From: a phage
Length of the DNA: 64,000 nucleotides
Sequence record: PQ478073.1
Strand: one strand, 5' to 3'
Shown: in pieces, positions 1-64,000 of the stretch
How the letters are laid out: the number at the start of each line of letters is the position of its first letter
Position numbering within the stretch: position 1 is the first letter of the stretch
Made by a program: the position numbers and the translations under genes
Notes under the pieces: generated by a model
The model's database searches: none
Seen by the model: the letters and a program-made list of their open reading frames with translations, nothing else
What the model was told of the DNA's origin: nothing

Positions 1-35
1 ATGATATAGAAAAGATTTGGAAAACTATAGAATTC

Positions 36-218
36 ATGCACAAAAATATGTCATTCATATATAGAAATTATGATATATTCACTGATGTACGTCAATATCA
101 TAATAAACCTTATGTATTGAATGAAAAGTACTATAATCATATGGAAGTTTGTTCTAAACTCGTTGATGATTGGAATCTAGAGGGACATAATGAAATACAC
201 ACACCTAAGTATAGATGA
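36..218 (+). CDS. hypothetical protein
   Basis: ATG-initiated ORF at window edge; no recognisable motif. Confidence 0.3.
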   Translation: MHKNMSFIYRNYDIFTDVRQYHNKPYVLNEKYYNHMEVCSKLVDDWNLEGHNEIHTPKYR

Positions 219-714
219 TACTAATATCTGGTTAGATAACATAATCAAGACATTAGAATTAATTAAACTTACATTACAAAAAACTACTGATATTGAAATT
301 AATATTAAACAAGAAATATTAAACTATTATCATAGAAACAAATATAGCACTTTTATCTCTAAATTAATTTATGGATTATATGATATTGAAGATATTTGCA
401 TCGGTTACAGTACTGGTATTTGCTTCACTGTTAATGGTTTAAAAAATGATTTAAATTTCAGACTTTCCGATGAAGAGCAAGATTTTCGTAGATTTTGTGA
501 TAATATTATGGATACAGACAAAATTACATTTGTGATTGAATTAAATCAAACATGGTCTACATATGCAGATAAACCATTTGAAATTAATGAAACAGATGTG
601 TTAAACTATATTCGAGTTATGAAAATTCATGATTTGTGTAAAAACGCATTGTTAAGTATTGGAGCTTATAATGAAACATACGACTTGGTTGAAGATAGCA
701 GAAGTAGTTGCTGA
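190..714 (+). CDS. hypothetical protein
   Basis: ATG at 190 with GAGG-like RBS; no recognisable domain. Confidence 0.45.
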   Translation: MKYTHLSIDDTNIWLDNIIKTLELIKLTLQKTTDIEINIKQEILNYYHRNKYSTFISKLIYGLYDIEDICIGYSTGICFTVNGLKNDLNFRLSDEEQDFRRFCDNIMDTDKITFVIELNQTWSTYADKPFEINETDVLNYIRVMKIHDLCKNALLSIGAYNETYDLVEDSRSSC

Positions 715-1150
715 GGAAAGTAAATGTATTTCACAAAAAGTTGGTTGTGTTATTGTTAAAAATAATAGAGTATTGAGTACTGGATACAATGGAACGCCAT
801 CTAAGCAGCCAAACTGTTGTGATGTAAATCAACATTTAGTGAACGATGGTCGTTTTCAAGACTGGGTTGATGATGCAGCAAAACATGAACATCATGAGTG
901 GAGTAATATTCATGAGATCCATGCAGAGATGAACGCTTTACTGTATAGTTCTCCTACTGAACGCCAAGGAGCAACTCTTTACACAACTCTACAACCATGC
1001 TATACTTGTTCTAAGTTAATCGCAGGTAGTGGGATTACCCGTGTAATTTATCACAAAAGTTATCCACGAACACCACCTGAAGCGATTAAAGTACTGGAAG
1101 ATGCTGGGATTATTGTTAACTGCATTTATGACAAGGGTATGAATCAATGA
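671..1150 (+). CDS. cd: dCMP deaminase (cytidine/deoxycytidylate deaminase zinc-binding family)
   Basis: HAEMNAL and PCYTCSKLI zinc-binding motifs; ORF-track start is TTG at 659, ATG at 671 has GGAG RBS. Confidence 0.8.
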   Translation: MKHTTWLKIAEVVAEESKCISQKVGCVIVKNNRVLSTGYNGTPSKQPNCCDVNQHLVNDGRFQDWVDDAAKHEHHEWSNIHEIHAEMNALLYSSPTERQGATLYTTLQPCYTCSKLIAGSGITRVIYHKSYPRTPPEAIKVLEDAGIIVNCIYDKGMNQ

Positions 1151-1401
1151 CATTTATGATTGTTGGATTACTATCAATATTAGTATTATTTTTTATAACA
1201 GTAATGTTTGTTATTGATGATAATGACATTTCTCAACGAAACTATGAAGTGCGTTTTTCTGCACAAAATAATAAGTACTATATTGTAAACTGTATACACC
1301 GTAGTGAGAAAAGGGTAACAAGTAGATTTGGATTTACCATTTATTATAAAGACCGAGTAGAAGCTGACATGATTTGTCAGAAGCTTAATACTGTAGAATA
1401 A
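1147..1401 (+). CDS. small membrane protein
   Basis: N-terminal hydrophobic helix; ATGA overlap with upstream stop. Confidence 0.45.
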   Translation: MTFMIVGLLSILVLFFITVMFVIDDNDISQRNYEVRFSAQNNKYYIVNCIHRSEKRVTSRFGFTIYYKDRVEADMICQKLNTVE

Positions 1402-1428
1402 AAAAAGGAGCCAGAAGGCTCCTTTTTT
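1401..1428. terminator. bidirectional intrinsic terminator between convergent genes
   Basis: A-run, GGAGCC/GGCTCC stem with AGAA loop, T-run. Confidence 0.6.
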
Positions 1429-1429
1429 G

Positions 1430-1807
1430 TTAACCAGGGATGTTACAATAATACAAATCCCAAGGGTGATATTTCATTTCTCCAGTACTCAATTTAATTT
1501 TATGAAACTGGAATGATTCGGCAAATGCACTATCATCAATCTTAATACAAAAAGTATTTTTTGCTAAAGTTGGTGCAATCTCTAGTGCAGTTTTAGTTGC
1601 ATCTAATCTGATTTTATCTTTATCAAAACTTGTTATAGTTACAAAACGATAAACATTAAAATCAGTGTCGATAAGATCGTAAACACAACTAGAACGTTGA
1701 TTAAAGATGTTCAAGTTATATTTCAATTCACCGTTTATATTAGCGGCGGTTACACAAAAGCCGCCGATATTGAATGGTAATTTACCTTGTGCTGCTATAG
1801 CTTTCAT
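1430..1807 (-). CDS. hypothetical protein (lone minus-strand gene)
   Basis: 125-aa ORF; AAGAGGA RBS upstream on minus strand; convergent terminator at its 3' end. Confidence 0.5.
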   Translation of the reverse strand: MKAIAAQGKLPFNIGGFCVTAANINGELKYNLNIFNQRSSCVYDLIDTDFNVYRFVTITSFDKDKIRLDATKTALEIAPTLAKNTFCIKIDDSAFAESFQFHKIKLSTGEMKYHPWDLYYCNIPG

Positions 1808-1959
1808 ATTTTATTTCCTCTTATTAATAAACAACTACTTTTACAGATTGTTGTACCTTTTATATTTACACCGTCAACTAAATATCCACCTAAAGTGAAT
1901 GGAAATTGGTCTTGTCCTGCGATTGGTTCCCCCATTAAGGGCACTCCTTATAAAAAAGC

Positions 1960-1989
1960 TTTACATTTGGTATGGGTTTGTGATAGAAT
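1960..1989 (+). promoter_or_regulatory. putative sigma70-type promoter (TTTACA N18 TGaTAGAAT)
   Basis: -35/-10-like hexamers upstream of 2117 gene. Confidence 0.3.
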
Positions 1990-2116
1990 CTTCACAGTGA
2001 TTGTACTAAGGGGATTATCAGATGAGGGAAATTTGAGTTAAGTACAGAAAAAGTTTGACTTAAGTGTTTAAGTACTATATTATTTATATCTTCCTAACCA
2101 AAATTAAGGATTTGTT

Positions 2117-2725
2117 ATGAAAAGACTATGGCTTGAGGTAGTACAAGCAGTAATGCTTCTGATGTTGATAAATTTTCCAGCCAGTGCTGGTGTTGAAAGT
2201 AAAAATGTGATAAAGTACAATCCTGAAACACGTAATGTATATTTCATCTCAGATATTACGGATGGGTCACTAAAGCGTATGATGGAGTTGTATGATAAAG
2301 AACACTATGATACCATTACCATCACATCGCCAGGTGGTGATTTTGATGCTGGGATTAAAATGGCAAACTTCGTTAGAGACAATGGTATAAATTTAATTGT
2401 TTCTAGGTATTGCAACTCAGCATGTACTGTGGTATTCTTCAGTGTAGCTTTTGAAAAGCGATACATGATAAATCGCTCAGTACTGGGACTTCATAACATT
2501 TCTATTAAAAGTAATGTTAAAGACGGTGATAATTCTTTTGTATCAGTTAGGCAGCTATCAACTTTTACTGAAGAAATGGCAACTAAAGTAGGTTTTCTAT
2601 TTACACTATATTCTGCAAATGGAATTCCACCAGACGTTCTATATAAAGTTAGCCGTTCGCGTGGTGAAGATGTTGTAATATTAACAAAACCAGAACTGGT
2701 TTTTTACGGTTCAGTCAAACAATAA
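2117..2725 (+). CDS. secreted ClpP/SppA-like (S14/S49) serine peptidase-like protein
   Basis: N-terminal signal peptide; TITSPGGDFDAG and NSAC motifs resembling the ClpP family SPGG and catalytic Ser regions. Confidence 0.45.
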   Translation: MKRLWLEVVQAVMLLMLINFPASAGVESKNVIKYNPETRNVYFISDITDGSLKRMMELYDKEHYDTITITSPGGDFDAGIKMANFVRDNGINLIVSRYCNSACTVVFFSVAFEKRYMINRSVLGLHNISIKSNVKDGDNSFVSVRQLSTFTEEMATKVGFLFTLYSANGIPPDVLYKVSRSRGEDVVILTKPELVFYGSVKQ

Positions 2726-2795
2726 AAATAATTAAAATAACAGGATGATTATGATGTACTTCCTTTGTTATTAATTATATTGAGATTATATAACT

Positions 2796-3056
2796 ATGAC
2801 AAACATCCAAAATTTGACATCTATTATTTTTTATGCTACAGTAGTGATGTATATTACTGTACTTTTCCTAACAGTTTTCATTTACAAAGATTACAAAAAT
2901 GGCTTTATTGATAACACAACAATGAAGTTCAATTCAAAGTTTGAAGCAATAATTTATTATGTTCTGGCAACATCATATTTGGTGTGTCTAATGTTATTAG
3001 GTACATTGATTTATATTTTATATACAACTTTATTTGCAATTGGAGCTATTTTATGA
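2796..3056 (+). CDS. small membrane protein (2 predicted TM helices)
   Basis: hydrophobic segments; stop overlaps next start (ATGA). Confidence 0.4.
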   Translation: MTNIQNLTSIIFYATVVMYITVLFLTVFIYKDYKNGFIDNTTMKFNSKFEAIIYYVLATSYLVCLMLLGTLIYILYTTLFAIGAIL

Positions 3057-3649
3057 CATGTATCATTGCACACACTGATGGTGTAACTTCTTTTATTGCA
3101 GGGGACAAACTGGGAAGTAACGGGTTCACAAAGTCCGTTCAAACTGAGCCTAAAGTATTTGAGAAAGAATTCATTAAAATCAATGATGATGCTGGTTTGA
3201 CCCGTACAAAAGAAATTATGGCGATTGGTTACACCACATCATTCCGTATGGGTCAACTTCTTACTTACAGTTTGAATCTACCACAGCAAGATGCAAATGA
3301 GACGTTTCCACAGTACTTAGTACTGAAAGTTATTCCTATTATTCGTCAAATGTTCAAAGAGGAATGGGGTTCTCGTGATCCTTCACAAGAAGTAGGTGGT
3401 GGACAGTTCATCATTCTTCACAATCATACAATTTATGAAGTTCAAGAAGATTTTTCAGTTCTTCAACCGAAAACACGAATCACCGCCGTAGGTAGCGGAA
3501 CATATCATGCTATTGCAGCAATGCAAGCATATATTGAAGTTGAAAATGAATCAAAAGTGCCACTACATGAACGCATCAAATCAATTTTTAAAATTGTCAG
3601 TGATAATGTAACTAGTGTAAGTGCCGAGTTTGATGTTTTAAAGTATTAA
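3053..3649 (+). CDS. Ntn-hydrolase, proteasome/HslV-like peptidase
   Basis: Met-Thr N-terminus (MTCIIAHTDG) and AVGSGTYHAIAAMQAY resembling HslV IAIGSGGPYAQAAARA; start re-placed at in-frame ATG 3053. Confidence 0.55.
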   Translation: MTCIIAHTDGVTSFIAGDKLGSNGFTKSVQTEPKVFEKEFIKINDDAGLTRTKEIMAIGYTTSFRMGQLLTYSLNLPQQDANETFPQYLVLKVIPIIRQMFKEEWGSRDPSQEVGGGQFIILHNHTIYEVQEDFSVLQPKTRITAVGSGTYHAIAAMQAYIEVENESKVPLHERIKSIFKIVSDNVTSVSAEFDVLKY

Positions 3650-3667
3650 AATTATAAGAGAGAATAG

Positions 3668-3862
3668 ATGATGGCATACACAATTTATGAATGGGTTTTG
3701 AGTTTTTTTATAGTTTTTTCTATTGTTGTAATTTATAACAATGCTAAATGCTTATACAGGGACTTGAAATCCAATGGTTATCACAAAGATAATAATTTTA
3801 TGTATGCCTATCATATTGGAATAATTCTGTTATTATCAATATATTTAATTGGTTTTTCATAA
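3668..3862 (+). CDS. small membrane protein
   Basis: two hydrophobic helices. Confidence 0.4.
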   Translation: MMAYTIYEWVLSFFIVFSIVVIYNNAKCLYRDLKSNGYHKDNNFMYAYHIGIILLLSIYLIGFS

Positions 3863-3871
3863 GGATTGAAT

Positions 3872-4624
3872 ATGATATCAGAAAAATTTATAAGTAATGA
3901 AGGTAAAAAAAGATTACTGATTATATCTGGTGCAGGACTTTCTGTTGAAAGTGGTATGGAACCTTTTCGATTTGATGATGGTTTGTGGGATACATTTAAA
4001 ATCAATGATGTATGTAACATTGCTAGTTTAACTACGAAATATCACGTTGTTCATTCCTTCTATAATACATTACGTGTAAAATTGGGACAATGCGAACCCA
4101 ATGCAATGCATTATTTTATAAAATCGTTAGAAGATCAATATGGTGATTGCTTCCTTCATATGACTTCTAACATGGATGATCTTTATACTCGTATCGGTGG
4201 TCATGAGCTTAAACTTCATGGAAACTTGTGCGAAGTTATTGAAAATTATAGTATCAATTCCGATGATTATAATGTTATTAACTGCGGATACGAACCATAC
4301 ATACCAAAACATGATGTTTTTGCTAAACCAAATGTAGTAATGATTGGAGAATATCATCGTTATGTTGATGGTATTCGCTTACCAATTTACGAAGAACGAA
4401 ATAATGTGTTGAAATCTCTTAATGAAAATGATACAGTTATTGTAATTGGTAGTAGCGATACAGTACTAGTATGGTCGAGATTAGCAGCAGCATTACCATG
4501 TTATAGTGTTAATGTTAACATTCGTAAAAATGATAATGATTTTTTGTTTAATGAAAAAGTTATCAAGCCAGCAACCAAAGCAATACCACATCTAGAGACT
4601 ATAATTAAGGAACGTATGAAATGA
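3872..4624 (+). CDS. Sir2 (sirtuin) family NAD-dependent protein
   Basis: ISGAGLSVESGMEPFR, TSNMDDL, LKLHGNL (catalytic His), PNVVMIGE motifs; ATG 3872 with AAGGA RBS. Confidence 0.8.
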   Translation: MISEKFISNEGKKRLLIISGAGLSVESGMEPFRFDDGLWDTFKINDVCNIASLTTKYHVVHSFYNTLRVKLGQCEPNAMHYFIKSLEDQYGDCFLHMTSNMDDLYTRIGGHELKLHGNLCEVIENYSINSDDYNVINCGYEPYIPKHDVFAKPNVVMIGEYHRYVDGIRLPIYEERNNVLKSLNENDTVIVIGSSDTVLVWSRLAAALPCYSVNVNIRKNDNDFLFNEKVIKPATKAIPHLETIIKERMK

Positions 4625-5172
4625 GTGTTAAAGAAGTTCCCTTTGGTGAATATGGCTCACGTGCAAATTTTGTATTTTGTTATTTCTTTGCAAGAAAATG
4701 TAACCCTTACAAAAACTATGAGTTGAATGATATACCAGAAGTAAATTTAGTTTTACTACAATTACGATGGGATGGTCTTCTTGGTGGATGTGGTGGAACC
4801 GTAGAAAGTACTGATATCTCACTAGAAGATGCGTTGCGTCGTGAAGTTCAAGAAGAAATGGATTACAATATTTTTGTTTCCCATCTTCGACCACTCAAAA
4901 CTTTTGAAATTTACCCAGGTGCAAACAGTCATAGTTTTAGCTATGAAGTAAGCTATGACGAGTTGAAACACATTAGAGATGGATACACTAATGCTAAACA
5001 TGCGAGTGCTGAAGTTGCTGGTGTAAATTTATGTCATATTTCTCGTTATTCTAAGGGACAAAATCGAGAAGCGGGATATAATAATCTTATGACACAGAAC
5101 TTCATTGGTACAGCAAAACAAGAATTGGAGTATCTGGTTCAAAAAGAAAACTTACTAATTAGTTATCTATAG
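4621..5172 (+). CDS. Nudix-like hydrolase
   Basis: approximate Nudix box GGTVE...LRREVQEEM; ATGA coupling to Sir2 gene. Confidence 0.5.
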   Translation: MSVKEVPFGEYGSRANFVFCYFFARKCNPYKNYELNDIPEVNLVLLQLRWDGLLGGCGGTVESTDISLEDALRREVQEEMDYNIFVSHLRPLKTFEIYPGANSHSFSYEVSYDELKHIRDGYTNAKHASAEVAGVNLCHISRYSKGQNREAGYNNLMTQNFIGTAKQELEYLVQKENLLISYL

Positions 5173-5181
5173 GAGTTTAAC

Positions 5182-5502
5182 ATGTCTTACGCAATGTTTT
5201 TGGATGATATTCGTGATGCAAATCTATATTATCCAAACCAAGATATGGTGGTATGTCGTGACTTTAAAAGTGCATGTGAATATGTTATTGAAAATGGAAT
5301 TCCAGCATTTGTATCATTCGACCATGACTTGGGTGATGTGAGCGAAGACGAAAAGACTGGATATTCTTTTGCTAAGTTTCTTATTGATTATATGTTTGAT
5401 AATAATATTAAAGAACCGTTTGAGTACTTTGTTCACAGTAGTAATCCTGTTGGTAAAATTAATATTGAAACATACTTAAACAATGGATTTAACGCATTAT
5501 GA
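5182..5502 (+). CDS. small receiver-like (REC-like) domain protein, function unknown
   Basis: MFLDDIRD ... SFDHDLG acidic-pocket-like motifs; AGGAG RBS. Confidence 0.4.
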   Translation: MSYAMFLDDIRDANLYYPNQDMVVCRDFKSACEYVIENGIPAFVSFDHDLGDVSEDEKTGYSFAKFLIDYMFDNNIKEPFEYFVHSSNPVGKINIETYLNNGFNAL

Positions 5503-5801
5503 TTCAAACACACATCAAAAGTCTTATTTGTACTGTTCTGTTAGGTGCAGGAGTTCTTTGGTTCGGACAGTATCACGAGAACACTAAGCGTACCAACATT
5601 CACTACAATACCGCAGAAGTTGTTAGTTTAGGACAATGTAGCGAGTCCAAATGTTCATTCATGTATAAAACCCAAAGTGGTGAAGTACGTAATGGACTAT
5701 CAAGAGAACCAGTTTCAATTGGTCAACTTGTTTACCAGGAGTGCTGGGAAGAAAAGGTTCGAGGTTCACGTTGCTATGTTGAATACGAACCAAATATGTA
5801 A
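5499..5801 (+). CDS. hypothetical protein with N-terminal signal/TM segment
   Basis: ATGA-coupled ORF, hydrophobic N-terminus. Confidence 0.45.
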   Translation: MIQTHIKSLICTVLLGAGVLWFGQYHENTKRTNIHYNTAEVVSLGQCSESKCSFMYKTQSGEVRNGLSREPVSIGQLVYQECWEEKVRGSRCYVEYEPNM

Positions 5802-5861
5802 TAATCCGAGTCAATAACATTAGTCGAGTACAAGGATGTACTCATAACTCAAGGATGTTTT

Positions 5862-7301
5862 ATGAAAAAATATACAATTGACACAAACGTACTACTATCT
5901 GACCCTAATGCATCTATTGCTTTTGATGGTGCTGCAATCATTCTACCATTTACAGTACTGGAAGAATTAGATTCGATTAAGAGTCGTAATGTAGATGTTT
6001 CACGCGATGCTCGTGTTGCTATTCGTAACATTGAAGCAATTATTGCAGATGCATCACATGACGAGATTAGTAGTACTGGTGTTAATATTGCTGATGTTCA
6101 TACCAATATGAATCCTGATAGCAAATTGTTTGTTATTACAAACGAAGAAGCTGAGGCACTAATTCGTACTAAAGGTACAGAAGAGAAAGTTCAAACCCTT
6201 CTCAAAAGTACTGTACCTGATGATAAAATCATTCTGGTAGCTTTAGCAACAGAATCAGTACTGGTAACTCGTGATATCAACATGCGTATCAAAGCACTAA
6301 GTTATGGTGTCGAGGTACAAGATTATCGCCATGATATTGTTATTGGTGATAGTGATTTGATTCACATTGGTCAACACCATCTGGAAATCAATTTTTGGGA
6401 AGTATACAGCAACTTAACCAATACTAATATTCAATCCGAACAAGTTGGTCGTCGTTTGTATCATTACATTTCTAAAAGCTTGATTGAACATCTGCTTCCA
6501 CAAAATCTATGCATCGGTGATTATCTATATGATGATGCTGACGTATTATTTGTGTACGAAGGACAATCAGCAATTGAGGAAGATGATGGAACACTAACAC
6601 CAGAAGATATTTTGGTATTCCAAGACATTGGACAATCAGTGGCTTTACGTGCTAAAGTATGGGATATTAAAGCAAAGAATATCCAACAAGCACTCGCCAT
6701 CAACAGTATTCTCGATCCTGATGTACATCTAACAGTACTACTAGGTTCTGCTGGTACTGGTAAAACACTAATTACAATTGCTACTGCATTAGAATTAGTA
6801 CTGGAAAAACGTAAATACGACCGAATCATCTTCTCTAAAACTCAAGACTCACAGTTTGAAGATATTGGTTTCTTGCCAGGTTCAGAAGCAGAAAAAGTGA
6901 TTCCATTCTGTGGAGCCGCGATTGATGCGTTAGAGTTTCTTCATAAAGATGATGCAAACCCACAAGGTAGTATTGAAGAGATTATGAAACGTAATGTTAT
7001 TCAATTTAAAGCACTAAACTTTGTACGTGGACGTTCATTCACCAACACTATTCTAGTAGTTGATGAATTCCAAAACATTACACCTGCACAAGCAAAAACC
7101 ATCTTGACACGAGCAGGGTTAAACTGTAAAGTAGTAATTATGGGTAACTTGAGTCAGATTGACAGTAAGTTTATTAGTCCTGTTAACAGTGGTTTGACAT
7201 ATGTAACTGAGAAGTTTAAAGACTGGGCAGGTTGTCGTGTCATCGAACTAGAAGGTGTTGTTCGTTCACCACTGGCTGAATTTGCTGAAGAAAATATGTA
7301 A
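5862..7301 (+). CDS. phoH: PhoH-like ATPase with N-terminal PIN domain
   Basis: PIN-like N-terminus (IDTNVLL), Walker A GSAGTGKT, Walker B LVVDEFQN. Confidence 0.85.
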   Translation: MKKYTIDTNVLLSDPNASIAFDGAAIILPFTVLEELDSIKSRNVDVSRDARVAIRNIEAIIADASHDEISSTGVNIADVHTNMNPDSKLFVITNEEAEALIRTKGTEEKVQTLLKSTVPDDKIILVALATESVLVTRDINMRIKALSYGVEVQDYRHDIVIGDSDLIHIGQHHLEINFWEVYSNLTNTNIQSEQVGRRLYHYISKSLIEHLLPQNLCIGDYLYDDADVLFVYEGQSAIEEDDGTLTPEDILVFQDIGQSVALRAKVWDIKAKNIQQALAINSILDPDVHLTVLLGSAGTGKTLITIATALELVLEKRKYDRIIFSKTQDSQFEDIGFLPGSEAEKVIPFCGAAIDALEFLHKDDANPQGSIEEIMKRNVIQFKALNFVRGRSFTNTILVVDEFQNITPAQAKTILTRAGLNCKVVIMGNLSQIDSKFISPVNSGLTYVTEKFKDWAGCRVIELEGVVRSPLAEFAEENM

Positions 7302-7309
7302 TATTGTAT

Positions 7310-7338
7310 GGGACATTATGTCCCATACATGATATAAT
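7310..7338 (+). promoter_or_regulatory. early-type sigma70 promoter (GGGACA N17 TGaTATAAT) overlapped by 11-bp perfect inverted repeat (7305-7329)
   Basis: consensus hexamers; palindrome TGTATGGGACA tta TGTCCCATACA. Confidence 0.6.
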
Positions 7339-7369
7339 GTTGTTATCATAATACAGAAGGAGATATAAA

Positions 7370-7558
7370 ATGGCTAAACAACCTAAGAAACAAGAACCAG
7401 TAGCAAAAGTTAAGAAAGAGAAAGTTATTCAATCCAAAGAACAACGTATGTACGAACAACGTAAGAGTGAAACCCTATCCGGTCTACAAGCTCTACGCAA
7501 GCAAGGTGTACTAACTCGTGCACAGTACCGTGAACTAGTAGCTCAGAAAGGTTTTTGA
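7370..7558 (+). CDS. small basic protein
   Basis: AAGGAG RBS, K/R-rich 62 aa. Confidence 0.5.
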   Translation: MAKQPKKQEPVAKVKKEKVIQSKEQRMYEQRKSETLSGLQALRKQGVLTRAQYRELVAQKGF

Positions 7559-7662
7559 TTCATTTGAAGCAATATTGTGGAGTTCTTAATAAATACTTTT
7601 ATAAGAATAATAATACTTTTTATTAAATTAAAAAGAACTCCATGTGTTATTTCAGTTTTTCG

Positions 7663-7688
7663 TCCCTGTCTTTTGGCAGGGATTTTTT
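7663..7688 (+). terminator. intrinsic terminator
   Basis: 8-bp stem, TTTT loop, T6 run. Confidence 0.6.
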
Positions 7689-7784
7689 ATATCTATATCT
7701 TGACAAAAGGAACAAATCATGAGAACATGTATTAAAGGAAGAATGACTTTCCATTAGGTTATTTTAACTTAAAGGAGATTTCAT

Positions 7785-8342
7785 ATGTTTTTTGACCAAA
7801 CATTTACGTTGTATCACGATTCTGGTAAAGTTGAGATTATTGATAATCTGTTAGAGTACATTGCGGAACATGACGGTATAGACCGTTTCCACAGTAAGAT
7901 GAAATTCGATTTAGCTGAATTCAACAAAAAGAATCGTGAAACATTTTGGAAGAACCGTTTCTATTACGAAATGTTTCCAGAAAAGTTTGTGGGTTATTAT
8001 CTTTGTACTGAAAAAGGATTACTTGTATCTCCTGATTTACTTATGGGTGAATACATGATACTCTATAATGAGTACTGGGAACATAAACGTAAAGCTCGTG
8101 ATACGGAATGGCGACATAAGCGTTCGTATATGTACAAACATAACCACTCCCGATACAAGCGTCCTAAGACTCAACAAGAGCGTCGTATGGCTTGTGCAGT
8201 ACTGAAGGATGAGGGGGAACCTGATATACGTGGAAGACGTAAGATGCGTTCATTACCATCGTATTGGGACGATATCAGAACAAGACATAGTACTGGCTGG
8301 AAATACAGTACAAAACGTAAACATCAATACAAAGGGAGCTAA
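7785..8342 (+). CDS. hypothetical protein (basic C-terminus)
   Basis: AAAGGAG RBS; no known motif. Confidence 0.5.
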   Translation: MFFDQTFTLYHDSGKVEIIDNLLEYIAEHDGIDRFHSKMKFDLAEFNKKNRETFWKNRFYYEMFPEKFVGYYLCTEKGLLVSPDLLMGEYMILYNEYWEHKRKARDTEWRHKRSYMYKHNHSRYKRPKTQQERRMACAVLKDEGEPDIRGRRKMRSLPSYWDDIRTRHSTGWKYSTKRKHQYKGS

Positions 8343-8369
8343 TGCTCCCTAATTTTATAGGTGAACTTT

Positions 8370-8699
8370 ATGAACAAAATTGACGTTACTGTAGTGATTG
8401 GTTATATTGAAATTGAACCGTGTGGCATTGATACCTTTATTGACACTCTTAATAAGTATCGTGCTGAATATAACGGTCACATTAGTCTTTCACCAGACAG
8501 TGGTTACGGCGGTTTTCATGGATACAATGTAATTTGGACCAGAGAAGAAACTGACGAAGAATATAATACACGAATTGAAGCTGAATCTAAAAGATGTGAA
8601 GAAATTGAACGTCAAGAAATGAAACACTTAATGAACAAGAAATCATTAAGTACCGAAGAGAAATCTAAACTGCTAAAATACATCAAGGATTACATGTAA
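8370..8699 (+). CDS. hypothetical protein
   Basis: ATG 8370 with AGGTGA RBS. Confidence 0.45.
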   Translation: MNKIDVTVVIGYIEIEPCGIDTFIDTLNKYRAEYNGHISLSPDSGYGGFHGYNVIWTREETDEEYNTRIEAESKRCEEIERQEMKHLMNKKSLSTEEKSKLLKYIKDYM

Positions 8700-9349
8700 T
8701 GAAAAATGTAACTCAAGAAAAGATTCTGTACCTTGCAAAGTACAATGGTGGTTTCAATATCATTAGCCGTGAGTACAGTGGTAATTTGGCTAAGTTGATT
8801 GACAGTTTGTTAGAATTTGATTTCATTAAATGGGAAACTAATGAACTTTGGTACGAATATGCTGGTCAGAAATGGGAAAGTGATTATGATAATGCAATAC
8901 ATTCATACACTATCACCAAAGCAGGTGAAGTTCGATTAGCCATTATGCGTTGTGCATATACTTACAAAAATCATAAAGGTGAAGAAAAACATATTCGCAG
9001 AAATGAAGAGCTATTACTTCTCATGGAAGCAGCAAAAGTTACAATGCATGATTTGTTCCACCACCCACGTTGGTATGAAAATCTAACAAAAGCAGAGTAC
9101 AAAGCTTTACGTTACATTGATGAACAAAACAATACCCCAGTTGTAGTTGATGATGTTTGTGATGGTGAACTAACCATCAAAAACGTATTTGAAAGCACCA
9201 GTACAGAAAGTATTACAGACATTTCTGTACAGATGGCCCTAAAAGCAATGGAACTTTTCAAGACACAATATGAAGGACACAGTGCTGAAGAAGTAGAGCG
9301 TGAGTTCATCACACGCGTACAGATTGCATTGTTCCAATCGAAAAAGTAG
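8699..9349 (+). CDS. hypothetical protein
   Basis: TAATG overlap coupling. Confidence 0.5.
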   Translation: MKNVTQEKILYLAKYNGGFNIISREYSGNLAKLIDSLLEFDFIKWETNELWYEYAGQKWESDYDNAIHSYTITKAGEVRLAIMRCAYTYKNHKGEEKHIRRNEELLLLMEAAKVTMHDLFHHPRWYENLTKAEYKALRYIDEQNNTPVVVDDVCDGELTIKNVFESTSTESITDISVQMALKAMELFKTQYEGHSAEEVEREFITRVQIALFQSKK

Positions 9350-9447
9350 GATGATATGAAATATGAACATCCGTGATGGGTTATCATATAAAGAAGCAGG
9401 TAAAGATGGTGTCAAAGGTGAAGCTGTAGATCTTTGCATTTGTGCAC

Positions 9448-9476
9448 TTGACATGTTCGCTTTGTAATGCGATAAT
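9448..9476 (+). promoter_or_regulatory. sigma70-type promoter (TTGACA N17 GATAAT)
   Basis: consensus -35 and near-consensus -10 upstream of 9567 gene. Confidence 0.5.
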
Positions 9477-9566
9477 ATGAGTTCAGAAGAGATGGAACGT
9501 GAGTTCCTTACTTACATGAATGTTAAACTAGCCAAATGGCGTAAATCAATTCAATAGGTATTTTAA

Positions 9567-10538
9567 ATGAAAACTAAAATTATTTCTGAACAAAAAATTG
9601 GCAATACTACAGTACTGAATCTTGAAGTTCAAGGTCTTAGTAATGTTCGTTCTCTTACGGTTTGTACTCAGAGAGATGATTTGACTGATTTCTATAGCTC
9701 AGAATACATGTCAGAAGAACCTTGGGATATGGGATGGTTGGACGGTAGTAGTTATATCAGTTCTCGTTATAGTTTTGGTTCTCATGAAAATATTGAACAA
9801 GTAAAAAATGAGTATATTAAACTCAGTGATACTATTGAAATGGAAGAAGTCGATTGTGTAGAACTTTTCATTTTTGAATTCGATGCCGGAAATGGTAATT
9901 CATTACTAGTAAGTAATATTGAAGAACATTTAATGTATCATGAAATTGAAGATGTAGATTTTGAAAGTATTAAAAATGTTGTTCATATGGTTGGTGGTAG
10001 TATTACGGATGATTCAGATATCGGTCATAATATTTCACTGTGCTTAATTTCTCATCCAAAAACTCGTGGTTTTAAAGTTCCACAAGATGAAACTTACGTG
10101 TTTGAAACTGCTGATGAAGGAATTTATCCTTGGAATGATTATGTAGAATACTATGGTCATTTCTGTTCTGATATAAAAGAACTGAAAAAAGGCGAACAAT
10201 ATTTTGATATGTTTCGTGCTGCACAGCGTTTAGTACTGAATAATACTGAACTATTTCCTGATCGCGGCGAAGAAAATATGATTGATATTATCTTCAAGAA
10301 CTATGATTATGTACAGAACATTCCTGATAATGTACATTTGGAATATGTTCACGGTTCTTCAAACAAATTCTATAATATTGAATTGAATGCTCCAGTGTGT
10401 GAAGTAATTATTGAGTACGGTTCTATTGGTAAAACCAGTACTACAGATGGTGAAGAATTCGAAACTATTGAAGAAGCACGTAAGTTCTTCGAGAAGAAAG
10501 TAATTTCTAAAATTAAAAGTGGTTATAGCCCAAAATGA
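9567..10538 (+). CDS. protein with C-terminal WGR-like domain
   Basis: C-terminus SNKFYNIEL...EYGSIGKT...FETIEEARKFF...KSGYSP resembles WGR domain. Confidence 0.45.
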   Translation: MKTKIISEQKIGNTTVLNLEVQGLSNVRSLTVCTQRDDLTDFYSSEYMSEEPWDMGWLDGSSYISSRYSFGSHENIEQVKNEYIKLSDTIEMEEVDCVELFIFEFDAGNGNSLLVSNIEEHLMYHEIEDVDFESIKNVVHMVGGSITDDSDIGHNISLCLISHPKTRGFKVPQDETYVFETADEGIYPWNDYVEYYGHFCSDIKELKKGEQYFDMFRAAQRLVLNNTELFPDRGEENMIDIIFKNYDYVQNIPDNVHLEYVHGSSNKFYNIELNAPVCEVIIEYGSIGKTSTTDGEEFETIEEARKFFEKKVISKIKSGYSPK

Positions 10539-10915
10539 AAATCACACGCTTTGGTAAAACCTTTGAACTAAACATTGTTTCTGTTTATAAAAAAGGAAAA
10601 TCAGGAAAGTTAAGCACTGATAATATTAGATTTGTTATTAGTGATTATTATGATATGTTTAATCAGGCATTTGAAGAAAATAAATTTGGTTTGATTTTAT
10701 GTAAACCACAAAAACCGGAATTAGGTATTTTGGATTTAAGAACTGATAAGTCTGATTTTATTGGTAATCTTGATATTATTGAATTTAAAGTTGATATATC
10801 AAAAGAACATTTTAGAGTTAAAAACTATAATTATTACAAAGTTGATATTAATTCTATCGAAGTACAAAACGTACTTGATGAACTTATCAGTAATAATTCG
10901 TGTTTTACTAAATGA
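10535..10915 (+). CDS. hypothetical protein
   Basis: ATGA-coupled ORF. Confidence 0.45.
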   Translation: MKITRFGKTFELNIVSVYKKGKSGKLSTDNIRFVISDYYDMFNQAFEENKFGLILCKPQKPELGILDLRTDKSDFIGNLDIIEFKVDISKEHFRVKNYNYYKVDINSIEVQNVLDELISNNSCFTK

Positions 10916-11160
10916 GAAAAAATATCATGAAAAATATATTCATTACATTAACAATATTTGTATCCATTATTCTCTGTGGTTGTGCTCCTAAAGTTGATGA
11001 GATGGATGCTGAAATCATCCGTCAAGGTTTAACAAAACTAAATCATCAAGGAACACTATATGCATGTCATACTATGCGTCATGGGCAAGATCTTAATCTC
11101 ATGTGCAGGAAGATTGTGAATCGCAAACGTCTTAATACTGTTCCGAAGGATGCACAATGA
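10912..11160 (+). CDS. putative lipoprotein
   Basis: signal peptide with lipobox-like ILCGC. Confidence 0.4.
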   Translation: MRKNIMKNIFITLTIFVSIILCGCAPKVDEMDAEIIRQGLTKLNHQGTLYACHTMRHGQDLNLMCRKIVNRKRLNTVPKDAQ

Positions 11161-11327
11161 AAGAAGTAATTGGCTACAAATGTAAAAATTGTGGCAAAGA
11201 TAAGGGTAAGCATTCAATACAAGGAATGGCTTGTCCAAATCCAGGACGTGGTAATTTCAGAGGGTTCAGTACTGAAAAGTCTTACGAACCGGATCATACC
11301 AAACCTGTAATGGGTTATAAATTATGA
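11157..11327 (+). CDS. small zinc-ribbon-like protein (not in ORF track, under 60 aa)
   Basis: 56-aa ORF with CKNCG...CPNPG; ATGA overlaps at both ends. Confidence 0.3.
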   Translation: MKEVIGYKCKNCGKDKGKHSIQGMACPNPGRGNFRGFSTEKSYEPDHTKPVMGYKL

Positions 11328-11683
11328 GTGATTATGTAGCATTTCTTCATCGCTTTGGAGAAGCTAAAGAAAAACATATTATCCGTATGCCATTATATGG
11401 TGAAAAAGACTGGTACAAAAGTACTATCAGTGTAGGTGCATTTCGTGACCGTGAAGCTGGATTCTTTCTGGGTAAGCAACATGAACGAGAGGTACTTTGC
11501 TCACTTTGGCGTTTAGATGAATGGGATAGTGAGAACGTAAGAACTGCTGAATCAATGATGGCTATTGTTGGTATTGCGAACTATCAGCACCCATATGATC
11601 TATTACCTACATTTGAACATGCTTCTTTGTTTGACTTTTACAAAGCAGTAGGGTATGATTATAAAAAGAAACGTTACGTTTAA
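11324..11683 (+). CDS. hypothetical protein
   Basis: ATG-initiated ORF, coupled. Confidence 0.5.
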   Translation: MSDYVAFLHRFGEAKEKHIIRMPLYGEKDWYKSTISVGAFRDREAGFFLGKQHEREVLCSLWRLDEWDSENVRTAESMMAIVGIANYQHPYDLLPTFEHASLFDFYKAVGYDYKKKRYV

Positions 11684-11729
11684 CATCAGTACTGCCACTA
11701 TGGACGGTACTTTTTAATTGGAGATTACT

Positions 11730-12344
11730 ATGACTACATCGGAAAAGTACTGGTGGATTTTGGGTCATCCTAAATTCATAAACAAAGATATGGTTCCAGC
11801 TAGGATTGATATAGAACCTCATGATGTGTGTCCAATGACAAATCGAATTGAAGATTTCAAAGCATTGAATACAAAGACTCAATTTTGGGTAGAATTTCTT
11901 TCACCAATGTATATTGAGCAAGACGACGAATGGGTACAAGCACATGATTATCAATTGGATTGTGGTGGTGATACGTATGAAGAGGCCATTGATGAATTAT
12001 ACAAAAATGTGCTAAGAACATATGGTGATTACACCCAACAAGAAGCGGACGATGAATTTAATAAGATCCATGTAGCTATTTCGACATCATCAATTTATAA
12101 TCCCACTAAAACAGTTTGGGAGGAACGACACAGTTGGTGTTCATGTGTAATCGATGAAGAAACCAAAGAAAAAATCATCGATGACATAAAAAATTTAAAA
12201 AATACAATCCAAGCCTTGCGTGCATTCATAAAGTCTTGTACAATAGAAGAACAGCAAGAGGCAAAGATACATTTGGAGAGTGAAGAATGTAAACTTTGGG
12301 TTCTAGAAAAATCACTTGAAAAGGGTATAGACTTAGACTTATGA
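11730..12344 (+). CDS. hypothetical protein
   Basis: ORF-track start is TTG 11718; ATG 11730 has GGAG RBS. Confidence 0.5.
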   Translation: MTTSEKYWWILGHPKFINKDMVPARIDIEPHDVCPMTNRIEDFKALNTKTQFWVEFLSPMYIEQDDEWVQAHDYQLDCGGDTYEEAIDELYKNVLRTYGDYTQQEADDEFNKIHVAISTSSIYNPTKTVWEERHSWCSCVIDEETKEKIIDDIKNLKNTIQALRAFIKSCTIEEQQEAKIHLESEECKLWVLEKSLEKGIDLDL

Positions 12345-12709
12345 ATAGTAAATTGGAGAAACTTGTTGAAGAATTACGCCGGATGCCACCTATTGAGCAA
12401 GTAGGGAACTACAAGCGGTATCGTGTGATTGCTCGTGCACTGGATAAAAAAGGGCGAGTACTGGCAACACGCACAAATTCTTATACACAGACACATCCAG
12501 TACAGAAAGGTTTTGCAATTCGTGCTGGACGTCCACAAGGTGAATTTCTCCATGCTGAAATTTCTTGCTTATTAGCTGCACGTGCTGATGTTCATACTTT
12601 ACTGATTGCACGGATAAGTAAAGATGGTATTCCTGTACCTGCTAAACCATGTGAAATTTGCACATTAGCAATTATGGAATACGGGGTTAAGGAAATTATC
12701 CACACATGA
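12341..12709 (+). CDS. cytidine/deoxycytidylate deaminase-family zinc-binding protein
   Basis: HAEISCLL and PCEICTLAI motifs (H-A-E / PCxxC). Confidence 0.5.
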   Translation: MNSKLEKLVEELRRMPPIEQVGNYKRYRVIARALDKKGRVLATRTNSYTQTHPVQKGFAIRAGRPQGEFLHAEISCLLAARADVHTLLIARISKDGIPVPAKPCEICTLAIMEYGVKEIIHT

Positions 12710-12930
12710 AGAAAATCGAGCGTTATACAAACCATACCGTTGTAGTTGAAAATGATATATTTTATTATTATATTTTCAGACCTATACATTGTTGCCAAAT
12801 AACAACATACAATAGTGGAAGGTTTTATGACAAGAACTTTCACATTACTGAGTTAGCAAAATATTCCAGTACTGAACACTTTAGTAATCTAGTATATGTG
12901 TACTGTATACCAAACCCAAATAACAAGTAG
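12706..12930 (+). CDS. hypothetical small protein
   Basis: ATGA-coupled; C-terminal motif shared with ORF at 45751. Confidence 0.35.
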   Translation: MKKIERYTNHTVVVENDIFYYYIFRPIHCCQITTYNSGRFYDKNFHITELAKYSSTEHFSNLVYVYCIPNPNNK

Positions 12931-12939
12931 GAGATTAAA

Positions 12940-13299
12940 ATGGCTAAAACTATTTCTTTAAAAAATGAAAATGTAGGACAACGCAAAGATGGTTTCTTTG
13001 GATTCTCATGGACAACATTATTCTTTGGACCGTTCCCTGCATTGTTTCGTGGTGACTTTATTACGTTCATCGGTGCATTTGTAATTTACTTCATCCTCAA
13101 CGCAGTGTCATTTTGGATTGTGGGTACAATTGCAATGGTCGTGTGGGCATTTCTTTACAATAAGTACTACACAGTGAATCTCATTAAGAATGGGTATAAA
13201 TTCAATGGCACACATGAAGAAAATGCTGAAGCTGCAATGGCTTTACAAATTGATTTGAATAAAAACAACACAGTTGATAAAAACAAAGATCCAGAATAA
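12940..13299 (+). CDS. membrane protein
   Basis: GGAG RBS; two hydrophobic helices. Confidence 0.5.
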   Translation: MAKTISLKNENVGQRKDGFFGFSWTTLFFGPFPALFRGDFITFIGAFVIYFILNAVSFWIVGTIAMVVWAFLYNKYYTVNLIKNGYKFNGTHEENAEAAMALQIDLNKNNTVDKNKDPE

Positions 13300-13515
13300 A
13301 TGGAAAAATATGACATAATTTACGATTATTATGGTAAGGCTTATATGAAGTGTGGGCGTTATGTTGAACTCTCTAATAGAGAATCAATAGATCCCCACAC
13401 TATTATAACAATTCATAATTCGTACTATAAAAAAGTTACAATAGCTAATTTTGCAACATACGTAAATAATCCTTTATTTCCTTACATTATTCAGTACTAC
13501 TGTAACGTTTTGTAG
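13300..13515 (+). CDS. hypothetical protein
   Basis: ORF directly abutting upstream stop. Confidence 0.4.
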   Translation: MEKYDIIYDYYGKAYMKCGRYVELSNRESIDPHTIITIHNSYYKKVTIANFATYVNNPLFPYIIQYYCNVL

Positions 13516-13528
13516 TAGGAGTTATATT

Positions 13529-13714
13529 ATGGGAAGTGTAATATTTAAAAAAGAATACGATGGTGAAAGTCTCTATGATATTCAGAGAGATGTGCATGAA
13601 GCCTTCGATTCAAGATTTAACCCATTAGCTGAACAAATCCCACAAGATGAGTTTGGTTTTCAAGAAGGGACGTTCACAGTAACTATTACATGGAGTCCAG
13701 ATGAGACTAATTAA
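13529..13714 (+). CDS. hypothetical protein
   Basis: AGGAG RBS. Confidence 0.4.
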   Translation: MGSVIFKKEYDGESLYDIQRDVHEAFDSRFNPLAEQIPQDEFGFQEGTFTVTITWSPDETN

Positions 13715-13817
13715 ACTATTCATTGGTTGCAGTGCAATTGCAATTTATATGTTATGCCCAGCACCAATTAACACTGTTATGCTAATTTGGGCAGTTGTTA
13801 TATTAGCAGTACTTTAA

Positions 13818-13839
13818 AAGCACCCTTGTGGTGCTTTTT
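13818..13839 (+). terminator. intrinsic terminator
   Basis: GCACC/GGTGC stem, T-run. Confidence 0.55.
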
Positions 13840-13977
13840 CTATTTGTGCAAATAAAAAGCAATGTGACTTTTCCTTGATATAGGTCAAGAGAAATAACCT
13901 GTTCTGACGCTATAATGTTGTCTGGTGATATTAAATATCTTCACCCCCAGATGATTTCAAAATACAAGGAATGTACA

Positions 13978-15783
13978 ATGCAATTAGATAAATTATATAC
14001 CGATGTAACAAATTTCCTAAATCAGAGTAATACTGATCTTACTAATGAAAACGCTAATAAAGATGCAAAATGCGTCAATACACATAGAGATTTACTAGCA
14101 GGTATTCTATCTAAGCATTATTCACAAGATGTTATTCCCACCGAGTTAATGCAATGGCATAATGATGGATATGGTCATATTCATGATTTAGATTACTATA
14201 TTAGCCCATTGACCAATTGTTGCTTGGTTAACTATCCTGATATGCTTAAAAACGGCTTCACTATTGGTTGTGCTAAAATTGAAGAACCAAAAAGTTTCAG
14301 TGTAGCTTGCACAGTACTGACACAAATTGTCCAAGCTGTTGCCAGTTCCCAATATGGTGGTCAATCTTTGGCTCACATTGATGTCGGATTAGAACCTTAC
14401 GTTCAAAAGTCATGGGATAAGCTGTTAGAAAAACAAAAGAAATATAATCTAAGTGATGAATTCATTGAAGAAGAACTACGTAAAGAAGTGTATGATGGCT
14501 GCCAAACATTACTTTACCAAACTAATTCAATGATTAGTACTAATGGTCAAGCTGCATTTATTTCTCTTAGTTTAGGTCTTAACACTTCTAAATTTGGTAA
14601 ATTAATCACTGAACAGTACTTAAAAGTCCATGAGAATGGTTTAGGTAAAGATAAGATTACTCCAGTGTTTCCTAAAGTAATTTTCTTTTTACAAGATGGT
14701 ATAAACATGAATACCAACGATAGTAATTATGACCTTAAACAGTTAGCTATGCGTTGTGCATCAAAACGAATCTACCCTGACTTTGTTTCAGTACCATTAA
14801 ATCACAAAGTGACTGGAAGTAGTAGTACTGCTGTAACACCGATGGGCTGTCGTTCATTCTTAGGAAAATGGGAAGATTCAAATGGAAATGAACAATACAA
14901 CGGTCGTTTCAATTTAGGTGTGGTTTCTATCAATTTACCTCTAATTGCTCTTGAGAGTACTTCTGACGGAGAGTTTTTTGATAAGATAGACGAGCATATG
15001 AATATTGCATATCGTGCTCAGATGAACCGCGTAGAGCGTTTAAAAGGCACTAAAGCAAAGCAAAATCCAATTTTGTTCATGGAAGGTGCATTAGCACGTT
15101 TAGGTGCAGAAGAAACCATTGACAAGCTATTTTACAATGGTTATGCTAGTATTAGTATTGGTTATGTTGGACTTGTTGAATGTTCAGAAATCCTCACTGG
15201 TTCTATCAGTAAGGAGTTTTGTATGTCAGTACTGAATTATATGAAAGTAAAATGCGATGAGTTCAAAAAAGAGAGTAATATAGCTTTTAGTCTATATGGA
15301 ACGCCAGCAGAGTCACTTTGTTATAAATTTGCACGTTGTATTGAAGCAAAATATCCTTCAGTACTAAAACGTGATTACATCACAAATTCCTTCCATCAAC
15401 CAGTATGGGTAGAAAGTTCTCCATTTGATAAATGGAGTTATGAAGAAGGCTTTGCTTACCTAAGTAACGGTGGAAACATCAGTTATGTTGAATCTCCAAA
15501 CTTAGCAAACAACATTCAAGCACTTGAAACATTAGTTAACTATGCTTACACGAAGATACCATATTTTGGTATTAACCAACCAGTTGACCATTGTTATGAA
15601 TGTGGCTTCCAGGGTGAGTTCAGTGTAGATAAACATGGTTTCCACTGTCCGGTATGTGATAATCGTAATGAGAAGACAATCTCAGTGATTCGTCGTGTTT
15701 CTGGTTACTTGGGTAATCCTTCTTCGCGTGGATTCAATAAAGGCAAACAACAAGAGTGTTGTGAGCGTATTCAGCACAAATAA
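13978..15783 (+). CDS. nrdD: anaerobic ribonucleoside-triphosphate reductase (class III RNR)
   Basis: strong similarity to recalled T4 NrdD (LTNENANKD N-terminus, glycyl-radical RVSGYLG, C-terminal Cys cluster); start set to ATG 13978 by homology and AAGGA RBS. Confidence 0.9.
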   Translation: MQLDKLYTDVTNFLNQSNTDLTNENANKDAKCVNTHRDLLAGILSKHYSQDVIPTELMQWHNDGYGHIHDLDYYISPLTNCCLVNYPDMLKNGFTIGCAKIEEPKSFSVACTVLTQIVQAVASSQYGGQSLAHIDVGLEPYVQKSWDKLLEKQKKYNLSDEFIEEELRKEVYDGCQTLLYQTNSMISTNGQAAFISLSLGLNTSKFGKLITEQYLKVHENGLGKDKITPVFPKVIFFLQDGINMNTNDSNYDLKQLAMRCASKRIYPDFVSVPLNHKVTGSSSTAVTPMGCRSFLGKWEDSNGNEQYNGRFNLGVVSINLPLIALESTSDGEFFDKIDEHMNIAYRAQMNRVERLKGTKAKQNPILFMEGALARLGAEETIDKLFYNGYASISIGYVGLVECSEILTGSISKEFCMSVLNYMKVKCDEFKKESNIAFSLYGTPAESLCYKFARCIEAKYPSVLKRDYITNSFHQPVWVESSPFDKWSYEEGFAYLSNGGNISYVESPNLANNIQALETLVNYAYTKIPYFGINQPVDHCYECGFQGEFSVDKHGFHCPVCDNRNEKTISVIRRVSGYLGNPSSRGFNKGKQQECCERIQHK

Positions 15784-15791
15784 GGTAAATT

Positions 15792-16124
15792 ATGGATTTA
15801 AAGCCAATTGTGGTTAACAAATACAAAGAACCGTATGATGTGTATATTGGACGTGGGTCTAAATGGGGAAACCCATTTACCCATATTAAAGATAAACAAA
15901 CTAAAGCCGAATTCATTGTTAGTACAAGAGAAGAATCAATTGAAAAATTCAGAGAATACATTATTGAACGTATTTCTTGTGGAGAAGTTAAGATTGATGA
16001 ATTACTTGAACTCGCAGGGAAACGCCTTGGTTGTTTCTGTAAACCCAAATCATGTCACGGCGATGTTCTTGTCGAAATAGTGAGTGCAATATTAGATGAA
16101 TTACCAGACGATAATCAAGGATGA
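15792..16124 (+). CDS. conserved hypothetical protein (GSKWGNPF motif)
   Basis: AAGGTA RBS; sits between nrdD and nrdG. Confidence 0.5.
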   Translation: MDLKPIVVNKYKEPYDVYIGRGSKWGNPFTHIKDKQTKAEFIVSTREESIEKFREYIIERISCGEVKIDELLELAGKRLGCFCKPKSCHGDVLVEIVSAILDELPDDNQG

Positions 16125-16566
16125 TTTAGTAAATGGAGAGGGCGTTCGCTGCTCTTTATTTGTTAGTGGGTGTTCGCACGGATGTGATGGTTGCTTCAAT
16201 GAAGAAGCATGGGACTACCGAAGTGGACAAGAGTTCAGTACTGAAACAGTTGAGATTATACTACAGGAACTAAAAAAACCATATGTTAGTGGGTTGTCAC
16301 TTCTAGGTGGTGATCCATTAATGAAAAAGAATATAGATGAAGTTTTAAATCTATGCAAAGTAGTTAAAGAAACTTATCCTAGTAAAACTATTTGGTGCTG
16401 GAGTGGGTATACTTTAGATGAGATTATGAAAAATCATTCTAAAGATATACTTCAGTACTTAGATGTATTAGTTGATGGTAAGTTTATTGAGTCCGAAAAG
16501 AATTTAAAATTACCTTTCCGTGGTTCAAATAATCAAAGAATACTATATAAAAATAAAGATTTTTAA
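16096..16566 (+). CDS. nrdG: anaerobic RNR activating protein (radical SAM)
   Basis: aligns end to end with recalled E. coli NrdG (MNY...VNG.G.RC.LFVSGC.H.C.GC.N); overlaps upstream ORF by 29 nt. Confidence 0.9.
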   Translation: MNYQTIIKDDLVNGEGVRCSLFVSGCSHGCDGCFNEEAWDYRSGQEFSTETVEIILQELKKPYVSGLSLLGGDPLMKKNIDEVLNLCKVVKETYPSKTIWCWSGYTLDEIMKNHSKDILQYLDVLVDGKFIESEKNLKLPFRGSNNQRILYKNKDF

Positions 16567-16570
16567 CATA

Positions 16571-16592
16571 AGCACCCGTTGGGTGCTTTTTT
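16571..16592 (+). terminator. intrinsic terminator
   Basis: AGCACCC/GGGTGCT stem, T6. Confidence 0.6.
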
Positions 16593-16642
16593 GTTATGTA
16601 TATAAATACATTAACTAATATCTAATTTATAAGGGATATATA

Positions 16643-19339
16643 ATGTCAAAGAAAATATATGGTGGCTTGGATGTCACACATAATGTGACAGTTAATGGTA
16701 AAAGAACAATACAAGGTATCAATGATCAAGTATTTGATGCTAATGGCAATATGGAGCTAGATACTTATTCAAGAGATGAAGTACTAGATATCGTCAGTAT
16801 GATGCCAATTTCCCATTATGGGTCACAAAACTATCTTCCTGCTGGTGTATCTGGTGATTTCAATGGTGCATCTGAAAACCAGTCCCAACGTAGAAATAAA
16901 ATTTTATTAGAAAACGATGGTACACTCGTATTATTACGTAGTGGTACAAACGGTAGTGTTGAGGGATTATATTATTCATATTTGGCTAACGCATTATCAG
17001 TTGATGACATGAGCCGTACAATTAACACCAGTCGTCAATACAAGCCTGGTTTTTTCGGTTCAAATCGCGTCGCAATTGGCTTATACAATACTGATCCAAA
17101 TATTTTACTCGGTAGATATGTAGACACTTCTAACAGTACTAATGGATTGTTTATTTCTATTACTAATGGTACATTAGATGATAAATTACATACTGGTTTT
17201 TTTGTAAATCAAGCAGATATTTGCCCTGAAGGGGGTATAGAATTTGCAATGATGGCTGAAGATGGTTCAATCTATGTCTTTAGTGTTCTTAATGAAAATA
17301 ACCAACTACAGTTAGTTGTTGTCCGAGTTGTATATAATATTAGCAATGGAACATATACGGCAACTCGTATTACAGGATGGACTACAAAAACATTCTATAA
17401 TACAACTTATTCTGCACAGAATAACATGGTTATTACTAATCAAGTAACTTCAACTAATATAGCAGATAAGCCTTATGTGTATGTACCACAAAACCTACGT
17501 GGTATTGGGATTTATATGACATCCATTGATTTGTATGTTGCACAGCAACCAGGAACACAGAACTTTCGTTTTAGAATGAATGGTGATGCATGGTTTACAA
17601 TGGCGACATATAATGTCCGACCACAACATAGCTACAGCTTTGCATTTAATATGAGTACTAAACAATGCACCCTAGACGCTGGGAATGACATAGGTTCATA
17701 TCAAGCACCATTGGTTATAACCAATACTGGCTCTGCATTAGTGCCTACAGGTAACGTTTTAAATAATGATCCATTATATAATCATGCTGGTGCAAGAAAC
17801 ATTTATAGTTCATATTTTTATTTGAATTCTGGTGAAGCTTTTTGTACTGCATGTCCAAACTTAGCAGAACCATTACTTATGCAAAAAGCTAAGTTTCCTA
17901 TTCAAATAGTTTATAGTATGCTGAATGTCCGTGCTGTACTTTCTACTGACTTCAAAGGTGGTATAGTTCGCCCGTCTTTTGGTTCAGCGGTTGGTTCATT
18001 TATTAATGGTGTAGAATTACTACCAGATAACAGTACTAAACAATATTCACGTGCATCAGGTAGTGGTGGATTTAGACCATCATATGCAGTTCATAAAAGT
18101 ACTCCTAATTTTACATTTAAATCATTATCTTTAGGAACAATACAAGGTTATGAACCTACAGTTGAACGTGCTAATGTTGATGATAATGCAAATAATAGAA
18201 TTTTTATTAGTAGTATTTCTGGGTCAACTGTCACAACCAATGGTGGTATTTTTATGGTTGGGCAACGTTATTCACAATCATTATCCTATGATAAAAACTT
18301 AAATGGCACAGGAATTATAAGCGTTACACAATCAGTACTGGACAATTTTAGAAATACTGAATATGCCAAAGTTCTAAGTGACTGGAATTTATCAGCACAA
18401 GCATACCGTGATATGACACTATTTGTTCCACAACAAACAGACATTCCAGCTTTTGTTATGTTGAGTACAATTACTAATGATTATAGAAACTATATTAGAA
18501 TTGCTGAAGTTAATGTCAATACTAGAGTTGGTAATATTACATCTATTACATTTAAGCGTTTAGTACTTGAGAATACGTATGGTGATAACTTTACACCAAC
18601 TGGGAATGGTTCGATTGCATCTTCTTCTGTTGGTTTGACCATATATGATGGTGGTTCATTCTACTTCATTGGTGGTTCTGACCCATTATCACATCCAACA
18701 ATAGGTAATACTGCAACTCATCAATTTAGAGCATATGTAACTAAATCAACTGCACAATTTACAAGTTTTATAATTACTGGTTCTCATGCCAGTTATGAAC
18801 AAGGAAGTCAACCAGCAGCGTTACCTGGTATTGGTTTTGGAATTTTTGAACCAATGGATTACTCAAATAAAATGACATTCAAAAAATATGGAACAACGAT
18901 TGCAGACTATAATAACTGGACTGCACAAGGTAGCCCAATTAACGTAGTATCCCAGGACGTTGCTCAAGGGTTTATTGTATATTTTACAGAGGAAACACCA
19001 GTTATTCTTTCAGGTAAGTCATTTTCACTACCAGTTTCAAATATTGATTTGAGAACTATTAAGTCTAATCCAGCAAATACAACATTTTATGTATATGTTA
19101 AATTGGAACAAGGATTGGCAAACTATTACATAACTACTGATGTTATTTCTGAAACAGGAACAACTGCATATAATATTTTTTGGATAGGTACAATTCAAAC
19201 TAACGCAATTCAAATCGAAACAATTAATATACAAAAACGTTCCCGTTTAGATATATTTGGTGCTTCACTTGAATCAGCAGGTTCATCGTTCCCAGTTAGC
19301 TACGGTCTACCATCACAAACAGGAACCATAAACTGGTAA
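16643..19339 (+). CDS. tail fibre protein (paralog family)
   Basis: 898 aa, T/S/N/G-rich; shares N- and C-terminal modules with 19955-22684 and 19351-19938. Confidence 0.6.
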   Translation: MSKKIYGGLDVTHNVTVNGKRTIQGINDQVFDANGNMELDTYSRDEVLDIVSMMPISHYGSQNYLPAGVSGDFNGASENQSQRRNKILLENDGTLVLLRSGTNGSVEGLYYSYLANALSVDDMSRTINTSRQYKPGFFGSNRVAIGLYNTDPNILLGRYVDTSNSTNGLFISITNGTLDDKLHTGFFVNQADICPEGGIEFAMMAEDGSIYVFSVLNENNQLQLVVVRVVYNISNGTYTATRITGWTTKTFYNTTYSAQNNMVITNQVTSTNIADKPYVYVPQNLRGIGIYMTSIDLYVAQQPGTQNFRFRMNGDAWFTMATYNVRPQHSYSFAFNMSTKQCTLDAGNDIGSYQAPLVITNTGSALVPTGNVLNNDPLYNHAGARNIYSSYFYLNSGEAFCTACPNLAEPLLMQKAKFPIQIVYSMLNVRAVLSTDFKGGIVRPSFGSAVGSFINGVELLPDNSTKQYSRASGSGGFRPSYAVHKSTPNFTFKSLSLGTIQGYEPTVERANVDDNANNRIFISSISGSTVTTNGGIFMVGQRYSQSLSYDKNLNGTGIISVTQSVLDNFRNTEYAKVLSDWNLSAQAYRDMTLFVPQQTDIPAFVMLSTITNDYRNYIRIAEVNVNTRVGNITSITFKRLVLENTYGDNFTPTGNGSIASSSVGLTIYDGGSFYFIGGSDPLSHPTIGNTATHQFRAYVTKSTAQFTSFIITGSHASYEQGSQPAALPGIGFGIFEPMDYSNKMTFKKYGTTIADYNNWTAQGSPINVVSQDVAQGFIVYFTEETPVILSGKSFSLPVSNIDLRTIKSNPANTTFYVYVKLEQGLANYYITTDVISETGTTAYNIFWIGTIQTNAIQIETINIQKRSRLDIFGASLESAGSSFPVSYGLPSQTGTINW

Positions 19340-19350
19340 AGGATTACATA

Positions 19351-19938
19351 ATGGCATATAAAATAAGAGCAGACCTTAAGGCAATGCAACAAGTTACAGT
19401 ACAGGGTAAAAGTACTGGACTTGGTGTATTAGGTAATAATATGACTTATTACCCAACAAATTCAAATGGGGAATGTACATTCCCCTCTATTACCAAAGAT
19501 GAAGTTAACTTTATTGTCAATGGATTACCACTTACACAATACGGAGAATTGTATGATGACGCTAGTCTAAATATTACTTCATCAGGCTATAGTCTTACAT
19601 TTAATAGACAGATACCATCATTTATTGGTGGTTATCTTTATAAATTTCCAGCAGTTTCTATTTTTGCTTCAACTGTTTCATCTGGAACACAAACACAATA
19701 TGTATATGCAACGTTAGTTCTCGGTGAACCAATTTATAAAATATCACCAACACAAATACAAGAATCTGAAATTATAATGTTTATTGGTACTCTTACTGTA
19801 GGTACAAGTGGTATTACAAATATAAACATTAATAAAGTATCCAGATTTAGTACATATAGACCTAGTGTTACACAAAAAGGTTCTTCATTCCCAGTCAGTA
19901 CTGGAAAACCATCAGAAACTGGTACAATTGGTTGGTAA
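19351..19938 (+). CDS. short tail-fibre-related protein (mini paralog)
   Basis: 195 aa carrying the fibre N-terminal and C-terminal conserved segments (C-term GSSFPVSTG.PS.TGTIGW). Confidence 0.5.
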   Translation: MAYKIRADLKAMQQVTVQGKSTGLGVLGNNMTYYPTNSNGECTFPSITKDEVNFIVNGLPLTQYGELYDDASLNITSSGYSLTFNRQIPSFIGGYLYKFPAVSIFASTVSSGTQTQYVYATLVLGEPIYKISPTQIQESEIIMFIGTLTVGTSGITNININKVSRFSTYRPSVTQKGSSFPVSTGKPSETGTIGW

Positions 19939-19954
19939 ATTAAGGAAAAGAAAG

Positions 19955-22684
19955 ATGTCATCAAAACGAATTATAGGAAGTGCCGAGATCCTTGGGAACT
20001 TGGCAATTGGACAAAGGTACGCTATGCGTACTTTTAATGGAACCTCACCGAATGCCAATACTGGAATTGTTCAATATCCAATATATAAGCGTTCAGAAGT
20101 TCAAAGTATTTTAGATATGTTGCCTATATCACGTGTAGGAGAAATGGATTACTTACCATTAAACGTAAGTGGGTCGTATGAAGGTGCTACACCTATGTCA
20201 AGTGACCAAGTAGTTCAGCCAACAATTATTGAAGATGATGGAACCGCCGTTGTTCTGCGTAGCGGAACCAATGGTAGTACTAAAGGTTTTTATTATTCAT
20301 TTATACGAGAACTCCGAAATATAACTATGATTTCACAAGAAAGTGTTATTTCAACCAATTCAATGTATAAACCTTCAATTATGAGTAGTACTGAAAATAT
20401 TAAGTATTTTATTGGCTCTAATGGTTATGAGATGCTTGGATGTTTAAGTACTGAAGATAATTATATTTTTACTATAACCAATGGCACATTTAACGAAATA
20501 TCACATATTCATGCTAAAGTGCCAAGTACTTCTTTTGGTAATGATATGCCAATATATACACATATTGTTGGGACAAAGGTTTATATTTGGTGTAAAGATA
20601 AAAGTGTTTCTAATTTAGGATTAGCACTTTCAATTTATACAGTAGAGCTAAGTGATGTGAAAGCAAGCTCAATGGCATCATTAACAAAAGTTACTGGGTT
20701 ATCAGGTCAAACTGTTCGAAACACAAGTTATTCTGCATCTAATAACATAAGAGTGTTCGATAAATTATATAGTGTTGGTACTAGCTCGGATTCATTATTC
20801 GAAGTTACATCACCAGTATCACGTGTAGAATTTTCAGACTATACAGACTTTAACATTCAAGCCAACGTTAGTCCTGATTTATCAAAAATACGTGTAACTT
20901 TATATCCAACACATCGAATGGTTACACCTTTGTATATTTCAACAGTTTATGGTACTGGAATAAGTTTTGTTTATAATATAAACTCAAAATCTATGTCACT
21001 AGATGGTAGTGCTCGTGCACCTGCAACTGTTTCATATAATAATGGATTTCAAGTTTCTAACCCATTTGAAATTAATATGGTCAACTTCACAGGGACAACT
21101 GCTGCTGGTGTATTAGGAAACGCAGGTGGTTTATGTCAAACTAAAGATGGTTTGGTATTTGCATCTAAATTTAGATGGAGTTCAACTGAATTTTATGGTC
21201 TACAACGATATAAGGTTAGTGGTACACCGTTTGATTCATGGGTTGCCAGTACTAGAACCGCAAGTAACGTTATAAATGCAAACGTTTTACCAGTTTTTGG
21301 TAGTGCTGTTGGTGCAAACCTTTTAGGTGTACGTTTCATCGATAATAGAAAAATATTATTAGCATGTTCTGGTACGTATGATGATGTAACATATAATTAT
21401 AATAATACTGTTTTTTCTGAAATAGGTTCACAACCAACATATCAATATAACTCAGTTCAAAATAATACTACATTAAATGGTTTTGCACCACAATCTAATC
21501 GTAAACAAATAGGCGATGATTTTACATACACTGCTATGATTTCTCTTGTTGATACCGATGGTAGTGTTAGATGCTATGGAACATCATTCATTGAAGGTGT
21601 ATATAAAACAAGTGGTGGATTATTAAATCCAGATACTTTAGAATTTGATGAAACATATACAATAGAACCAACGGTATTAGAATCATTAAAACAAGATATT
21701 TTTGCTAATATAGGAAACTCTGGCATTGTTGGTACACTATCTGGACAAATTGTATTATATTATGTACCTGATAATACTTTTTCTAAATCCATCGCAGTAG
21801 TTTCAGCATATAATCTTAACAATAACCAAGGTTATGCAATCTATGCCGAAGTTGATGTTGTATTATCTGGAACTAACATAACTTCAGCTACATTGGTGAG
21901 TACTAGATATGAGACACTTAGTTCTGTTACAGGAATTATTACTGAAGCATATATGAAACGTTGTACTGGTCTAACAGTTGCAAAATATTCAGGATTTGGT
22001 TACATTGGTGTTGATGCTGTTCATCAATTTTCACAACCAGGTAATGCACAATTTAAGATGATGATAGCTAAAACAGTAGATGGTGTCATAACATCAAATC
22101 GTTTTTTATCATCTAGTTACATCCAACTTGGTGCAGCATATCAACATGGTGTTATTCCTGGTGTTGGTTTTGGATATTACAATTTTCAAGATTCTGACTA
22201 TCAAACCAAATCTGTATTCAGCGTTTTTGGTACAACATCTGCTGAAATGGATGGTTTAATTAGCGGAAATGGTAGCGTTAAAGAAAAGATTGTGGTAGTA
22301 TCACAAGACGTTGCACAAGGATTCTCAGTGTACTTTACACGTGAAGTTCCGGTGTTTTTAGGTGGAATTTTCGACAGACTACCTATACAAAGTGTTGATT
22401 TAAGTACTGTAAAAAGTAACCCAGCTAATACTACGTTCTATTTGTATATACAAATGAACAGGAATACTAAGAAAGCGTCATATGTTATTAGTACTGAAAC
22501 AATTGATGAATCTTTAACTAGCACTTACATTGGTAAGATAGTTACTGGAACTTCAGGAATAACTTCAATTGATACAGAAAAAGTAACTCGTTTTTTGACA
22601 TATCGTCCAAGTACAACGAAACGTGGTTCAGCGATACCTGCCAGTACTGGTGTACCATCAGGTCCAGGTACACGTTGGAAATAA
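19955..22684 (+). CDS. tail fibre protein (paralog family)
   Basis: start re-placed at ATG 19955 (AAGGAAAAG RBS); shared VVSQDVAQGF...KSNPANTTFY block with 16643 gene. Confidence 0.6.
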   Translation: MSSKRIIGSAEILGNLAIGQRYAMRTFNGTSPNANTGIVQYPIYKRSEVQSILDMLPISRVGEMDYLPLNVSGSYEGATPMSSDQVVQPTIIEDDGTAVVLRSGTNGSTKGFYYSFIRELRNITMISQESVISTNSMYKPSIMSSTENIKYFIGSNGYEMLGCLSTEDNYIFTITNGTFNEISHIHAKVPSTSFGNDMPIYTHIVGTKVYIWCKDKSVSNLGLALSIYTVELSDVKASSMASLTKVTGLSGQTVRNTSYSASNNIRVFDKLYSVGTSSDSLFEVTSPVSRVEFSDYTDFNIQANVSPDLSKIRVTLYPTHRMVTPLYISTVYGTGISFVYNINSKSMSLDGSARAPATVSYNNGFQVSNPFEINMVNFTGTTAAGVLGNAGGLCQTKDGLVFASKFRWSSTEFYGLQRYKVSGTPFDSWVASTRTASNVINANVLPVFGSAVGANLLGVRFIDNRKILLACSGTYDDVTYNYNNTVFSEIGSQPTYQYNSVQNNTTLNGFAPQSNRKQIGDDFTYTAMISLVDTDGSVRCYGTSFIEGVYKTSGGLLNPDTLEFDETYTIEPTVLESLKQDIFANIGNSGIVGTLSGQIVLYYVPDNTFSKSIAVVSAYNLNNNQGYAIYAEVDVVLSGTNITSATLVSTRYETLSSVTGIITEAYMKRCTGLTVAKYSGFGYIGVDAVHQFSQPGNAQFKMMIAKTVDGVITSNRFLSSSYIQLGAAYQHGVIPGVGFGYYNFQDSDYQTKSVFSVFGTTSAEMDGLISGNGSVKEKIVVVSQDVAQGFSVYFTREVPVFLGGIFDRLPIQSVDLSTVKSNPANTTFYLYIQMNRNTKKASYVISTETIDESLTSTYIGKIVTGTSGITSIDTEKVTRFLTYRPSTTKRGSAIPASTGVPSGPGTRWK

Positions 22685-22690
22685 ATTTAA

Positions 22691-22718
22691 AGCTCGTCTA
22701 TTGACGGGCTTTTCTTTT
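22691..22718 (+). terminator. intrinsic terminator (overlaps -35 of next promoter)
   Basis: 8-bp stem, T-rich tail. Confidence 0.45.
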
Positions 22719-22729
22719 ATGTGTATAAT
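22701..22729 (+). promoter_or_regulatory. sigma70-type promoter (TTGACG N17 TATAAT)
   Basis: hexamers upstream of 22752 gene. Confidence 0.5.
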
Positions 22730-22751
22730 TGAATAAAAATAGGAGGAAATT

Positions 22752-23318
22752 ATGGTCAAAACTTTATTACCACCACCAAAACGTCACAAAATCAAAGAAA
22801 TGAAAGAACAACGTACATTAAAGATGTACAACAATTTAGTTAAGTTACTGTGTAAAAGTCCATCGCTCAAAGCAGAGTTTAAAACTGATGATGACCGTAA
22901 AGCACTAATTGAGATGAAATATATGCTCAGTAAAATGTCCTTTTACAAATTTGTAAAAGAATACGCATCTGACCCATTTAGTCCTCGTTGGAGAGCCAAA
23001 CCAAGAGAGTATTTTTACGGTGGTTCATATACAGATCGCATTCAAGACACAGTGATGGGAGTTGAATTTGAAATCGATTATGAGCCGAATGGTGAGGAAA
23101 TCTTGCAGATTGAGAAACGTTTACCAAGTGAAGAAGAAATTTATGTTTATGCAAGAAAACTTTCAACTTACAGTTCAAGAATTACTCTAGGCAATTTAGA
23201 TTCATTAATTATTTTCTATACACGTGTTGGTGTAGATAAGATGGTAACTAAACTCAATGAACTTTCATTACAACAAAAACAGATTAATGCATACAAAGAC
23301 ATTACTGATTTATACTAA
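22752..23318 (+). CDS. hypothetical protein, member 1 of tandem paralog triplet
   Basis: AGGAGG RBS; shared motif TDDDRKALIEMKYMLSK. Confidence 0.5.
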   Translation: MVKTLLPPPKRHKIKEMKEQRTLKMYNNLVKLLCKSPSLKAEFKTDDDRKALIEMKYMLSKMSFYKFVKEYASDPFSPRWRAKPREYFYGGSYTDRIQDTVMGVEFEIDYEPNGEEILQIEKRLPSEEEIYVYARKLSTYSSRITLGNLDSLIIFYTRVGVDKMVTKLNELSLQQKQINAYKDITDLY

Positions 23319-23324
23319 TGAGGA

Positions 23325-23846
23325 ATGGATATGTTTTTTGGATCAGTTGGAAAACAAAACAGTACTTTAATTTGGCATGAAATTATCTTTAAAATTATAT
23401 CTAAAAGCTACTCACTAAAGGATATTATCACCACAGATAATGATAGACGTATCCTGTTAGATGCAAAATATAAATTGAGCAAACACCCTTTACTTTCTTT
23501 AATCATTGATTACGTTAATGATTATGAATCTAGTCGTTGGAAGTGGGAAGACGGCGGTTTATTTCGTGGAAAAACATTCTACGGTGCGGAACGATATGTT
23601 TTCAGTGATGCATCAAATGGCGTTAAGTTTGTTATTAGAAACTTTAACTCCAAAGAAAATGATTATCTTGAAAGTGGAGTGAAAGTATATATCGATAATA
23701 ATAGCAATGTCCTAACATATGACGAATCACTAATTATGTTACAAATAATGCGTGGTGTTGAAGGTGTAAGAAACAACCTTACTAAATTGAAAATCCAGCA
23801 AAATGATATACATAATAGACAGAAAATTAAGGGTTTATATAAATGA
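23325..23846 (+). CDS. hypothetical protein, member 2 of tandem paralog triplet
   Basis: motif TDNDRRILLDAKYKLSK. Confidence 0.5.
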   Translation: MDMFFGSVGKQNSTLIWHEIIFKIISKSYSLKDIITTDNDRRILLDAKYKLSKHPLLSLIIDYVNDYESSRWKWEDGGLFRGKTFYGAERYVFSDASNGVKFVIRNFNSKENDYLESGVKVYIDNNSNVLTYDESLIMLQIMRGVEGVRNNLTKLKIQQNDIHNRQKIKGLYK

Positions 23847-24352
23847 TTTCATTTTTCAAAAAGAAACAAAAAGTTGATGAAACAGGATTAGAATCGTTTC
23901 TATGGACTCTTATCATCAAAAAAAGTCCATTGATAAAAGAATATGCTATCAATGATGCTAATAGAAAAACTATCATTGAATACAAATACGAATTATCAAA
24001 ATGTGATCCAATCGTTTATCACTTTGCGAAGTACTGTTCAAAAAATTTATCGGATATCACAATAGACCATGAGTCAGTTCCAATGAGCTTTCCTTATGGT
24101 GATTGGGTAGATACTTTTGATATTTTTGATGGGTCCAATGGATTCAGTTTCTTTTACTCGTCAAATAAAGCAAATGTTCGTATTAAAACAGAGATAGGTT
24201 GGGCACAGCATAGCTCAAATAAAGAAGATTATAATTTACTAGCTGACGTATACCGAAGTGTGAAGAATTCAAAGGATATTGATGAAAGAATTAAAAAGCA
24301 AAATCGTATTTCTTTATCACTTGAAACATACAAGTCAAAGTATGGTGGTTAA
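23843..24352 (+). CDS. hypothetical protein, member 3 of tandem paralog triplet
   Basis: motif NDANRKTIIEYKYELSK; ATGA coupling. Confidence 0.5.
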   Translation: MISFFKKKQKVDETGLESFLWTLIIKKSPLIKEYAINDANRKTIIEYKYELSKCDPIVYHFAKYCSKNLSDITIDHESVPMSFPYGDWVDTFDIFDGSNGFSFFYSSNKANVRIKTEIGWAQHSSNKEDYNLLADVYRSVKNSKDIDERIKKQNRISLSLETYKSKYGG

Positions 24353-24354
24353 CG

Positions 24355-24756
24355 ATGACTACAGTTGATGATATCTACAGCACTATACGCAATATGAGTA
24401 CAGATAGAAAAGTATTTGGTGATAAAGAAAAATCTAAGTGTTATGGTATTGATTCTTTTGATATAATTTCTTATGAGTACAACACGAGTGGAAATAGTTC
24501 ACTGAATATCGTCTGCCCTCGTGACCCAGAAAATAATTTTATGTATGTTGAAATTAATAATGATGGAATATTTTTTACAAAAGTTTTTAAAGGTGGAATT
24601 AATTACGAACCAATTGAATGTATGAATGAAGAAACTTTCTTTCAAGAAGATACAATTATCAATTTAGGTTTTAGTTTTGATGATTATAAAACATTAGAAC
24701 ATGACTTTAATCGTTATTATAACGGTTTCTTAAAGGAGTTAACAATTTATCTATGA
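24355..24756 (+). CDS. hypothetical protein
   Basis: ATG 24355, coupled to next gene. Confidence 0.45.
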   Translation: MTTVDDIYSTIRNMSTDRKVFGDKEKSKCYGIDSFDIISYEYNTSGNSSLNIVCPRDPENNFMYVEINNDGIFFTKVFKGGINYEPIECMNEETFFQEDTIINLGFSFDDYKTLEHDFNRYYNGFLKELTIYL

Positions 24757-25985
24757 ATAACCAATATGTTGAACAAACAATAGTGAAACACTTGGCTGGG
24801 TCACAAGCCTACGGAACCAGTACACCTGAAAGTGATACTGATTATCGTGGTATTTTTCTTGCTAATAAAGAATTTATTCTTACGCCATTCTATAAGGTCA
24901 AAGAAGTAGCTGATAAAAATGAAGAAGATACTAAATTCTATGAGTTAAATCAGTATTTAAAATTATACACTGAAGCCAACCCTAATATATTGGAATCACT
25001 ATGGGTCGATCCAGAACACATTGTAGAAAGTACTGAGATTTATGACTATCTTCGTTCATTTAACCAAAAACTTCTTAGTTCCAAGATTGCATTTTCATAC
25101 ACTGGATATGCATATAATCAGATTAAGCGTATGACAAATCATCACGGTTGGATGGATAAAGAGCGTATTGCTGAAAAACGATTAAATGAGATTTTAGAAG
25201 AACACCCTGTCGATGAGGTTCTTGCGTGGATGTATGATTCATTCCCACAGTATCTTGTTGAACGTTTAGATACATCCAACTTACATCCATTTAATGCTAA
25301 AAAGATTGATTTTGAAAAATATATGCGTGATACGTCATTGCAGTTAGTTTCGAAAAATCCATTAAAGCAATATCATTTTGTAAGATTAGTGCATAACTAC
25401 ACTACTGAAAAAATTCTTGATCGTGATTTCAATTTATTGAATTTTAATAATGGTTATGAACTAATTCATTACGGAGAAAACATTTTTGCGATTATTAAAA
25501 ATCCGAATGAAAGCACTATCAACGGTGATGGATCATTGCGTTATTTTTCTAAAGAGCGTAGTACTGAAGAGTTGAAAACCAAACCAGAACTAATTGTCAA
25601 ATTTAACGAAAAAGAATATCAGGAAAATAGTGAGAATAGGAAAAGTTATCATAAATGGAAAGAAAATCGTAATGCCAAACGTGCTATTTTAGAATCACAA
25701 CACGGATACGATTGTAAACATGCTATGCACACAATCCGACTTTTGAATAGTGCAGAAGAAGCATTACAAAGTGGAATTATTCAAGTTAAACGACCAGATG
25801 CACAAATGTTGATGGATATTCGTAATGGTAAATGGAAGTATGAAGAAGTATTAGAATATTTCGATGATAAAGTACAATACATTCGTGATGTTCTATATAA
25901 GAAATCAGTACTTCCTAAAAAACCAAACATCAAGTTAGCATCAAAAATTATCATTGATATTAGAGAAATGCAATGGTATAAGTAA
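24753..25985 (+). CDS. Pol-beta superfamily nucleotidyltransferase
   Basis: N-terminal GSQAYGTSTPESDTDYRG (GS...DxD nucleotidyltransferase signature). Confidence 0.5.
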   Translation: MNNQYVEQTIVKHLAGSQAYGTSTPESDTDYRGIFLANKEFILTPFYKVKEVADKNEEDTKFYELNQYLKLYTEANPNILESLWVDPEHIVESTEIYDYLRSFNQKLLSSKIAFSYTGYAYNQIKRMTNHHGWMDKERIAEKRLNEILEEHPVDEVLAWMYDSFPQYLVERLDTSNLHPFNAKKIDFEKYMRDTSLQLVSKNPLKQYHFVRLVHNYTTEKILDRDFNLLNFNNGYELIHYGENIFAIIKNPNESTINGDGSLRYFSKERSTEELKTKPELIVKFNEKEYQENSENRKSYHKWKENRNAKRAILESQHGYDCKHAMHTIRLLNSAEEALQSGIIQVKRPDAQMLMDIRNGKWKYEEVLEYFDDKVQYIRDVLYKKSVLPKKPNIKLASKIIIDIREMQWYK

Positions 25986-26153
25986 CATATACAAGTGTAA
26001 TGGTACTAAAAATGCCATTACACTCAATAAATACTCAATATAAATTAACACAAGGATTAAGTATGGCACAACAAATTTTCACAGATATCCACACTACCGG
26101 AGTTATTAAATTTCAAAATAATTTTTCAGGTGCAACTGGTGTAGACATTAAAA

Positions 26154-26690
26154 ATGATGGTTTTAACATTGTCAGTACTCGGATCTATTGATGGTGAAGA
26201 TAGTTCTCTTAGTGATTCTGTGATTGCATCATTCGGAACTAATAAAAACAGTTCTTTTATTATATCTGGATGGACTGGAATGACTGATTCTGAAAATAAT
26301 GTTAAGATAAAAGCTAAAGCTACTAACGAGAATCATGAAACAGAATGGGTAACATTATATGATAGTGCAAGTAATAAGTTATATAATGTATTAAGTTCTA
26401 ATAATATTTTAATTAATCCACTGTCGGGCAATGCTGTTTTTAATATTAATTTATCTGATAGAAATACTACTATTTCGATTGGTGCGGCTCCTACTGAAGT
26501 TTATTCAATTACCATCCTATTAACACAACAAACAGGTTCAAACCTAGTTAATTGGGGTTCTAATGTTAAATGGTCATATAACAGACCAGTTGTTCTTTCT
26601 TATGAAATTGGTGAAAAAGATATTATTTCATTAGAAACATATGATAAAGGAGTTACATGGTACGGTGCATTAATTAGAGCAGGAGTATGA
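26154..26690 (+). CDS. hypothetical protein (possibly fused by frameshift to small upstream ORF 26063-26191)
   Basis: ATG 26154; upstream 43-aa ORF in another frame overlaps the start. Confidence 0.4.
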   Translation: MMVLTLSVLGSIDGEDSSLSDSVIASFGTNKNSSFIISGWTGMTDSENNVKIKAKATNENHETEWVTLYDSASNKLYNVLSSNNILINPLSGNAVFNINLSDRNTTISIGAAPTEVYSITILLTQQTGSNLVNWGSNVKWSYNRPVVLSYEIGEKDIISLETYDKGVTWYGALIRAGV

Positions 26691-26691
26691 T

Positions 26692-29481
26692 ATGTTAAAC
26701 AATAATATTGATAATATTGTACAACTTCTTTATGGGCATCACAAATTTATTGAAAGAAATACTGGTGATACAATAGACCCAACAGTACAACATTATGTGG
26801 TGAATAATCAGGGTGTTTTGGCGAACAACCGTCATTTTATTAACTATTCTGCAATGGAAGGTCAACCAAACGGTGACGGGACAACAGAAGGTCAAAGTCT
26901 ATTAATTTTAGGATACATTTATGCGTATCTGGCAACAAATGATCCAATGTTTTTAGATAAAGCCAAATGGTACTGGGATGCATATCATCAGTACTTTTAT
27001 GCTGGACGTGAATTACCAGATCCACCTACACCACTACAATGTAACTGGATAGTTAATGCCAAAGAACCTATATTGGCTAACTGGCCTTTAGCTGATGATG
27101 GATGGCCTACACATGGTGGTTTCAAGGGTGTAGAATTTACATTTACAAATGGACAATGTAAAATACCACATGGTGCACCTTATTATGGTCAGTTCTTGGA
27201 TAAAGTAACATTTGCATTCAAAGGTGCTTTAGCATGGAACCAAATAAATGCGTCAGTAAAAGCATTATTACCAGATGGTAGTGTTGATTGGGATACACCA
27301 GGTGAACAATATGATGTTGACTGGATTATCGATTTCATGGGTAGAAAAATCGACTGGGATGGTAATATTTTAGCAGAAGGTTTTGACGAATCTGAAAAAG
27401 GAACTGTTCAATTAAAGAATACAACAATTAATGGTGTATATAAATTAAATTTTGCAAATCGTCAACCAGTAGAATATGGTGGTGTGATAATTCAACGAAA
27501 TGAAATGCAACACAACCGCCCACTTCATGTTCCAATTGATTTGGAATTTGCGGATAACGCATCAGATGCAGAATTGTGGTTTAGTGATGCTTCTTATTTG
27601 TTATATAAAATAACAAAAGAAAGAAAACATTATTTGGGTTGGAAATGTTCACTACTAACGTGTTATGCTTATGGTGATATTGACTCCAGAGATAAATTTT
27701 TCAGACAAAGTACAATTGTAACCACACCATTCACTGATGGTATTTCCTATGAATATTTTTATCCAAGTGATGCTATTGCTAAGTTTGGTAGAAATTCTCT
27801 AGGATATATTACTATCAGGCAAGACCAAAGTGCACAAAGTACAATGGAACAACAAGCTATTTGGTTCAGGGTCAATGCTGATTCTAAATTACTTGTAGAC
27901 TATGGTGGTGTATGTGATGATGGTAAGCCGTTATCATTTAAACCAGTACTTGAATTGTCAAAAACAAAAAATGACCATGATGTTGTTCGTTATCGTTGTG
28001 GCTTACCGGAAAGTAAAGACCAAAATATCACACATTCATTAACACCTTTAAGTGCATTTGTTAGAGAAAAGAAAGCAGATGGTTCCCCTTATATAATTGC
28101 TGATAGTAGAATTGTTGTTCCTTATGGTGCAGCTACGTCCGAAATGATATATAGTACTGATATATTAGTTACACGCCGCGATACCATTAATCAGTTAGTT
28201 TGTGGTGAAGATGATGGTGCTGTTATTGGATTTTGGCTATTAGCAACAAATAAGTCTGAAGTTAAATCTTTTACCTATCGTTCATATGAAGATGATTACA
28301 ATATAAGAATTGTAGATGATAATGGTTGGAGATGGTGGTGGATGATTCCTGCAACACACGGGGAATGGACTACAATCACACTAAGTCCCGATACATTACG
28401 TTTATCTGGGTATCAGCCAAATCATCCAAGTTCTGACCCAAGACCAGATGCACCAGTTTATAGTGAACTAGAAGATATTACTATTTTACCTGATACAACC
28501 CCAGTAGATGGTGTTGCTGCAATAATTGATTGGTATTGTATTAATGACATTCCAGAATTATACACGGATGCTGACGGTGATGACTATACTATGACATTTT
28601 CAATAACAATTGCAGGTGAATCACCATATACTGCACAGTTAGGGGATTGTGTAATCAAAGATTATTTGTTAAACTCATTGCATTACACACCAGGAACAAT
28701 ACCATTTTCTAACATCACTGACCCGTATGCGAACCAGTATTCAGGATGGCGTGGTTTACCGTATCCAGGTTATCAATATCCTGTGATATATTGTTTTAAA
28801 GACCAGCCAGTAGATAACACACGCTTAGGAAACATGTTAAGCTTTATGAAAGATTCCCAAACATGGTTTACTCAACAATTCGGTACTGTTGGTCCGTGTG
28901 CACAAGCATATGTTTGGAACCGCTGGGATAACTTAAAATATGGTGAACCAGATACATTTACTATGCTACATTGGGGTGATCAAGCATGGAGTGGGTATGA
29001 ACCACGTGCGTTCTTTGGGGCTGCCAGAGCATGGCAAGAACTCGCAGAGAGAGGAATTGAACCACCAGCAGATCTTGTTGAATTTTGTGAGAATTGGATT
29101 CACTTTTTAATTCAATTTCAAAAAGATAATGATGGTCGTTCACCAACAATCTTCAATAAAGATGGCACAGTTGAAGGTCCAGATTGGGACTTTACAGGTC
29201 ATATGTGTGGGTTGTGGTTAGCTGGGGCTTGTGCTGCTGGATTGGCTGGATGTAAAATAGAAGGTCTAACAACACTCGCTGATAACTTAGTTCTCGAACT
29301 TCAAAAGAATTATGTTATTGTAAATCCAGGTTCACCAATGAATGGTTCATGGAGTCCAGCAGTTAGAGAAGGTACTGATAATGGTATGTTTTTTGGTTTC
29401 TGGGCAGGTGAGATTATGCGTGGATTGGGATTATACTCAATGTACCGCTTAAACACACCAAATCGTTTCCGTGATTTATAA
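26692..29481 (+). CDS. large tail-associated protein, possibly carbohydrate-active
   Basis: 929 aa, aromatic-rich, in the fibre module; enzyme assignment is a guess. Confidence 0.45.
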   Translation: MLNNNIDNIVQLLYGHHKFIERNTGDTIDPTVQHYVVNNQGVLANNRHFINYSAMEGQPNGDGTTEGQSLLILGYIYAYLATNDPMFLDKAKWYWDAYHQYFYAGRELPDPPTPLQCNWIVNAKEPILANWPLADDGWPTHGGFKGVEFTFTNGQCKIPHGAPYYGQFLDKVTFAFKGALAWNQINASVKALLPDGSVDWDTPGEQYDVDWIIDFMGRKIDWDGNILAEGFDESEKGTVQLKNTTINGVYKLNFANRQPVEYGGVIIQRNEMQHNRPLHVPIDLEFADNASDAELWFSDASYLLYKITKERKHYLGWKCSLLTCYAYGDIDSRDKFFRQSTIVTTPFTDGISYEYFYPSDAIAKFGRNSLGYITIRQDQSAQSTMEQQAIWFRVNADSKLLVDYGGVCDDGKPLSFKPVLELSKTKNDHDVVRYRCGLPESKDQNITHSLTPLSAFVREKKADGSPYIIADSRIVVPYGAATSEMIYSTDILVTRRDTINQLVCGEDDGAVIGFWLLATNKSEVKSFTYRSYEDDYNIRIVDDNGWRWWWMIPATHGEWTTITLSPDTLRLSGYQPNHPSSDPRPDAPVYSELEDITILPDTTPVDGVAAIIDWYCINDIPELYTDADGDDYTMTFSITIAGESPYTAQLGDCVIKDYLLNSLHYTPGTIPFSNITDPYANQYSGWRGLPYPGYQYPVIYCFKDQPVDNTRLGNMLSFMKDSQTWFTQQFGTVGPCAQAYVWNRWDNLKYGEPDTFTMLHWGDQAWSGYEPRAFFGAARAWQELAERGIEPPADLVEFCENWIHFLIQFQKDNDGRSPTIFNKDGTVEGPDWDFTGHMCGLWLAGACAAGLAGCKIEGLTTLADNLVLELQKNYVIVNPGSPMNGSWSPAVREGTDNGMFFGFWAGEIMRGLGLYSMYRLNTPNRFRDL

Positions 29482-29482
29482 C

Positions 29483-29511
29483 TTGACATAGAAAAAGTAA
29501 TTATGTATAAT
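29483..29511 (+). promoter_or_regulatory. sigma70-type promoter (TTGACA N17 TATAAT)
   Basis: consensus hexamers; predicted start site falls inside stem of terminator 29514-29542. Confidence 0.55.
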
Positions 29512-29513
29512 CA

Positions 29514-29542
29514 GAGAACTTCATATGGAGTTCTCTTTTTTT
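29514..29542 (+). terminator. intrinsic terminator
   Basis: 9-bp stem, ATAT loop, T7. Confidence 0.6.
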
Positions 29543-29555
29543 ATAAGGTGATAAA

Positions 29556-29975
29556 ATGTTAAATGAACGTATTAAAAATGCACTACATGTATTGAACCAA
29601 GAAGTAAATTCTATTGATAAAAGTACTGACCGTTATAAAGTAATGCATGAAATCAAACAAGAATTGGAATCTATTAATAAGGGAGAATGGTGGTATCTTC
29701 AGCCCGAATATCAAACTCGTGAATTAAACGATGTTGAAAAAGAAATTGTCAAATTCATCACTACTCGTTACTGTGATACATCAGAGAATGAGGTATCAGC
29801 GAACTTCAATCTTACTAAATTGGAAGTCGAAGAAAAATTCAATTTTGATTGGCTTGATTGGATTGAAATGGTCATGGAACTAGAAGAAAAATTCAATGTT
29901 GAAGTTGATGAAAAGTTCGAGAATAATGAAACGAAGCTGTATGAACTAGTAGAACATATTCAAAAAATGTTGTAA
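29556..29975 (+). CDS. acidic hypothetical protein
   Basis: AAGGTG RBS. Confidence 0.5.
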   Translation: MLNERIKNALHVLNQEVNSIDKSTDRYKVMHEIKQELESINKGEWWYLQPEYQTRELNDVEKEIVKFITTRYCDTSENEVSANFNLTKLEVEEKFNFDWLDWIEMVMELEEKFNVEVDEKFENNETKLYELVEHIQKML

Positions 29976-30028
29976 AACTATACAATTGTATACTCTAAAT
30001 AATATCATCAACTATAGGAGATATTATT

Positions 30029-30403
30029 ATGAGTATGTTAGAAATAATTGTTTCAAAAATTCTGATTCCATTTTGGAAACCAATTTCTTTTGTATTATTG
30101 ATTGGCGGTTCAGCTTATGCTGGTTGGGAAGCTAATACTTATTACAGTGGCTATCAACAAAGCATAGAGCAACAAATAGCTAAAAAAGTTGATACCGCCT
30201 TGGATAAAATGCAACAAGAAAATGCAAAAAATTACCTTGAAACGAAAAAAATCATGGAAGATAATGCTAAAGTTATTGAAACAAAGGTTCCTTTTATTGT
30301 AGAACGTGAAGTTTATAAGAATGTATGTTTAGATGAAGATGGTGTAAAAGTACTGAATGAACTAAAACAAAATTCTCAAGCTGCGAGGAATAAATTCAAA
30401 TGA
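30029..30403 (+). CDS. i-spanin (Rz-like inner-membrane spanin)
   Basis: N-terminal TM helix plus coiled-coil periplasmic domain; coupled to lipoprotein gene. Confidence 0.55.
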   Translation: MSMLEIIVSKILIPFWKPISFVLLIGGSAYAGWEANTYYSGYQQSIEQQIAKKVDTALDKMQQENAKNYLETKKIMEDNAKVIETKVPFIVEREVYKNVCLDEDGVKVLNELKQNSQAARNKFK

Positions 30404-30708
30404 AAAAATTATTAGTTCCGTTTATTTCTTTTTTAATTATAAGTGGATGTGCCGAACAAGTAAAACTACAATCCCCTGCACCAATTAAACAAGAAATTCT
30501 GTTAGAAAGATGTGATGATGATACACCTCTACCACAAAAAATTATGATTGACAAAAATGGTTTTAAAGGTTATGATGGTGCAGAAATTCTTAAAGTACTT
30601 ACTCGTTGGGATGCAGTCTACAATGAATGTGCTTTAAAACACGACGCATTGATTAAAACTATTCGTGATTTACAAGGTAAAGATATTAAAATCAATATCA
30701 AGGAATAA
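30400..30708 (+). CDS. o-spanin (Rz1-like outer-membrane lipoprotein)
   Basis: signal peptide with lipobox LIISGC; ATGA overlap with i-spanin. Confidence 0.6.
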   Translation: MKKLLVPFISFLIISGCAEQVKLQSPAPIKQEILLERCDDDTPLPQKIMIDKNGFKGYDGAEILKVLTRWDAVYNECALKHDALIKTIRDLQGKDIKINIKE

Positions 30709-30709
30709 A

Positions 30710-31321
30710 ATGAACAAATATCATGTTTACTATACGACAAAATTATCACTTCTTGAAGAATTAAATCAACGAAGTACTAAGATGAAACGCTACACTTTAA
30801 ATGGTATTACTTTTCGATATTTCCCACAAAAAGTTCTTACTTTTGTTAAGAATCCAAAATGCGTGGCATGTGGGATTGAAGCTACTGAAGTACGCATTGA
30901 ACGTTCATTATGTTCTGATCCAGTATATGGTAAACCACATTTAAATGTATATGCTGTATGTGGTCTTTATGAAGTTTTAATGACAGTTGACCATAATCAT
31001 CTGGCATCTAAGGGTGGACCTGATTTAGAGTCAAACTTTAATACTATGTGCTCCAGATGTAATCAACTACGTTCGAATAAAACTGAAACAGTTGATGAGT
31101 TTCTTGAGAAAGTTAAAGGTCGTAATCTTCTCCAAGAACATATGAATAATTTCTTTAATGTACAAAAAAAGAAAAATAACATTGACAAGTCGAAACTACT
31201 AGAAGAACGTAGGTTACGTCAAGAATTATGGGAAACTGATCATCTATGGCATGTTCGAGAGTTTGGTCGTCATATGAAAGCTTTGAAAAAAGAACAGAAG
31301 AAATTGAATAAACATGATTGA
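30710..31321 (+). CDS. HNH endonuclease (free-standing, homing-endonuclease-like)
   Basis: CVACG ... VDHNHLASKGG ... CSRCNQLR HNH motif; start re-placed at ATG 30710. Confidence 0.65.
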   Translation: MNKYHVYYTTKLSLLEELNQRSTKMKRYTLNGITFRYFPQKVLTFVKNPKCVACGIEATEVRIERSLCSDPVYGKPHLNVYAVCGLYEVLMTVDHNHLASKGGPDLESNFNTMCSRCNQLRSNKTETVDEFLEKVKGRNLLQEHMNNFFNVQKKKNNIDKSKLLEERRLRQELWETDHLWHVREFGRHMKALKKEQKKLNKHD

Positions 31322-31334
31322 TATGATATTATAG

Positions 31335-31363
31335 GGACTTGAGTATTCAAGTCCTTTTTTTTT
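31335..31363 (+). terminator. intrinsic terminator
   Basis: GGACTTGA/TCAAGTCC stem, T9. Confidence 0.65.
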
Positions 31364-31374
31364 GGAGAAAATAA

Positions 31375-31731
31375 ATGAAATCTAAAATCTTTTTACCACA
31401 ATTAATGTGGCATCTAGCAGAGTTAGATGAAAATGATGAATATACGGACTATGGTGCATGGGATGACAGTACTGAAACTTTTAAACCAGATGTAAAATAT
31501 AAAATCATCTGCAATGAAAGCAAAGGACACAAAAGGTGGACTGAAGAATTTGATCTCGTATTTCTTGACATGAGCACAAATAAGTTTTATCATTGTACTT
31601 ATGAACGAGGTTTAACAGAAGATAGACCAGTACAACCATTCAGTACTGAAACTGATGGTGTTAAGTGCAATGAAGTTTCTGTTACCAGAGAAGAAATTAT
31701 CACTTATCGAACTTTGTGGAAATATTTGTAA
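31375..31731 (+). CDS. hypothetical protein
   Basis: GGAG RBS. Confidence 0.5.
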   Translation: MKSKIFLPQLMWHLAELDENDEYTDYGAWDDSTETFKPDVKYKIICNESKGHKRWTEEFDLVFLDMSTNKFYHCTYERGLTEDRPVQPFSTETDGVKCNEVSVTREEIITYRTLWKYL

Positions 31732-31732
31732 A

Positions 31733-32131
31733 ATGCTTAAAGAATTAGATTTTTCAAACTTAGAAATTATCAGTGCTGTAAAAAACATTTCCGATATGGG
31801 AGATGAGAAAGCAGTTCTTGTTACTATTACTTTTGTAAAAGAAAAAGATAGCTATAGCCATTTAACTGGTATTGAAGAACTAATTCATAAAACCAATCTT
31901 GAGAATGATGGTAAACTCATCAAGCTTCAGGCTTCATATACGCAAAAAACGTCAAATTTTATAGACCTAAATAATGTAGTCAAGGTGGTATACAATCATC
32001 CTGAACACACATATAGGAACACGACAAGAAATGAAAATGTTGCTAACGATTCGAATATTATCGAAGATGTTGAATTCATAAACACAATTTTTGATCGTTG
32101 TTCTAAGGATTTAAAAAAAGTATACATGTAA
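31733..32131 (+). CDS. hypothetical protein
   Basis: start re-placed at first ATG after upstream stop. Confidence 0.4.
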   Translation: MLKELDFSNLEIISAVKNISDMGDEKAVLVTITFVKEKDSYSHLTGIEELIHKTNLENDGKLIKLQASYTQKTSNFIDLNNVVKVVYNHPEHTYRNTTRNENVANDSNIIEDVEFINTIFDRCSKDLKKVYM

Positions 32132-32132
32132 T

Positions 32133-32160
32133 GGGACATTATATGTTCCAATGATATAAT
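32133..32160 (+). promoter_or_regulatory. early-type sigma70 promoter (GGGACA N16 TGaTATAAT)
   Basis: same family as 7310, 43232, 62243. Confidence 0.6.
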
Positions 32161-32434
32161 GTATATAGAAAATGACAACGGACATTGAAAAATGGACACT
32201 GAGAACCTACTTCTCTTGAAAATGTAAAGGATAGATGAGCTTTACCGTTGTAGCGAACAGCAGAAGAAACCTGTTAGAGTACTGGCATTCAAACAAACAC
32301 GATGTAAGACCACGAATCACGGCGACACGGCTGTATAAAGAACTCCGATAAGCATACAGAGAGTTCCTAGATAGATGTATAAGGTTCGCACCTTACCAGA
32401 TTTGCTAAGGGAGTTCAAGGATAGCGGACGCAAT

Positions 32435-32467
32435 TTTTACAAGAAAGTTGCGTCCAAAATTTGAGAA
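32435..32467 (+). repeat. direct repeat copy 1 (ACAAGAAAG nnn CGTCCAAAATTTGAGAA)
   Basis: near-identical copy at 32586-32620. Confidence 0.6.
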
Positions 32468-32585
32468 CAAGTACTACTTTGATCGAATAGAGTTAGTACT
32501 GAGTGCTGTTGATGAAAAGACCAGCGACCGTTGCATATGACTGCGATAGAGAGAAACCGAGCAACCCGCTTTCGCTCTCTAAATT

Positions 32586-32620
32586 TTGGTACAAGAAAGA
32601 TCCGTCCAAAATTTGAGAAA
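32586..32620 (+). repeat. direct repeat copy 2
   Basis: matches 32435-32467 with 2-3 mismatches. Confidence 0.6.
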
Positions 32621-32658
32621 TTCGCAATTCGATAATATCCGATGCCATCATCGTCAAG

Positions 32659-32681
32659 AGAGACTTAATTGTCTCTTTTTT
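32659..32681 (+). terminator. intrinsic terminator
   Basis: AGAGAC/GTCTCT stem, T5. Confidence 0.55.
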
Positions 32682-32821
32682 ATTACCTTCATTCCCCTGC
32701 GGGGGGATGTAATAGTCCTCAACAAATCCCGTCAAGTTTTTAAAGTACATTATCATTTTCAGAAGGAACTAGTTTACGAAGTAAACGCAGTGACTTCTTG
32801 AGTTACGAGAGAACGAAGTGA

Positions 32822-33250
32822 ATGAGTAACACAACGAAAATATCCGATAAATCCGAATTAACACAAATGTTATTCAAAGAATATTTTGAGTTTCAGATAA
32901 AAGACGAACATCAATTACCACAGCAATATTTGAAAAGAATTAAAGATCCGTCAGTAATTACTAAAGAAACTAATTTTTATAATAGTATTTTGGATTTCGT
33001 TAAATCAGTTCATACAACAAGACCTATTGTAGTTTTGTTTTTTGATAAATCTATTCCTTTAGTAGTTCCTGAAAATGTATTTTTTATTTCAGAAACTGAT
33101 TTAAATAATCAAAGTACTGTAAGTAGATTAAGAAATTGCTTACTTGTAGTATGTGATTCTTCTTTGTATAATAACAGAATACTATGGGATAGAAGTAAAC
33201 GCAATGCAGTTTCTGAAATGAATCCTGAAATTACCTTTATTATTAACTAA
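32822..33250 (+). CDS. hypothetical protein
   Basis: ATG-initiated ORF. Confidence 0.5.
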   Translation: MSNTTKISDKSELTQMLFKEYFEFQIKDEHQLPQQYLKRIKDPSVITKETNFYNSILDFVKSVHTTRPIVVLFFDKSIPLVVPENVFFISETDLNNQSTVSRLRNCLLVVCDSSLYNNRILWDRSKRNAVSEMNPEITFIIN

Positions 33251-33282
33251 ATAATAAGAGAATAACTCTAAGGAGAGATATT

Positions 33283-33723
33283 ATGGAAGATATTAATGAT
33301 TTACGACACGTAATGGACTTTATCGGTAGTACTGAAGAAGATAATTCGTATGATGAAGTACTATTAACTTTTATTGAAAATAGTTTGTTTTTAAGTTCTG
33401 CTGCACATAACTGGCACTTACAATGTCATTTTTATACAAAGCATTTACAATTAGATGAACTATATAAAGAATTACCAGAATATGTAGACGCATTTGTTGA
33501 AGGTATCATGAATAATCGTGGTGCTTTACAAGTTGGAACTGGTAATAGTTATCGTTTTACACCAATTGAAGATTGTGTACCAATTCTTGAAGAATATGTT
33601 GAGCAATGTAGAGCAATTCATGATATGCTTGAAGAATCAGGTGATTACGGCAGTGTAAACACATTAGAAGATATTATGAGTTTTGTTGAAGGAACACTTT
33701 ACAAACTTAAAGTTTTACAATAA
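33283..33723 (+). CDS. acidic protein, possibly Dps/ferritin-like
   Basis: AAHNWHLQCHFYTKHLQLDELY resembles the Dps helix A/B region; weak. Confidence 0.35.
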   Translation: MEDINDLRHVMDFIGSTEEDNSYDEVLLTFIENSLFLSSAAHNWHLQCHFYTKHLQLDELYKELPEYVDAFVEGIMNNRGALQVGTGNSYRFTPIEDCVPILEEYVEQCRAIHDMLEESGDYGSVNTLEDIMSFVEGTLYKLKVLQ

Positions 33724-33730
33724 AATATAT

Positions 33731-33760
33731 GGAGAGTCATTGTGACTCTCCTTTTCTTTT
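33731..33760 (+). terminator. intrinsic terminator
   Basis: 9-bp perfect stem, T-run. Confidence 0.65.
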
Positions 33761-33771
33761 GGAGAAATAAA

Positions 33772-34389
33772 ATGAAATCTCATGATTTAGCAAAATTACT
33801 ACTATCTCAACCAAATCTAGAAATTTATCATTATGATGCAGAGAGTGACTTGCATTATCAGAATTTTGATAATAAATTAATGGTCACCCCATCTGGCATT
33901 TTCACAACGGTAAAACCCACATCAGTTTCTGAAAATGTACTTACACCATACGAAACCCCGCTCTTGGGTCATGTACAAATTTTCTTTAAGGATGGTACTA
34001 TTACTCCAAAATTGGAGGGTTCATCTATTCAAACTGTTCTTAACTTAGAATCTGGGTTGATATTTAACATTCCTTATGAAAAGCCAATTGTTTTATTAGG
34101 TAAAAATCAATCAGCACCATCAGGGAATCAAAATGCTGTTTGGTATACACCCGATGATATTGATTTCATTTCAGTACTGACAGAATATGATCCTAATACT
34201 TGGCATGAAACATGGGAAAATATGTCATATGATGAAGCAATTGAATGTGGTAAAAATTTAGCCAAAATGTTATTTCCACCAAAAAAAGAACTTTCACAAG
34301 AACAAAATGAATCATTTTCTAAAGATTTTCCTGATTCTGAATTCAATGTAAAAGTATCACCTTCTATGATTGATAAAATTGAAAAATAA
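33772..34389 (+). CDS. hypothetical protein (paralog of 35125-35709)
   Basis: N-terminus MKSHDLAKLLLSQPNLEIYH similar to MKAKDLAALLLQNPEMEVYH. Confidence 0.5.
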   Translation: MKSHDLAKLLLSQPNLEIYHYDAESDLHYQNFDNKLMVTPSGIFTTVKPTSVSENVLTPYETPLLGHVQIFFKDGTITPKLEGSSIQTVLNLESGLIFNIPYEKPIVLLGKNQSAPSGNQNAVWYTPDDIDFISVLTEYDPNTWHETWENMSYDEAIECGKNLAKMLFPPKKELSQEQNESFSKDFPDSEFNVKVSPSMIDKIEK

Positions 34390-34401
34390 AAGAGGTTGAA
34401 C

Positions 34402-34755
34402 ATGAGTGATTACCGCGTAACATCTGGACTAATGGCACGTCTTATTGAAGCAGTTCCTGAAGATGATTATGAAGCTATTTCAGATCGTCTTTTTGACGCA
34501 GATTCTAAACTCCATATTACATATGATGGTGCATTGATTTACAGTACTGATATTGATATGTCTAGTTATGAATTTGAGATTTCTTTTGGTAACAAACTAA
34601 CTACTGAAGAATTCGCTCGAAAATGTGAGCGTGAAGGATTCTGTATTGATATTAGTTCAGTTCAGCCATATACATCACTGTGGTATGATGGTGCTGATAG
34701 TCCAATGTCTACTACATCTTTACAGGATTTTCTAAATGCAAATCAAAAAGATTAA
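34402..34755 (+). CDS. hypothetical protein
   Basis: ATG 34402 with AGAGG RBS. Confidence 0.45.
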   Translation: MSDYRVTSGLMARLIEAVPEDDYEAISDRLFDADSKLHITYDGALIYSTDIDMSSYEFEISFGNKLTTEEFARKCEREGFCIDISSVQPYTSLWYDGADSPMSTTSLQDFLNANQKD

Positions 34756-34804
34756 ATTCCACCAGCATTGTTCTATACATGAATGTGATGATTGTGGTAT
34801 ACAA

Positions 34805-35128
34805 ATGAGTGACATTTATACAGTTTCCTGTAAAGGTTTCAAATTCACTCACGGTGAACCTGCTTATTGTTATGGTACAGAAGAAGGTGATATCGAAGTA
34901 GTACTGAAAGAATTGTTCCAGTACTTGCAAAGTGTAGGTCATGATGTTACAATACCCACATATTATGAAGATGATTATGATGCACATGTAGAAGAAAATA
35001 CATATTATAATCAATTCGTTTATGGTAATGGTTTTATCACATATCTACATGAGAATGGTATTGAGGTAAAAACTAAGTACACCAGTGATGATTATGATGA
35101 TGATAATTCTATGGAGATTGAAGATTGA
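34805..35128 (+). CDS. hypothetical acidic protein (start uncertain, may be 34736)
   Basis: two in-frame ATG candidates. Confidence 0.4.
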   Translation: MSDIYTVSCKGFKFTHGEPAYCYGTEEGDIEVVLKELFQYLQSVGHDVTIPTYYEDDYDAHVEENTYYNQFVYGNGFITYLHENGIEVKTKYTSDDYDDDNSMEIED

Positions 35129-35709
35129 AAGCAAAAGACTTAGCAGCACTGTTGTTGCAGAATCCTGAAATGGAAGTGTATCATGAGCACATGCACATTG
35201 ATGACATGTGTGACGCTTACTATTCACCAGAAAATGTGTCTGGTATTGAAATTACCCCTAGTGGCGTATTCATCAGTACTGAACGTATTGATTATAATTC
35301 CCAGCAAGAAATCAAAACTCCACATAATAAACCTCGCATTGGTGCTATTGACCTAGTATTTCATCAGGACCGTTTGGTAGAATATGATGAAGAAGATGGT
35401 ACTACCCGAACTGATGTTGAGAATGTAGTTTTTCGTTTTTATAATGCATACGAAGACCCAACTACTGGAGAAGATTTCTTCCGTGAGCTATTAGAGGATG
35501 GAGAAGTTTATGGTCAGGATGGTACGGTTTTTGTACTGGACCCTAACTATGAGCCAGATCACAATACATGGCAATTCTATACACCAGAAGATGTAATGGA
35601 AGTTAAAGTACTTACTGATCTTGACGATAAATGGAATCCTATGTATACTTCAATGACATATGAAGAAGCCAAAGAATACTTCGTTTCTAAACTAAACATT
35701 ACAAAATAA
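35125..35709 (+). CDS. hypothetical protein (paralog of 33772-34389)
   Basis: TTG start with GGAG RBS; paralogous N-terminus. Confidence 0.5.
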   Translation: MKAKDLAALLLQNPEMEVYHEHMHIDDMCDAYYSPENVSGIEITPSGVFISTERIDYNSQQEIKTPHNKPRIGAIDLVFHQDRLVEYDEEDGTTRTDVENVVFRFYNAYEDPTTGEDFFRELLEDGEVYGQDGTVFVLDPNYEPDHNTWQFYTPEDVMEVKVLTDLDDKWNPMYTSMTYEEAKEYFVSKLNITK

Positions 35710-35726
35710 TAAGGATTCACAAATTT

Positions 35727-36008
35727 ATGAAAATTGTTGCAAGTGCATGGATGAAACTACCAGATGGTACAACTGCTTTTGAAGAATATGGCTTTGTTGA
35801 AAGTGTCGATGAATTAAAGCGTTTCAAGAGTGAAAATGATGATGATGTTTTTGATATTGTATTTGTATATCATCATATTCCTAATGATACTGATTATGAA
35901 CATTATTATTATCATCCTGATTTGTTGGAAACACTTGTATGCGACAACTATCATGAAATTGATGAAAATACAGCTTTACTAATGTTGAGTACCGTATCTC
36001 CGGTATAA
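35727..36008 (+). CDS. hypothetical protein
   Basis: AAGGA RBS. Confidence 0.45.
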   Translation: MKIVASAWMKLPDGTTAFEEYGFVESVDELKRFKSENDDDVFDIVFVYHHIPNDTDYEHYYYHPDLLETLVCDNYHEIDENTALLMLSTVSPV

Positions 36009-36016
36009 GGAGTAAT

Positions 36017-36496
36017 ATGTATAATCTTATAATTATCCGCGAACCATATGAATCTGACAACAGTTCAACTGATGGTGAGGTTTTAGTATATCAAAGTTAT
36101 GAACAAAGTGGCATTGAACATGAATTAAAAGATTATTTACGTCAACATATATATCTATATCGTACCGAACCACGTGAACAGTATGGAGATATAATGTTTA
36201 TCGTAACTCATAATGGTGCAGTAATTGAACATGTAAATATGACAAATAACATGTATTTTCATAATTACACTGACACGTCTAAAGAATTAGGAAACGATTT
36301 CAAGTCTGTTTTCGATGCATTGCGTATCAATTTTTTTAAAAATGACAAATTCTGTACTGATATTAGATTAGAAGAAGCAAATACAAAAAAGAAACTTTCT
36401 CGAAAATACGAGAGTGATAGAAAAAAAGAACAAGAGATTCAGCGTTTACATGAATTGATGAAAAAATACCCTAATGAGGTACAACATGGCTCTTAG
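36017..36496 (+). CDS. hypothetical protein
   Basis: AAGGAG RBS. Confidence 0.5.
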   Translation: MYNLIIIREPYESDNSSTDGEVLVYQSYEQSGIEHELKDYLRQHIYLYRTEPREQYGDIMFIVTHNGAVIEHVNMTNNMYFHNYTDTSKELGNDFKSVFDALRINFFKNDKFCTDIRLEEANTKKKLSRKYESDRKKEQEIQRLHELMKKYPNEVQHGS

Positions 36497-36824
36497 AGGT
36501 TCAAATCAATATAAATGTATTGCAGAGATCAGGAAGAAAGATGGAACACTTGTAGACCGAGCATTGAAGCAAGAATATAAAGAATTACGTGATGTGGTAC
36601 ATAATGATAGTTATGGTGGGATGCGTCGTCAAAAAATTTATGAATATCTAAAGAAAGGTTTAGAAATTCAGGTTAATGGTCTTCATTGCATTCAAACAAA
36701 AAACGATCCTGATATTCTACGTTTGTTGAAAGAAGATAAGATTGAAATGTTTAATGTTCCTATTTCATTCTATGGTAATAAACTAAAATGTAAGCATACT
36801 TTCTTGAGGATTAAAAATGGTTGA
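36486..36824 (+). CDS. hypothetical protein
   Basis: ATG 36486 with GAGGT RBS. Confidence 0.45.
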   Translation: MALRGSNQYKCIAEIRKKDGTLVDRALKQEYKELRDVVHNDSYGGMRRQKIYEYLKKGLEIQVNGLHCIQTKNDPDILRLLKEDKIEMFNVPISFYGNKLKCKHTFLRIKNG

Positions 36825-37041
36825 TTCATTTATGAAAAAAATCTTTAAAAAATTACTATCTGGATTTGAAAAAGCAGTAAGTCTTATTTTCAGTTCAGTT
36901 GTAATGGTTATTACAGTACTGGTGTTTTCTCTAGTACTGCATTTTGTACCATTCTGGTTAATCTTTATTGTACTTATTGCTCTGCTAGGTGCACATGTTT
37001 ATTATGTTTACCGTGACGCATTGGATGATGATAACGATTAA
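36817..37041 (+). CDS. small membrane protein
   Basis: two TM helices; GAGGA RBS. Confidence 0.45.
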   Translation: MVDSFMKKIFKKLLSGFEKAVSLIFSSVVMVITVLVFSLVLHFVPFWLIFIVLIALLGAHVYYVYRDALDDDND

Positions 37042-37049
37042 ATGTATTT

Positions 37050-37074
37050 GACCTCACTATGTGGGGTCTTTTTT
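37050..37074 (+). terminator. intrinsic terminator
   Basis: 6-bp stem, T6. Confidence 0.45.
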
Positions 37075-37086
37075 AAGGAAAATTAT

Positions 37087-37539
37087 ATGCTTATAGAAAC
37101 AGAAACATTTAAGCGTTTTATTGACGTATGTCGTGATACGTGTTTTTGTTATCTTTCATCACAAGAACAGTTCGATGCAATGAGTGATGTGTTAGGTTAT
37201 CGCCGTTCGGTATTGATGTATTTTGATGGTCCTTTGATTGAAGTTCATGATGATGTGTATTCCCTACAATATGTATCAATTAACAATGCGTTCATTTTTA
37301 TTGCTGACTCGTACTCAATTGTAGTTGAGGAACGTGGTAAAGGTATACCAACAACACACTATATTGATTGTCAAAGAACTGATTGTGTTTATAGTTCTGG
37401 ACTAATACAAACACCAATTCCATATCCTAGCATTTATATAAACACACTCCATCAAGAAATTATTGAGTACTGTAATAGTATTTCTGATACAGATACACAG
37501 TATTTTCCTATTGTATTATTGAAAGGAGTTAGAACATGA
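37087..37539 (+). CDS. hypothetical protein
   Basis: AAGGAA RBS, ATG 37087. Confidence 0.45.
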   Translation: MLIETETFKRFIDVCRDTCFCYLSSQEQFDAMSDVLGYRRSVLMYFDGPLIEVHDDVYSLQYVSINNAFIFIADSYSIVVEERGKGIPTTHYIDCQRTDCVYSSGLIQTPIPYPSIYINTLHQEIIEYCNSISDTDTQYFPIVLLKGVRT

Positions 37540-37925
37540 GATGGCGTAAACGACACGTAAAAAGATTTGATAAAATAATCAAAAAATATTACTCACATAA
37601 GTTAGATCCAATCATACTTCAACTAAGAAGTAGTATGTTTGATAGACGTTTTCCACAGTGTTTAGAATCGTACAGTCGTAAACGTTACAAGAATGAATAC
37701 CTGGTATATCGTTATGATTTATCAGAATTCTTTTTGAATACTCGTGTATCTGTACCCATCAGACTGTACTCAAGGGTAAAACGAAGTAGGGTTCAAGATA
37801 TTACATATGGATATCTTATGATTGAAATCGACGACCTGAATGAAAAAACTGGCAGAAATTACAGTACTTTATGTCTGGAAAACCATGATTCAATAAAAAG
37901 AATCATAGAAGAGTTGGGAAAGTGA
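37536..37925 (+). CDS. hypothetical protein
   Basis: AAGGAG RBS, ATGA coupling. Confidence 0.45.
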   Translation: MRWRKRHVKRFDKIIKKYYSHKLDPIILQLRSSMFDRRFPQCLESYSRKRYKNEYLVYRYDLSEFFLNTRVSVPIRLYSRVKRSRVQDITYGYLMIEIDDLNEKTGRNYSTLCLENHDSIKRIIEELGK

Positions 37926-37954
37926 GATTTTTAGTGCTATAATTGGAGATGAGT

Positions 37955-38299
37955 ATGAAATACATCGATAAAGGTACAGTGGAGACACAGTACTGGAATA
38001 TCCATATTGCTGGTGATATTCAAACAGCAAGAGAATACACAAGAAAATTTGCGTTTAAGCATGGCTTTTGTGTACAATTAATTCCCTGTGAATATATCTA
38101 CACTGGTGGTCTTGAAAGTGGGATGTGTGCTCGTATTATTCAGTACCCACGCTTTCCAAAAGAAGAAGTATATCTCAACCGAGATGTATTAAACTATGCA
38201 AAGGGTTTAGCTGAAGAGTTGTGTCAAAAGAGCTTTACTATAGAGCGAAATAATGATACAATTTATTATGAAAGTGATGAACCTTTACACAAGAAATAA
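37955..38299 (+). CDS. hypothetical protein
   Basis: ATG 37955 with GGAG RBS. Confidence 0.45.
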   Translation: MKYIDKGTVETQYWNIHIAGDIQTAREYTRKFAFKHGFCVQLIPCEYIYTGGLESGMCARIIQYPRFPKEEVYLNRDVLNYAKGLAEELCQKSFTIERNNDTIYYESDEPLHKK

Positions 38300-38310
38300 A
38301 AGGAAAATAT

Positions 38311-38442
38311 ATGAATGGACTAAAGAAATTTGGTAAAGATTTTCTAAAATGCATACGCTACACATATGATGCAAATCCAGAAATGACTGCCATTGTGGGT
38401 GTGTTTATTACACTCGTTGTATTAAGCTTTATTGTGGTGTAA
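38311..38442 (+). CDS. small membrane peptide (43 aa, not in ORF track)
   Basis: AAAAGGAAA RBS; C-terminal hydrophobic helix. Confidence 0.3.
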   Translation: MNGLKKFGKDFLKCIRYTYDANPEMTAIVGVFITLVVLSFIVV

Positions 38443-38445
38443 AAT

Positions 38446-38649
38446 ATGATTGAAATTAATGCTGATATATATTGTAGTGCATCACCCAATTACTTCATTT
38501 ATGCACTAAGTACATTTGGTGAAACTGAAGGTGAAACTTTTGTTTTAGTAGAGAATACTACATGGTTCAAAACAAGTAATAAAATTCCGAAAGATGTTTT
38601 GGAAACATATGTTCGTATTGAAAATAAAAACATATATGTAATTTTATAG
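38446..38649 (+). CDS. hypothetical protein
   Basis: ATG-initiated. Confidence 0.4.
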   Translation: MIEINADIYCSASPNYFIYALSTFGETEGETFVLVENTTWFKTSNKIPKDVLETYVRIENKNIYVIL

Positions 38650-38656
38650 GTAACAT

Positions 38657-39067
38657 ATGATTGAAATGGAAGGAACTCTGGTGTATGATCCAGATCGTGG
38701 CACTATGAAAAAGAAGAAGGACTTCTGGTTAGTACTACAACTTCCATTACAGTTGGTTCGATACTACCAGTACTTCATCAGAACTGACTTACATATTGAT
38801 ATTAAAGACCCACAATGGGGAGCACATGTCAGTATCGTTCGTGGTGAAGTGCCACCAAATCCAGAGTACTGGAAAAAGTACGATGGAATGAAAGTAAAGA
38901 TAAAGTTCAATCCTTGTATTGAGATAGTAAAAGATAAAAAGAATCCAGGTTCATTCTTTATCATTGAATTTGAAGATGATTTCATCACACATATTAGAAA
39001 TGAACTAGGACTACCAACCAAGTACTTTAAATATCACATCACTGTAGGTAGAACTTACTACGATTAA
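38657..39067 (+). CDS. 2H phosphoesterase-like protein (two H-x-S/T motifs), candidate cyclic-nucleotide phosphodiesterase
   Basis: GAHVSIV (H57) and YHITVG (H127) motifs about 70 aa apart. Confidence 0.45.
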   Translation: MIEMEGTLVYDPDRGTMKKKKDFWLVLQLPLQLVRYYQYFIRTDLHIDIKDPQWGAHVSIVRGEVPPNPEYWKKYDGMKVKIKFNPCIEIVKDKKNPGSFFIIEFEDDFITHIRNELGLPTKYFKYHITVGRTYYD

Positions 39068-47896: not shown

Positions 47897-50560
47897 ATGG
47901 CAGGAGATCTACTCTCACCTGGCGTTTCCATTTCAGTAACTGATGAAAGTATGAGTACCGCTGCTGCTCCTGGCACTGTACCACTATTTGTAATCGCTAC
48001 TGCTGAAGACAAACTTGTCCCAGGAAGCAGTGCAATAGCTGCGGGAACTACTAAAGCAAACGCTGGAAAACTACAGCTTCTAACATCACAAAAAAGCTCA
48101 CTTGATACCTATGGTACACCAATTTTTCAAATGAATAACGGTTCTGTTGTTCAAGGTGATGAACTAAACGAATATGGCCTACATGCAGTATATTCTTATC
48201 TAGGCATTACTAACCGTGCATATGTAATTCGTGCTGATATCGATCTAGCACAACTAGCACCAAGTGCTGAAGCACCAACTGGCCCAGTATCCAATGGTAC
48301 TTTGTGGTTTGATACCGCACAATCACAAGTAGAAGCGTATGTAGCGAAGAAAGATAGTCCAAGCAGTTTTTATGATTGGCAACTTAAGCCAGTAACTATT
48401 GTAAGTGCTGAAGAAGTTGAAGATGTAAGTCTAGTAGGTTTAAATGTTGATGATTTAGTTCTACGTTACAAACCAAGCAATGGTCAGATGCTAATGTATA
48501 AACGTTCTGCTTCTGGGCTAGTGCAAATGGAAACTTATCTATCACCAATTAACAAAGTTCCAGTTGGCTCAACTGTAGAAAAAGGTAACATTTGGATTCG
48601 TGATGGTTACACCCAAAATGGTTCAAACTATTTTGGTACTCGTTTTGTTATTAAACGTTATGCATCCCTAACTCAAGTTTGGAATATTGTACCAGCATAT
48701 ACTGGTAATTCATTCCAAGAAATTGAAGCGAAAAGTGGTGTACTAAACAATAGTTATATCGCATCTCGTTTTGATGAAGATAGTAAGAGTTTCTCTTTCT
48801 ATATTCAAAGTGCAAAACTAACAACAATTAGTGCTCCTGCTTTGCCACTTGGTGAAACTATTATTGAACAAGCAGGTGCTGATAGTTATATGACTTTTGT
48901 TTATTTGAATAAATCAGTTAAAGTACTAGCAGTTCCACAAGGCGGTGTTATTAATACCCAAACTATCATCAATAATCTAAATGCAAATGCTGAAATTATT
49001 AACGATGGTTTTAAATTTAAACGTGAAACTAATGGTGGTTTAGTTGTTTCCAATACAAAAGGTTACAGTTTCAAAATCACACAAAGTGGTGATGATATTT
49101 TTGCTGAATCTGAACTACAAAAACTAACTGTAGATAGTAACAACTACTCTCTAATTAACGTTAATAACTTCCGTGTTAGTTATTCAGTACCACGTAGTGT
49201 AGCAAAAGAAGGAACTCTCTGGTATGATTTCGGGAACTCCGATAATCTAACTGTAACTATGTATGTTGCTGATGTTGCTAATGATGAATGGGATCTAGTA
49301 CAAGAAGAAAACAAATATGTACAAGTTGATGAACCAGCGGCTGACCGTTTAATTTGGGTTTGTCCTTTGTCTCAAGGCATTGATGGTTATGATTTCTATC
49401 GTAACGTTGATGGTGAATGGGTTAAACTTGACAGTACTGATCAAAGTACACTAAATGGTATGATTTTCCAAGACTTTAATTTCCCAAGCCAAGTTCCTGC
49501 TGCGGCATTGTATCAAAATGGTATGCTTGCAGTTGACCTAGGTAACACTGAAGGTGTTGTTAAGAAAATGGTTAATGGTCAATGGGAAGTTGTTAGTGGT
49601 GTAAGTCTTGATGGTGCTGGCCTATTTGGTCGTGCTGCACAACGTCAACTAGTAGTTGAAGCACTAGCTGCTGTTATTATTGGTAATGATGACATTCGTT
49701 CTGAATTTATTGATTTTAACCTAATTTGTGTACCTGGTTACGTTGAAACACTTGATGAATGTGTAACTTTAAACACTGATCGTAAAGAAACTGCATTTAT
49801 TGTTACTGACGTTCCAGCACGTTTGAATCCAACTGGAAACGGTAGTGCTGTACAACAATGGGCTACTAATGCTAACAATGCACCAAGCAACGGTTCAGTT
49901 GGTCGTACAACTGCTTATGATTATGCTGCTCAGTATATGGGTTGGTGTCTAAGTACTAACGTTGATGGTGAAGAAGTTGCAGTTCCTGGTAGTACTATTG
50001 CAATGCGTACATATGCATACAGTGATAGTGTTAGTTATGTATGGTATCCACCTGCTGGTACAACTCGTGGTGTTGTAACAAACGCTGCAAGTACTGGTTT
50101 TATCAACAGCGAAGGTGAATATCAACCAGTAGTATATAACCAAGGTCAACGTGACGTTATGTATACTAACAACATTAACCCAATTGCAATGCGTCCTAAC
50201 CGTGGTTTGCTTGTTTATGGAGATAAAACTCTATCTGCTAATCAAACTTCTGCACTAAGTCGTGTTAACGTTGCTCGTTTAGTTGTTTATATTCGTCGTC
50301 AACTAGAAATTATTTCCGAACCATTCCTATTCCGTTTGAATACTCCAAGTACTCGTCAGGAATTTAGTGGTGTAGTTAATAGTTTCTTGGCTGAAATTGT
50401 TCAACAACAGGGTCTTTATAACTTCGCAGTAGTTTGTGATGAAAGTAACAATACCGCAGAGCGTATTGACCGTAATGAACTTTGGATGGATATTGCAATC
50501 CAACCAACTAAGAGTATTAACTTCATTTACGTACCAATCCGTATCGAAAAAACTCAATAA
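47897..50560 (+). CDS. tail sheath protein (T4 gp18-like)
   Basis: N-terminal LLSPGV and C-terminal GDKT...RVN.ARL...VVCDESNNT..IDRNE...IQP..SINFIY block collinear with recalled T4 gp18. Confidence 0.9.
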   Translation: MAGDLLSPGVSISVTDESMSTAAAPGTVPLFVIATAEDKLVPGSSAIAAGTTKANAGKLQLLTSQKSSLDTYGTPIFQMNNGSVVQGDELNEYGLHAVYSYLGITNRAYVIRADIDLAQLAPSAEAPTGPVSNGTLWFDTAQSQVEAYVAKKDSPSSFYDWQLKPVTIVSAEEVEDVSLVGLNVDDLVLRYKPSNGQMLMYKRSASGLVQMETYLSPINKVPVGSTVEKGNIWIRDGYTQNGSNYFGTRFVIKRYASLTQVWNIVPAYTGNSFQEIEAKSGVLNNSYIASRFDEDSKSFSFYIQSAKLTTISAPALPLGETIIEQAGADSYMTFVYLNKSVKVLAVPQGGVINTQTIINNLNANAEIINDGFKFKRETNGGLVVSNTKGYSFKITQSGDDIFAESELQKLTVDSNNYSLINVNNFRVSYSVPRSVAKEGTLWYDFGNSDNLTVTMYVADVANDEWDLVQEENKYVQVDEPAADRLIWVCPLSQGIDGYDFYRNVDGEWVKLDSTDQSTLNGMIFQDFNFPSQVPAAALYQNGMLAVDLGNTEGVVKKMVNGQWEVVSGVSLDGAGLFGRAAQRQLVVEALAAVIIGNDDIRSEFIDFNLICVPGYVETLDECVTLNTDRKETAFIVTDVPARLNPTGNGSAVQQWATNANNAPSNGSVGRTTAYDYAAQYMGWCLSTNVDGEEVAVPGSTIAMRTYAYSDSVSYVWYPPAGTTRGVVTNAASTGFINSEGEYQPVVYNQGQRDVMYTNNINPIAMRPNRGLLVYGDKTLSANQTSALSRVNVARLVVYIRRQLEIISEPFLFRLNTPSTRQEFSGVVNSFLAEIVQQQGLYNFAVVCDESNNTAERIDRNELWMDIAIQPTKSINFIYVPIRIEKTQ

Positions 50561-50567
50561 AATACTA

Positions 50568-50592
50568 AGGGAACCTTTTGGTTCCCTTTTTT
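50568..50592 (+). terminator. intrinsic terminator
   Basis: AGGGAACC/GGTTCCCT stem, T6. Confidence 0.65.
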
Positions 50593-50955
50593 ATTGTTTA
50601 AAATTAAATACCTTTATATTGATGTTATAAAGGGACATTATGGATATGGAAGAAATACTAAAAAGAACAATACAAGATGTCAGTAAAATAGTTTTAACTC
50701 AGTTAGAATCAATACACATACTAAATATATTTTTAAAAAATTTAGAAGATTGTCGGTATAATTGAAAAATACGAAGTATACACAAATGGAAAATGGTCTA
50801 TATCAGTAAACTATATTGACCACACTAAACGAAAAAGATACTTATATTGTGTTAATATTAATTGGTTCCCTGTTGATGACACTTTAGTTAATTAAAAATA
50901 TACTTCCAGATAGATAAATAATATAAAGATGTCATTCCATAATAGGAGAATATAA

Positions 50956-51642
50956 ATGGCTACAATGCTTGATCGATATGGCGTACCGCTCGCTGGCGGT
51001 GGTCGTATCTCTATGAAACAACCAAAAGCAAAATACAAATTTCGTGTTATTTTCTTTGGTTTTGGTACTAATGATGATGGTAATATGATTACACTAGACA
51101 CCAATACCGTTGGGGCAGTATCTGTATCACATGAAAACGTCACTGTTCATAGTTACAACAGTTCTGCACACTACAAAGGGAAATACACTTGGGATACAAT
51201 TGATGTTGCTTTCCGTGACTCTGTAGGTAATGCTTCTGCTAAAGCACTATACAACCAAATGCGTAAAGAATTTAACTACTACAGTCAAGAATCTCGCATG
51301 ACAGATTCACAATTTAAATTTGAAATGTGGATTCAAGAGCTTGATGGTTCTAATAGTGAAAATACAACAAACTTGTTTGAAGGAACATTGAGTACTTGGG
51401 TATGTCAAGGTTGCTTTATTGAATCCAGCAACTTTGGTGATTGGGATTATTCCTCAAGTGAAGCACAAGTTATTTCAATGACTGTTCAACCAGATGGTTG
51501 TGCTAAATTGGGTCCAAATGGCGAAGCGTTCGGTGATGAAGTTAGTGGCTTCGGTAATCCATCAACTGCTACCTCTATTTCTGGTGCACAAACTAATATT
51601 AGTAGTACTACTCTACCAGATAGTAACTTCTACGAAAATTAA
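50956..51642 (+). CDS. tail tube protein (paralog 1)
   Basis: immediately downstream of sheath; N-terminus paralogous to next gene (YGVPL...PKAKYKFRVI). Confidence 0.55.
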   Translation: MATMLDRYGVPLAGGGRISMKQPKAKYKFRVIFFGFGTNDDGNMITLDTNTVGAVSVSHENVTVHSYNSSAHYKGKYTWDTIDVAFRDSVGNASAKALYNQMRKEFNYYSQESRMTDSQFKFEMWIQELDGSNSENTTNLFEGTLSTWVCQGCFIESSNFGDWDYSSSEAQVISMTVQPDGCAKLGPNGEAFGDEVSGFGNPSTATSISGAQTNISSTTLPDSNFYEN

Positions 51643-51663
51643 TTTTATTTAAACTTAATATAT

Positions 51664-51692
51664 AGCCTCGAATCTATTCGGGGCTTTTTTTA
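51664..51692 (+). terminator. intrinsic terminator
   Basis: 10-bp stem with one wobble, T7. Confidence 0.6.
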
Positions 51693-51736
51693 TGCTAAAT
51701 AAAGTATAATGCCTTATAAAATAAAAAGAGGTTGCT

Positions 51737-52513
51737 ATGGCAAATAACATGATTAATAAATATGGCGTTCCTTTACCATCGGGGCGTAATCGTTCAATGC
51801 TACAACCGAAAGCAAAATACAAGTTTCGTGTTATTGTGTATAATTTCGGTACTGATATAGATGAACGTGATCACATCGCATTAGATGTTGATAAAATTGA
51901 TAGACCTACTGTAACATTTAGTACTCATAAACTATATCAATTTACTACTAATACTTCCTATATAGGTAGTCATGATTGGGAACCAATTACTATATCTATA
52001 CGTGATTCAGTTGGAAATGCATCAGCAAAAGCATTATCACGCCAACTACAAAAACAACTTGACTTTCAACGCAGAATAACTTCAAGAAATGACCAAGATT
52101 ATGGTTCTTATAAATTTGGTTTAGTTATACAGATGTTGAGTGGTCGTAACTCAGATGATACACTAGAAAATCTAGGAAGAGATACACTAGTAGATGCTGC
52201 AACTGCTGCAACAAATAATGCTGGCTTAGTAAATGCAGTAGATCAATTTATTGGTGGTTCTTCTTATAACAGTGCTGGTGTTATGGAATACTTTGTTTTA
52301 ACCGGATGTGTTATTCAAAACATATCATACGATTCATTAGACTATAGTTCAAGTTCTCCAGTTGAAATGGTAGTGACTATCAAACCAGATAATTGTATAC
52401 AATTTGATAACATTGAAGAAATGTATAGTACCAGAATTAATTCACTTTTACCTGAAAATGTCAATCAAGGTTTAGATATCATTGATCGTGTTTTTGGTAG
52501 TGTAGGATTTTAA
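51737..52513 (+). CDS. tail tube protein (paralog 2)
   Basis: paralogous to 50956 gene. Confidence 0.55.
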   Translation: MANNMINKYGVPLPSGRNRSMLQPKAKYKFRVIVYNFGTDIDERDHIALDVDKIDRPTVTFSTHKLYQFTTNTSYIGSHDWEPITISIRDSVGNASAKALSRQLQKQLDFQRRITSRNDQDYGSYKFGLVIQMLSGRNSDDTLENLGRDTLVDAATAATNNAGLVNAVDQFIGGSSYNSAGVMEYFVLTGCVIQNISYDSLDYSSSSPVEMVVTIKPDNCIQFDNIEEMYSTRINSLLPENVNQGLDIIDRVFGSVGF

Positions 52514-52524
52514 GGAGATAATGA

Positions 52525-54632
<2,108 letters not shown>

Positions 54633-54659
54633 CTTAAACGACCTTATGGAGTTATTAAA

Positions 54660-55196
54660 ATGAATAGATTACAACAAATCCTAACTGAAAAAAAACCAGT
54701 TTATGAATACCGAGTTAAGTTTGCAGTTGAACCATCACCGGAACAACTTAGTAAAGTAACACAGCGACTAATGGACCGCTATGATGCATTTGAAATTGGT
54801 GCACTTAAGAAAACAATTTTTATGGAAAAACCATTAGATTTCTATGAATTAGATTGTGGTGAAATTTGGATGTTTGATTTTAAATGTCATCGTGGTGTTC
54901 AATCAAACGTACTAATGTATGAAATCGGTAATTTACTAAGTATGACCGAAGCACTGATTCGTGTACGCAGTAAAGATGAACCTCGTCAAATTGAAATGAC
55001 TGACCTAGAAGATGATATCGATTTTGATGATGTTGATGAGCCAATTATTGGTGTAGATTTTGGTAAACCAGAAGACAGTTATGATTTAGCTGGTCAACAA
55101 CGTGCTGAAACAGCAGTTGATGATGCAATTGAAGCATCTAAAAAAGACAATAAATACTCTCAATATATGAGTGCTGGTTTTGGTAAAAAGGATTAA
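54660..55196 (+). CDS. hypothetical protein (acidic C-terminus)
   Basis: GGAG RBS. Confidence 0.45.
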   Translation: MNRLQQILTEKKPVYEYRVKFAVEPSPEQLSKVTQRLMDRYDAFEIGALKKTIFMEKPLDFYELDCGEIWMFDFKCHRGVQSNVLMYEIGNLLSMTEALIRVRSKDEPRQIEMTDLEDDIDFDDVDEPIIGVDFGKPEDSYDLAGQQRAETAVDDAIEASKKDNKYSQYMSAGFGKKD

Positions 55197-55199
55197 CAC

Positions 55200-55742
55200 A
55201 TGAGTATACTTAATGAAATGTTAGATTATGAAGACAATGAGTTAAATGAAGCTCGTCCTTATAGTCGTTCACAAAGTGCAGTTGATAGTGCAAAAGGAAA
55301 AGTAAAAGGCTTTTTTGGTAGTGGACAGATAGAACAAGGTGCACAAGAGGTTGGTGCTGAAGCTAACCGATTGTGGGCCGAGTTTAAACGATATGTTGGA
55401 CGTAAATATGGTAAAGCTCAACCATCAGTACCTTACGCTGATGTGGCACAGTTTTTTAAAGGTAACAATCTTGATATTAAACATTTAGGGAACAATCCTC
55501 GTCGTTCTTTTACACCAAAAGATGTAGGTAGTGCTCTATTAAATGCGGCTCGTGATTTAATGAATGATTACCGTGACCAACAAGGCGGCGAAGAAAGTTC
55601 AGAATCACAACCATCACAATCGACCTCAACTGAGCAACCAGCACAACAAGAACAACCAAAAGCACAAGGTTCCAGTATCCCTGATGCTCTACAAAAATTA
55701 AGTCCAGAGCAACGCGACCAACTGTTACGTATGCTTTCTTAA
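55200..55742 (+). CDS. hypothetical protein
   Basis: ATG-initiated. Confidence 0.45.
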   Translation: MSILNEMLDYEDNELNEARPYSRSQSAVDSAKGKVKGFFGSGQIEQGAQEVGAEANRLWAEFKRYVGRKYGKAQPSVPYADVAQFFKGNNLDIKHLGNNPRRSFTPKDVGSALLNAARDLMNDYRDQQGGEESSESQPSQSTSTEQPAQQEQPKAQGSSIPDALQKLSPEQRDQLLRMLS

Positions 55743-55755
55743 GGAGAATCAACAC

Positions 55756-57273
55756 ATGGATAATTTTTTCAGTACTGAAACTACCACAGTTCCTAATGGA
55801 TATGTATATACGTCACATACTGGTGCAAAATATGTATTTCTTGAAGGATTCTGGTTCAATGACAATAATATGTTAATGGTAGACCCTAGAAAATACCCAT
55901 CCATGTACGCAAGTGCTCGACAACAGATTGTCGAGCACAATCTAGCTTCAAATGAATATAAGATTGGTAACAAATATATTGTTGAAGGTAAAGAGTGTAC
56001 ATTTATTGGTGAAAACCGTTTCAATTCAAAAGATGGAATTCTATTAACTGAAAGTGAATTCATCACTGAATTAATGGCAGATGATCATCGAGTATATAAT
56101 GTTTCTAAAGAAACACTACAAAAAGAATGGAATGCATTAAAATTTTACATTCTTCCACCATATGCTGATGATATATCAATTCCAGCAGGTATGGAAGTAA
56201 GTGGATTTAAATTTGTGCCAAAGAATCACCGTTTTGTTGATATGAAATCAGGACGAGCAGTTGATCCAGCAATGACCCGTAAACTATCAGATGAAGGTAT
56301 GCGTATTGCTCGTCAGTTAGCTTCTAAAAATAAACTAATTCCAATCAAATCAACCTTAGTTCAAGGAAATACACGTTGTGAGTGGAATGGTAAAGAATTT
56401 TGTGATAATGATGGTAATGTAGTAATTCCAGAACAAAATGCACATGCAATTATTAATGCATATCAGCAATTTGTTAAGAATAACCCAAGTGATTTTCCAA
56501 CATTAACGGGTGAACAAGAACATAGTGAGCAACGTTTTGGTTCAGGTGAAAAGCCACAACAAGCTTCACAACCTGCTAAACAGCCAGTATTTGCAACTAA
56601 AGAATCAATTAATGAAGCAGATGAAGAAATTGAAGAATTTGAAAGTATTACTGTTCCTGACGGTTATAGAATGACTTCTTCTAAAGGAAAAACATACGCT
56701 AAGAAAAATAACTTGTGGTATGATATCGAAAGTAAAAAGCAACTTAACACAAGTGCTTCTAAAAGTGTTGAACGAGCAGCACAGCGTGATATTTTCCGTC
56801 ATAACAATTCCGGTGCTATGAAAATCGGTACAAAAGTTAAATCCAAACAAGGCAAAGAATATTCGTATGTTGGTGGTGACAGATTCATTAGTGCTGATGG
56901 TAAGTTTATACCAAAAGCAACTGCTGCTAAATTACTTGCCAAATATGAACAAGATAAAGAAGTTAAAAGTGATGAAACACCGGAAGTAGACTCTGGTACT
57001 GAGCAAATTCAATCAAAAGAAGAACCTAAGAAAGAACCAGAATCTGAACAAAAACCAGACGAAGTTCCTGAACCAGAAACTAAATCTGAAACAATTGCTG
57101 GTGATGATGTACAATCATTAGCTTCTAAAATTAAAGAGTCACCTTATGCTAAAAAAATCACAGTACTACTAACTCGTGGTGATGAGGTTTCTCTACTTGC
57201 TGCTGACATTTTACTTTCAGGTAAAAAGGATGAAACAGTGCAAATTTTAAAATCATTAAATAATAATGATTGA
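55756..57273 (+). CDS. hypothetical protein with internal tandem repeat
   Basis: TTVPNGYVYTSHTGAKY and ITVPDGYRMTSSKGKTY repeat units. Confidence 0.5.
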   Translation: MDNFFSTETTTVPNGYVYTSHTGAKYVFLEGFWFNDNNMLMVDPRKYPSMYASARQQIVEHNLASNEYKIGNKYIVEGKECTFIGENRFNSKDGILLTESEFITELMADDHRVYNVSKETLQKEWNALKFYILPPYADDISIPAGMEVSGFKFVPKNHRFVDMKSGRAVDPAMTRKLSDEGMRIARQLASKNKLIPIKSTLVQGNTRCEWNGKEFCDNDGNVVIPEQNAHAIINAYQQFVKNNPSDFPTLTGEQEHSEQRFGSGEKPQQASQPAKQPVFATKESINEADEEIEEFESITVPDGYRMTSSKGKTYAKKNNLWYDIESKKQLNTSASKSVERAAQRDIFRHNNSGAMKIGTKVKSKQGKEYSYVGGDRFISADGKFIPKATAAKLLAKYEQDKEVKSDETPEVDSGTEQIQSKEEPKKEPESEQKPDEVPEPETKSETIAGDDVQSLASKIKESPYAKKITVLLTRGDEVSLLAADILLSGKKDETVQILKSLNNND

Positions 57274-57295
57274 TAACTAAAAGGATTTATTTAAA

Positions 57296-58276
57296 ATGGC
57301 TAAAAAAATTAATGAAGCACAAGTTAAAATCGATATCGCAGGTTTAGAATCTGATGATTTGGAAACACTATCACGTATGTTAGCACTTGCTGGTCAAGCT
57401 GAACGTCAAGACCCAGTTGTTGCTGCTCCAGTACCATCAATGGGGTCTATGACTCCATCTCTTCCACCTATTGCTCCACTAGATCTAGATTCTATTGGTG
57501 CTGAAGAAGAAATTGGTGGAATTGAAACTTCAGTTGAAGACCCACTAGCAGCGGCAGTTGATGATCTTTCCGCTGATGTTGGTGATTTTGGTGCTGACTC
57601 AGATGAAGTTAGTATGGATGCTGAATTTTCAGAACCAGGTGTAGAAGGTGAAGAAGATTTTTCTCTTGACCTTAGTGGTCAACCTCAACTAGAATCAGTT
57701 GAAGAAGACGATGAGGAAGAAGAAGAAATTATTGAAGAAGAATTCGATTTTAGTCGTATGCTATCCCTTGCTGGTATTAACGAAGAAGAAGACGAAGATT
57801 TTTCCGTAGAGGGTAATCCTGCTACCGATAAAGAAATGAAAGATACCCAATTTCTACCAGATCTAAGTATCTCTGAAGATGAAGAACCATCTAACAGTAC
57901 TGATTATGGTCCATATGAAACAGAAGCTGATGCCGTTCGTGATGGTCAACTAAAGACTAATGGTGTTGAAGGTGACCATTTTGTTGTAATTGCAAAAGGC
58001 AATCAATTTTATTGGAGACGTGTTGTAGATGAAGATCTTGACAATCGTCCAGAACCTGAGTATTATGATAATGAAGGGAACGAAAATCGTGTTCATAAAT
58101 TTGAACCAAAATTCCCAGGCACTGCATTAGGAGATAACCCACTAAATGTTAATGAAAGTGAAGAAGATGATTCACCTGAAGGTAACATTGACTTGGAAGA
58201 TGATTCTGATGAAGAAGTAGAAGATATTTTTGAAAGTCTCCAAGAAAAATACAAGAAATTTTTAGGAGACAAATAA
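57296..58276 (+). CDS. highly acidic protein (scaffold/internal-protein-like or DNA mimic)
   Basis: D/E-rich, repeated SRML(A/S)LAG motif. Confidence 0.5.
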   Translation: MAKKINEAQVKIDIAGLESDDLETLSRMLALAGQAERQDPVVAAPVPSMGSMTPSLPPIAPLDLDSIGAEEEIGGIETSVEDPLAAAVDDLSADVGDFGADSDEVSMDAEFSEPGVEGEEDFSLDLSGQPQLESVEEDDEEEEEIIEEEFDFSRMLSLAGINEEEDEDFSVEGNPATDKEMKDTQFLPDLSISEDEEPSNSTDYGPYETEADAVRDGQLKTNGVEGDHFVVIAKGNQFYWRRVVDEDLDNRPEPEYYDNEGNENRVHKFEPKFPGTALGDNPLNVNESEEDDSPEGNIDLEDDSDEEVEDIFESLQEKYKKFLGDK

Positions 58277-58277
58277 T

Positions 58278-58673
58278 ATGCAATATAATTATCGTGAACT
58301 AGTTGAAGCGTTAGACGAAATTACCGGAAGAGATGAAGACGAAAGTTTTTCAGTTGAAGTTGAATCCGATGTTGTAGCAGTTGATGTTCTTAAGGATATT
58401 ACCAAATGTCTTATTAACATTGTTGATAAGATTAAATCTGGTGAAGACCAAAAAGAAATTGTAGATAAACTACAAAAAGCCTGTGACATTTTGTCTGATA
58501 TTCGATATAATGATGAAAGTACTGAAGTTGCTGATGATGAAGTGTTGGAAGCCATTGCAGGTTGTTTTGGTACTGAAGGTATGGGACCAACAATTGACAA
58601 AGAAGGTGTACAACACTATAATGAACCTGGTGCACCATCTTATGCTGCACGTCAAGGTTTTGTTGGAGACTAA
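58278..58673 (+). CDS. acidic hypothetical protein
   Basis: ATG-initiated. Confidence 0.45.
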   Translation: MQYNYRELVEALDEITGRDEDESFSVEVESDVVAVDVLKDITKCLINIVDKIKSGEDQKEIVDKLQKACDILSDIRYNDESTEVADDEVLEAIAGCFGTEGMGPTIDKEGVQHYNEPGAPSYAARQGFVGD

Positions 58674-58676
58674 TAT

Positions 58677-59057
58677 ATGTTTCCAGAACCATCACATAAC
58701 AGTACTGAATATCAAAATAATGTACTTTCCAAAGTTAGGGAAGTACATGAATCAGATTCAGAAATAACAGACCGTATGCTTCTGATGTCAATTTTTGAAA
58801 ATTTCAGAACTGGCGGTGGTTTACGTCTTAGTAAGTTTGGATATGGAATTTGTAAAGAAAATAATCTTTATGAATTTACAAAAATCCCCTTGCAAAGAGA
58901 ATTTAAAAGTTCTATAATGTTTACATCACTTGACAGAATATGTACTTCACCTTACTATGTTGAAGGTCAGTACATATATCTGACAGATGCAATGATAATA
59001 ACTGAATTAACATTGTGTTGTGATGATTTTAAACAGTTATTTTCTATTCATATGTAA
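58677..59057 (+). CDS. hypothetical protein
   Basis: ATG-initiated. Confidence 0.45.
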   Translation: MFPEPSHNSTEYQNNVLSKVREVHESDSEITDRMLLMSIFENFRTGGGLRLSKFGYGICKENNLYEFTKIPLQREFKSSIMFTSLDRICTSPYYVEGQYIYLTDAMIITELTLCCDDFKQLFSIHM

Positions 59058-59080
59058 GAAAAATGAGTTAAAAATAAATG

Positions 59081-59108
59081 TTGACAAGATAGAATGATGT
59101 GATATAAT
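59081..59108 (+). promoter_or_regulatory. sigma70 promoter P1 (TTGACA N16 TGaTATAAT), -10 flanked by inverted repeat
   Basis: consensus hexamers; tandem with P2. Confidence 0.6.
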
Positions 59109-59173
59109 AAGCATCAGACATAAAGTTTTCAAGCGTCACAAGATGTGAGTTTGAAAAAAAGAAAAAAAAGTGA

Positions 59174-59201
59174 TTGACAAGTTGAAACGATGTGATATAA
59201 T
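59174..59201 (+). promoter_or_regulatory. sigma70 promoter P2 (TTGACA N16 TGaTATAAT), -10 inside 7-bp inverted repeat GATGTGA/TCACATC
   Basis: consensus hexamers. Confidence 0.6.
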
Positions 59202-59300
59202 GTTCACATCAAGACAGCAAAGAGATTTACCTTTTAAACACACGGATGATTCATGAAGTAACAAAGGAACTGATAAGTTAAATTATTTTAACACAGTTCC

Positions 59301-59329
59301 TTTACTTTTGCCCACGGATTGGCTATAAT
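59301..59329 (+). promoter_or_regulatory. sigma70 promoter P3 (TTTACT N17 TATAAT)
   Basis: overlaps 10-bp stem hairpin 59263-59303. Confidence 0.45.
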
Positions 59330-59370
59330 AGAAACTTAAACGATTTTATCCAACAAAAGGAAATATATAC

Positions 59371-60696
59371 ATGACTACTCAAAACGATATCCTGAACGTT
59401 AAACTGACTCCAAAGAAAGCTAAAGAAGCAATGGCACTAGCTGACATGATTCAAGATAGCCTGATGATTTGGGGTAGCCCAGGTATCGGTAAGTCTGCAA
59501 TCGCTCGTCAATACGCTGATGAAAATTACCCACTGCGTAAAGATAACGTAGCTAAAATCGAGTTCATGAAACAACAAATCGAAGCTGACCCTGAAAATGC
59601 TGATCAGCTACGCCGTGAACTGGTTGCATTTGAAGCAAAACTAATCGACCAAGATACTAACTTTATCGATTTCCGTTTGTCTCAAATCGAACCAAGTGAC
59701 CTTCGCGGTATCCCTGTACCAGAGAAGCTTTTCCGTAAAACTGACGGTTCTCTTCTCAAAGAATCTGAGCTTGCTGAAGCAAAAGATTATGTGGCTGAAA
59801 CTGCTGTAGTATGGGCTGCACCTAAAGTACTGAAATTGTCCGAAGATTGGAAAGGTGTTATTCTGTTTGACGAAATTAACTCTGCAATGCCTATTGTTCA
59901 GGCAGCGTCTTATCAGCTAATCCTCGACCGTTGTGTTGGTGAGATGAAGCTACCTAAGACTGCACTGATTCTTGCAGCAGGTAACCGTGAAACTGATGGC
60001 GGTGTAACGTTCTCTCTTGCTACACCACTGCGTGACCGTATGACTCACATTGAGATGATTCCTTATCATCAAGATTGGATTAACGATTATGCGATTGCAA
60101 AACGTTTGAACCCAGCAACTGTTGCGTTCATCAACAACACTGGTTCTAAGTACTTTAACACACTTAGCCCACAAGATCCTTCTCACAGCGGTGGTACTTC
60201 TCCACGTTCATGGGAAGCAGTAGCACGCTACGAAGATCTCAAGAAAAATAAGACAATTGATAAAGAAGTGTTCCGTGCAATGATTGCTGGTCGTGTTGGT
60301 GAAGGTGTTGCGACTGAATACATTGAGTACGTTGAGAACGTTGCTAAACTACCAGATACTATGTCTATTCTGTCTGGTGAAATCAAAGAAATCGACGCAA
60401 CGCTGGATATTTCTGCGAACTACTTTATCACTCTGAACTTGGTTTATAAAATTATCGACCTGTTCAATGAGAAGCAAGAACAACGTCTACCAGTGGAAGA
60501 ATGGGGTAAACTGTGTAACAACTTCATCACCTTCCTAGACCATAACTTCTCTGCAACTCAAGCAGAACTGGCAGTACTGGCAATTCGTACCATCACGCTT
60601 CATAAGGTTGCGATTTCCATTAAAGATGTACCAGCGTTTAAAGATTTCATCGCTAAGTACTCTGAACTTGTACGTAAAGCACGCTCTCTTGGCTAA
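59371..60696 (+). CDS. MoxR-type AAA+ ATPase (CobS-like)
   Basis: Walker A GSPGIGKS, Walker B ILFDEIN, AAGN...LRDR sensor/arginine region; strongly biased codon usage. Confidence 0.75.
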   Translation: MTTQNDILNVKLTPKKAKEAMALADMIQDSLMIWGSPGIGKSAIARQYADENYPLRKDNVAKIEFMKQQIEADPENADQLRRELVAFEAKLIDQDTNFIDFRLSQIEPSDLRGIPVPEKLFRKTDGSLLKESELAEAKDYVAETAVVWAAPKVLKLSEDWKGVILFDEINSAMPIVQAASYQLILDRCVGEMKLPKTALILAAGNRETDGGVTFSLATPLRDRMTHIEMIPYHQDWINDYAIAKRLNPATVAFINNTGSKYFNTLSPQDPSHSGGTSPRSWEAVARYEDLKKNKTIDKEVFRAMIAGRVGEGVATEYIEYVENVAKLPDTMSILSGEIKEIDATLDISANYFITLNLVYKIIDLFNEKQEQRLPVEEWGKLCNNFITFLDHNFSATQAELAVLAIRTITLHKVAISIKDVPAFKDFIAKYSELVRKARSLG

Positions 60697-60716
60697 TTAA
60701 CAAAGAGTTGTTGACA

Positions 60717-64000: not shown

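Follow-up and report, generated by a model that had tools for sequence, protein, structure and literature searches.

HslV (ClpQ, MEROPS T1B), the peptidase of the bacterial HslVU protease and the closest described system for one of the two predicted enzymes treated here, has an Ntn alpha-beta-beta-alpha fold. Its nucleophile Thr1 stands immediately behind the initiator Met, with no propeptide in between, and is accompanied by Asp17, Lys33, an oxyanion Gly (Gly45/47) and a GSG element (Ser124/129). Proteins of the family (MEROPS T1), whose nucleophile is Thr or Ser, form 6- or 7-fold double rings, and HslV has an AAA+ activator. BPH is an orphan ring-forming Thr hydrolase for which an ATPase partner is not known, and it is not phage-borne. 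Closer in distribution are the phage-associated proteasome homologues AAH, PPH and CPH, which were surveyed in 2021 and whose function was given there as unknown (Fuchs, Alva & Lupas 2021, PMC8665760). These include compact group-I proteins that, like the one described below, have no propeptide and are found in many Caudoviricetes and, via prophages, in bacteria; the AAH group, represented by WP_035979212 and about 180 aa long, is known from many phages and, among bacteria, from alpha-proteobacteria, Actinobacteria and Firmicutes (PMC8665760). Our literature search turned up no study of what HslV-like proteins do in phages, and no biochemical or genetic work on either of the enzymes treated here or on a phage homologue of them.

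The other predicted enzyme resembles ClpP (MEROPS S14). This cytoplasmic tetradecamer, for which ClpX or ClpA acts as unfoldase, combines a ClpP/crotonase-type fold with an SPGG motif, a catalytic Ser and His and a third triad residue (Asp171), and carries axial loops at its N-terminus. NfeD/STOPP and SppA (MEROPS S49, the type that includes lambda gpC) are likewise ClpP-fold serine peptidases and, as is predicted for the phage protein, work at or beyond the membrane; they employ a Ser-Lys dyad. In NfeD/STOPP the ClpP-like domain is N-terminal and precedes TM segments and an OB-fold domain, and the gene lies beside one for a stomatin/PHB protein.

The window analysed here is a 64,000-nt stretch of phage DNA (PQ478073.1) that shares 99.5% identity with Escherichia phage 121Q, a jumbo coliphage, and its positions 2117-3649 correspond to the 121Q genes gp473, gp474 and gp475, all on the plus strand, with gp473 in a neighbourhood of nucleotide and NAD metabolism genes. 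All three genes are already in the public record and none is new: the 2014 annotation of 121Q in GenBank names gp473 'protease (ClpP-like)', the GenBank label of gp475 is 'protease (ClpYQ-like)' or 'peptidase HslV family', and on the genes themselves we have nothing beyond that annotation, the PHROGs families and the 2021 survey of proteasome homologues. What is added is residue-level confirmation, from alignments and predicted structures, that both putative active sites are intact; a predicted placement of the two enzymes in separate compartments; the finding that they form no conserved module; a CxSxC and export signature for the gp473 family; and a picture of one phage with four proteolysis-related genes. 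We think it likely that gp473, gp474 and gp475 are adjacent, functionally independent accessory genes with no part in the virion, two of them encoding enzymes that would work as set out below. The features on which the argument draws are as follows.

2055-2083, plus strand: candidate sigma-70-like promoter, TTGACT-17 nt-TATTAT, 34 nt 5' of the gp473 start codon
2117-2725, plus strand: gp473, 202 aa, predicted exported ClpP-fold Ser/His hydrolase
2117-2188, plus strand: gp473 aa 1-24, signal peptide predicted from N-terminal features
2327-2341, plus strand: gp473 aa 71-75, motif SPGGD (SPGG is aa 71-74)
2411-2425, plus strand: gp473 C99-N-S101-A-C103, the CxSxC around the predicted nucleophile
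2492-2494, plus strand: gp473 His126, aligned with the catalytic His of ClpP
2796-3056, plus strand: gp474, 86 aa, small polytopic membrane protein by hydropathy
3053-3649, plus strand: gp475, 198 aa from its ATG, predicted HslV/proteasome-like N-terminal-Thr hydrolase
3056-3058, plus strand: gp475 Thr2 (Thr1 after loss of Met), predicted nucleophile
3104-3106, plus strand: gp475 Asp18 (Asp17 of the mature protein), invariant, aligned with HslV Asp17
3152-3154, plus strand: gp475 Lys34 (Lys33 of the mature protein), invariant, aligned with HslV Lys33
3164-3223, plus strand: lineage-specific beta-hairpin insertion in gp475 (about aa 38-57), from the alignment and the AF2 model
3227-3229, plus strand: gp475 Gly59, invariant
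3491-3499, plus strand: gp475 G147-S148-G149, aligned with the GSG of HslV
3668-3862, plus strand: unannotated 64-aa ORF, two hydrophobic segments, located between the gp475 and Sir2 genes

It is established that the three ORFs of the original prediction are real plus-strand genes at the coordinates given there, and all three show purifying selection or deep conservation. The gp473 ATG has an AAGGA ribosome-binding site 5' of it, and comparison with the ortholog in phage phAPEC6 gives a dN/dS of 0.10. For gp475 the choice of start matters, and the program-made ORF that contains it opens at an upstream GTG at 2984, which would add a 23-aa propeptide. This start was rejected in favour of the ATG at 3053 because the latter has a Shine-Dalgarno sequence (GGAG, 8 nt upstream), overlaps the gp474 stop codon as ATGA, and yields the MT(C) N-terminus with which every homologue begins.

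The N-terminus of gp473 has the features of a canonical Sec signal: K2/R3, then 13 hydrophobic residues that form the core, Pro21, and Ala-Ser-Ala24 ahead of a Gly. Signal-like N-termini were found in 42 of 46 distant relatives, lipobox-like ones in 10, and the presence of export signals across the family is well established. Judged by sequence, then, gp473 is very probably exported, and it belongs to an uncharacterised family in which nearly every member bears a signal peptide or lipobox. The family is large, with some 2,700 representative clusters matched at E < 1e-3, many of its bacterial members are lipoproteins, and the names of the clusters among the relatives go no further than 'hypothetical protein', 'lipoprotein' or 'peptidase'. 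A Shewanella copy sits in a mobile island and a Kangiella copy amid housekeeping genes, and in these bacterial contexts no recurring partner gene was seen nearby.

Searches of the PDB with gp473 or gp475 as single sequences gave noise or marginal matches only, so that profiles were required. With its family profile gp473 matches ClpP structures at E 7.5e-7, with Ser101 and His126 falling on the catalytic Ser and His, and Foldseek searches with an AF2 model of moderate confidence (pLDDT 66.8) returned ClpP for all top PDB matches (prob 1.0, TM 0.52-0.62). The match to PHROG 26024 'protease' is strong (9e-119), and that to Pfam CLP_protease (PF00574) reaches 16.7 bits, under the gathering cut-off of 20.2. 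Among the 46 relatives S71, G73, G74, S101 and H126 never vary, and conservation reaches at least 90% at C99 and C103, the sole cysteines of gp473 and a pair that brackets Ser101. Thus both the model and the alignments place gp473 in a ClpP-type fold with Ser and His in register, and with the same 25-residue Ser-His spacing as in ClpP. It departs from ClpP in having a predicted cleavable signal peptide in place of the axial loops, the CxSxC around the nucleophile, the sub-threshold Pfam score, and the lack of a conserved triad Asp: no invariant Asp was present in the 46 relatives, and positions 184/185, matched by eye to the ClpP Asp region, vary as E/S/N/D and D/K/R/Q/T in 12 close relatives.

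The original prediction had described gp473 as a signal-peptide-bearing, ClpP- or SppA-like peptidase with SPGG and Ser motifs; the signal peptide, the SPGG, the conserved Ser101 and the ClpP-family fold all stand, and SppA falls away. An SppA/S49 identity was rejected on the lack of an invariant Lys, and hence of a Ser-Lys dyad, where the gp473 family has an invariant His instead; Peptidase_S49 was absent from the Pfam and NCBIfam results. NfeD/STOPP was rejected as well, with the NfeD1b_N domain matching gp473 only at E 0.15 and 12 bits, where the cut-off is 40, even though 10 of the 46 relatives match it at E 0.01 or better and the family profile matches the PDB structure of 1510-N at about 1e-4. 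Unlike NfeD/STOPP proteins, gp473 stops after the ClpP-like domain, without an OB-fold, a TM C-terminal part or a stomatin neighbour (the adjacent gp474 has no PHB domain). A cytoplasmic role as a ClpP served by ClpX or ClpA was also set aside, given the Sec signal or lipobox in gp473 and in 42 of its 46 relatives; its predicted export to the periplasm would put it beyond the reach of these unfoldases. The picture that we favour is one in which the Sec signal peptide is cleaved after Ala-Ser-Ala24 and the periplasmic protein folds into a ClpP-type alpha/beta domain, with Ser101 and His126 as the catalytic pair, flanked probably by a C99-C103 disulfide, and cuts periplasmic or envelope proteins or peptides; both the proteolysis and its substrates we infer.

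[quoted passage not shown] The top 50 Foldseek matches in the PDB came exclusively from HslV, BPH and proteasome beta subunits (prob 1.0, TM up to 0.74), BPH giving the best scores (0.69-0.74 for 5ovt/5ovs) and HslV the stronger profile similarity (E 7.5e-9 against 6e-4 for BPH). In the HslV profile match Thr1, Asp17, Lys33 and GSG are aligned, hhalign with E. coli HslV gives a probability of 96.6% and E 6.9e-10, and the alignment of the catalytic residues holds on both E. coli and T. maritima HslV with HMMER and hhalign. M1, T2, D18, K34, G59 and G147 are the same in all 56 aligned relatives, and at least 90% of these retain G149. We can therefore assign gp475 with confidence, on its predicted structure, to the HslV/proteasome-like alpha-beta-beta-alpha Ntn fold, and the original prediction of an Ntn hydrolase with Thr straight after Met1 is upheld; for gp473 and gp475 alike, structure prediction gave a peptidase fold with catalytic residues in place. 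The Cys of MTC was considered as a nucleophile of the class-II amidotransferase type and dismissed, since the fold is that of HslV and the spacing of Asp17 and Lys33 suits a Thr in first position.

That said, gp475 is not simply HslV. Identity to HslV is only 16-24%; the family has a near-invariant Cys after Thr1 and a TTSFRMGQLL signature; in the Asteriusvirus lineage an additional hairpin separates the Lys33 strand from the Gly strand; and no HslU lies next to gp475 or was detected as phage-encoded. The protein matches PHROG 1040 'peptidase HslV family' at 1e-23 and no Pfam family at E <= 1, PF00227 (Proteasome) included, and it scores 19.2 bits against NF003964 (cut-off 137) and 18.3 against TIGR03692 (cut-off 157.75), the HslV equivalogs of NCBIfam. 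Because these curated thresholds are not reached, gp475 is better regarded as a separate subfamily than as an HslV ortholog.

Homologues of gp475 number 345 proteins, and the family was seen in 197 phage records, among them T5-like Epseptimavirus and Aeromonas, Vibrio and Geobacillus phages, as well as phages of Firmicutes, Patescibacteria and further hosts. IMG/VR holds more than 585 matches, and bacterial genomes 387, mostly in Azospirillum, Polyangiaceae and Paenibacillus, with other alpha-proteobacteria, other Firmicutes and an Actinoplanes MAG as further carriers. On its length and on the distribution of its carriers and their hosts, gp475 is most likely a member of the AAH group; PPH was rejected, as proteins of that group are about 140 aa long and lack helix H2, one of the four that gp475 has. 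The branch of the proteasome/HslV family to which it would belong is large and found mainly in phages. Hydropathy detected no hydrophobic segment in gp475, which is predicted to be cytoplasmic.

Methionine aminopeptidase strips the initiator Met before a small second residue, as it does in E. coli HslV. The host enzyme would in the same way remove Met1 of gp475, a step suggested by the small residue at position 2, and expose Thr1, which is predicted to act as nucleophile with Asp17 and Lys33 and with the backbone elements contributed by Gly and GSG. By analogy with HslV and BPH, gp475 probably forms stacked rings whose substrates are proteins or peptides of the cytoplasm, and it may either act alone, as BPH and Anbu do, or borrow a host unfoldase.

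How such a ring would be supplied with substrates is where the alternatives diverge. No HslU-like sequence was found in the roughly 175 kb of 121Q searched, about half of the genome (E > 2), and in the whole collection only 4 Escherichia phage records matched HslU, compared with at least 29 Escherichia records of Asteriusvirus type, from which HslU appears to be absent in Asteriusvirus. The phage does encode a genuine ClpP, gp464 (141 bits), which is a gene distinct from gp473, and an annotated ClpS adaptor, gp48, so that the proteolysis-related genes of 121Q are four: ClpP, ClpS, the HslV-like gp475 and the exported ClpP-like gp473. This repertoire suggests a phage that plugs into host unfoldases generally, and together with the end-to-end alignment of gp475 with E. 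coli HslV and the presence of HslU in the host but not detectably in the phage, it speaks for gp475 rings that dock on host HslU to form a chimeric HslUV, redirecting ATP-dependent proteolysis of the host during infection. We nevertheless hold this to be unlikely in view of the low identity to HslV and of the occurrence of the gp475 family in phages whose hosts have a different HslU or none. HslV Lys28, the residue that contacts the HslU tail, aligns with a variable position of the family, a weak argument against the use of host HslU that does not establish autonomous activity. Somewhat harder still to credit is the idea that gp475 uses its proteasome-like site otherwise, as a ligase or transpeptidase like connectase or to cleave a single defined substrate, perhaps in monomeric form. 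The hairpin of about 20 residues in the Asteriusvirus lineage, which follows the Lys33 strand and precedes the Gly strand and which our reading of the alignment places at the S3/S4 site, would fit such a role, as would the lack of a nearby AAA+ partner gene in any lineage, but most family members are without the insertion, the nearest structures (HslV and BPH) are ring-forming proteases, and all four ring-contact helices are predicted.

In the original prediction the three genes formed a cluster around a protease pair, and the fullest version of that idea is a single module in which the membrane protein tethers or connects the two enzymes and host envelope or defence proteins are the target. 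The genes are indeed adjacent and co-oriented, with the gp474 stop overlapping the gp475 start, and the arrangement is retained in about 22 close relatives; moreover, a different 93-aa ORF with two TM segments lies upstream of the gp475 ortholog in a contig of 66% identity (L009), and T5-like phages have a DUF3307 membrane protein upstream of their HslV-like gene. Yet of the two enzymes only gp473 bears a signal peptide, and from this difference they are predicted to work in separate compartments, the periplasm and the cytoplasm. Nor does the linkage extend far: no gp473 relative lies within 6 kb of the gp475 relative at 79 of 80 viral loci from IMG/VR, 121Q being the sole exception, and in phage EJP2 5 kb of NAD-salvage genes are inserted between the two orthologs. 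T5-like phages have the HslV-like gene only, and RaK2-type Klebsiella phages are among the gp473 matches. A TM protein was encoded upstream at 6 of 58 loci of gp475 relatives, no more often than the background of 13-15%. When the neighbours at the 80 loci were clustered, no AAA+ ATPase, ClpP-like gene or membrane protein recurred; what did recur was lineage-specific, namely portal and terminase genes in the small phages and, in 9 jumbo-type contigs, genes for an HD_4 hydrolase and an NAD-dependent ligase. It is thus established that the two genes are unlinked across their families, their association being confined to close Asteriusvirus relatives; the claim of a protease pair does not hold, and we regard a single module as very improbable. 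The ATGA overlap of gp474 and gp475 could still mark a functional link inside the Asteriusvirus lineage that statistics across families would not see. Least probable of all, to the point of being barely tenable, is a role of gp473 as a ClpP-related protease of capsid (prohead) maturation. Two related phage records do call the ortholog 'head maturation protease', and gp473, like 27 of its 46 relatives, weakly matches the NCBIfam model Clp_rel_HeadMat (NF045542), but its 20.1 bits stand against a cut-off of 120, members throughout the family share the signal peptide, bacterial lipoproteins included, bacterial homologues occur in non-phage contexts, and the gene lies outside the head module. That module has its own protease in phAPEC6, the T4 gp21-type gp227c, whose gene lies next to those for the scaffold, the major head protein and the portal. 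MS identified 62 virion proteins in phAPEC6, and the orthologs of gp473 and gp475 (gp346c and gp345c) are not among them, a firm observation although negative evidence by nature; the original statement that the enzymes are not obviously part of virion maturation is borne out.

Of the two enzymes, only gp473 could plausibly act on proteins of the host's envelope or defences. A more ambitious joint reading, which we offer as possible but doubtful, would make gp473 a representative of a widespread family of exported ClpP-fold hydrolases with a Cys-x-Ser-x-Cys disulfide that cuts a host envelope protein, while gp475, gp464 and gp48 rewire proteolysis in the cytoplasm. If this were true, a disulfide of a kind specific to the periplasm would staple the nucleophile elbow of gp473, and cleavage in the periplasm could serve receptor removal or superinfection exclusion, control the timing of lysis or disable a defence located in the envelope. 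A periplasmic protease secreted by a phage would be an unusual route of host manipulation. The gp475 family, for its part, is found in hundreds of phage genomes, and these include the readily manipulated T5-like coliphages.

The gene between the two enzymes, gp474, is 93% identical to its phAPEC6 counterpart with a dN/dS of 0.086 and matched no Pfam or PHROG family. Its hydrophobic stretches (aa 6-32 and 49-86) agree with the two TM segments originally proposed and may hold a third helix; it would encode a small protein of the membrane, its translation coupled to that of gp475. The candidate promoter at 2055-2083 sits in the divergent intergenic gap between gp472, on the minus strand, and gp473 and agrees with the consensus at 10 of 12 positions, which is weak evidence because such matches are barely more frequent than in shuffled sequence (29 found, 21.7 expected). 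Downstream of gp475, the 64-aa ORF at 3668-3862 is missing from the annotations of 121Q and phAPEC6; it has a purine-rich ribosome-binding site upstream, is 98% identical in phAPEC6 and weakly matches PHROG 18969 'membrane protein', and it probably represents a genuine gene for a small membrane protein, next to gp475.

The region at 2117-3649 coincides exactly with genes 473, 474 and 475 of Escherichia phage 121Q, a jumbo myovirus (genus Asteriusvirus) with a genome of 348.5 kb, to which positions 1400-5200 of the window are 99.5% identical; about 20 relatives, including PBECO4, phAPEC6, G17 and Sharanji, are 92-94% identical over the same interval. All three open reading frames of the original prediction were found in the ORF listing, and with their immediate surroundings they read as follows:

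34 nt upstream of gp473: weakly supported candidate for a sigma-70-like promoter, TTGACT-17-TATTAT
2117-2725, plus strand: gp473, 202 aa, with an AAGGA ribosome-binding site
2796-3056, plus strand: gp474, 86 aa, hydrophobic at aa 6-32 and 49-86
3053-3649, plus strand: gp475, ATG at 3053 with GGAG 8 nt upstream
3668-3862, plus strand: candidate for a missed small membrane-protein gene between gp475 and Sir2, 64 aa, two hydrophobic segments, purine-rich ribosome-binding site

The dN/dS values against phAPEC6 are low (0.10 for gp473 and 0.086 for gp474), and these are therefore real genes. The phAPEC6 counterpart of gp474 (positions 2813-3073 of the stretch from that phage) shares 93% amino acid identity, yet carries no annotation in its record. 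The gp475 start overlaps the gp474 stop (ATGA); an upstream GTG offered by the ORF listing was rejected as the start in view of the GGAG, this overlap and the MT(C) beginning of all homologues. The 2014 GenBank record of 121Q already names 473 a “protease (ClpP-like)” and 475 a “protease (ClpYQ-like)”, and RefSeq labels the latter “peptidase HslV family”, so what had been read from the sequence of these two genes was correct, but at that level nothing was new. What remains of interest is how phage proteasome homologues, and an exported CxSxC ClpP-fold family, work in biology.

That gp475 is an Ntn hydrolase, as predicted, is clearly borne out by both its fold and its catalytic residues. Pfam returns no match for gp475 and the NCBIfam HslV models score just 18-19 bits against cut-offs of 137-158; PHROG 1040, named “peptidase HslV family”, gives a match of 1e-23. 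The confident AlphaFold2 model (pLDDT 92.6, pTM 0.88) has as its top PDB matches HslV from six species and the beta-proteobacterial proteasome homologue BPH (probability 1.0, TM up to 0.74); proteasome beta subunits come next. Of the 345 homologues, 56 were aligned, and among these M1, T2, D18, K34, G59, F64, Q68, G147 and V189 are invariant, and C3, G17, G149 and a TTSFRMGQLL block nearly so. The family profile reaches E-values down to 7.5e-9 against HslV chains and aligns with E. coli HslV over its full length (hhalign probability 96.6%), placing T2, D18, K34 and the G-S-G of gp475 on Thr1, Asp17, Lys33 and Gly-Ser124-Gly, the residues by which Fuchs et al. define a proteasome-like catalytic centre (PMC8665760). 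In Asteriusvirus members, a hairpin of about 20 residues is inserted between the Lys33 and Gly strands; it is missing from other members. Hydropathy reveals no hydrophobic segment in gp475, from which a cytoplasmic location should follow. In the mechanism we propose, Met1 would be cut off to expose Thr1 as a nucleophile acting with Asp17 and Lys33, and the protein would assemble into HslV/BPH-like rings that hydrolyse cytoplasmic proteins or peptides, unaided or with the help of a host unfoldase.

The phage partner expected of an HslV appears to be missing. In a search of the window and a further 100 kb of 121Q, E. coli HslU finds no match (E > 2). Of the Escherichia phage records in the whole collection, just 4 match HslU, whereas Asteriusvirus-type Escherichia records number at least 29; the genus therefore appears to lack HslU. 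HslV genes without HslU have also been reported in another jumbo-phage paper, and at the viral loci examined an unfoldase gene never adjoins the HslV-like gene. The family extends to 197 phage records, including about 150 T5-like Epseptimavirus genomes, which would make an experimentally tractable system, as well as phages of Aeromonas, Vibrio, Pseudoalteromonas, Geobacillus and Moorella, under annotations that run from “hypothetical” to “putative proteasome”. A single peptide pattern matches more than 585 IMG/VR contigs and also 387 bacterial genome loci, most of them from Azospirillum and other alpha-proteobacteria, Polyangiaceae, Paenibacillus and Patescibacteria. The phage-borne proteasome homologues PPH (about 140 aa), AAH and CPH were described by Fuchs, Alva and Lupas (2021; PMC8665760), who also pointed out their spread by phages; from its length and distribution, gp475 would fit the AAH group. 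No functional study of a phage member turned up in the literature searched. In Aeromonas phage 2L372D (positions 4001-5454 of its stretch), tandem proteasome-like genes gp210 (183 aa) and gp211 (294 aa, Pfam Proteasome 24.8 bits) hint at a hetero-oligomeric complex.

For gp473, the original prediction had left a choice between ClpP-like and SppA-like peptidases. Pfam CLP_protease scores 16.7 bits, under its 20.2 cut-off, PHROG 26024 (“protease”) is essentially the protein's own small family, and a word-indexed search yields only 14 close relatives. An exhaustive profile search, however, collects 2,714 representative clusters at E < 1e-3, and among 46 spread-out members S71, G73, G74, S101 and H126 are invariant, while C99 and C103, within a Y-C-x-S-x-C-A motif, reach 90% conservation or more. 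The profile matches ClpP structures at 7.5e-7 and the NfeD-type 1510-N protease more weakly (about 1e-4), with “ItSPGGdvdaG” in register with ClpP “INSPGGSVTAG” and S101 and H126 at the catalytic Ser and His; all top Foldseek matches of the AF2 model, itself of moderate confidence (pLDDT 66.8), are ClpP. SPGG, Ser and His are thus common to gp473 and ClpP, but gp473 lacks the conserved triad Asp: no Asp or Lys is invariant among the 46 members, so that the ClpP triad is incomplete and the Ser-Lys dyad of S49 (SppA) is missing, which tells against the SppA reading. The ClpP-like fold is joined, as predicted, to a classic Sec signal (K2, R3, hydrophobic residues 8-20, P21, A-S-A24 then G); 42 of the 46 members have signal-like N-termini, 10 of which resemble those of lipoproteins, and source records name several bacterial members “lipoprotein”. 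Gene neighbourhoods of the bacterial homologues are uninformative. The only cysteines of gp473 are the C99/C103 pair on either side of the nucleophile, which in an exported protein suggests a disulfide across the nucleophile elbow. After its predicted Sec export, signal peptide cleavage and oxidation, the Ser/His pair would hydrolyse a periplasmic or envelope substrate.

Whether these genes form a protease pair or cluster is a separate matter, and the evidence says that functionally they do not. The two enzymes are predicted in different compartments, and a gp473 relative lies within 6 kb of a gp475 relative at only 1 of 80 viral loci, 121Q itself, two weak matches elsewhere being ordinary ClpP-like genes. 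Upstream ORFs on the same strand that encode a TM segment are found at 6 of 58 loci, not above the 13-15% background, and in phage EJP2 the two orthologs are separated by 5 kb with NMNAT and NAMPT genes. Within Asteriusvirus, the ATGA coupling of gp474 and gp475 may be relevant. The HslV-like gene recurs in surroundings of early or middle genes for nucleotide metabolism and auxiliary functions (ThyA, DHFR, RNR, PhoH, NAD-dependent ligase, HD hydrolase); of the two peptidase genes it is the only one in T5-like phages, where it is next to thymidylate synthase and RNase H. In Salmonella phage 118970_sal2 (4549-5579 of its stretch) it comes after genes for thymidylate synthase and a DUF3307 membrane protein and before RNase H. 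In 9 IMG/VR jumbo-type contigs the gene before it encodes an HD_4 (SpoT-type HD) protein and mostly overlaps it by 4 nt, and in 9, largely the same, the gene after it encodes an NAD-dependent DNA ligase (these contigs include L026, L028, L030, L032, L034, L043, L069 and others); nearby are genes whose sequences, judged by eye, resemble PheRS-alpha, Thg1 and peptidyl-tRNA hydrolase.

The view that gp473 and gp475 do not serve virion maturation is supported. phAPEC6 encodes a T4 gp21-type “prohead core scaffold and protease” (gp227c) beside its scaffold, major head and portal genes, and the gp473 and gp475 orthologs, gp346c and gp345c, are missing from its list of 62 virion proteins by ESI-MS/MS, which is negative evidence; the list does contain gp347 (an Ig-domain protein; window 1430-1807, minus strand) and the PhoH protein gp341c. 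121Q holds four proteolysis-related genes: gp473, gp475, an annotated ClpS-like adaptor (gp48, at 34461-35006 of the 121Q stretch L089) and gp464 (at 2662-3357 of L001, another 121Q stretch, some 2 kb upstream of where the window begins). The last is a genuine ClpP (Pfam CLP_protease, 141 bits), labelled “head maturation protease” in RefSeq, and gp473 is thus not the phage's “real” ClpP.

Downstream, the 64-aa ORF at 3668-3862 is 98% identical in phAPEC6, annotated in neither phage and probably a missed small membrane-protein gene. Between 121Q and phAPEC6 (window 2117-4624), synonymous divergence falls from 0.40-0.58 in gp473 and gp474 to about 0.09 in this ORF and Sir2, whose protein is 100% identical, a drop that suggests a recombination boundary near position 3650. 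The cassette that follows directly (3872-7301, plus strand) encodes Sir2, a Nudt16-like Nudix hydrolase, a cREC_REC (cyclic-phosphate-processing receiver domain) protein, a small membrane protein and a 479-aa PhoH-like protein whose ortholog is a virion protein in phAPEC6. In EJP2, nicotinamide-nucleotide adenylyltransferase and nicotinamide phosphoribosyltransferase, both of NAD salvage, lie at 3929-7064 of its stretch, upstream of the Sir2/Nudix cassette of that phage.

Follow-up and report, generated by a model that had tools for sequence, protein, structure and literature searches.

A conserved Sir2–Nudix–cREC gene cassette in a Rak2-like jumbo coliphage and its possible role in NAD-dependent RNA-end repair

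The stretch of phage DNA analysed here (the window, 64,000 nucleotides of sequence record PQ478073.1) carries a cassette of three genes, encoding a sirtuin (Sir2), a Nudix hydrolase and a small cREC (cyclic-phosphate processing receiver) protein, which is real and conserved. We adopt, tentatively and with a confidence that falls a little short of even, the published prediction that the genes of the cassette are expressed together as a module that consumes NAD+, acts on phosphorylated RNA ends and disposes of the ADP-ribose by-product. The phage is an Asteriusvirus (Rak2-like) jumbo coliphage with 99.3% identity to phage 121Q and E. coli as its host, so that the comparison with T4 made in an earlier note on this sequence was misplaced; GenBank annotation (121Q) already names the Sir2 and Nudix genes. 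The features of the locus are as follows.

3872..4624, + strand: Sir2 (sirtuin), 250 aa, of a phage-specific clade without zinc cysteines
4621..4624, + strand: ATGA, the Nudix ATG overlapping the Sir2 TGA (sequence reading)
4621..5172, + strand: NUDT16-like Nudix hydrolase, 183 aa (by Pfam and PDB matches)
5172..5175, + strand: GGAG Shine-Dalgarno-like motif, 6 nt 5' of the cREC ATG (sequence reading)
5182..5502, + strand: cREC protein, 106 aa (Pfam PF20274)
5499..5801, + strand: conserved 100-aa protein with a hydrophobic segment at its N-terminus, ATGA-coupled to cREC (PHROG)
5862..7301, + strand: PIN + PhoH protein (PhoH2-type RNA helicase/nuclease), a conserved neighbour 3' of the cassette (Pfam)
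7662..7683, + strand: terminator-like hairpin, the first on this strand 3' of the cassette (terminator prediction)

The Sir2, Nudix and REC-like assignments, made earlier from the letters and translations only, are borne out by Pfam and PHROG at levels far beyond chance. The sirtuin matches Pfam SIR2 (PF02146; E=3.6e-20, 73.1 bits, cut-off 24), the second protein matches both NUDIX (E 7e-7) and the Nudt16-like family PF22327 (E=1.3e-18, 67.9 bits, cut-off 27), and the third matches cREC_REC (PF20274; E=1.8e-22, 80.3 bits, cut-off 27), with PHROG matches of 2e-77, 8e-91 and 3e-30, respectively, that agree with these calls. Minus-strand reading frames within the cassette interval reach at most 88 aa. 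The proposed translational coupling of Sir2 and Nudix through the ATGA is present as described; the 9-nt spacer between Nudix and cREC contains the GGAG motif, the MSY start of cREC is kept among homologues, and a second ATGA overlap, at 5499-5502, joins cREC to a fourth reading frame that lay outside the trio of the earlier note (phrog_14661, ‘membrane protein’, 3.9e-44). No terminator-like site was predicted on the + strand from 2339 to 7662. The PIN-PhoH gene matches Pfam PIN_4 (8e-20) and PhoH (7e-44), as well as the NCBIfam model ‘RNA 5'-3' helicase PhoH2’ at 2.6e-44, under the family cut-off.

All 15 complete Rak2-like loci recovered share the order Sir2, Nudix, cREC, membrane protein, PIN/PhoH, at Sir2 identities down to 43%, and in nine Rak2-like loci Nudix and cREC form a single polypeptide, which argues for both acting on one substrate. 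The cassette genes are under purifying selection, with dN/dS values, taken against a relative with 78.8% DNA identity and with dS close to saturation, of 0.03 for Sir2, 0.14 for Nudix and 0.09 for cREC (0.13 for the fourth reading frame). Jumbo-phage genomes contain many small, unrelated genes in head-to-tail arrays, and the genes 5' of the cassette vary between lineages, as would be expected if its members were mere neighbours in an auxiliary gene block with no common pathway. However, an order that survives such divergence, two ATGA overlaps and the fusion of Nudix and cREC in nine loci make this explanation highly improbable.

The neighbourhood itself has already been described (Iyer, Burroughs, Anantharaman & Aravind 2022; Viruses 14:1977; PMC9503650). 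That study, the sole published analysis, predicted a KptA-like, NAD-dependent role in RNA-end repair; both the neighbourhood and the mechanistic prediction were therefore known, and the cassette is a rediscovery. Their configuration 1, with Serratia phage BF as its prototype, combines this sirtuin clade with Nudix, cREC and a PIN endoRNase, likewise in Rak2-like jumbo phages and with an identical gene order; in the present phage the four genes sit side by side on a single strand. The present Sir2 has a homologue in phage BF, and BF-type loci were recovered. In contrast to configuration 1, Nudix and cREC are here separate, coupled genes rather than a fusion, and a 2H (Acb1-like) gene is absent from the locus. 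We found no experimental work on phage sirtuins or cREC in the literature, cREC being experimentally uncharacterised according to PMC9503650, and neither the NARP3 paper nor the ‘NAD-jumbo phage’ paper treats the cassette. What is new here is that genes for NAMPT, an NMNAT-Nudix (NARP2) and an Acb1-like 2H protein lie upstream in relatives but not in this phage, and that the PIN-PhoH neighbour is a virion protein in phAPEC6. We also add, as judged from sequence, the placement of the sirtuin in a phage clade that lacks the zinc cysteines and has an altered TQNID motif, and that of the Nudix protein as specifically NUDT16-like.

The sirtuin carries the motifs pointed out in the earlier note (GAGxS, FR and catalytic HG) at G20-A-G-L-S24, F32-R33 and H116-G117, together with N100/D102. 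Its homologues were found in 942 of 50,697 phage records, the model phage T5 among them. Across the clade, G20/G22, S27, H61, Y64, R68, N100, D102, D103, H116 and G117 are invariant and A21/L23/S24 nearly so; FR is altered in three members, and the RaK2-lineage protein has GNG in place of GAG and no FR motif. The AF2 model (pLDDT 90.4) has the two-domain sirtuin fold, in agreement with the Sir2 assignment. E. coli CobB is its best Foldseek match (TM 0.77-0.85), the best 50 structural neighbours are all deacylase-type sirtuins, and CobB is also the best PDB match by sequence (3e-22).

Given that CobB and SIRT5 are the closest relatives by both sequence and structure, the sirtuin could be a protein lysine deacylase of the CobB kind, resetting the acylation of host or phage proteins, with the Nudix enzyme destroying O-acyl-ADP-ribose and nicotinamide being recycled where NAMPT is present. 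These class III deacylases share the GAGxS, FR, N, D and HG motifs with the phage protein, which retains the catalytic His, Asn and Asp, an FGE-type loop and a largely hydrophobic acyl-lysine pocket that includes Y64; NAMPT adjoins the cassette in relatives, and Nudix enzymes cleave O-acetyl-ADP-ribose. However, the only candidate zinc-site cysteines of this sirtuin are C120 and C138, neither of them conserved, so that the Cys4 zinc ribbon is missing. The loss is clade-wide, while classical viral sirtuins from the same search retain CxxC...CxxC, and to our knowledge zinc-ribbon cysteines are present in all characterised deacylase sirtuins. The clade also has T[S/A/T]N[V/M/I]DD in place of TQNID, only the Gln of TQN being replaced. 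Unlike CobB and SIRT5, the phage sirtuin has a conserved Cys48-Asn49, jumbo-phage members have an insertion C-terminal to the FGE loop, and the Tyr of the anion-binding Y-x-x-R is kept with its Arg displaced by one position. Scores against the NCBIfam CobB equivalogs (93, 86 and 85 bits) fall far under the cut-offs of 318, 243 and 320. A deacylase would also leave cREC and the Nudix-cREC fusion without a role, and the genes for an RNA ligase, a kinase and HAD_SAK beside the clade in other lineages without an explanation; on balance we consider it rather unlikely. In class III sirtuins the position of Y64/R68 binds anionic acyl groups, and the loss of the zinc ribbon, the replaced Gln and the invariant Y64/R68 together fit a non-canonical anionic substrate.

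Defence-system Sir2 NADases also lack the zinc ribbon. Those of ThsA, DSR1/DSR2, Sir2-HerA and SPARSA belong to the same superfamily, but the phage sirtuin (250 aa) consists of one domain and lacks both a sensor and a partner ATPase, and PADLOC defence models gave zero matches to it. With its structural neighbours being of deacylase type, we rejected an identity as a defence-type NADase.

The second protein has an intact Nudix box (G58-G59...R74-E75-x2-E78-E79) that is nearly superimposable with that of NUDT16/X29, its best PDB matches (2.8e-12), R74-E75-V-Q-E78-E79 aligning with R75-E76-L-R-E79-E80 of NUDT16. The phosphate- and metal-binding Arg50, Asp52 and Glu136 of NUDT16 correspond to R49, D51 and the Glu of ‘AEVAG’ in the phage enzyme. 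In contrast, the GFP motif by which NUDT16 reads the purine O6 (6-oxopurine selection, IDP specificity) is lost, GFPGG having become GGCGG, and Gln170 is aligned to a Glu; the phage-borne enzyme further differs in the cREC fusion of its relatives. PADLOC returned one marginal match (E=0.0023), and a word-indexed protein search returned 13 close relatives and no distant genomic contexts.

The closest characterised relatives of this enzyme, X29 and NUDT16, are decapping enzymes that also remove NAD, FAD and dpCoA caps. The cassette could accordingly write and erase RNA 5' ends or serve their decay, with the Nudix enzyme decapping NAD-, ADPr- or triphosphate-ended RNA for PIN-PhoH2 and the sirtuin ADP-ribosylating RNA or protein. 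PIN-PhoH2 is the invariant neighbour and its phAPEC6 orthologue, gp341c, is a member of the virion proteome, which indicates that it may act early. However, the base-recognition motif of NUDT16 is GGC here, cREC has no evident role in such a module, T5-like and rV5-like phages have the Sir2 clade but not this Nudix, and we know of no sirtuin that modifies RNA ends. We therefore regard this alternative as improbable.

The third protein has a receiver fold with conserved aspartates and an acidic pocket, but differs from CheY-like receivers in having four strands, no beta-5 Lys, and an invariant H48-D49 (a D-x-D pair as in HAD phosphatases) along with R11 and N88. No histidine kinase was found among the neighbours at this locus or at 47 other cREC loci, and no output domain lies close to cREC here. 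A classical two-component receiver was rejected on the absence of a kinase, the four strands and the missing beta-5 Lys. The protein is instead a predicted cyclic phosphodiesterase, and PADLOC gave no match to it. Stand-alone, diverse cREC genes most commonly neighbour metallophosphoesterases and CCA-adding enzymes, a ligase also being found, and a distant homologue in Malaciobacter adjoins a metallophosphoesterase (the one informative context among three examined).

The suggestion of the earlier note that the phage manipulates host NAD+/ADP-ribose signalling or counters NAD-depleting defences finds some support in relatives. In 15 related jumbo-phage loci the genes for NAMPT and NMNAT-Nudix (NARP2) lie upstream of Sir2, at most 6 kb away, and 14 of these loci also have an Acb1-family 2H gene directly upstream; experiments have shown that NARP2, comprising NAMPT and NMNAT, overcomes defences that deplete NAD (Osterman et al. 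2024), and Acb1 is an anti-CBASS protein. Nudix and cREC could then degrade ADP-ribose-derived or cyclic-phosphate signals, or clear the ADPR left by host NADases, alongside these genes, and both families have been proposed as degraders of soluble ADPr signals (Iyer et al. 2021). However, the cassette itself holds no NAD+-synthesising enzyme, and in this phage it stands apart from such genes: tblastn found no NAMPT or NMNAT in the 64-kb window, no Acb1-like 2H gene in the window or in the adjacent 121Q sequence (positions 210.9-231.2 kb), and no NAMPT in that same 121Q interval, the annotation of 161-280.5 kb of 121Q likewise containing none. A motif-seeded scan for NAMPT loci in IMG/VR included every other Rak2-like contig but not that of 121Q. 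NAMPT, NMNAT and Acb1-like genes are thus probably missing from the whole genome of this phage. In addition, known anti-defence families gave no match to the cassette, a sirtuin that consumes NAD+ fits poorly with NAD+ conservation, and the model leaves the sirtuin without a role. The link to NAD+/ADP-ribose chemistry appears well founded, with the NAD-binding and catalytic residues of the sirtuin kept, a Nudix enzyme of NUDT16 type and a third protein identified as cREC; a counter-defence purpose is one possible reading, but with no defence-type Sir2 match and a published analysis that favours NAD-dependent RNA-end repair (PMC9503650), we hold it to be unlikely.

The RNA-end repair reading can be set out in steps. 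From the gene structure, folds, catalytic motifs, conservation, Nudix-cREC fusion and gene neighbourhoods, all observed directly, we infer the substrates and reactions of all the cassette enzymes. The sirtuin would bind NAD+, release nicotinamide and transfer ADP-ribose to the 2'-phosphate of a healed RNA break, the same transfer that the unrelated enzyme Tpt1/KptA carries out; its catalytic His would then aid attack of the ADP-ribose 2''-OH on the phosphate, leaving an RNA 2'-OH and ADP-ribose 1'',2''-cyclic phosphate. The cREC protein, whose receiver fold is truncated and holds a DD metal site along with the D-x-D pair, may open or remove cyclic or terminal phosphates, either on this by-product or on RNA 2',3'-cyclic ends. 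The NUDT16-like Nudix would split the ADP-ribose pyrophosphate into AMP and ribose phosphate, and the adjacent PIN-PhoH2 helicase/nuclease could act on the same RNA pool. The proposed logic is that of the Tpt1/KptA pathway and of Appr>p disposal by a 2H cyclic phosphodiesterase, a macro phosphatase and an ADPR Nudix: an RNA 2'-phosphate is taken off at the expense of NAD+, after which the ring in the ADP-ribose by-product is opened and its pyrophosphate cut. Here, however, the transferase would be a Rossmann-fold sirtuin rather than an ART-fold enzyme and the cyclic phosphodiesterase a receiver-fold rather than a 2H protein, in chemistry that is predicted for the phage proteins.

Several lines of evidence favour RNA-end repair. 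The NAD site and catalytic His of the sirtuin, the Nudix box with the phosphate-binding residues of NUDT16 and the acidic pocket of cREC are intact; the gene order is conserved, the genes are coupled in translation, a terminator within the cassette is not predicted and dN/dS is low. The zinc-less sirtuin clade lies beside RNA-end enzymes in two other phage lineages: an rV5-like locus combines it with an Rnl1 RNA ligase, a P-loop kinase, a metallophosphoesterase and cREC, and in T5 it adjoins HAD_SAK_2. The metallophosphoesterase and CCA-adding neighbours of cREC elsewhere fit the same picture, as do the Rnl1 and Pnkp encoded 15-18 kb upstream of the cassette in this phage, which also encodes a CCA-adding enzyme and a weak macro domain. 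KptA was found in 98 phage records and, among the matches listed (40 of the 98 for KptA and 45 of the 942 for Sir2), the two shared no phage group, so that their carriers appear to be separate. Finally, the same model was reached independently by Iyer et al. (2022).

Other observations weaken it. The nearest relatives of the sirtuin are protein deacylases, whose acyl-lysine pocket it largely keeps, and the RaK2-lineage protein departs from the GAG and FR motifs. The phage has its own T4-type Pnkp and Rnl1, which should heal and seal breaks with no 2'-phosphate as a product, PIN nucleases yield 3'-OH ends and not cyclic phosphates, KptA is already present in the host, and we know of no RNA ligase of T5's own. 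Sir2 and Nudix are not in the 25 most frequent Pfam families of nearest neighbours across 47 diverse phage cREC loci, and in relatives the cassette lies beside NARP2 and the Acb1-like gene, which serve counter-defence and not repair. The argument is also partly circular, since the RNA-repair labels of cREC and HAD_SAK stem from the same school of contextual inference.

Could the sirtuin cassette and the NARP2 genes of relatives form one closed NAD+ cycle, repairing RNA 2'-phosphates with neither a drain on NAD+ nor a residue of ADPr signals? In such a cycle the sirtuin would spend NAD+ on RNA 2'-phosphate removal, a chemistry new to sirtuins, Nudix-cREC would convert the ADP-ribose cyclic phosphate to AMP and ribose bisphosphate, feeding PRPP, and NAMPT and NMNAT would remake NAD+ out of the freed nicotinamide; we consider this extension very unlikely. 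If the predicted activity of the cassette holds true, this would be the first sirtuin with a nucleic-acid phosphate as its target, cREC would be the first receiver-fold domain with an enzymatic role beyond two-component signalling, and the cassette would add another phage link between RNA repair and the NAD+ economy that bacterial defences target.

The Sir2-Nudix-cREC cassette is a real pattern, not a chance one, and was already known from annotation and comparative-genomic prediction. The earlier note had described three plus-strand ORFs at 3872-5502, with sirtuin motifs and an ATGA overlap joining the first two, and had called their products Sir2, Nudix-like and receiver-like. Our analysis agrees on each of these points. 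All three proteins score well over the curated Pfam cut-offs, and PHROGs concur. The features of this locus, and those of a cluster farther along the window, are as follows.

3872-4624, plus strand: Sir2 ORF, 250 aa, with G20AGLS24, F32R33 and H116G117 (Pfam SIR2, 3.6e-20)
4621-4624, plus strand: ATGA overlap of the Sir2 TGA with the Nudix ATG, read from the sequence
4621-5172, plus strand: Nudix ORF, 183 aa (Pfam Nudt16-like, 1.3e-18; NUDIX, 7e-7)
5172-5175, plus strand: GGAG in the spacer before cREC, read from the sequence
5182-5502, plus strand: cREC ORF, 106 aa, with a 9-nt spacer 5' of the gene (Pfam cREC_REC, cyclic-phosphate processing receiver domain, 1.8e-22)
5499-5502, plus strand: second ATGA overlap, of cREC with the 100-aa ORF, read from the sequence
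5499-5801, plus strand: 100-aa ORF, ATGA-coupled to cREC (phrog_14661)
5862-7301, plus strand: PIN-PhoH gene (PhoH2-like RNA helicase/nuclease), downstream of the 100-aa ORF
42111-43223: CCA-adding tRNA nucleotidyltransferase
43332-43733: second Nudix, NudE-like
44564-45040: macro-like protein, annotated as a macro domain (weak match, E=0.009, under the cut-off)

No terminator-like site was found on the plus strand between 2339 and 7662. For cREC, the RefSeq record of phage 121Q uses an internal Met5 (5194); the longer version, beginning at 5182, has GGAG ahead of it, opens with an MSYxMF segment kept in homologues, and is the one annotated for phAPEC6 and vB_Ec-M-J. Against a relative with 78.8% DNA identity, dN/dS comes to 0.03 (Sir2), 0.14 (Nudix), 0.09 (cREC), 0.13 (small ORF) and 0.04 (PIN-PhoH), values that are approximate because dS is near saturation. 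The 100-aa ORF has a hydrophobic N-terminal segment and several cysteines toward its C-terminal part, and matches no Pfam family. A 64-aa hydrophobic ORF (3668-3862) lies directly before Sir2, and close by on the same upstream side are genes for a ClpP-like (2117-2725) and an HslV-like (2984-3649) protease.

The earlier note had set the cassette against the T4 gene set, a frame that does not suit this phage, an Asteriusvirus and not, in the usual sense, a relative of T4. The region has 99.3% identity to Escherichia phage 121Q (Asteriusvirus, 348.5 kb) and 78-99% to 34 further records of jumbo coliphages and Salmonella phages. In 121Q the genes are named 476 Sir2, 477 nudix hydrolase, 478 hypothetical, 479 membrane protein and 480 PhoH-like, so two of the three cassette domains are already publicly annotated. 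The window carries 1348 bp extra relative to 121Q somewhere between about 7300 and 42100, the coordinate offset shifting from 216303 to 214955. By 121Q annotation, the 42111-45040 cluster also has a glutaredoxin. The same annotation places genes for a DNA ligase and a metallophosphoesterase some 7 kb before the cassette, and a T4-type Rnl1 RNA ligase and polynucleotide kinase (121Q 201797-204968; 40798-43969 in our 121Q locus, L077) 15-18 kb upstream, outside the window.

By sequence, the nearest solved relative of the sirtuin is E. coli CobB (3e-22), followed by archaeal Sir2 and SIRT5. Structure prediction, a check the earlier note had proposed, gave an AlphaFold model of pLDDT 90.4 that superposes best on CobB (TM 0.77-0.85), and all of its 50 top structural matches are deacylase-type sirtuins. 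These results bear on a reading in which the protein is a CobB-like deacylase with disposal of O-acyl-ADPR alongside, which we consider rather unlikely. By its family scores the sirtuin is not a CobB orthologue, since it reaches 85-93 bits against NCBIfam cut-offs of 243-320. The only cysteines close to the zinc site, C120 and C138, are both unconserved. Across the clade TQNID becomes T[S/A/T]N[V/M/I]DD, Cys48-Asn49 is a conserved pair, and H61, Y64 and R68 do not vary. This zinc-less signature, the altered TQNID and the conserved residues are common to sirtuins of T5-like and rV5-like phages, while other viral sirtuins in the same scan retain CxxC...CxxC and TQNxD. In the RaK2 lineage (7998-8738 in L005, the Klebsiella phage RaK2 locus; P0011, P0013), GNG replaces GAG and the FR motif is gone, with Asn, Asp and His kept; catalysis may therefore be altered or lost, though the gene is retained.

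The nearest solved proteins to the Nudix are Xenopus X29 (2.8e-12) and human NUDT16, and its Nudix box, GGTVESTDISLEDALRREVQEE, is almost superimposable on the NUDT16 equivalent. It retains the equivalents of NUDT16 Arg50, Asp52 and Glu136, which hold phosphate and metal (PMC4485890), and lacks the GFP motif and Gln170 of 6-oxopurine selection. It is very probably an active NDP-X pyrophosphatase; sequence alone does not specify its substrate. The published substrates of NUDT16 include IDP, ADP-ribose and its conjugates, and metabolite RNA caps. Another reading, to which we give a low probability, is a module that decaps or ADP-ribosylates RNA 5' ends and acts with PIN-PhoH. In phAPEC6, mass spectrometry showed the PIN-PhoH orthologue, gp341c, to be part of the virion proteome, and PhoH is one of the RaK2 virion proteins that the CBB paper mentions; PIN-PhoH may therefore be injected with the phage DNA. 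Sir2, Nudix and cREC (gp344c-342c) are unnamed in the phAPEC6 text, and gp342c-346c are absent from the portion of its virion table that we covered.

Across an IMG/VR profile scan with the sirtuin as query (69 loci), the order Sir2, Nudix, cREC, 100-aa protein, PIN-PhoH is invariant in 15/15 complete Rak2-like jumbo loci, at sirtuin identities down to 43%; a 16th, ending just past Sir2, was left out of the count. Nudix and cREC form one protein of ~300 aa in nine of these 15 (Pfam Nudt16-like 19-180, cREC 195-294). One jumbo-phage sub-group has an extra ORF of ~123 aa between Sir2 and Nudix (L004 8750-9121; also L006-L008), with no Pfam match. It is very improbable that the genes are mere neighbours. 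cREC itself is frequent in viral contigs (at least 566 matches), and in 47 dereplicated non-Rak2 cREC loci its commonest neighbours are metallophosphoesterases and CCA-adding enzymes, Sir2 and Nudix both falling outside the 25 most frequent neighbour families.

The earlier note had guessed at NAD+/ADP-ribose manipulation or counter-defence, which stands as one among several readings. In 15 Rak2-like loci (L004-L018), but not in that of the window phage, the 6 kb upstream of Sir2 include genes for NAMPT and a bifunctional NMNAT-Nudix, the enzyme pair of the NARP2 pathway for NAD+ reconstitution. An Acb1-family 2H phosphoesterase is immediately 5' of Sir2 in 14 of them (in L018 the three genes are at 3827-4939, 5560-7041 and 7304-7747). 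These neighbours suggest counter-defence, possibly by degradation of ADPr-type immune signals, which we regard as quite unlikely for the cassette. However, tblastn found none of the three in the window or in 121Q 210.9-231.2 kb, the 121Q annotation lists none across 161-280.5 kb, and an IMG/VR NAMPT scan recovered all other Rak2-like contigs but not 121Q. The sirtuin matched none of the defence-system Sir2 models.

Iyer et al. 2022 (PMC9503650) described this gene neighbourhood and proposed that the sirtuin is KptA-like, stripping 2'-phosphates from RNA using NAD+, with partner enzymes that open a cyclic phosphate or process ADP-ribose cyclic phosphate, and described cREC as experimentally uncharacterised. 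Our literature search found no later experimental work on the cassette, and neither the NARP3 nor the "NAD-jumbo phage" paper addresses it. We adopt this RNA-repair model as the most likely mechanism, with confidence short of even. We favour it because it alone gives every component a role, because it explains the Nudix-cREC fusion, and because, in three lineages of phages, sirtuins of this clade have RNA-end enzymes as neighbours. In an rV5-like locus, metallophosphoesterase, P-loop kinase, Rnl1-type RNA ligase and cREC precede Sir2, and in T5 HAD_SAK_2 comes after Sir2. In the sirtuin reaction, a substrate oxygen attacks C1' of NAD+, and the His-activated ribose 2'-OH then attacks; with phosphate replacing the amide this would be the Tpt1 reaction, which would make the model chemically natural. 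Among phage records, 98 contain a homologue of E. coli KptA, with genome sizes near 130 kb or of 250-307 kb, and 942 contain the sirtuin, in T5-like, rV5-like and Rak2-like size classes; no phage group is common to both among the matches listed, a separation that fits the model weakly. Against it, the sirtuin is most closely related to protein deacylases, the host carries its own KptA, the NARP2 and Acb1 neighbours in relatives point to counter-defence, and the phage's T4-type Pnkp/Rnl1 route should yield no 2'-phosphates. Its support is also partly circular, because some functional labels stem from the same contextual inference.

To this our analysis adds a defined signature for the sirtuin clade that lacks the zinc cysteines, a NUDT16-type identity for the Nudix, a high-confidence predicted model of cREC as a truncated receiver, the NARP2 and Acb1-like genes that flank the cassette in relatives and are missing in the 121Q lineage, and the virion association of the adjacent PIN-PhoH. 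The biochemistry of the cassette is a testable question, and one previously posed in print.

Follow-up and report, generated by a model that had tools for sequence, protein, structure and literature searches.

Features of the locus

The phoH-like open reading frame (ORF) ends with a stop codon at positions 7299-7301, and 4 nt after it a perfect 11-bp inverted repeat with a 3-nt loop, TGTATGGGACA-tta-TGTCCCATACA, occupies positions 7305-7329 of the + strand. The repeat consists of TGTAT (7305-7309) and GGGACA (7310-7315) in the 5' arm, the loop TTA (7316-7318) and the 3' arm TGTCCCATACA (7319-7329). The GGGACA in the 5' arm is also the upstream box of a putative promoter at 7310-7338 (+), in which a 17-nt spacer separates it from the hexamer of an extended -10 element, TGATATAAT (7330-7338). 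Transcription would start near 7345, and a 62-aa ORF with a ribosome binding site begins with an ATG at 7370.

The window, i.e., the whole stretch of 64,000 nt that was analysed, carries nearly all of its ORFs on the + strand. Positions 6000-9000 share 98-99% identity with Escherichia phage 121Q, PBECO4, phAPEC6, and about 20 other jumbo phages of Asteriusvirus, the closest relatives, with genomes of roughly 350 kb. More distantly related are RaK2, GAP32, and CBB, as well as phages of Serratia, Erwinia, and Salmonella. By its sequence the window is that of a 121Q-like E. coli jumbo phage (Asteriusvirus). No tRNA or tmRNA was found in it, a search of the whole window against Rfam gave no match at the gathering score, and the T4-type late motif TATAAATA occurs once on each strand.

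Genome-wide scans were done on the complete annotated 121Q genome. For the comparison, loci around the genes of PhoH, the Zn-hydrolase, SbcD, RecA, and sigma were taken from IMG/VR, and the set comprised 121Q, RaK2, CBB, GAP32, Serratia BF, Yersinia fHe-Yen9-04, and seven UViGs. Every TGnTATAAT was listed with the 30 nt upstream of it. For the sigma loci an alignment served as the query, as the single protein gp167 of 121Q had recovered only 121Q.

Copies of the GGGACA promoter in the window

The pattern GGGACA-N15-19-TATAAT was found five times in the window, always on the + strand, against 0.05 matches expected, and none of 100 shuffled sequences reached five. The sites start at 5055, 7310, 32133, 43232, and 62243. 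The recurrent architecture that the original prediction had placed at the last four was thereby borne out, and all four are real sites, but the weaker copy at 5055 had been overlooked. Spacers of both 16 and 17 nt between the hexamers, as proposed earlier, do occur, but 17 nt was found at 7310 alone and 16 nt at the other four. The 8-mer GTGGGACA, put forward as common to the family, is exact at 43232 and 62243, whereas 7310 and 32133 have ATGGGACA. Taken alone and with one mismatch allowed, GTGGGACA was not enriched in the window (28 found, 31.6 expected).

An extended -10 of the sigma-70 type, TG and TATAAT in the form TGATATAAT, is present at 7330, 32152, 43251, and 62262, while the site at 5055 is without TG. 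The copy at 32133-32160 (+) has GGGACA, a 16-nt spacer, and TGATATAAT at 32152-32160, and stands ahead of a candidate non-coding RNA and no protein gene. In the copy at 43232-43259 (+), GTGGGACA is followed by a 16-nt spacer and TGATATAAT at 43251-43259; an A-rich stretch, aaaaatagt, lies just ahead, and genes for a Nudix hydrolase and a glutaredoxin lie downstream. The copy at 62243-62270 (+) is built likewise of GTGGGACA, a 16-nt spacer, and TGATATAAT at 62262-62270, with three small ORFs and then thymidylate synthase downstream. The weak fifth copy (5055-5082, +), in which GGGACA, a 16-nt spacer, and TATAAT are combined with GG in place of TG, lies within an ORF about 100 nt ahead of the next gene; its PWM score of 15.4 bits is borderline against the shuffle maximum of 14.5. 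When described as a 7-nt box, a 13-nt spacer, and TGnTATAAT, 29 nt in all, the geometry fits exactly at 32133, 43232, and 62243, and the site at 7310 has one spacer base more. Two canonical promoters of the form TTGACA-N13-TGATATAAT stand in tandem at 59081-59201 (+), with TTGACA at 59081 and 59174, and their register equals that of the GGGACA sites.

The class across the 121Q genome

Exact GGGACA-N16/17-TATAAT sites number 12 in the 121Q genome and TTGACA sites 32, and every one of them is on the + strand. When the box was relaxed to G[GA]GA[CT][AG], 17 of the 101 TGnTATAAT sites carried it in the -35 register, again all on the + strand, against 0.18 expected. This genome-wide enrichment of GRGAYR is in line with the original prediction, and by comparative evidence the GGGACA sites are supported as members of one promoter family. 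Sites of the class stand ahead of gene 6 and RecA (as a tandem pair), gene 11 after UvsW, primase, an exonuclease, the Nudix and glutaredoxin genes, the ThyA operon, and gene 591 with SbcCD, gene 591 being annotated as an RNA polymerase sigma factor. Four further sites lie upstream of gaps carrying no annotation. Many of the TTGACA sites lie among very small ORFs at 135-153 kb and have TTGACA-N8-AGTACTGTATAAT in common. The class promoters often have an A-rich stretch upstream.

Such a family might also arise from ordinary extended -10 promoters of host sigma-70, with GGGACA as nothing more than a weak but tolerated -35, spread by copying of the promoters. The sites agree with the sigma-70 consensus in 10 of 12 bases and have the TG besides, and the box retains the xxGACA of TTGACA at sigma-70 spacing. 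The A-rich upstream stretch is common to the TTGACA class, the spacers of the copies at 7310 and 32133 are alike, and host sigma-70 can use a perfect extended -10 without any -35. However, 12-17 sites whose spacers are unrelated have all retained GG in the two -35 positions that are conserved most strongly, and the behaviour of the box in the related phages speaks further against a tolerated -35.

Lineage variants of the class in related phages

For Pectobacterium phage CBB, 18 RpoD-like promoters were described, together with a second class in which the -10 is classic and TTGACA is replaced by TGAAACG (Buttimer et al., 2017, PMC5259590). Members of the second class lie mostly upstream of DNA-synthesis genes, one of them immediately ahead of the gp55-like sigma gene, and the class was reported in Cronobacter phage GAP32 too (PMC5259590, citing Abbasifar et al., 2014, for GAP32). 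Table S6 of the same study gives it as "Promoter 1", a divergent RpoD-like promoter of 29 nt predicted by MEME, TG(A/G)AA(C/T)(G/A)-N13-TG(G/C/A)TATAAT, with the short form TGAAACG-N13-TGGTATAAT in CBB and GAP32 and with TGAAACGTAAGGAATTTTTCTGCTATAAT and Porf_244, TGGAACGTTTTTTAAAATTGTGGTATAAT, among its examples (PMC5259590).

The 7 + 13 + 9 nt of Promoter 1 are identical in geometry to GTGGGACAAAAAACCAATAACTGATATAAT of the window, and both kinds of promoter are found at orthologous loci, in the same positions and before the same kinds of genes. The positional counterpart of the CBB gp55-like sigma gene, CBB_244, is gene 591 in 121Q. They differ in the box, which is GGGACA or GAGACA in 121Q vs. 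TGAAACG, TGGAACG, or TGGAATG, and in the base at -13, A or C in 121Q vs. G. The 121Q class sites do not follow the published TGAAACG consensus and are without any GAAACG-type box; because of this difference the 121Q box was filed as a lineage variant of Promoter 1.

In up to 13 genomes, promoters of the class occupy orthologous positions at the loci of SbcD, RecA, and sigma. One stands upstream of the gene preceding SbcD, which is gene 591 in 121Q, and there each lineage has its own box. The promoter of the Zn-hydrolase locus, to which the copy at 62243 corresponds, came up in 121Q, in RaK2, and in three of the UViG lineages. In 121Q the box is GGGACA ten times and GAGACA four times, and the base at -13 is A at 21 sites, C at seven, and never G. 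The three UViG lineages with a Munch-type sigma have GGGACA (21 sites) and GGGATG (six), with A at -13 in 25 cases and C in five. RaK2 has TGAACA, TGAACG, and TGAATG, and A at -13 in all six. The CBB-type genomes use GAAACG, GGAATG, GGAACG, and GGAACA; of their 56 sites, 46 have G at -13, five C, and five A, and no GGGACA was found in these genomes. The motif is thus enriched, conserved at orthologous positions throughout the clade, and specific in its box to the phage lineage, and the GGGACA class is best understood, from these alignments, as the 121Q-lineage variant of a clade-wide and previously predicted promoter class. In the literature we found no description of a 121Q-lineage (GGGACA) variant when searching for 121Q, phAPEC6, and Asteriusvirus, and no start-site mapping or expression data for any phage of the clade; promoter activity and timing of the class are what we infer from its sequence and position.

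The hosts of these lineages overlap. Salmonella is infected by both 121Q-type and Munch-type phages, and Erwinia by CBB-type and probably Munch-type phages, while the DNA-binding regions of sigma-70 are essentially identical across the Enterobacterales. Since the box varies coherently with the phage lineage on overlapping hosts, a phage-encoded reader of the box is indicated, and we consider such a reader probable. The same coherent shift, and the retention of the box at orthologous sites in spite of diverged flanks, make ordinary host promoters with a tolerated -35 an improbable explanation. The original prediction had raised the idea that GGGACA is a factor-recognition element and no degenerate sigma70 -35, and the comparison, which is the sole kind of evidence here, favours it: the box is invariant within the lineage, differs between lineages on the same hosts, and also tracks residues of the phage sigma factor.

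A candidate structured RNA downstream of the class promoters

About 690 nt downstream of the copy at 32133, with a transcript start expected near 32167, are without a credible ORF. At 32203-32736 (+) lies the conserved core of a putative large structured RNA, which belongs to a set of four paralogs per 121Q genome. At 66-71% nucleotide identity the stretch recurs in CBB, GAP32, and phages of Yersinia, Serratia, Erwinia, and Xanthomonas, where it is unannotated, and the element is found in 3-5 places per genome. The paralogs in 121Q, at 90297-90915, 192806-193410, 247476-248112, and 326644-327272, each follow a class promoter directly and are located in the four gaps without annotation mentioned above. 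With nhmmer the element was detected at the SbcD and sigma loci in every lineage compared, the match in RaK2 being partial, and in every lineage a class promoter stands a few tens of nt upstream of it, at no fewer than two loci per genome.

An alignment of 24 sequences contains invariant blocks between covarying helices. RNAalifold predicted 73 pairs, and compensatory changes occur in 44 of these. The fraction of paired cells in this alignment is 98.1%, whereas shuffles give 82.5% and sliding of the partners 36-47%, and 259 cells have double changes against 71 in shuffles; none of 500 shuffles reached the observed values. Invariant G·U pairs identify the + strand as the RNA strand. The predicted long-range pairs enclose the whole of the approximately 530 nt, and with it an insert resembling a terminator that some of the copies have. 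No Rfam family matched the RNA region at E<=1, and for the CBB copy at E<=5 there was a chance match to PinT alone (17 bits, cut-off 60). A strict pattern of three blocks retrieved 33 sites from 2.9 million viral contigs, all of them within this clade. The ncRNAs of PA5oct are supported by RNA-seq (PMC7318152); two of these, ncRNA002 and ncRNA004, were considered as relatives and rejected, as nhmmer gave no similarity. No description of a large jumbo-phage RNA matching this one was found in the literature. As the RNA needs transcription of the + strand and a class promoter is conserved upstream of it in all lineages, the motif gains independent support, again of a comparative kind, as a working promoter. 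We propose that the copy at 32133 drives a previously undescribed candidate structured RNA of about 530 nt, restricted to this clade.

The inverted repeat downstream of phoH

The perfect 11-bp palindrome across the -35 element at 7305-7329 was confirmed in sequence and coordinates. As a hairpin it has 11 bp with five GC pairs and a predicted energy of -18.7 kcal/mol (z = -3.1). Perfect inverted repeats with a short loop and 9 bp or more number about 13 in the window, this one included, and most of the others are terminators with a T-tail. Here the stem is followed by TGATATAATGTTGTT, in agreement with the earlier remark that a U-tract is absent, and because of the absent T-tract a scan with a terminator consensus did not call the hairpin. 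From the absent U-tract it had been proposed that the repeat looks more like an operator or processing site than a terminator. An operator would presumably serve a dimeric phage regulator, and processing would be of the RNase III type; the perfect repeat over the -35 and the spacer is in favour of such a reading.

In the relatives, however, the same place is held by terminators. A hairpin stands directly 3' of phoH in every one of them, mostly as a canonical terminator of GC-stem and T-tract, as in CBB (GGGGATAC-ttag-GTATCCCC-TTTTT) and, in the same form, GAP32, Serratia BF, Yen9-04, and four UViGs. Two UViG lineages have GGGGGCA..TGCCCCC after phoH, a weak T-run next to it, and then TGATATAAT. 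RaK2 has a different hairpin and, farther downstream, a TTGACA promoter. The promoter copy downstream of phoH is found in the 121Q lineage only, with TGATATAAT being there in the two UViG lineages as well. By its position, the hairpin at 7305-7329 is therefore a homolog of the phoH terminators.

Eight Asteriusvirus variants keep the 3' arm GTCCCATACA, TGGGAC of the 5' arm, and TGATATAAT invariant, while the sequence further downstream diverges. The stem changes are A-to-G substitutions in the 5' arm opposite T, which give G·U in RNA of the + strand but, were the opposite strand transcribed, C·A. Changes next to the loop enlarge the loop and nothing more; UE-S1 has GGGACG. Since the stem changes keep G·U pairing and break the two-fold symmetry, they suggest that an RNA hairpin of the + strand, and not a symmetric site for a protein, is under selection. 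The palindrome half-site, moreover, does not recur in the window above chance (16 found, 20.6 expected).

An inverted repeat over the box was rejected as a feature of the class: among 106 class promoters from 11 genomes the best repeat averages 5 bp, and most promoters are without a significant repeat, doing no better than shuffles. The exceptions are the promoters at phoH, uvsW, and the thymidylate synthase operon. After uvsW, 121Q has a second fusion of hairpin and promoter, ACAGCGGG-ataaa-CCCGCTGT-ttg-TGATATAAT, with CGGGAT as the box. Ahead of the copy at 62243, a terminator hairpin GAGAACGGA-attt-TCCGTTCTC at 62208-62229 (+) is followed by a T-tract, and a 10-bp AT-rich inverted repeat, TTTTATAAGT-gggaca-ACTTATAAAA, at 62233-62258 (+) has the box as its loop. 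Orthologs in three UViG lineages have such a repeat too, although of different sequence, and this is a point in favour of an operator. With the asymmetric substitutions, the homology to canonical terminators, and the half-site that does not recur on the other side, the proposal of an operator or processing site at 7305-7329 is not upheld, and we consider it improbable, although processing might occur as far as the sequence alone can tell.

The palindrome is best read, from its position and its variants, as a phoH terminator hairpin fused to the promoter. Without a U-tract, its termination may be weak or absent. As the hairpin lies upstream of the expected start, it would be missing from transcripts begun at this promoter. 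Taken together, we hold the promoter class and the terminator origin of the hairpin with good confidence.

The phage sigma factor gp167 as a candidate reader

Gene 167 of 121Q sits in the region served by TTGACA-type promoters. Its product, gp167, matches the Pfam families Sigma70_r2, Sigma70_r3, and Sigma70_r4. Sigma70_r3 alone clears its cut-off (37.8 vs. 25.3 bits), and the other two fall just under theirs (r2, 22.9 vs. 24 bits; r4, 23.9 vs. 24.1 bits). Against the PDB, gp167 matched RpoD and SigA down to E = 5e-17. The HMMER alignments end just ahead of the recognition helix of region 4.2, and this helix, which comes after an insertion of 8-10 residues, was therefore aligned by pattern, from the sequence only. 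In this way SRSSIHRKYSEAMQKLKKL of gp167 aligns with TRERIRQIEAKALRKLRH of E. coli. Residue numbers and -35-contact roles are given as for sigma-70. I587, A594, K597, and L598, which are structural positions, are unchanged in gp167, and M and K stand as conservative replacements for L595 and R599. In the putative helix S-R-S-S-I-H-R-K, R584 is kept and E585, R586, R588, and Q589 are replaced, so that in the -35-contact set R584, E585, R588, and Q589 the equivalent of R584 alone is conserved. The replaced contact residues are consistent with an altered -35 specificity.

Sixteen phage sigmas were compared. Asteriusvirus variants with identities down to 57% all keep RSS[ILV]HRKYS, Munch-type sigmas have RTSLHRCYN, CBB-type sigmas KATLSRRYN (8/8), and RaK2 RGTLHYKFS. 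Set beside the boxes, R-[S/T]-S-x-H-R goes with both GGGAYR lineages, K-A-T-L-S-R with all eight GRAAYR genomes, and R-G-T-L-H-Y with TGAAYR in RaK2. The Munch-type sigma is overall closer to the CBB type (43-45% identity) than to the 121Q type (35-37%), but its helix positions 1, 3, and 5 match 121Q, and its genomes use GGGAYR as 121Q does. The region 3.0 residue aligned with V454 of sigma-70 is R or K in the lineages with A at -13, and E in those with G; both correlations, with the box and with -13, agree with a phage sigma as the reader and come from 3-4 independent lineages in all. On these comparisons GGGACA is most likely a phage-specific -35 element. That gp167 in particular reads it we put at slightly below even odds. 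The fuller version, in which the box is the -35 of the phage sigma, the helix has co-evolved with the box and region 3.0 with -13, and the regulon includes the RNA of about 530 nt, is offered as a tentative possibility.

The -10 element points in another direction. The W433/W434 dyad is absent from the phage sigma, and its region 2.4 varies by lineage (YM vs. RQ at sigma-70 positions 436/437) while TATAAT is invariant, which fits reading of the -10 by host sigma-70 better than by the phage sigma. The host holoenzyme might then recognise the extended -10, and a separate phage activator would bind the box, possibly together with an anti-sigma factor that remodels region 4, as in the sigma appropriation of T4 but by unrelated proteins. 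The perfect sigma-70 TGnTATAAT, kept though region 2.4 of the phage sigma differs, is in favour of an activator, as are downstream genes that look like a middle-gene set. T4 itself is a precedent, combining a sigma-70 -10 with a phage-specific upstream box (PMC2988021, PMC6755090). No homolog of AsiA or MotA, however, was detected by phmmer when all six-frame ORFs of 121Q with 40 aa or more were searched (best E 0.04 for AsiA and 0.78 for MotA), with queries checked against the PDB and a method that could miss remote homologs. No MotA box (a/t)(a/t)(a/t)TGCTTtA centred at -30 was visible in the class sequences either, in which the box is G-rich and stands at -35, with sigma-70 spacing. As, in addition, both the lineage-specific base at -13 and the box correlate with residues of the phage sigma, an activator of this kind appears rather unlikely to us, although it is the strongest competitor of gp167.

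Proposed mechanism and implications

Our overall explanation, to which we give a probability of roughly 0.6, is that these are middle-type promoters with a phage-specific box and that the palindrome is the phoH terminator hairpin. The copies at 7310, 32133, 43232, and 62243, and perhaps that at 5055, would be delayed-early or "middle" promoters of Rak2-like jumbo phages. Each would consist of a 7-nt box, a spacer of 13 (rarely 14) nt, and TGnTATAAT, and start transcription on the + strand about 7 nt after TATAAT. In the 121Q lineage the box, (T)G[G/A]GA[C/T][A/G], would lie exactly at -35, where host sigma-70 alone would not explain it, and the candidate reader is early-expressed gp167 on host core RNA polymerase. 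In the cascade that we envisage, host sigma-70 at the TTGACA promoters would give rise to the phage sigma. The phage sigma at GGGACA would then serve the replication, recombination, and nucleotide-metabolism genes, the four RNA genes, and gene 591, and the gene 591 factor, as counterpart of the gp55-like late sigma of CBB, would turn to the late genes. The repeat at 7305-7329 would have no part in promoter recognition. It would be the 3' hairpin of the phoH-like gene, a former intrinsic terminator which in the 121Q lineage became compacted onto the promoter, with its G-rich 5' arm as the box and its T-tract replaced by the -10. Forming only in read-through transcripts from phoH, it would probably be a weak terminator or a hairpin that protects the 3' end.

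Jumbo phages of the Rak2/121Q type have no RNA polymerase of their own, two sigma-like factors, and about 600 genes to schedule, and the GGGACA class may give a genome-wide handle on one temporal regulon. The lineage boxes, paired with changes in the sigma helix, offer a ready-made experiment on the evolution of -35 specificity in the sigma-70 family; if true, the co-evolution would make a natural specificity-swap series across the Rak2-like jumbo phages. In these compact genomes, as the locus illustrates, a terminator hairpin can become fused to the promoter that follows. The multi-copy RNA restricted to the clade would fall in the size class of the large RNAs ROOL and GOLLD.

Comparison with known systems

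The class resembles the middle promoters of T4 in its excellent -10 of the sigma-70 type, often with TGn, in the replacement of the -35 by a phage-specific box, and in the genes served, those of replication, recombination, and nucleotide metabolism and of the late sigma. It differs from them in the box at -35 with a spacer of 16-17 nt, as opposed to TGCTT at -30, and in a full sigma-70-like factor being encoded, whereas homologs of MotA and AsiA were not detected. SPO1 gp28 and phiEco32 gp36 are phage-encoded factors of the sigma-70 family with promoters of their own. The proposed role of gp167 is like theirs, in that an early phage sigma would redirect the host core RNA polymerase to a phage-specific consensus, but in the present class the -10 is the host consensus, and the -35 and -13 alone differ. 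With the extended -10 promoters of E. coli the class shares TG at -15/-14, a consensus -10, and A-rich DNA upstream; it departs from these in a -35 that is a conserved, non-consensus hexamer varying by phage lineage. Finally, the hairpin after phoH is like the Rho-independent terminators and terminator-promoter junctions of T4-like phages, as the stem-loop comes right after the stop codon, and like the neighbouring terminators of the window in its stem with five GC pairs. In contrast to the T4-like junctions, there is no T-tract here, the -10 abuts the stem, and the 5' arm doubles as the promoter box.

A candidate large structured RNA downstream of class promoters

A conserved non-coding element was found whose copies all lie directly downstream of a promoter of the class described here, with a GGGACA-type -35 box and an extended -10. 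The element is approximately 530 nt long and is present in four copies per genome. In the window it occupies 32167-32745, with a conserved core at 32203-32736, and its paralogs in 121Q lie at 90297-90915, 192806-193410 and 326644-327272; examples of orthologs in other phage loci are L057:14526-15064 and L210:15207-15691. Base-pair covariation was very strong, with compensatory changes in 44 of the 73 pairs and 98% of cells paired. When 2.9 M viral contigs were searched with a strict pattern, all matches (33/33) came from Rak2-like jumbo phages. No matching family was found in Rfam, and a literature search turned up no description of the element, which we consider a candidate for a new class of large structured RNA. 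Within the window copy, GTCCAAAATTTGAGAA was observed twice, at 32453-32468 and 32603-32618, the second occurrence being situated in an insertion absent from the other 121Q paralogs.

Inverted repeats, terminators and promoter boxes

The box of the promoter at 62243 lies in the loop of an AT-rich inverted repeat with perfectly paired 10-bp arms, TTTTATAAGT-gggaca-ACTTATAAAA (window 62233-62258). The repeat may simply be the T-tract of the upstream terminator pairing with the A-rich spacer; alternatively, it may be a conserved structure. Inverted repeats of 9-10 bp also flank the box in the orthologous promoters of three lineages of IMG/VR viral genomes (L033 at ~11450, L032 at ~11460 and L034 at ~11465), with differing sequences, e.g., CATTTTCTTG..CAAGAAAATG.

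G-rich 5' arms of the form GGGA(C/T) are common among the terminators of this phage, and their frequency may account for the co-option of terminator arms as promoter boxes. An ordinary T-tailed terminator at 40520-40546, AAAGGGACAGA-ttaat-TCTGTCCCTTT-tctt, carries GGGACA within its stem. A further terminator-promoter junction was noticed at 46816-46860, where AAAAAGACTCC-tatat-GGAGTCTTTTT is followed after 10 nt by TGATATAAT; its score with the weight matrix of the promoter class was 11.3, which is at noise level, and no box is recognisable.

Sigma factor genes and a TTGACA promoter array

The sigma-70-like genes within Asteriusvirus were compared between loci L023-L025 and L004:39267-40229. 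In phages such as BF17, whose phoH region matches the window at 98-99% identity, the encoded protein shares only 57-59% identity with that of 121Q, which suggests that divergence or exchange is concentrated in this gene. The low identity does not extend to the putative -35 recognition helix, which is conserved. Gene 533 of 121Q (window ~40179-40511) is annotated as "putative sigma 54", but its Pfam match (E = 4e-9) is to Ribosomal_S30AE rather than to a sigma factor; the full name of this family is "Sigma 54 modulation protein / S30EA ribosomal protein".

Outside the window, at 135-153 kb of the 121Q genome (loci L005 and L006), promoters of the form TTGACA-N8-AGTACTGTATAAT are densely arrayed, each preceded by "aaaaatagt" and followed by a tiny ORF. 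The array seems to represent a separate class of immediate-early promoters; AGTAC is invariant in the spacers of its promoters, which exceeds what sigma-70 requires.

What the first reader, a model, noticed from the sequence alone, without database searches (positions are those of the whole stretch)
9567..10538. WGR-domain protein in the early region
The C-terminal about 75 residues match the WGR signature (KFY.I.L...EYG.IG......F.T.EEA...F.KK...K...GY) known from PARP and MolR proteins, which bind nucleic acid. Its unique N-terminal domain and the ADP-ribose-related genes elsewhere make it a candidate sensor or adaptor.
Basis: partly seen in the sequence, partly recalled or inferred. Interest (0 to 1): 0.4.

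Follow-up and report, generated by a model that had tools for sequence, protein, structure and literature searches.

The report
Jumbo-phage WGR protein, orphan N-domain
This is a real but dispensable jumbo-phage gene, already labelled "WGR domain protein" in public records, that joins a conserved PARP-like WGR module (lacking its key arginine) to a variable domain of unknown fold; its function is unknown and it shows no link to the phage's NAD/ADP-ribose genes.

The parts
9363..10969 (+). Accessory segment that is present or absent among Asteriusvirus genomes. In phage 121Q it is replaced by 216 bp encoding a 59-aa signal-peptide-like protein.
   Evidence: blastn of the window against 121Q: homology stops at 9362 and resumes at 10970. 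121Q annotation. 17 of 36 related phage records carry the WGR protein.
9363..9560 (+). Pseudogenised 3' end (64 codons, with an in-frame TAA at 9465-9467) of a divergent copy of the upstream gene 8699-9349. It is a recombination scar showing that the WGR gene was imported together with the tail of its usual upstream neighbour.
   Evidence: tblastn: 84% identity, E = 1.8e-36 to the C-terminus of the 297-aa gene that directly precedes the WGR gene in L004, and 70% to the L005 ortholog. GenBank annotates 9363-9467 as a 34-aa hypothetical CDS.
9448..9476 (+). Sigma70-type promoter-like site, TTGACA-17 nt-(TG)GATAAT, 11 of 12 matches, 91 nt upstream of the start codon.
   Evidence: It is the best-scoring site in 7200-12000. 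It is one of only two non-coding-region + strand sites scoring at least 11 of 12 in the first 29 kb of the window; the other is at 22701. This is a consensus match only, and its function is untested.
9567..10538 (+). CDS of the 323-aa WGR-domain protein (stop codon 10536-10538).
   Evidence: 27 full-length homolog clusters of 314-331 aa.
9567..10316 (+). Orphan N-terminal domain, residues 1-250. Residues 1 to about 170 form an antiparallel-sheet alpha/beta part, and residues 175-250 form a helical part. It is acidic (pI 4.35, net charge -29). The invariant core is G60, G71, N117, G144, D148, D149 and P164, with D54, Y63, G110, E120, K167, K170 and N226 nearly invariant.
10317..10535 (+). WGR module, residues 251-323 (Pfam match 256-322, nt 10332-10532). 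The triad is Y284-G285-S286 (nt 10416-10424) instead of W-G-R. The helix at 301-317 is the most conserved part of the family.
10535..10915 (+). Downstream 126-aa ORF whose start overlaps the WGR stop codon (ATGA). It travels in the same segment in this phage but is not an obligate partner.
   Evidence: It has no Pfam, PHROG or PADLOC hit. It is present in 12 phage records. Six WGR-carrying phages lack it, and WPEC5 has it without the WGR gene. It is absent next to the WGR gene in L003, L004, L005 and L010.

Best explanation
This is a non-essential cytoplasmic two-module protein, restricted to the Rak2/Asteriusvirus-like jumbo-phage lineage and probably expressed early. The C-terminal WGR is the constant module. 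It most likely acts as a generic anchor to a conserved ligand, probably the nucleic-acid backbone. It keeps the Lys/Tyr/aromatic contacts seen in PARP2 WGR-DNA complexes but has lost the arginine and the C-terminal tyrosine that give PARPs their nick and 5'-phosphate specificity and their allosteric activation. The N-terminal 250 residues are the variable module: an acidic orphan alpha/beta-plus-helical domain with a small invariant polar cluster (N117, E120, D148, D149, K167, K170). It most likely binds, or acts on, a partner that differs between hosts or phage lineages. On this reading the protein is a dispensable host-interaction adaptor (takeover or counter-defence), not a component of an ADP-ribosylation pathway. 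Shown: the domain identities, the orphan status of the N-domain, the accessory and mosaic distribution, the separability of the two modules, purifying selection on the WGR, and the loss of the arginine. Inferred: nucleic-acid anchoring, partner recognition by the N-domain, early expression, and a host-interaction role.
Against: There is no direct functional evidence of any kind, and no paper studies this protein. The block-wise divergence of the N-domain also has high dS (1.19), so it reflects allele replacement by recombination, not demonstrated positive selection. The breakpoint at the WGR boundary could simply reflect the WGR DNA acting as a homology patch. The same phage pair shows another mosaic dip elsewhere, so mosaicism is not specific to this gene. 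The PARP2-contact residues that are retained are also the general Pfam signature residues, so they may be structural. The WGR module is net negative (-3) and the whole protein has net charge -32, which argues against strong nucleic-acid binding. There are no PADLOC or PHROG hits, and no anti-defence library was available. The invariant acidic/polar cluster fits an enzyme as well as it fits a binding site.
Confidence: 0.35

Rival explanations
1. DNA-end or nick-processing accessory enzyme. The WGR targets the protein to breaks or ends in replicating or injected phage DNA, as it does in PARPs and WGR-appended ligases. The N-domain is a new metal-dependent enzyme (nuclease, phosphoesterase or transferase) that uses the invariant D148-D149 pair together with N117, E120, K167 and K170.
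For: An invariant acidic/polar constellation is preserved from the close clade to the distant clade while everything around it varies. N117 and D148/D149 sit at the C-terminal ends of beta-strands, a typical active-site position. WGR recurs with DNA-break enzymes. The genomic neighbourhood is nucleotide and DNA metabolism: PIN-PhoH, dCMP deaminase, NrdD/NrdG.
Confidence: 0.22
2. Protein-binding decoy or inhibitor with no nucleic-acid role. Here the degenerate WGR is a protein-protein interaction or scaffold module, as PARP1 R591 and the WGR mediate inter-domain contacts. The acidic protein sequesters or mimics a host factor, for example a DNA-binding protein or a host WGR-containing protein.
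For: The whole family is acidic (pI 4.3-4.6, net charge -24 to -33), and the WGR module is net negative. The DNA-contacting arginine is lost. The full-length model is compact and confident (pTM 0.89). The gene is accessory, phage-only and probably early. WGR-like proteins occur beside retron type XIII systems (PMC7736814).
Against: The acidity is not exceptional in this phage: rank 10 of 77 ORFs, about 1.2 SD below the mean. The basic face of the WGR helix (K310, K311, K315, K317) is the most conserved part of the family. No target is known.
Confidence: 0.18
3. One reading: a sensor or adaptor of an ADP-ribose/NAD pathway that works with the phage Sir2 and NUDIX genes, analogous to the WGR in PARPs.
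For: Sir2-like (3872-4624) and Nudt16-like NUDIX (4621-5172) genes, plus a second NUDIX, are in the same window. WGR is best known from PARPs. One of 15 N-domains gave a sub-threshold hit to SidE_mART (E = 0.055).
Confidence: 0.05
4. A decaying or neutral passenger gene with no current function in this phage.
For: The gene is absent from about half of close relatives with no obvious consequence. It sits next to a pseudogene scar.
Against: The ORF is intact in all 17 Escherichia phage records at 93-98% identity. dN/dS is 0.14-0.53 for the N-domain and 0.03-0.31 for the WGR across pairs. Synteny is kept from Escherichia to Erwinia phages at 39% identity. A distant clade keeps the same architecture.
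Confidence: 0.05

Closest known systems
WGR domain of PARP1/PARP2/PARP3 (PF05406; PDB 4dqy, 2eoc, PARP2-DNA complexes of PMC6294510)
   Different: The motif is Y-G-[S/A/G/P], not W-G-R. The arginine (PARP2 R153, PARP1 R591) is never present. The C-terminal extension carrying PARP2 Y201, which reads the 5'-phosphate, is missing. There is no helical regulatory domain and no ART catalytic domain. The WGR is C-terminal to its partner domain rather than N-terminal to it.
Bacteroides fragilis Q64V53 (PDB 2ra8), an uncharacterised bacterial WGR protein
   Different: Only 68 residues of the 350-residue 2ra8 chain align. In 2ra8 the WGR is N-terminal and is followed by an unrelated domain. Position 3 of the motif is still basic (Lys). 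Its function is unknown too.
Stand-alone phage WGR proteins (BFVD: Agrobacterium jumbo phage Atu_ph07 A0A2L0UZX9, uncultured Caudovirales A0A6J5S7J5 and others) and the L010 79-aa derivative
   Same: They share the WGR fold (Foldseek prob 1.00, TM-score 0.48-0.59 normalised to the target). The L010 protein is a direct deletion derivative, 62% identical to this window's WGR module and 82-86% identical at the DNA level to the L005 WGR region.
   Different: They lack the N-domain entirely. None has a known function.
WGR-appended ATP-dependent DNA ligases (bacterial NT-OB_2-WGR group; ASFV and pithovirus ligase N-terminal domains)
   Different: There is no nucleotidyltransferase or OB domain here.
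MolR/YehI-type WGR + DUF4132 (HEAT/ARM-like) proteins and the retron type XIII 'WGR-like + HEAT/ARM' partner
   Same: These are non-PARP prokaryotic WGR proteins in which the WGR is joined to a non-catalytic module. At least one is associated with a defence system (PMC7736814). The MolR/YehI architecture is recalled from memory and was not tested.
   Different: There is no DUF4132 or HEAT-repeat signal. The domain order is reversed. This protein is found only in phages.

Membership tests
WGR domain (Pfam PF05406) | Profile-HMM score above the curated gathering threshold | tested here: met
   42.2 bits against a cutoff of 22, E = 8.9e-11, residues 256-322, profile positions 3-74 of 79. All 27 homolog clusters and the distant clade also carry PF05406.
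WGR domain (Pfam PF05406) | Fold: antiparallel beta-sheet packed against one long C-terminal helix | tested here: met
WGR domain (Pfam PF05406) | The eponymous Trp-Gly-Arg triad | tested here: not met
   The triad is Y-G-[S/A/G/P] in the family: 13 of 14 have Tyr and 1 has Trp, Gly is invariant, and Arg occurs in 0 of 14. This is a divergent member. The triad is not required by the Pfam model.
DNA-break-sensing WGR as in PARP2 | The full set of DNA contacts: N127, K130, Y132, W151, R153, Q159, K179, K183, Y201 | tested here: inconclusive
   Five of the nine are retained (K130, Y132, W151 as an aromatic, K179, K183). R153 is lost, N127 and Q159 are variable, and Y201 is absent because the protein ends before that position (residue roles from PMC6294510).
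DNA-break-sensing WGR as in PARP2 | Actual binding to nicked or 5'-phosphorylated DNA | not testable with these tools
   This needs EMSA, fluorescence polarisation or SPR with purified protein.
PARP / diphtheria-toxin-like ADP-ribosyltransferases | ART catalytic domain (H-Y-E) and PARP regulatory helical domain | tested here: not met
MolR/YehI-type WGR + DUF4132 | C-terminal DUF4132 / HEAT-like repeat region | tested here: not met
   There is no such Pfam hit at E of 1 or below. The protein is only 323 aa, and the WGR is at its C-terminus.
WGR-appended ATP-dependent DNA ligase | Nucleotidyltransferase and OB domains | tested here: not met
Known anti-phage defence proteins (PADLOC-DB) | Match to any defence-system protein model | tested here: not met
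   There were 0 families at E of 0.01 or below for the WGR protein and for its downstream neighbour.
Known phage anti-defence proteins | Homology to a characterised anti-defence family | not testable with these tools
   No anti-defence library is offered. PHROGs gave no family at all for this protein.
Virion structural protein | Detection in the particle proteome | not testable with these tools
   The phAPEC6 ortholog is gp336c. The paper that lists 62 virion proteins (PMC7247149) does not mention gp336 in its held text, and its Table 1 is not held.

The most novel reading that the evidence does not exclude
The N-terminal 250 residues may be a truly new fold that serves as an exchangeable specificity or effector cassette on a constant, arginine-less WGR anchor. 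Together they would make a jumbo-phage counter-defence or host-takeover adaptor. It would either sit on nucleic acid (phage DNA ends or nicks, or a nucleic-acid immune signal) or mimic a host WGR sensor, and it would neutralise a host factor that varies between strains. That would give the first function for a non-PARP WGR domain and for the many stand-alone phage WGR proteins.
Probability: 0.15. Interest if true: 0.6.

Novelty: new variant of a known kind. Interest (0 to 1): 0.32.

Why it matters
Outside eukaryotic PARPs the WGR domain has no demonstrated function, although it is widespread in bacteria and recurs in phages, often as a tiny stand-alone protein. This family offers a tractable case. 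There are natural isolates with the gene (PBECO4, phAPEC6, G17, Sharanji) and without it (121Q, JP4) in the same E. coli phage genus. There is a natural WGR-only derivative. There are also natural N-domain allele swaps on an identical WGR. A comparison of host range or efficiency of plating across these phages could show what a non-PARP WGR does. If instead the protein turns out to be a minor DNA-metabolism accessory, the result is of local interest only.

Tried and rejected
3. There is no paralog in the window. tblastn found nothing below E = 0.1.
4. The downstream 126-aa ORF is not an obligate partner. Its distribution is separable from the WGR gene.
5. The small lipoprotein-like gene 10912-11160 neighbours the WGR gene in several phages. 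Its ortholog (121Q gene 486) lies in the flank that 121Q shares with the window at 98% identity, without the WGR gene. So it is not linked.
6. The functional link to Sir2/NUDIX is rejected because the genes are not co-inherited.
7. The DNA-mimic idea from acidity is weakened. The protein ranks only 10th of 77 ORFs by charge per residue.
8. P0031, a 3455-aa protein that matched residues 179-214 six times, is an FN3-repeat protein, so the match is spurious.
9. The SidE_mART hit occurred in 1 of 15 members at E = 0.055, which is chance level.
10. The pattern-based scans of IMG/VR and of the GTDB species genomes found no relative. This supports a narrow distribution, but the method depends on the patterns chosen.
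11. Literature searches found no functional study. One search was swamped by 'WGR = weight gain rate' papers.
12. The virion-proteome check failed because the table is not held.
13. The neighbours of the distant clade are not paralogs.

Full report
**What the window is.** The segment 8000-12500 is 97-98% identical to Asteriusvirus jumbo coliphages of about 350-380 kb, including G17, Sharanji, UB, BF17, PBECO4 and phAPEC6. Nearly all long ORFs lie on the + strand.

**Checking the observation.** An ORF runs at exactly 9567..10538 (+) and encodes 323 aa.
- Pfam WGR (PF05406) matches residues 256-322 at 42.2 bits, against a gathering cutoff of 22, with E = 8.9e-11.
- A profile of the family finds the WGR of Bacteroides protein 2ra8 (E = 1.6e-6) and PARP3 (2eoc) among PDB sequences.
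- An AlphaFold2 model built on 27 homologs is confident (pLDDT 90, pTM 0.89).

It is not new, however. GenBank records of PBECO4, phAPEC6, BF17, UB, slurp01, Sharanji, UE-S1 and fEgEco12 already call this gene a WGR domain protein.

**The N-terminal domain.** Residues 1-250 have no Pfam, PHROG, NCBIfam or PADLOC match.
- A profile of the N-domain alone finds nothing among PDB sequences.
- A search of 1.84 billion representative proteins gives only eight hits. Seven are members of this family, and the eighth is a spurious FN3-repeat protein.
- Three distant relatives at 17-19% identity have the same N-domain-plus-WGR architecture.
- A wider profile adds only more proteins of the same kind.
- BFVD matches only the WGR part, and AFDB50 was unavailable.
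- The domain is not a cryptic WGR duplicate and has no paralog in the window.

Invariant from the close clade to the distant clade are G60, G71, N117, G144, D148, D149 and P164. D54, Y63, G110, E120, K167 and K170 are nearly invariant. N117 and the D148-D149 pair lie at the ends of beta-strands. That pattern fits a pocket or an active site, but nothing identifies which.

**How PARP-like is the WGR?** Obaji et al. (PMC6294510) list the PARP2 WGR-DNA contacts. I aligned PARP2 to the family. The PARP2 sequence came from memory, but all ten named residues fell on the correct letters.
- Retained: K130 maps to K267, Y132 to Y269, W151 to Y284, K179 to K311 and K183 to K315.
- Lost or altered: R153 is S/A/G/P in all 14 sequences. 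Its R153A mutant is essentially inactive and forms no stable DNA complex. N127 and Q159 are variable. The protein ends before the position of Y201, which reads the 5'-phosphate.
- Charge: the WGR module is net -3. The whole protein has pI 4.5 and net charge -32, as does the whole family. This is only rank 10 of 77 ORFs in the window.

Generic backbone binding therefore remains plausible. PARP-type recognition of nicks and 5'-phosphates, and PARP-type allosteric signalling, are not supported.

**Distribution and context.**
- The protein is present in 17 of 36 related phage records and in Erwinia phage Hallingskeid at 39% identity.
- Metagenomes add 27 clusters. All sit in the same syntenic slot of Rak2-like jumbo phages, between PIN-PhoH and dCMP deaminase/NrdD.
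- No relative was found in IMG/VR or in 185,579 GTDB species genomes, using a pattern-limited method.
- Compared with 121Q, window 9363-10969 is replaced by 216 bp that encode a 59-aa signal-peptide-like protein.
- The left end of this segment, 9363-9560, is a pseudogenised 3' end of a divergent copy of the upstream gene. It is 84% identical to the C-terminus of the L004 ortholog and carries an in-frame stop. The WGR gene therefore came in by recombination, together with the tail of its usual upstream neighbour.
- Inside that scar lies the best sigma70-like site of the region, TTGACA-17-TG-GATAAT, 91 nt before the ATG.
- Sigma70-like sites are about 2-fold enriched on the coding strand: 62 on the + strand, 27 on the - strand and about 30 in shuffles. 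'Early' expression is therefore plausible but untested.
- The downstream 126-aa ORF overlaps the WGR stop codon, but its distribution is separable from the WGR gene.

**The ADP-ribose idea.** Sir2 (3872-4624), a Nudt16-like NUDIX (4621-5172), cREC_REC and PIN-PhoH form a conserved cluster upstream. 121Q keeps the whole cluster and lacks the WGR gene. L010 keeps the cluster, but its WGR gene has lost the N-domain. No ART, PARP or macro domain was found in the protein, and none is annotated in the about 50 kb of fEgEco12 examined, which corresponds to roughly the first 50 kb of the window. I rate this link as unsupported.

**Modular evolution.**
- Phage contig L005 and Hallingskeid (L003) are 90-98% identical in their flanks. 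Identity falls to 57-73% from the first codon of the gene to the domain boundary, then returns to 95% over the WGR.
- For this pair, dS is 1.19 for the N-domain and 0.20 for the WGR, and dN is 0.37 against 0.006. This indicates allele replacement, not merely fast evolution.
- Family-wide, 8 protein pairs have WGR at least 93% identical with N-domain at most 70% identical, and no pair shows the mirror-image extreme, although milder reverse discordance exists. The WGR helix is the most conserved stretch of the family.
- In L010 a clean 709-bp deletion destroys the original ATG and leaves a 79-aa WGR-only ORF that starts at an internal Met, in the same slot. Against the WGR modules of full-length genes its dN/dS is 0.09-0.13 at dS 0.5-0.7.
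- Stand-alone WGR proteins also occur in other phages.

Two caveats apply. The conserved WGR DNA may simply act as a homology patch for recombination. The same phage pair also shows another mosaic dip elsewhere.

**Interpretation.** The best-supported picture has three parts.
- A constant WGR module acts as an anchor. Its ligand is probably the nucleic-acid backbone, and possibly a conserved protein.
- A variable, acidic orphan N-domain with a small invariant polar site recognises or acts on a partner.
- The gene itself is dispensable, exchangeable by recombination and probably early-expressed.

That profile is typical of host-interaction or counter-defence genes, but there is no direct evidence, and I give it about 0.35. 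The rivals are:
- a new DNA-end-processing enzyme targeted by the WGR (0.22);
- a protein decoy with no nucleic-acid role (0.18);
- a neutral passenger gene (0.05), which the intact ORFs and the purifying selection argue against.

No paper in the library studies this protein.

**Verdict.** The domain call is correct and already public. The ADP-ribose rationale is unsupported. The added value of this analysis is the orphan N-domain, the arginine-less WGR and the modular evolution. Together with natural isolates that carry or lack the gene, these make the family a reasonable entry point to the unknown function of non-PARP WGR domains. Interest is moderate to low (0.32). I class it as a new variant of a known kind.

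Noticed in passing
window 9363-9560: This stretch is a pseudogenised 3' end of a divergent copy of the upstream gene (84% aa identity to the L004 ortholog, in-frame TAA at 9465-9467). Several GenBank records annotate its first part (9363-9467) as a 34-aa hypothetical protein, which is probably not a real gene.
   Followed up: yes
window 5055, 7310, 32133, 43232, 62243 (+ strand): There is a recurring promoter-like motif, GGGACA-N16/17-TATAAT. Four of the five copies have a TG extension; the copy at 5055 does not. Three copies lie 20-76 nt upstream of a gene start; the copy at 5055 is inside an ORF and the one at 32133 is 662 nt from the next called start. This may be a phage-specific promoter class distinct from the TTGACA type.
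   Followed up: no
window 3872-7301: A conserved five-gene cluster: Sir2-like, Nudt16-like NUDIX (its start overlaps the Sir2 stop), cREC_REC (cyclic-phosphate-processing receiver domain), a 100-aa ORF, and PIN-PhoH. The same order is seen in L004, L010 and 121Q. It looks like an NAD/nucleotide-signal or RNA-processing module worth its own analysis.
   Followed up: partly
window 57296-58276 and 58594-59201: This is an extremely acidic 326-aa ORF (pI 4.05, net charge -75). It is followed by three perfect 12/12 sigma70 consensus matches (58594, 59081, 59174) ahead of the gene at 59371.
   Followed up: no
window 671-1150 and 12341-12709: There are two separate cytidine/dCMP deaminase-fold genes in one window. 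The first scores 78 bits and also hits MafB19-like and AID/APOBEC-like deaminase models. The second is weaker (29 bits).
   Followed up: no
L005 3054-3353 vs L003: A second sharp mosaic dip (67-77% identity inside flanks of 91-98%) lies within a 207-aa gene of the same two phages. Block-wise allele exchange is therefore common in this lineage and is not unique to the WGR gene.
   Followed up: no
L010 7001-7240 (metagenomic jumbo-phage contig ERR2738550_6342): This is a natural WGR-only derivative (79 aa) created by a 709-bp deletion that also mutates the original ATG to ACG. It was seen on two contigs.
   Followed up: yes
L012 and L007 (contigs from SRR31860670 and SRR33991144): A distant clade of the same N-domain-plus-WGR family (342-354 aa, 17-19% identity in the N-domain) lives in AT-rich (26-31% GC) contigs. 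Its neighbours are different (adenylosuccinate synthetase, a DnaJ-like gene), so it probably belongs to another large-phage lineage.
   Followed up: partly
window 15792-16124: A DUF4326-family gene (named so in the fEgEco12 annotation) is wedged between the anaerobic ribonucleotide reductase NrdD (13915-15783) and its activating protein.
   Followed up: no

Follow-up and report, generated by a model that had tools for sequence, protein, structure and literature searches.

In the jumbo phage phiKZ, gp131-gp135 are tandem paralogs with common assembly segments and differing distal parts, including a beta-propeller distal domain; the C-terminal part of gp131 is a seven-bladed propeller (Sycheva, 2012), and N-terminal domains of the gp131 type form the fibre base of the baseplate as a hetero-hexamer of paralogs (PMC13250141). 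The row also holds a very small paralog, gp132 (110 aa). The three genes described here (A, M and B) are likewise tandem paralogs with common assembly segments, a predicted beta-propeller in the distal part and one very small member, but their products lack the gp131-like N-terminal domain and carry ~55 residues before a characteristic junction motif. Neither two profiles of the family to which A, M and B belong (A1 and A2), compared with the ORFs of phiKZ 122-219 kb (including gp131-135) at E up to 10, nor a search for the C-terminal module of the family in the same region returned a match.

Members of the family fused to a gp131-like N-terminal domain (~250-300 aa) are nevertheless found in EL (gp114 and gp115), Deimos-Minion (gp18 and gp19) and SPN3US (gp168). 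In EL gp114/gp115 and Deimos-Minion gp19, whose genes adjoin baseplate genes, an N-terminal domain like that of phiKZ gp131/133/134/135 (E 1e-10 to 1e-19) is followed by the body and C-terminal module of the family. SPN3US gp168 (1727 aa; phrog_7449), identified as a tail protein by mutant-particle proteomics (PMC5105663), shares with A and B the junction motif, the body and the C-terminal module, the latter two in residues 546-1412 (hhalign, 99.15%). It is about twice as long as A or B, with an N-terminal extension of ~545 aa that is gp131-like at its start and ~315 residues past the C-terminal module, which is hence not terminal, unlike in A and B.

A structural counterpart is offered by the shoulder of the receptor-binding protein (RBP) of lactococcal phage p2 and by the N-terminal domain of the T6SS protein TssK. 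The shoulder lies at the N-terminus of both proteins and serves as their anchor, with homotrimers that dock to baseplate proteins of the Dit or TssFG type as further marks of this group, whereas its putative counterpart in the A/M/B family is C-terminal and possibly split by the body, and in the chimallivirus relatives the anchor is the N-terminal gp131-like domain. The p2 RBP shoulder and TssK have no detectable sequence similarity to A, M or B, and no Pfam or PDB sequence match links them.

Closest in gene order are three-gene cassettes of Rak2-like phages, namely CBB gp147-149, GAP32_143-145 and g140-142 of Yersinia phage fHe-Yen9-03, which are orthologous to A, M and B and likewise lie downstream of nrdD/nrdG. 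Each of the three genes encodes a full-length protein (900-946 aa) in these phages; the middle gene of Asteriusvirus, in contrast, is a stub of 195 aa.

Organization and transcription of the locus

The window analysed (PQ478073.1; 64,000 nucleotides) comes from an Asteriusvirus, a PBECO4/121Q-like (Rak2-like) jumbo coliphage, in which A, M and B are three adjoining genes for related tail (host-recognition) proteins. An earlier note on this DNA had reported three successive ORFs, all of which were found where it placed them. The 939 aa that it gave for the third correspond to a mechanical GTG ORF; the real start of B is the ATG at 19955, which yields 909 aa, as judged from an AAGGA ribosome-binding site and from orthologs annotated at ~908-913 aa. 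The features of the locus are as follows.

16570..16588, + strand: intrinsic-terminator-like hairpin AAGCACCC-GTT-GGGTGCTT with a T run behind it; end of the nrdD/nrdG unit and upstream boundary of the trio
16601..16608, + strand: T4-late-promoter-like motif TATAAATA (core ATAAATAC), 35 nt upstream of the start of A
16643..19339, + strand: gene A, 898 aa, slot-1 paralog, virion protein with a predicted beta-propeller body; ortholog of CBB gp147 and phAPEC6 gp323c
16643..16867, + strand: N-terminal module of A (aa 1-75), including the junction motif PISHYGSQNYLPAGVSG; common to M and B; pLDDT <50 for residues 1-56
16868..18937, + strand: body of A (aa 76-765), predicted all-beta, beta-propeller type; absent from M
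18938..19336, + strand: C-terminal module of A (aa 766-898), predicted beta-sandwich and conserved tail ending in W; tail (869-898) pLDDT <50
19351..19938, + strand: gene M, 195 aa, slot-2 paralog consisting of N-module (aa 1-75) and C-module (aa 77-195); ortholog of the 916-aa CBB gp148
19955..22684, + strand: gene B, 909 aa, slot-3 paralog; ortholog of CBB gp149
19955-20194, + strand: N-module of B (aa 1-80)
22289-22681, + strand: C-module of B (aa 779-909)
22689..22712, + strand: intrinsic-terminator-like hairpin with a 10-bp stem and a T run; closes the three-gene unit

The terminators on either side, together with a conserved ATAAATA(C) motif shared with genes for tail sheath, tail tube and tail fibre, suggest that A, M and B would be transcribed late as one operon. 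The same upstream hairpin also precedes the orthologous gene in phAPEC6, A4, Turkey3, CBB, Yen9-03 and contig L020. The motif TATAAATA occurs once on the + strand of the 64 kb, upstream of A. Seven related loci retain its core (nATAAATACA) at about -40, within flanking sequence that has diverged. With 10 copies against an expected 40, ATAAATA is fourfold under-represented in the window; further + strand copies precede genes for the tail sheath, the tail tube, a virion protein and a tail fibre by 35-130 nt. Programmed frameshifting from A into M is ruled out by the different frames of the two genes, the 11-nt gap between them and M's own AGGA ribosome-binding site.

Relationships and predicted folds of A, M and B

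A and B are colinear from end to end in BLASTP (27% identity over 947 columns, E 2e-63), so that their kinship is not confined to the ends, where the earlier note had described it; the alignment contains the motifs quoted earlier as shared by the two large proteins. The ends are better conserved, with 40% identity over the N-terminal 115 aa (E ~3e-23) and 47% over the C-terminal 135 aa (E ~3e-30), and of all parts of the two long genes the body of B evolves fastest. The view that M keeps the terminal modules only agrees with its matches to the first ~65 and last ~120 residues of A and B: M 77-195 aligns with A 774-898 (36%, E 9e-17) and M 77-192 with B 787-906 (43%, E 7e-24); M 1-85 aligns with A 1-74 (33%, E 5e-7), and the N-terminal match to B is weak (E 1e-3). 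The terminal motif GSSFPVS.G.PS.TGTI.W, which the earlier note ascribed to the large proteins, is exact in A and M; B carries the variant GSAIPASTGVPSGPGTRWK.

In PHROG, A and B belong to phrog_3573 (E 9e-276 and 8e-267, respectively) and M to phrog_26864 (E 4e-115), both labelled 'unknown function', and a literature search found no paper giving these genes a function. Pfam scans with an E limit of 1 gave noise alone for A, M and B, with no match of any of the three to glycosidase or lectin families and none of M or the C-termini of A and B to tail-fibre assembly (Caudo_TAP) or Peptidase_S74 families; a C-terminal self-cleaving chaperone is ruled out by the lack of a Peptidase_S74 match. Searches of the PDB by sequence and with the A1 and A2 profiles gave no useful match, and the body yielded no sugar-binding or catalytic sequence motif.

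The AlphaFold monomer model of A (pLDDT 84.9) has a globular, all-beta body of propeller type, with low confidence at the shared tips only. The predicted beta-propeller is a fold also found in glycosidases and lectins (sialidase, GH43/GH32/GH130 and AAL type), and the C-module is modelled as a beta-sandwich of the RBP shoulder/TssK type. In the model of M (mean pLDDT 64), a core at residues 70-162 reaches 83-95, and the N-terminal 65 and last 33 residues are unmodelled; the likeness of M to a shoulder thus concerns ~95-120 residues of predicted structure. Given its C-terminal position and the gp131-like anchor of the chimallivirus relatives, the C-module could be an anchor, a trimerisation cap or a tip. 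The designation 'fibre genes' used previously fits the function, since relatives are tail or virion proteins and gp131 fibre-base fusions, but not the globular shape predicted for A.

Origin of M and other body-less forms

CBB gp148 (916 aa) is the best match of M at both ends (E 4e-10 and 5e-30) and occupies the same slot of the conserved nrdD-nrdG-trio locus; A and B match CBB gp147 and gp149 at 46% and 35%, respectively. M, as a positional and sequence ortholog of this full-length protein, is by sequence comparison the middle full-length paralog after loss of a body of ~720 aa. It is under purifying selection: its length is 195-202 aa in all 11 homologs at identities down to 46%, 40 columns of their alignment are invariant, and dN/dS is 0.20-0.29 at dS >1, the highest dN/dS of the three genes. 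A pseudogene was rejected on the grounds of the steady length, the invariant columns and dN/dS of 0.2-0.3. The best reading of M is that proposed in the earlier note, a separately expressed, putative tip or adaptor protein; in its favour, M is conserved, is under purifying selection and descends from a full-length paralog that lost its body. No further copies of a trio-type gene were found in the window, and a tblastn search of Asteriusvirus genomes for N-module carriers beyond the trio (query A 1-60) gave at most 2-3 places per genome, which fits the trio itself, and no partner for M.

Body-less forms arose independently at least twice more. Deimos-Minion gp18 (420 aa) consists of a gp131-like N domain and the C-module without the body, and uncultured relatives carry A-type minis of 190-194 aa that occupy slot 1 and have the four-residue indel typical of A. 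In these relatives a mini paralog takes the place of the A-type gene, and the gene immediately before it is an insertion that encodes a tailspike (phrog_19988, E 5e-164) or a tail fibre (phrog_33406, E 8e-47). On contig L020 the mini and the stop codon of the tail-fibre gene before it overlap, and residues 1 to ~38 of the family N-module recur in the inserted tail-fibre protein (E 1.5e-8). The modular exchange of receptor-binding domains suggested before is thus seen here, but does not apply to A and B, whose centres are homologous and simply more diverged. An IMG/VR scan with one A-type mini (P0185) returned C-modules of full-length proteins only, and the context of this mini was taken from Logan and ENA contigs.

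Assignment to the host-recognition apparatus

The family comprises 563 clusters at 50% identity, has neither a Pfam entry nor a solved structure and is found, among sequenced phages, in jumbo phages only (Rak2-like and phiKZ-like lineages). In EL, SPN3US, Agricanvirus and Aeromonas jumbo phages its members are gp131-type baseplate fibre-base fusions or are annotated as tail proteins, and it seems to make up a major class of jumbo-phage tail receptor-binding proteins. The ortholog of A in phAPEC6, gp323c, was detected by virion mass spectrometry (MS) with 4 peptides and 5.6% coverage (PMC7247149). M and B are unannotated in the phAPEC6 record, so the published virion proteome may have missed both. 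CBB_147-149 are not listed in the CBB MS table, so that the label 'structural protein' of gp148 and gp149 could not be traced to data.

We consider it probable that A, M and B are late-expressed, baseplate-associated receptor-binding paralogs, M being a subunit that consists of assembly modules only. [quoted passage not shown] The short N-terminal peptide may serve attachment or oligomerisation; the large, faster-evolving beta-propeller body would bind, and possibly cleave, a surface glycan; and the conserved C-terminal beta-sandwich (p2-RBP-shoulder/TssK type) with its highly conserved tail may act in trimerisation or docking. The retention of M would mean that its position in the assembly cannot be left empty; M would occupy it as a chain in a hetero-oligomer with A and B or as a stub of its own on the baseplate, and may also act as a docking adaptor. 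EL and Agricanvirus have two full-length copies rather than three, which weakens a strict 1:1:1 heterotrimer. The baseplate site in the source phage, the anchoring end, the oligomeric state, ligand binding by the body and the presence of M in the virion are what we infer from these comparisons.

It is unlikely that M is instead a non-structural assembly factor, that is, a chaperone or template for tail fibres that would imitate the A and B termini transiently, help these proteins to fold or trimerise, and be absent from the finished virion. M does resemble assembly proteins of the Tfa or T4 gp38 type in being small (~195 aa) and encoded directly downstream of a large tail-protein gene, it evolves faster than A and B, the A-type mini of contig L020 overlaps the preceding tail-fibre stop codon, and no virion proteome reported so far includes M, although its absence from that of phAPEC6 may reflect the lack of gene annotation there. 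What sets M apart from such assembly proteins is its homology to the ends of the structural proteins encoded beside it, with no match to a chaperone family; its ortholog is the full-length CBB gp148, annotated as structural; it has no Pfam match, tail-fibre assembly families included; and its folded core is predicted to resemble structural RBP and baseplate domains.

Rather improbable, too, is that A and B with M form another decoration of the virion (on the collar or distal tail, or at the bases of the 'hairy' whiskers of phAPEC6 and CBB) and not baseplate receptor-binding proteins. Both phages bear unassigned hair-like fibres and decoration proteins on collar, sheath and capsid, and the trio lies among nucleotide-metabolism genes with the main tail module elsewhere, which counts against a tail assignment. 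However, GAP32, which according to the expectation of the CBB authors lacks whisker genes, is annotated with trio homologs, the phiKZ-type and Aeromonas relatives have the baseplate or tail assignments given above, the model of A is globular rather than a 119-nm filament, and tailspike or tail-fibre genes are inserted at the trio locus in relatives. That M is a decaying, functionless remnant of the middle paralog is hardly credible: it arose through a large internal deletion and has the highest dN/dS of the trio, but its frame is intact across lineages as divergent as those described above, its dN/dS and invariant columns speak against decay, it has its own ribosome-binding site, and the same architecture has arisen separately in another slot and in Agricanvirus.

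Under the preferred assignment to a baseplate-associated receptor-binding apparatus, the end modules work as a self-sufficient unit in a widespread, uncharacterised phage protein family, and stub paralogs separate the assembly parts from the exchangeable binding body, which marks a rational site for host-range engineering. Jumbo phages are under development for therapy, and their host-recognition proteins are mostly labelled 'hypothetical'. A more tentative possibility is that Rak2-like phages build a three-slot hetero-oligomeric complex for host recognition, in which one chain of each paralog type is joined to the others via the N- and C-modules. Reduction to a stub that keeps just the anchor would be open to every slot, and the freed position would dock another receptor-binding protein. 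If true, this would be an undescribed plug-in route to host-range change, based on a new domain family whose shoulder-like anchor is discontinuous. The docking is suggested by the tailspike or tail-fibre gene beside the A-type stub and by the tail-fibre protein that carries the N-terminal peptide of the family.

Tandem paralogs and their family

Megablast matched positions 16643–22684 to 33 phage records, the closest 22 at 95–99% identity, with Escherichia phage UB nearest (97.6%), then PBECO4, phAPEC6, SP27 and Sharanji; on the identity of these 22 records, the window is assigned to Asteriusvirus, the Rak2-like jumbo myoviruses of ~350 kb. The three genes, here called A, M and B, are labelled "hypothetical protein" throughout the closest records, and phAPEC6 annotates the first gene only.

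16643–19339, gene A, 898 aa (ORF list)
19351–19938, gene M, 195 aa (ORF list)
19955–22684, gene B, 909 aa, ATG start with an AAGGA ribosome-binding site

The 939-aa form of B in the earlier note is a mechanical GTG ORF, replaced here by the ATG at 19955, which gives 909 aa like the annotated orthologs. A and B can be aligned over their whole length (27% identity, E 2e-63), and the middle is less conserved than the first 115 residues (40%) and the last 135 (47%). M resembles A and B only at their ends: M 77–195 aligns to A 774–898 (E 9e-17) and B 787–906 (E 7e-24), and M 1–85 to A 1–74 (E 5e-7). These significant alignments bear out the earlier proposal that the three ORFs share terminal modules (a short N-module and a conserved C-module flanking a large body); A and B are indeed related at their ends, but their sharing is not limited to them, as the two are colinear, full-length paralogs. 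No fourth copy was found within the 64-kb window.

A Pfam scan of A, M and B gave no match, and no sequence relatives of the family were found in the PDB. Among PHROGs, A and B match phrog_3573 and M matches phrog_26864, with a weaker match to phrog_7449 (1714 residues); all three are listed as "unknown function." An exhaustive profile search with an E cut-off of 1e-3 returned 563 cluster representatives, of which 255 also pass 1e-30; the majority are 870–1000 aa long with full-length matches, and in some of 1100–2488 aa the unit is embedded. By tblastn the family is present in 171 phage records; all 40 rows sampled from that listing are jumbo phages, namely Asteriusvirus, Mimasvirus (CBB), Eneladusvirus, Agricanvirus, Xoo-sp14, Elvirus (EL), Seoulvirus (SPN3US) and Aeromonas and Kosakonia jumbo phages. 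Annotated matches are labelled "virion structural protein," "minor tail protein" or "tail protein." The literature search found no paper describing the family, the trio or its body-less members; the family is large and uncharacterised, and the recurrence of such stubs is informative.

Origin of M and recurrent loss of the body

Downstream of nrdD/nrdG, CBB carries three full-length paralogs, gp147, gp148 and gp149 (902, 916 and 916 aa), as does Yersinia phage fHe-Yen9-03 at the same locus (928, 900 and 946 aa); all examined Asteriusvirus genomes, including JNE01, Turkey3 and the divergent A4 (894/196/913), have a long-short-long arrangement. Reciprocal BLAST pairs A with gp147 (46%), B with gp149 (35%) and M with gp148, and type-specific tail signatures concur. 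Because M pairs with full-length gp148 at both ends (M 1–67 with gp148 1–67, E 4e-10; M 79–195 with gp148 798–916, 45%, E 5e-30), M is, as judged from these alignments, the paralog of the second slot minus ~720 residues by deletion.

That M is a functionless remnant is very improbable. Its 11 homologs, the most distant at 46% identity, range only from 195 to 202 aa and have 40 invariant columns, and its dN/dS is 0.20–0.29 at dS above 1 (A, 0.08–0.11; B, 0.13–0.19), so a decaying gene was rejected. The fastest-evolving part of the long genes is the body of B (61–71% identity vs. 75–88% for its ends), which fits a ligand-binding body.

The profile search also gave proteins of 193–194 aa with the same two-module architecture as M. 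Their C-modules are 58–60% identical to those of A and gp147 and have the A-type insertion of four residues, AYNxFW, that is absent from M. The order on their metagenomic Rak2-like contigs is nrdD, nrdG, an extra gene, the A-type mini, a gp148-type gene (915–918 aa) and a gp149-type gene (918–920 aa); the extra gene differs between two lineages:

L018 1173–3227, tailspike (phrog_19988, E 5.5e-164), between nrdG and the A-type mini
L020 7598–9001, tail-fibre protein (phrog_33406, E 7.6e-47), between nrdG and the A-type mini

At its start the L020 protein has the N-module's first ~38 residues (HMM E 1.5e-8), and its gene runs one base into the start of the mini. In one case, then, body loss is coupled to the gain of a different receptor-binding gene. 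In Erwinia phage Deimos-Minion, the N domain of gp18 (420 aa), like that of phiKZ gp131, leads straight into the C-module (E 3.5e-31), and the body is absent. Body-less paralogs, which occur in different slots and lineages, have therefore arisen at least three times. They always retain an N-terminal attachment piece and the C-module; this recurrence is the main argument that the two ends together would be a self-sufficient assembly unit and the body an exchangeable part.

Candidate late promoter and flanking genes

The trio lies between two strong terminator-like hairpins:

16570–16588, hairpin after nrdG
22689–22712, hairpin after B

A and M are 11 nt apart and M and B 16 nt, and all three genes are preceded by a ribosome-binding site of their own. 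The sequence TATAAATA, the sole + strand copy in 64 kb, is located 35 nt upstream of A; its nATAAATACA core recurs ~40 nt upstream of where the orthologous gene starts in phAPEC6, A4, JNE01, Turkey3, CBB, Yen9-03 and one metagenomic relative, where the surrounding sequence diverges. The window has 10 copies of ATAAATA where 40 are expected, a fourfold depletion:

16602, 26027, 47840, 50914, 54625 and 55150, + strand, ATAAATA; also 7589 and 51756

Most + strand copies are 35–130 nt upstream of virion genes: besides the A-M-B operon, these are the genes for the tail sheath (distance 57 nt), the tail tube (42 nt) and a virion structural protein (35 nt), and a tail-fibre/tail-protein pair. By position and conservation, the motif looks like a T4-late-type promoter of Rak2-like phages, and on that reading A-M-B would be a late operon.

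Directly downstream of B, three small genes in a row encode another set of paralogous proteins, of unassigned function (pairwise E 5e-15 and 1e-4; common motif D.R..L...KY.LSK), and similar-sized genes follow the trio in CBB and metagenomic relatives:

22752–23318, 188 aa
23325–23846, 173 aa
23843–24352, 169 aa

Upstream, a 110-aa ORF (15792–16124) separates nrdD and nrdG; at the equivalent position A4 has an annotated DUF4326 protein. Extra small genes also occur there in A4 and Yen9-03, where one is a fragment resembling pyruvate formate-lyase, and in CBB, where one is labelled "structural protein," so this interval is variable among Rak2-like phages.

Predicted structure and probable role in the tail

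The model of A, built from a 28-sequence alignment (pLDDT 84.9, pTM 0.78), is nearly all beta, with low confidence only at residues 1–56 and 869–898, the tips common to M; its body is therefore read as a predicted globular propeller type, and two propellers would fit its length and ~50 strands. The earlier note's term "fibre genes" fits in function but, by this model, not in shape. The M model (mean pLDDT 64) has a confident core at ~70–162 (pLDDT 83–95) and low-confidence ends; phi812 baseplate protein, HFTV1 gp42 and Mtd are listed alongside it. The C-module is like the RBP shoulder and TssK domains in predicted fold, although unlike them in sequence and position.

The phAPEC6 ortholog of A, gp323c, was seen by virion mass spectrometry (4 unique peptides, 5.6% coverage; PMC7247149). 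A 1727-aa protein, SPN3US_0168 (gp168), aligns to the family profile over residues 546–1412 (hhalign 99.15%) and resembles the N-terminus of phiKZ gp131 over residues 22–155 (E 2e-9); Thomas et al. placed gp168 in the tail from mutant-particle proteomes (PMC5105663). EL gp114 and gp115 and Deimos-Minion gp19, which adjoin baseplate genes, begin with 250–300 aa homologous to phiKZ gp131/133/134/135 (E 1e-10 to 1e-19) and continue with the junction motif, body and C-module of the family. The phiKZ N-terminal domains are the fibre attachment on the baseplate, in a hetero-hexamer of three gp131 with gp133, gp134 and gp135 (PMC13250141). The C-module also lies at the end of proteins of ~1210 aa in Kosakonia phage Kc263 and Aeromonas phage D3, where the annotation reads "tail protein" or "virion structural protein."

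The best-supported model, which we consider probable, is that A, M and B would be paralogous receptor-binding subunits of the tail, expressed late as a set, with M made of assembly modules only. The predicted shoulder fold suggests the C-module as the anchoring end, whereas the gp131-type fusions point to the N-terminus; the two pieces may also pack against each other. That M is instead a non-structural chaperone seems unlikely. A trio serving as non-baseplate decoration, such as whisker bases, is quite doubtful, weakened by its annotation with GAP32 homologs and its occurrence in many jumbo phages without reported whiskers.

For the proposed receptor-binding set, the closest described system is the phiKZ gp131–135 fibre paralogs, which follow a similar logic: paralogous genes in a row that have assembly segments in common, a distal propeller domain and, in gp132, one very small paralog. 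The gp131-like N domain that defines that family is absent from A, M and B, so they are not members of it, but they have the distal unit in common with proteins that are. We rate the trio as a variant of modular phage receptor-binding proteins, and no finding here conflicts with current understanding of phage tails.

Some annotations touch on these genes. In the phAPEC6 record (MK817115.1), the M and B orthologs (14709–15296 and 15313–18042) are unannotated though their ORFs are intact, and a 37-aa ORF inside B is annotated instead; the published virion proteome may therefore have been unable to detect either. Deimos-Minion gp18 (3760–5022) and gp20 (8616–12071) are both annotated "putative membrane protein," a label that looks wrong; gp20, a full member of the family (body E 5.6e-91), has only weak N-terminal similarity to gp131/gp132/gp133 (E ~2e-4).
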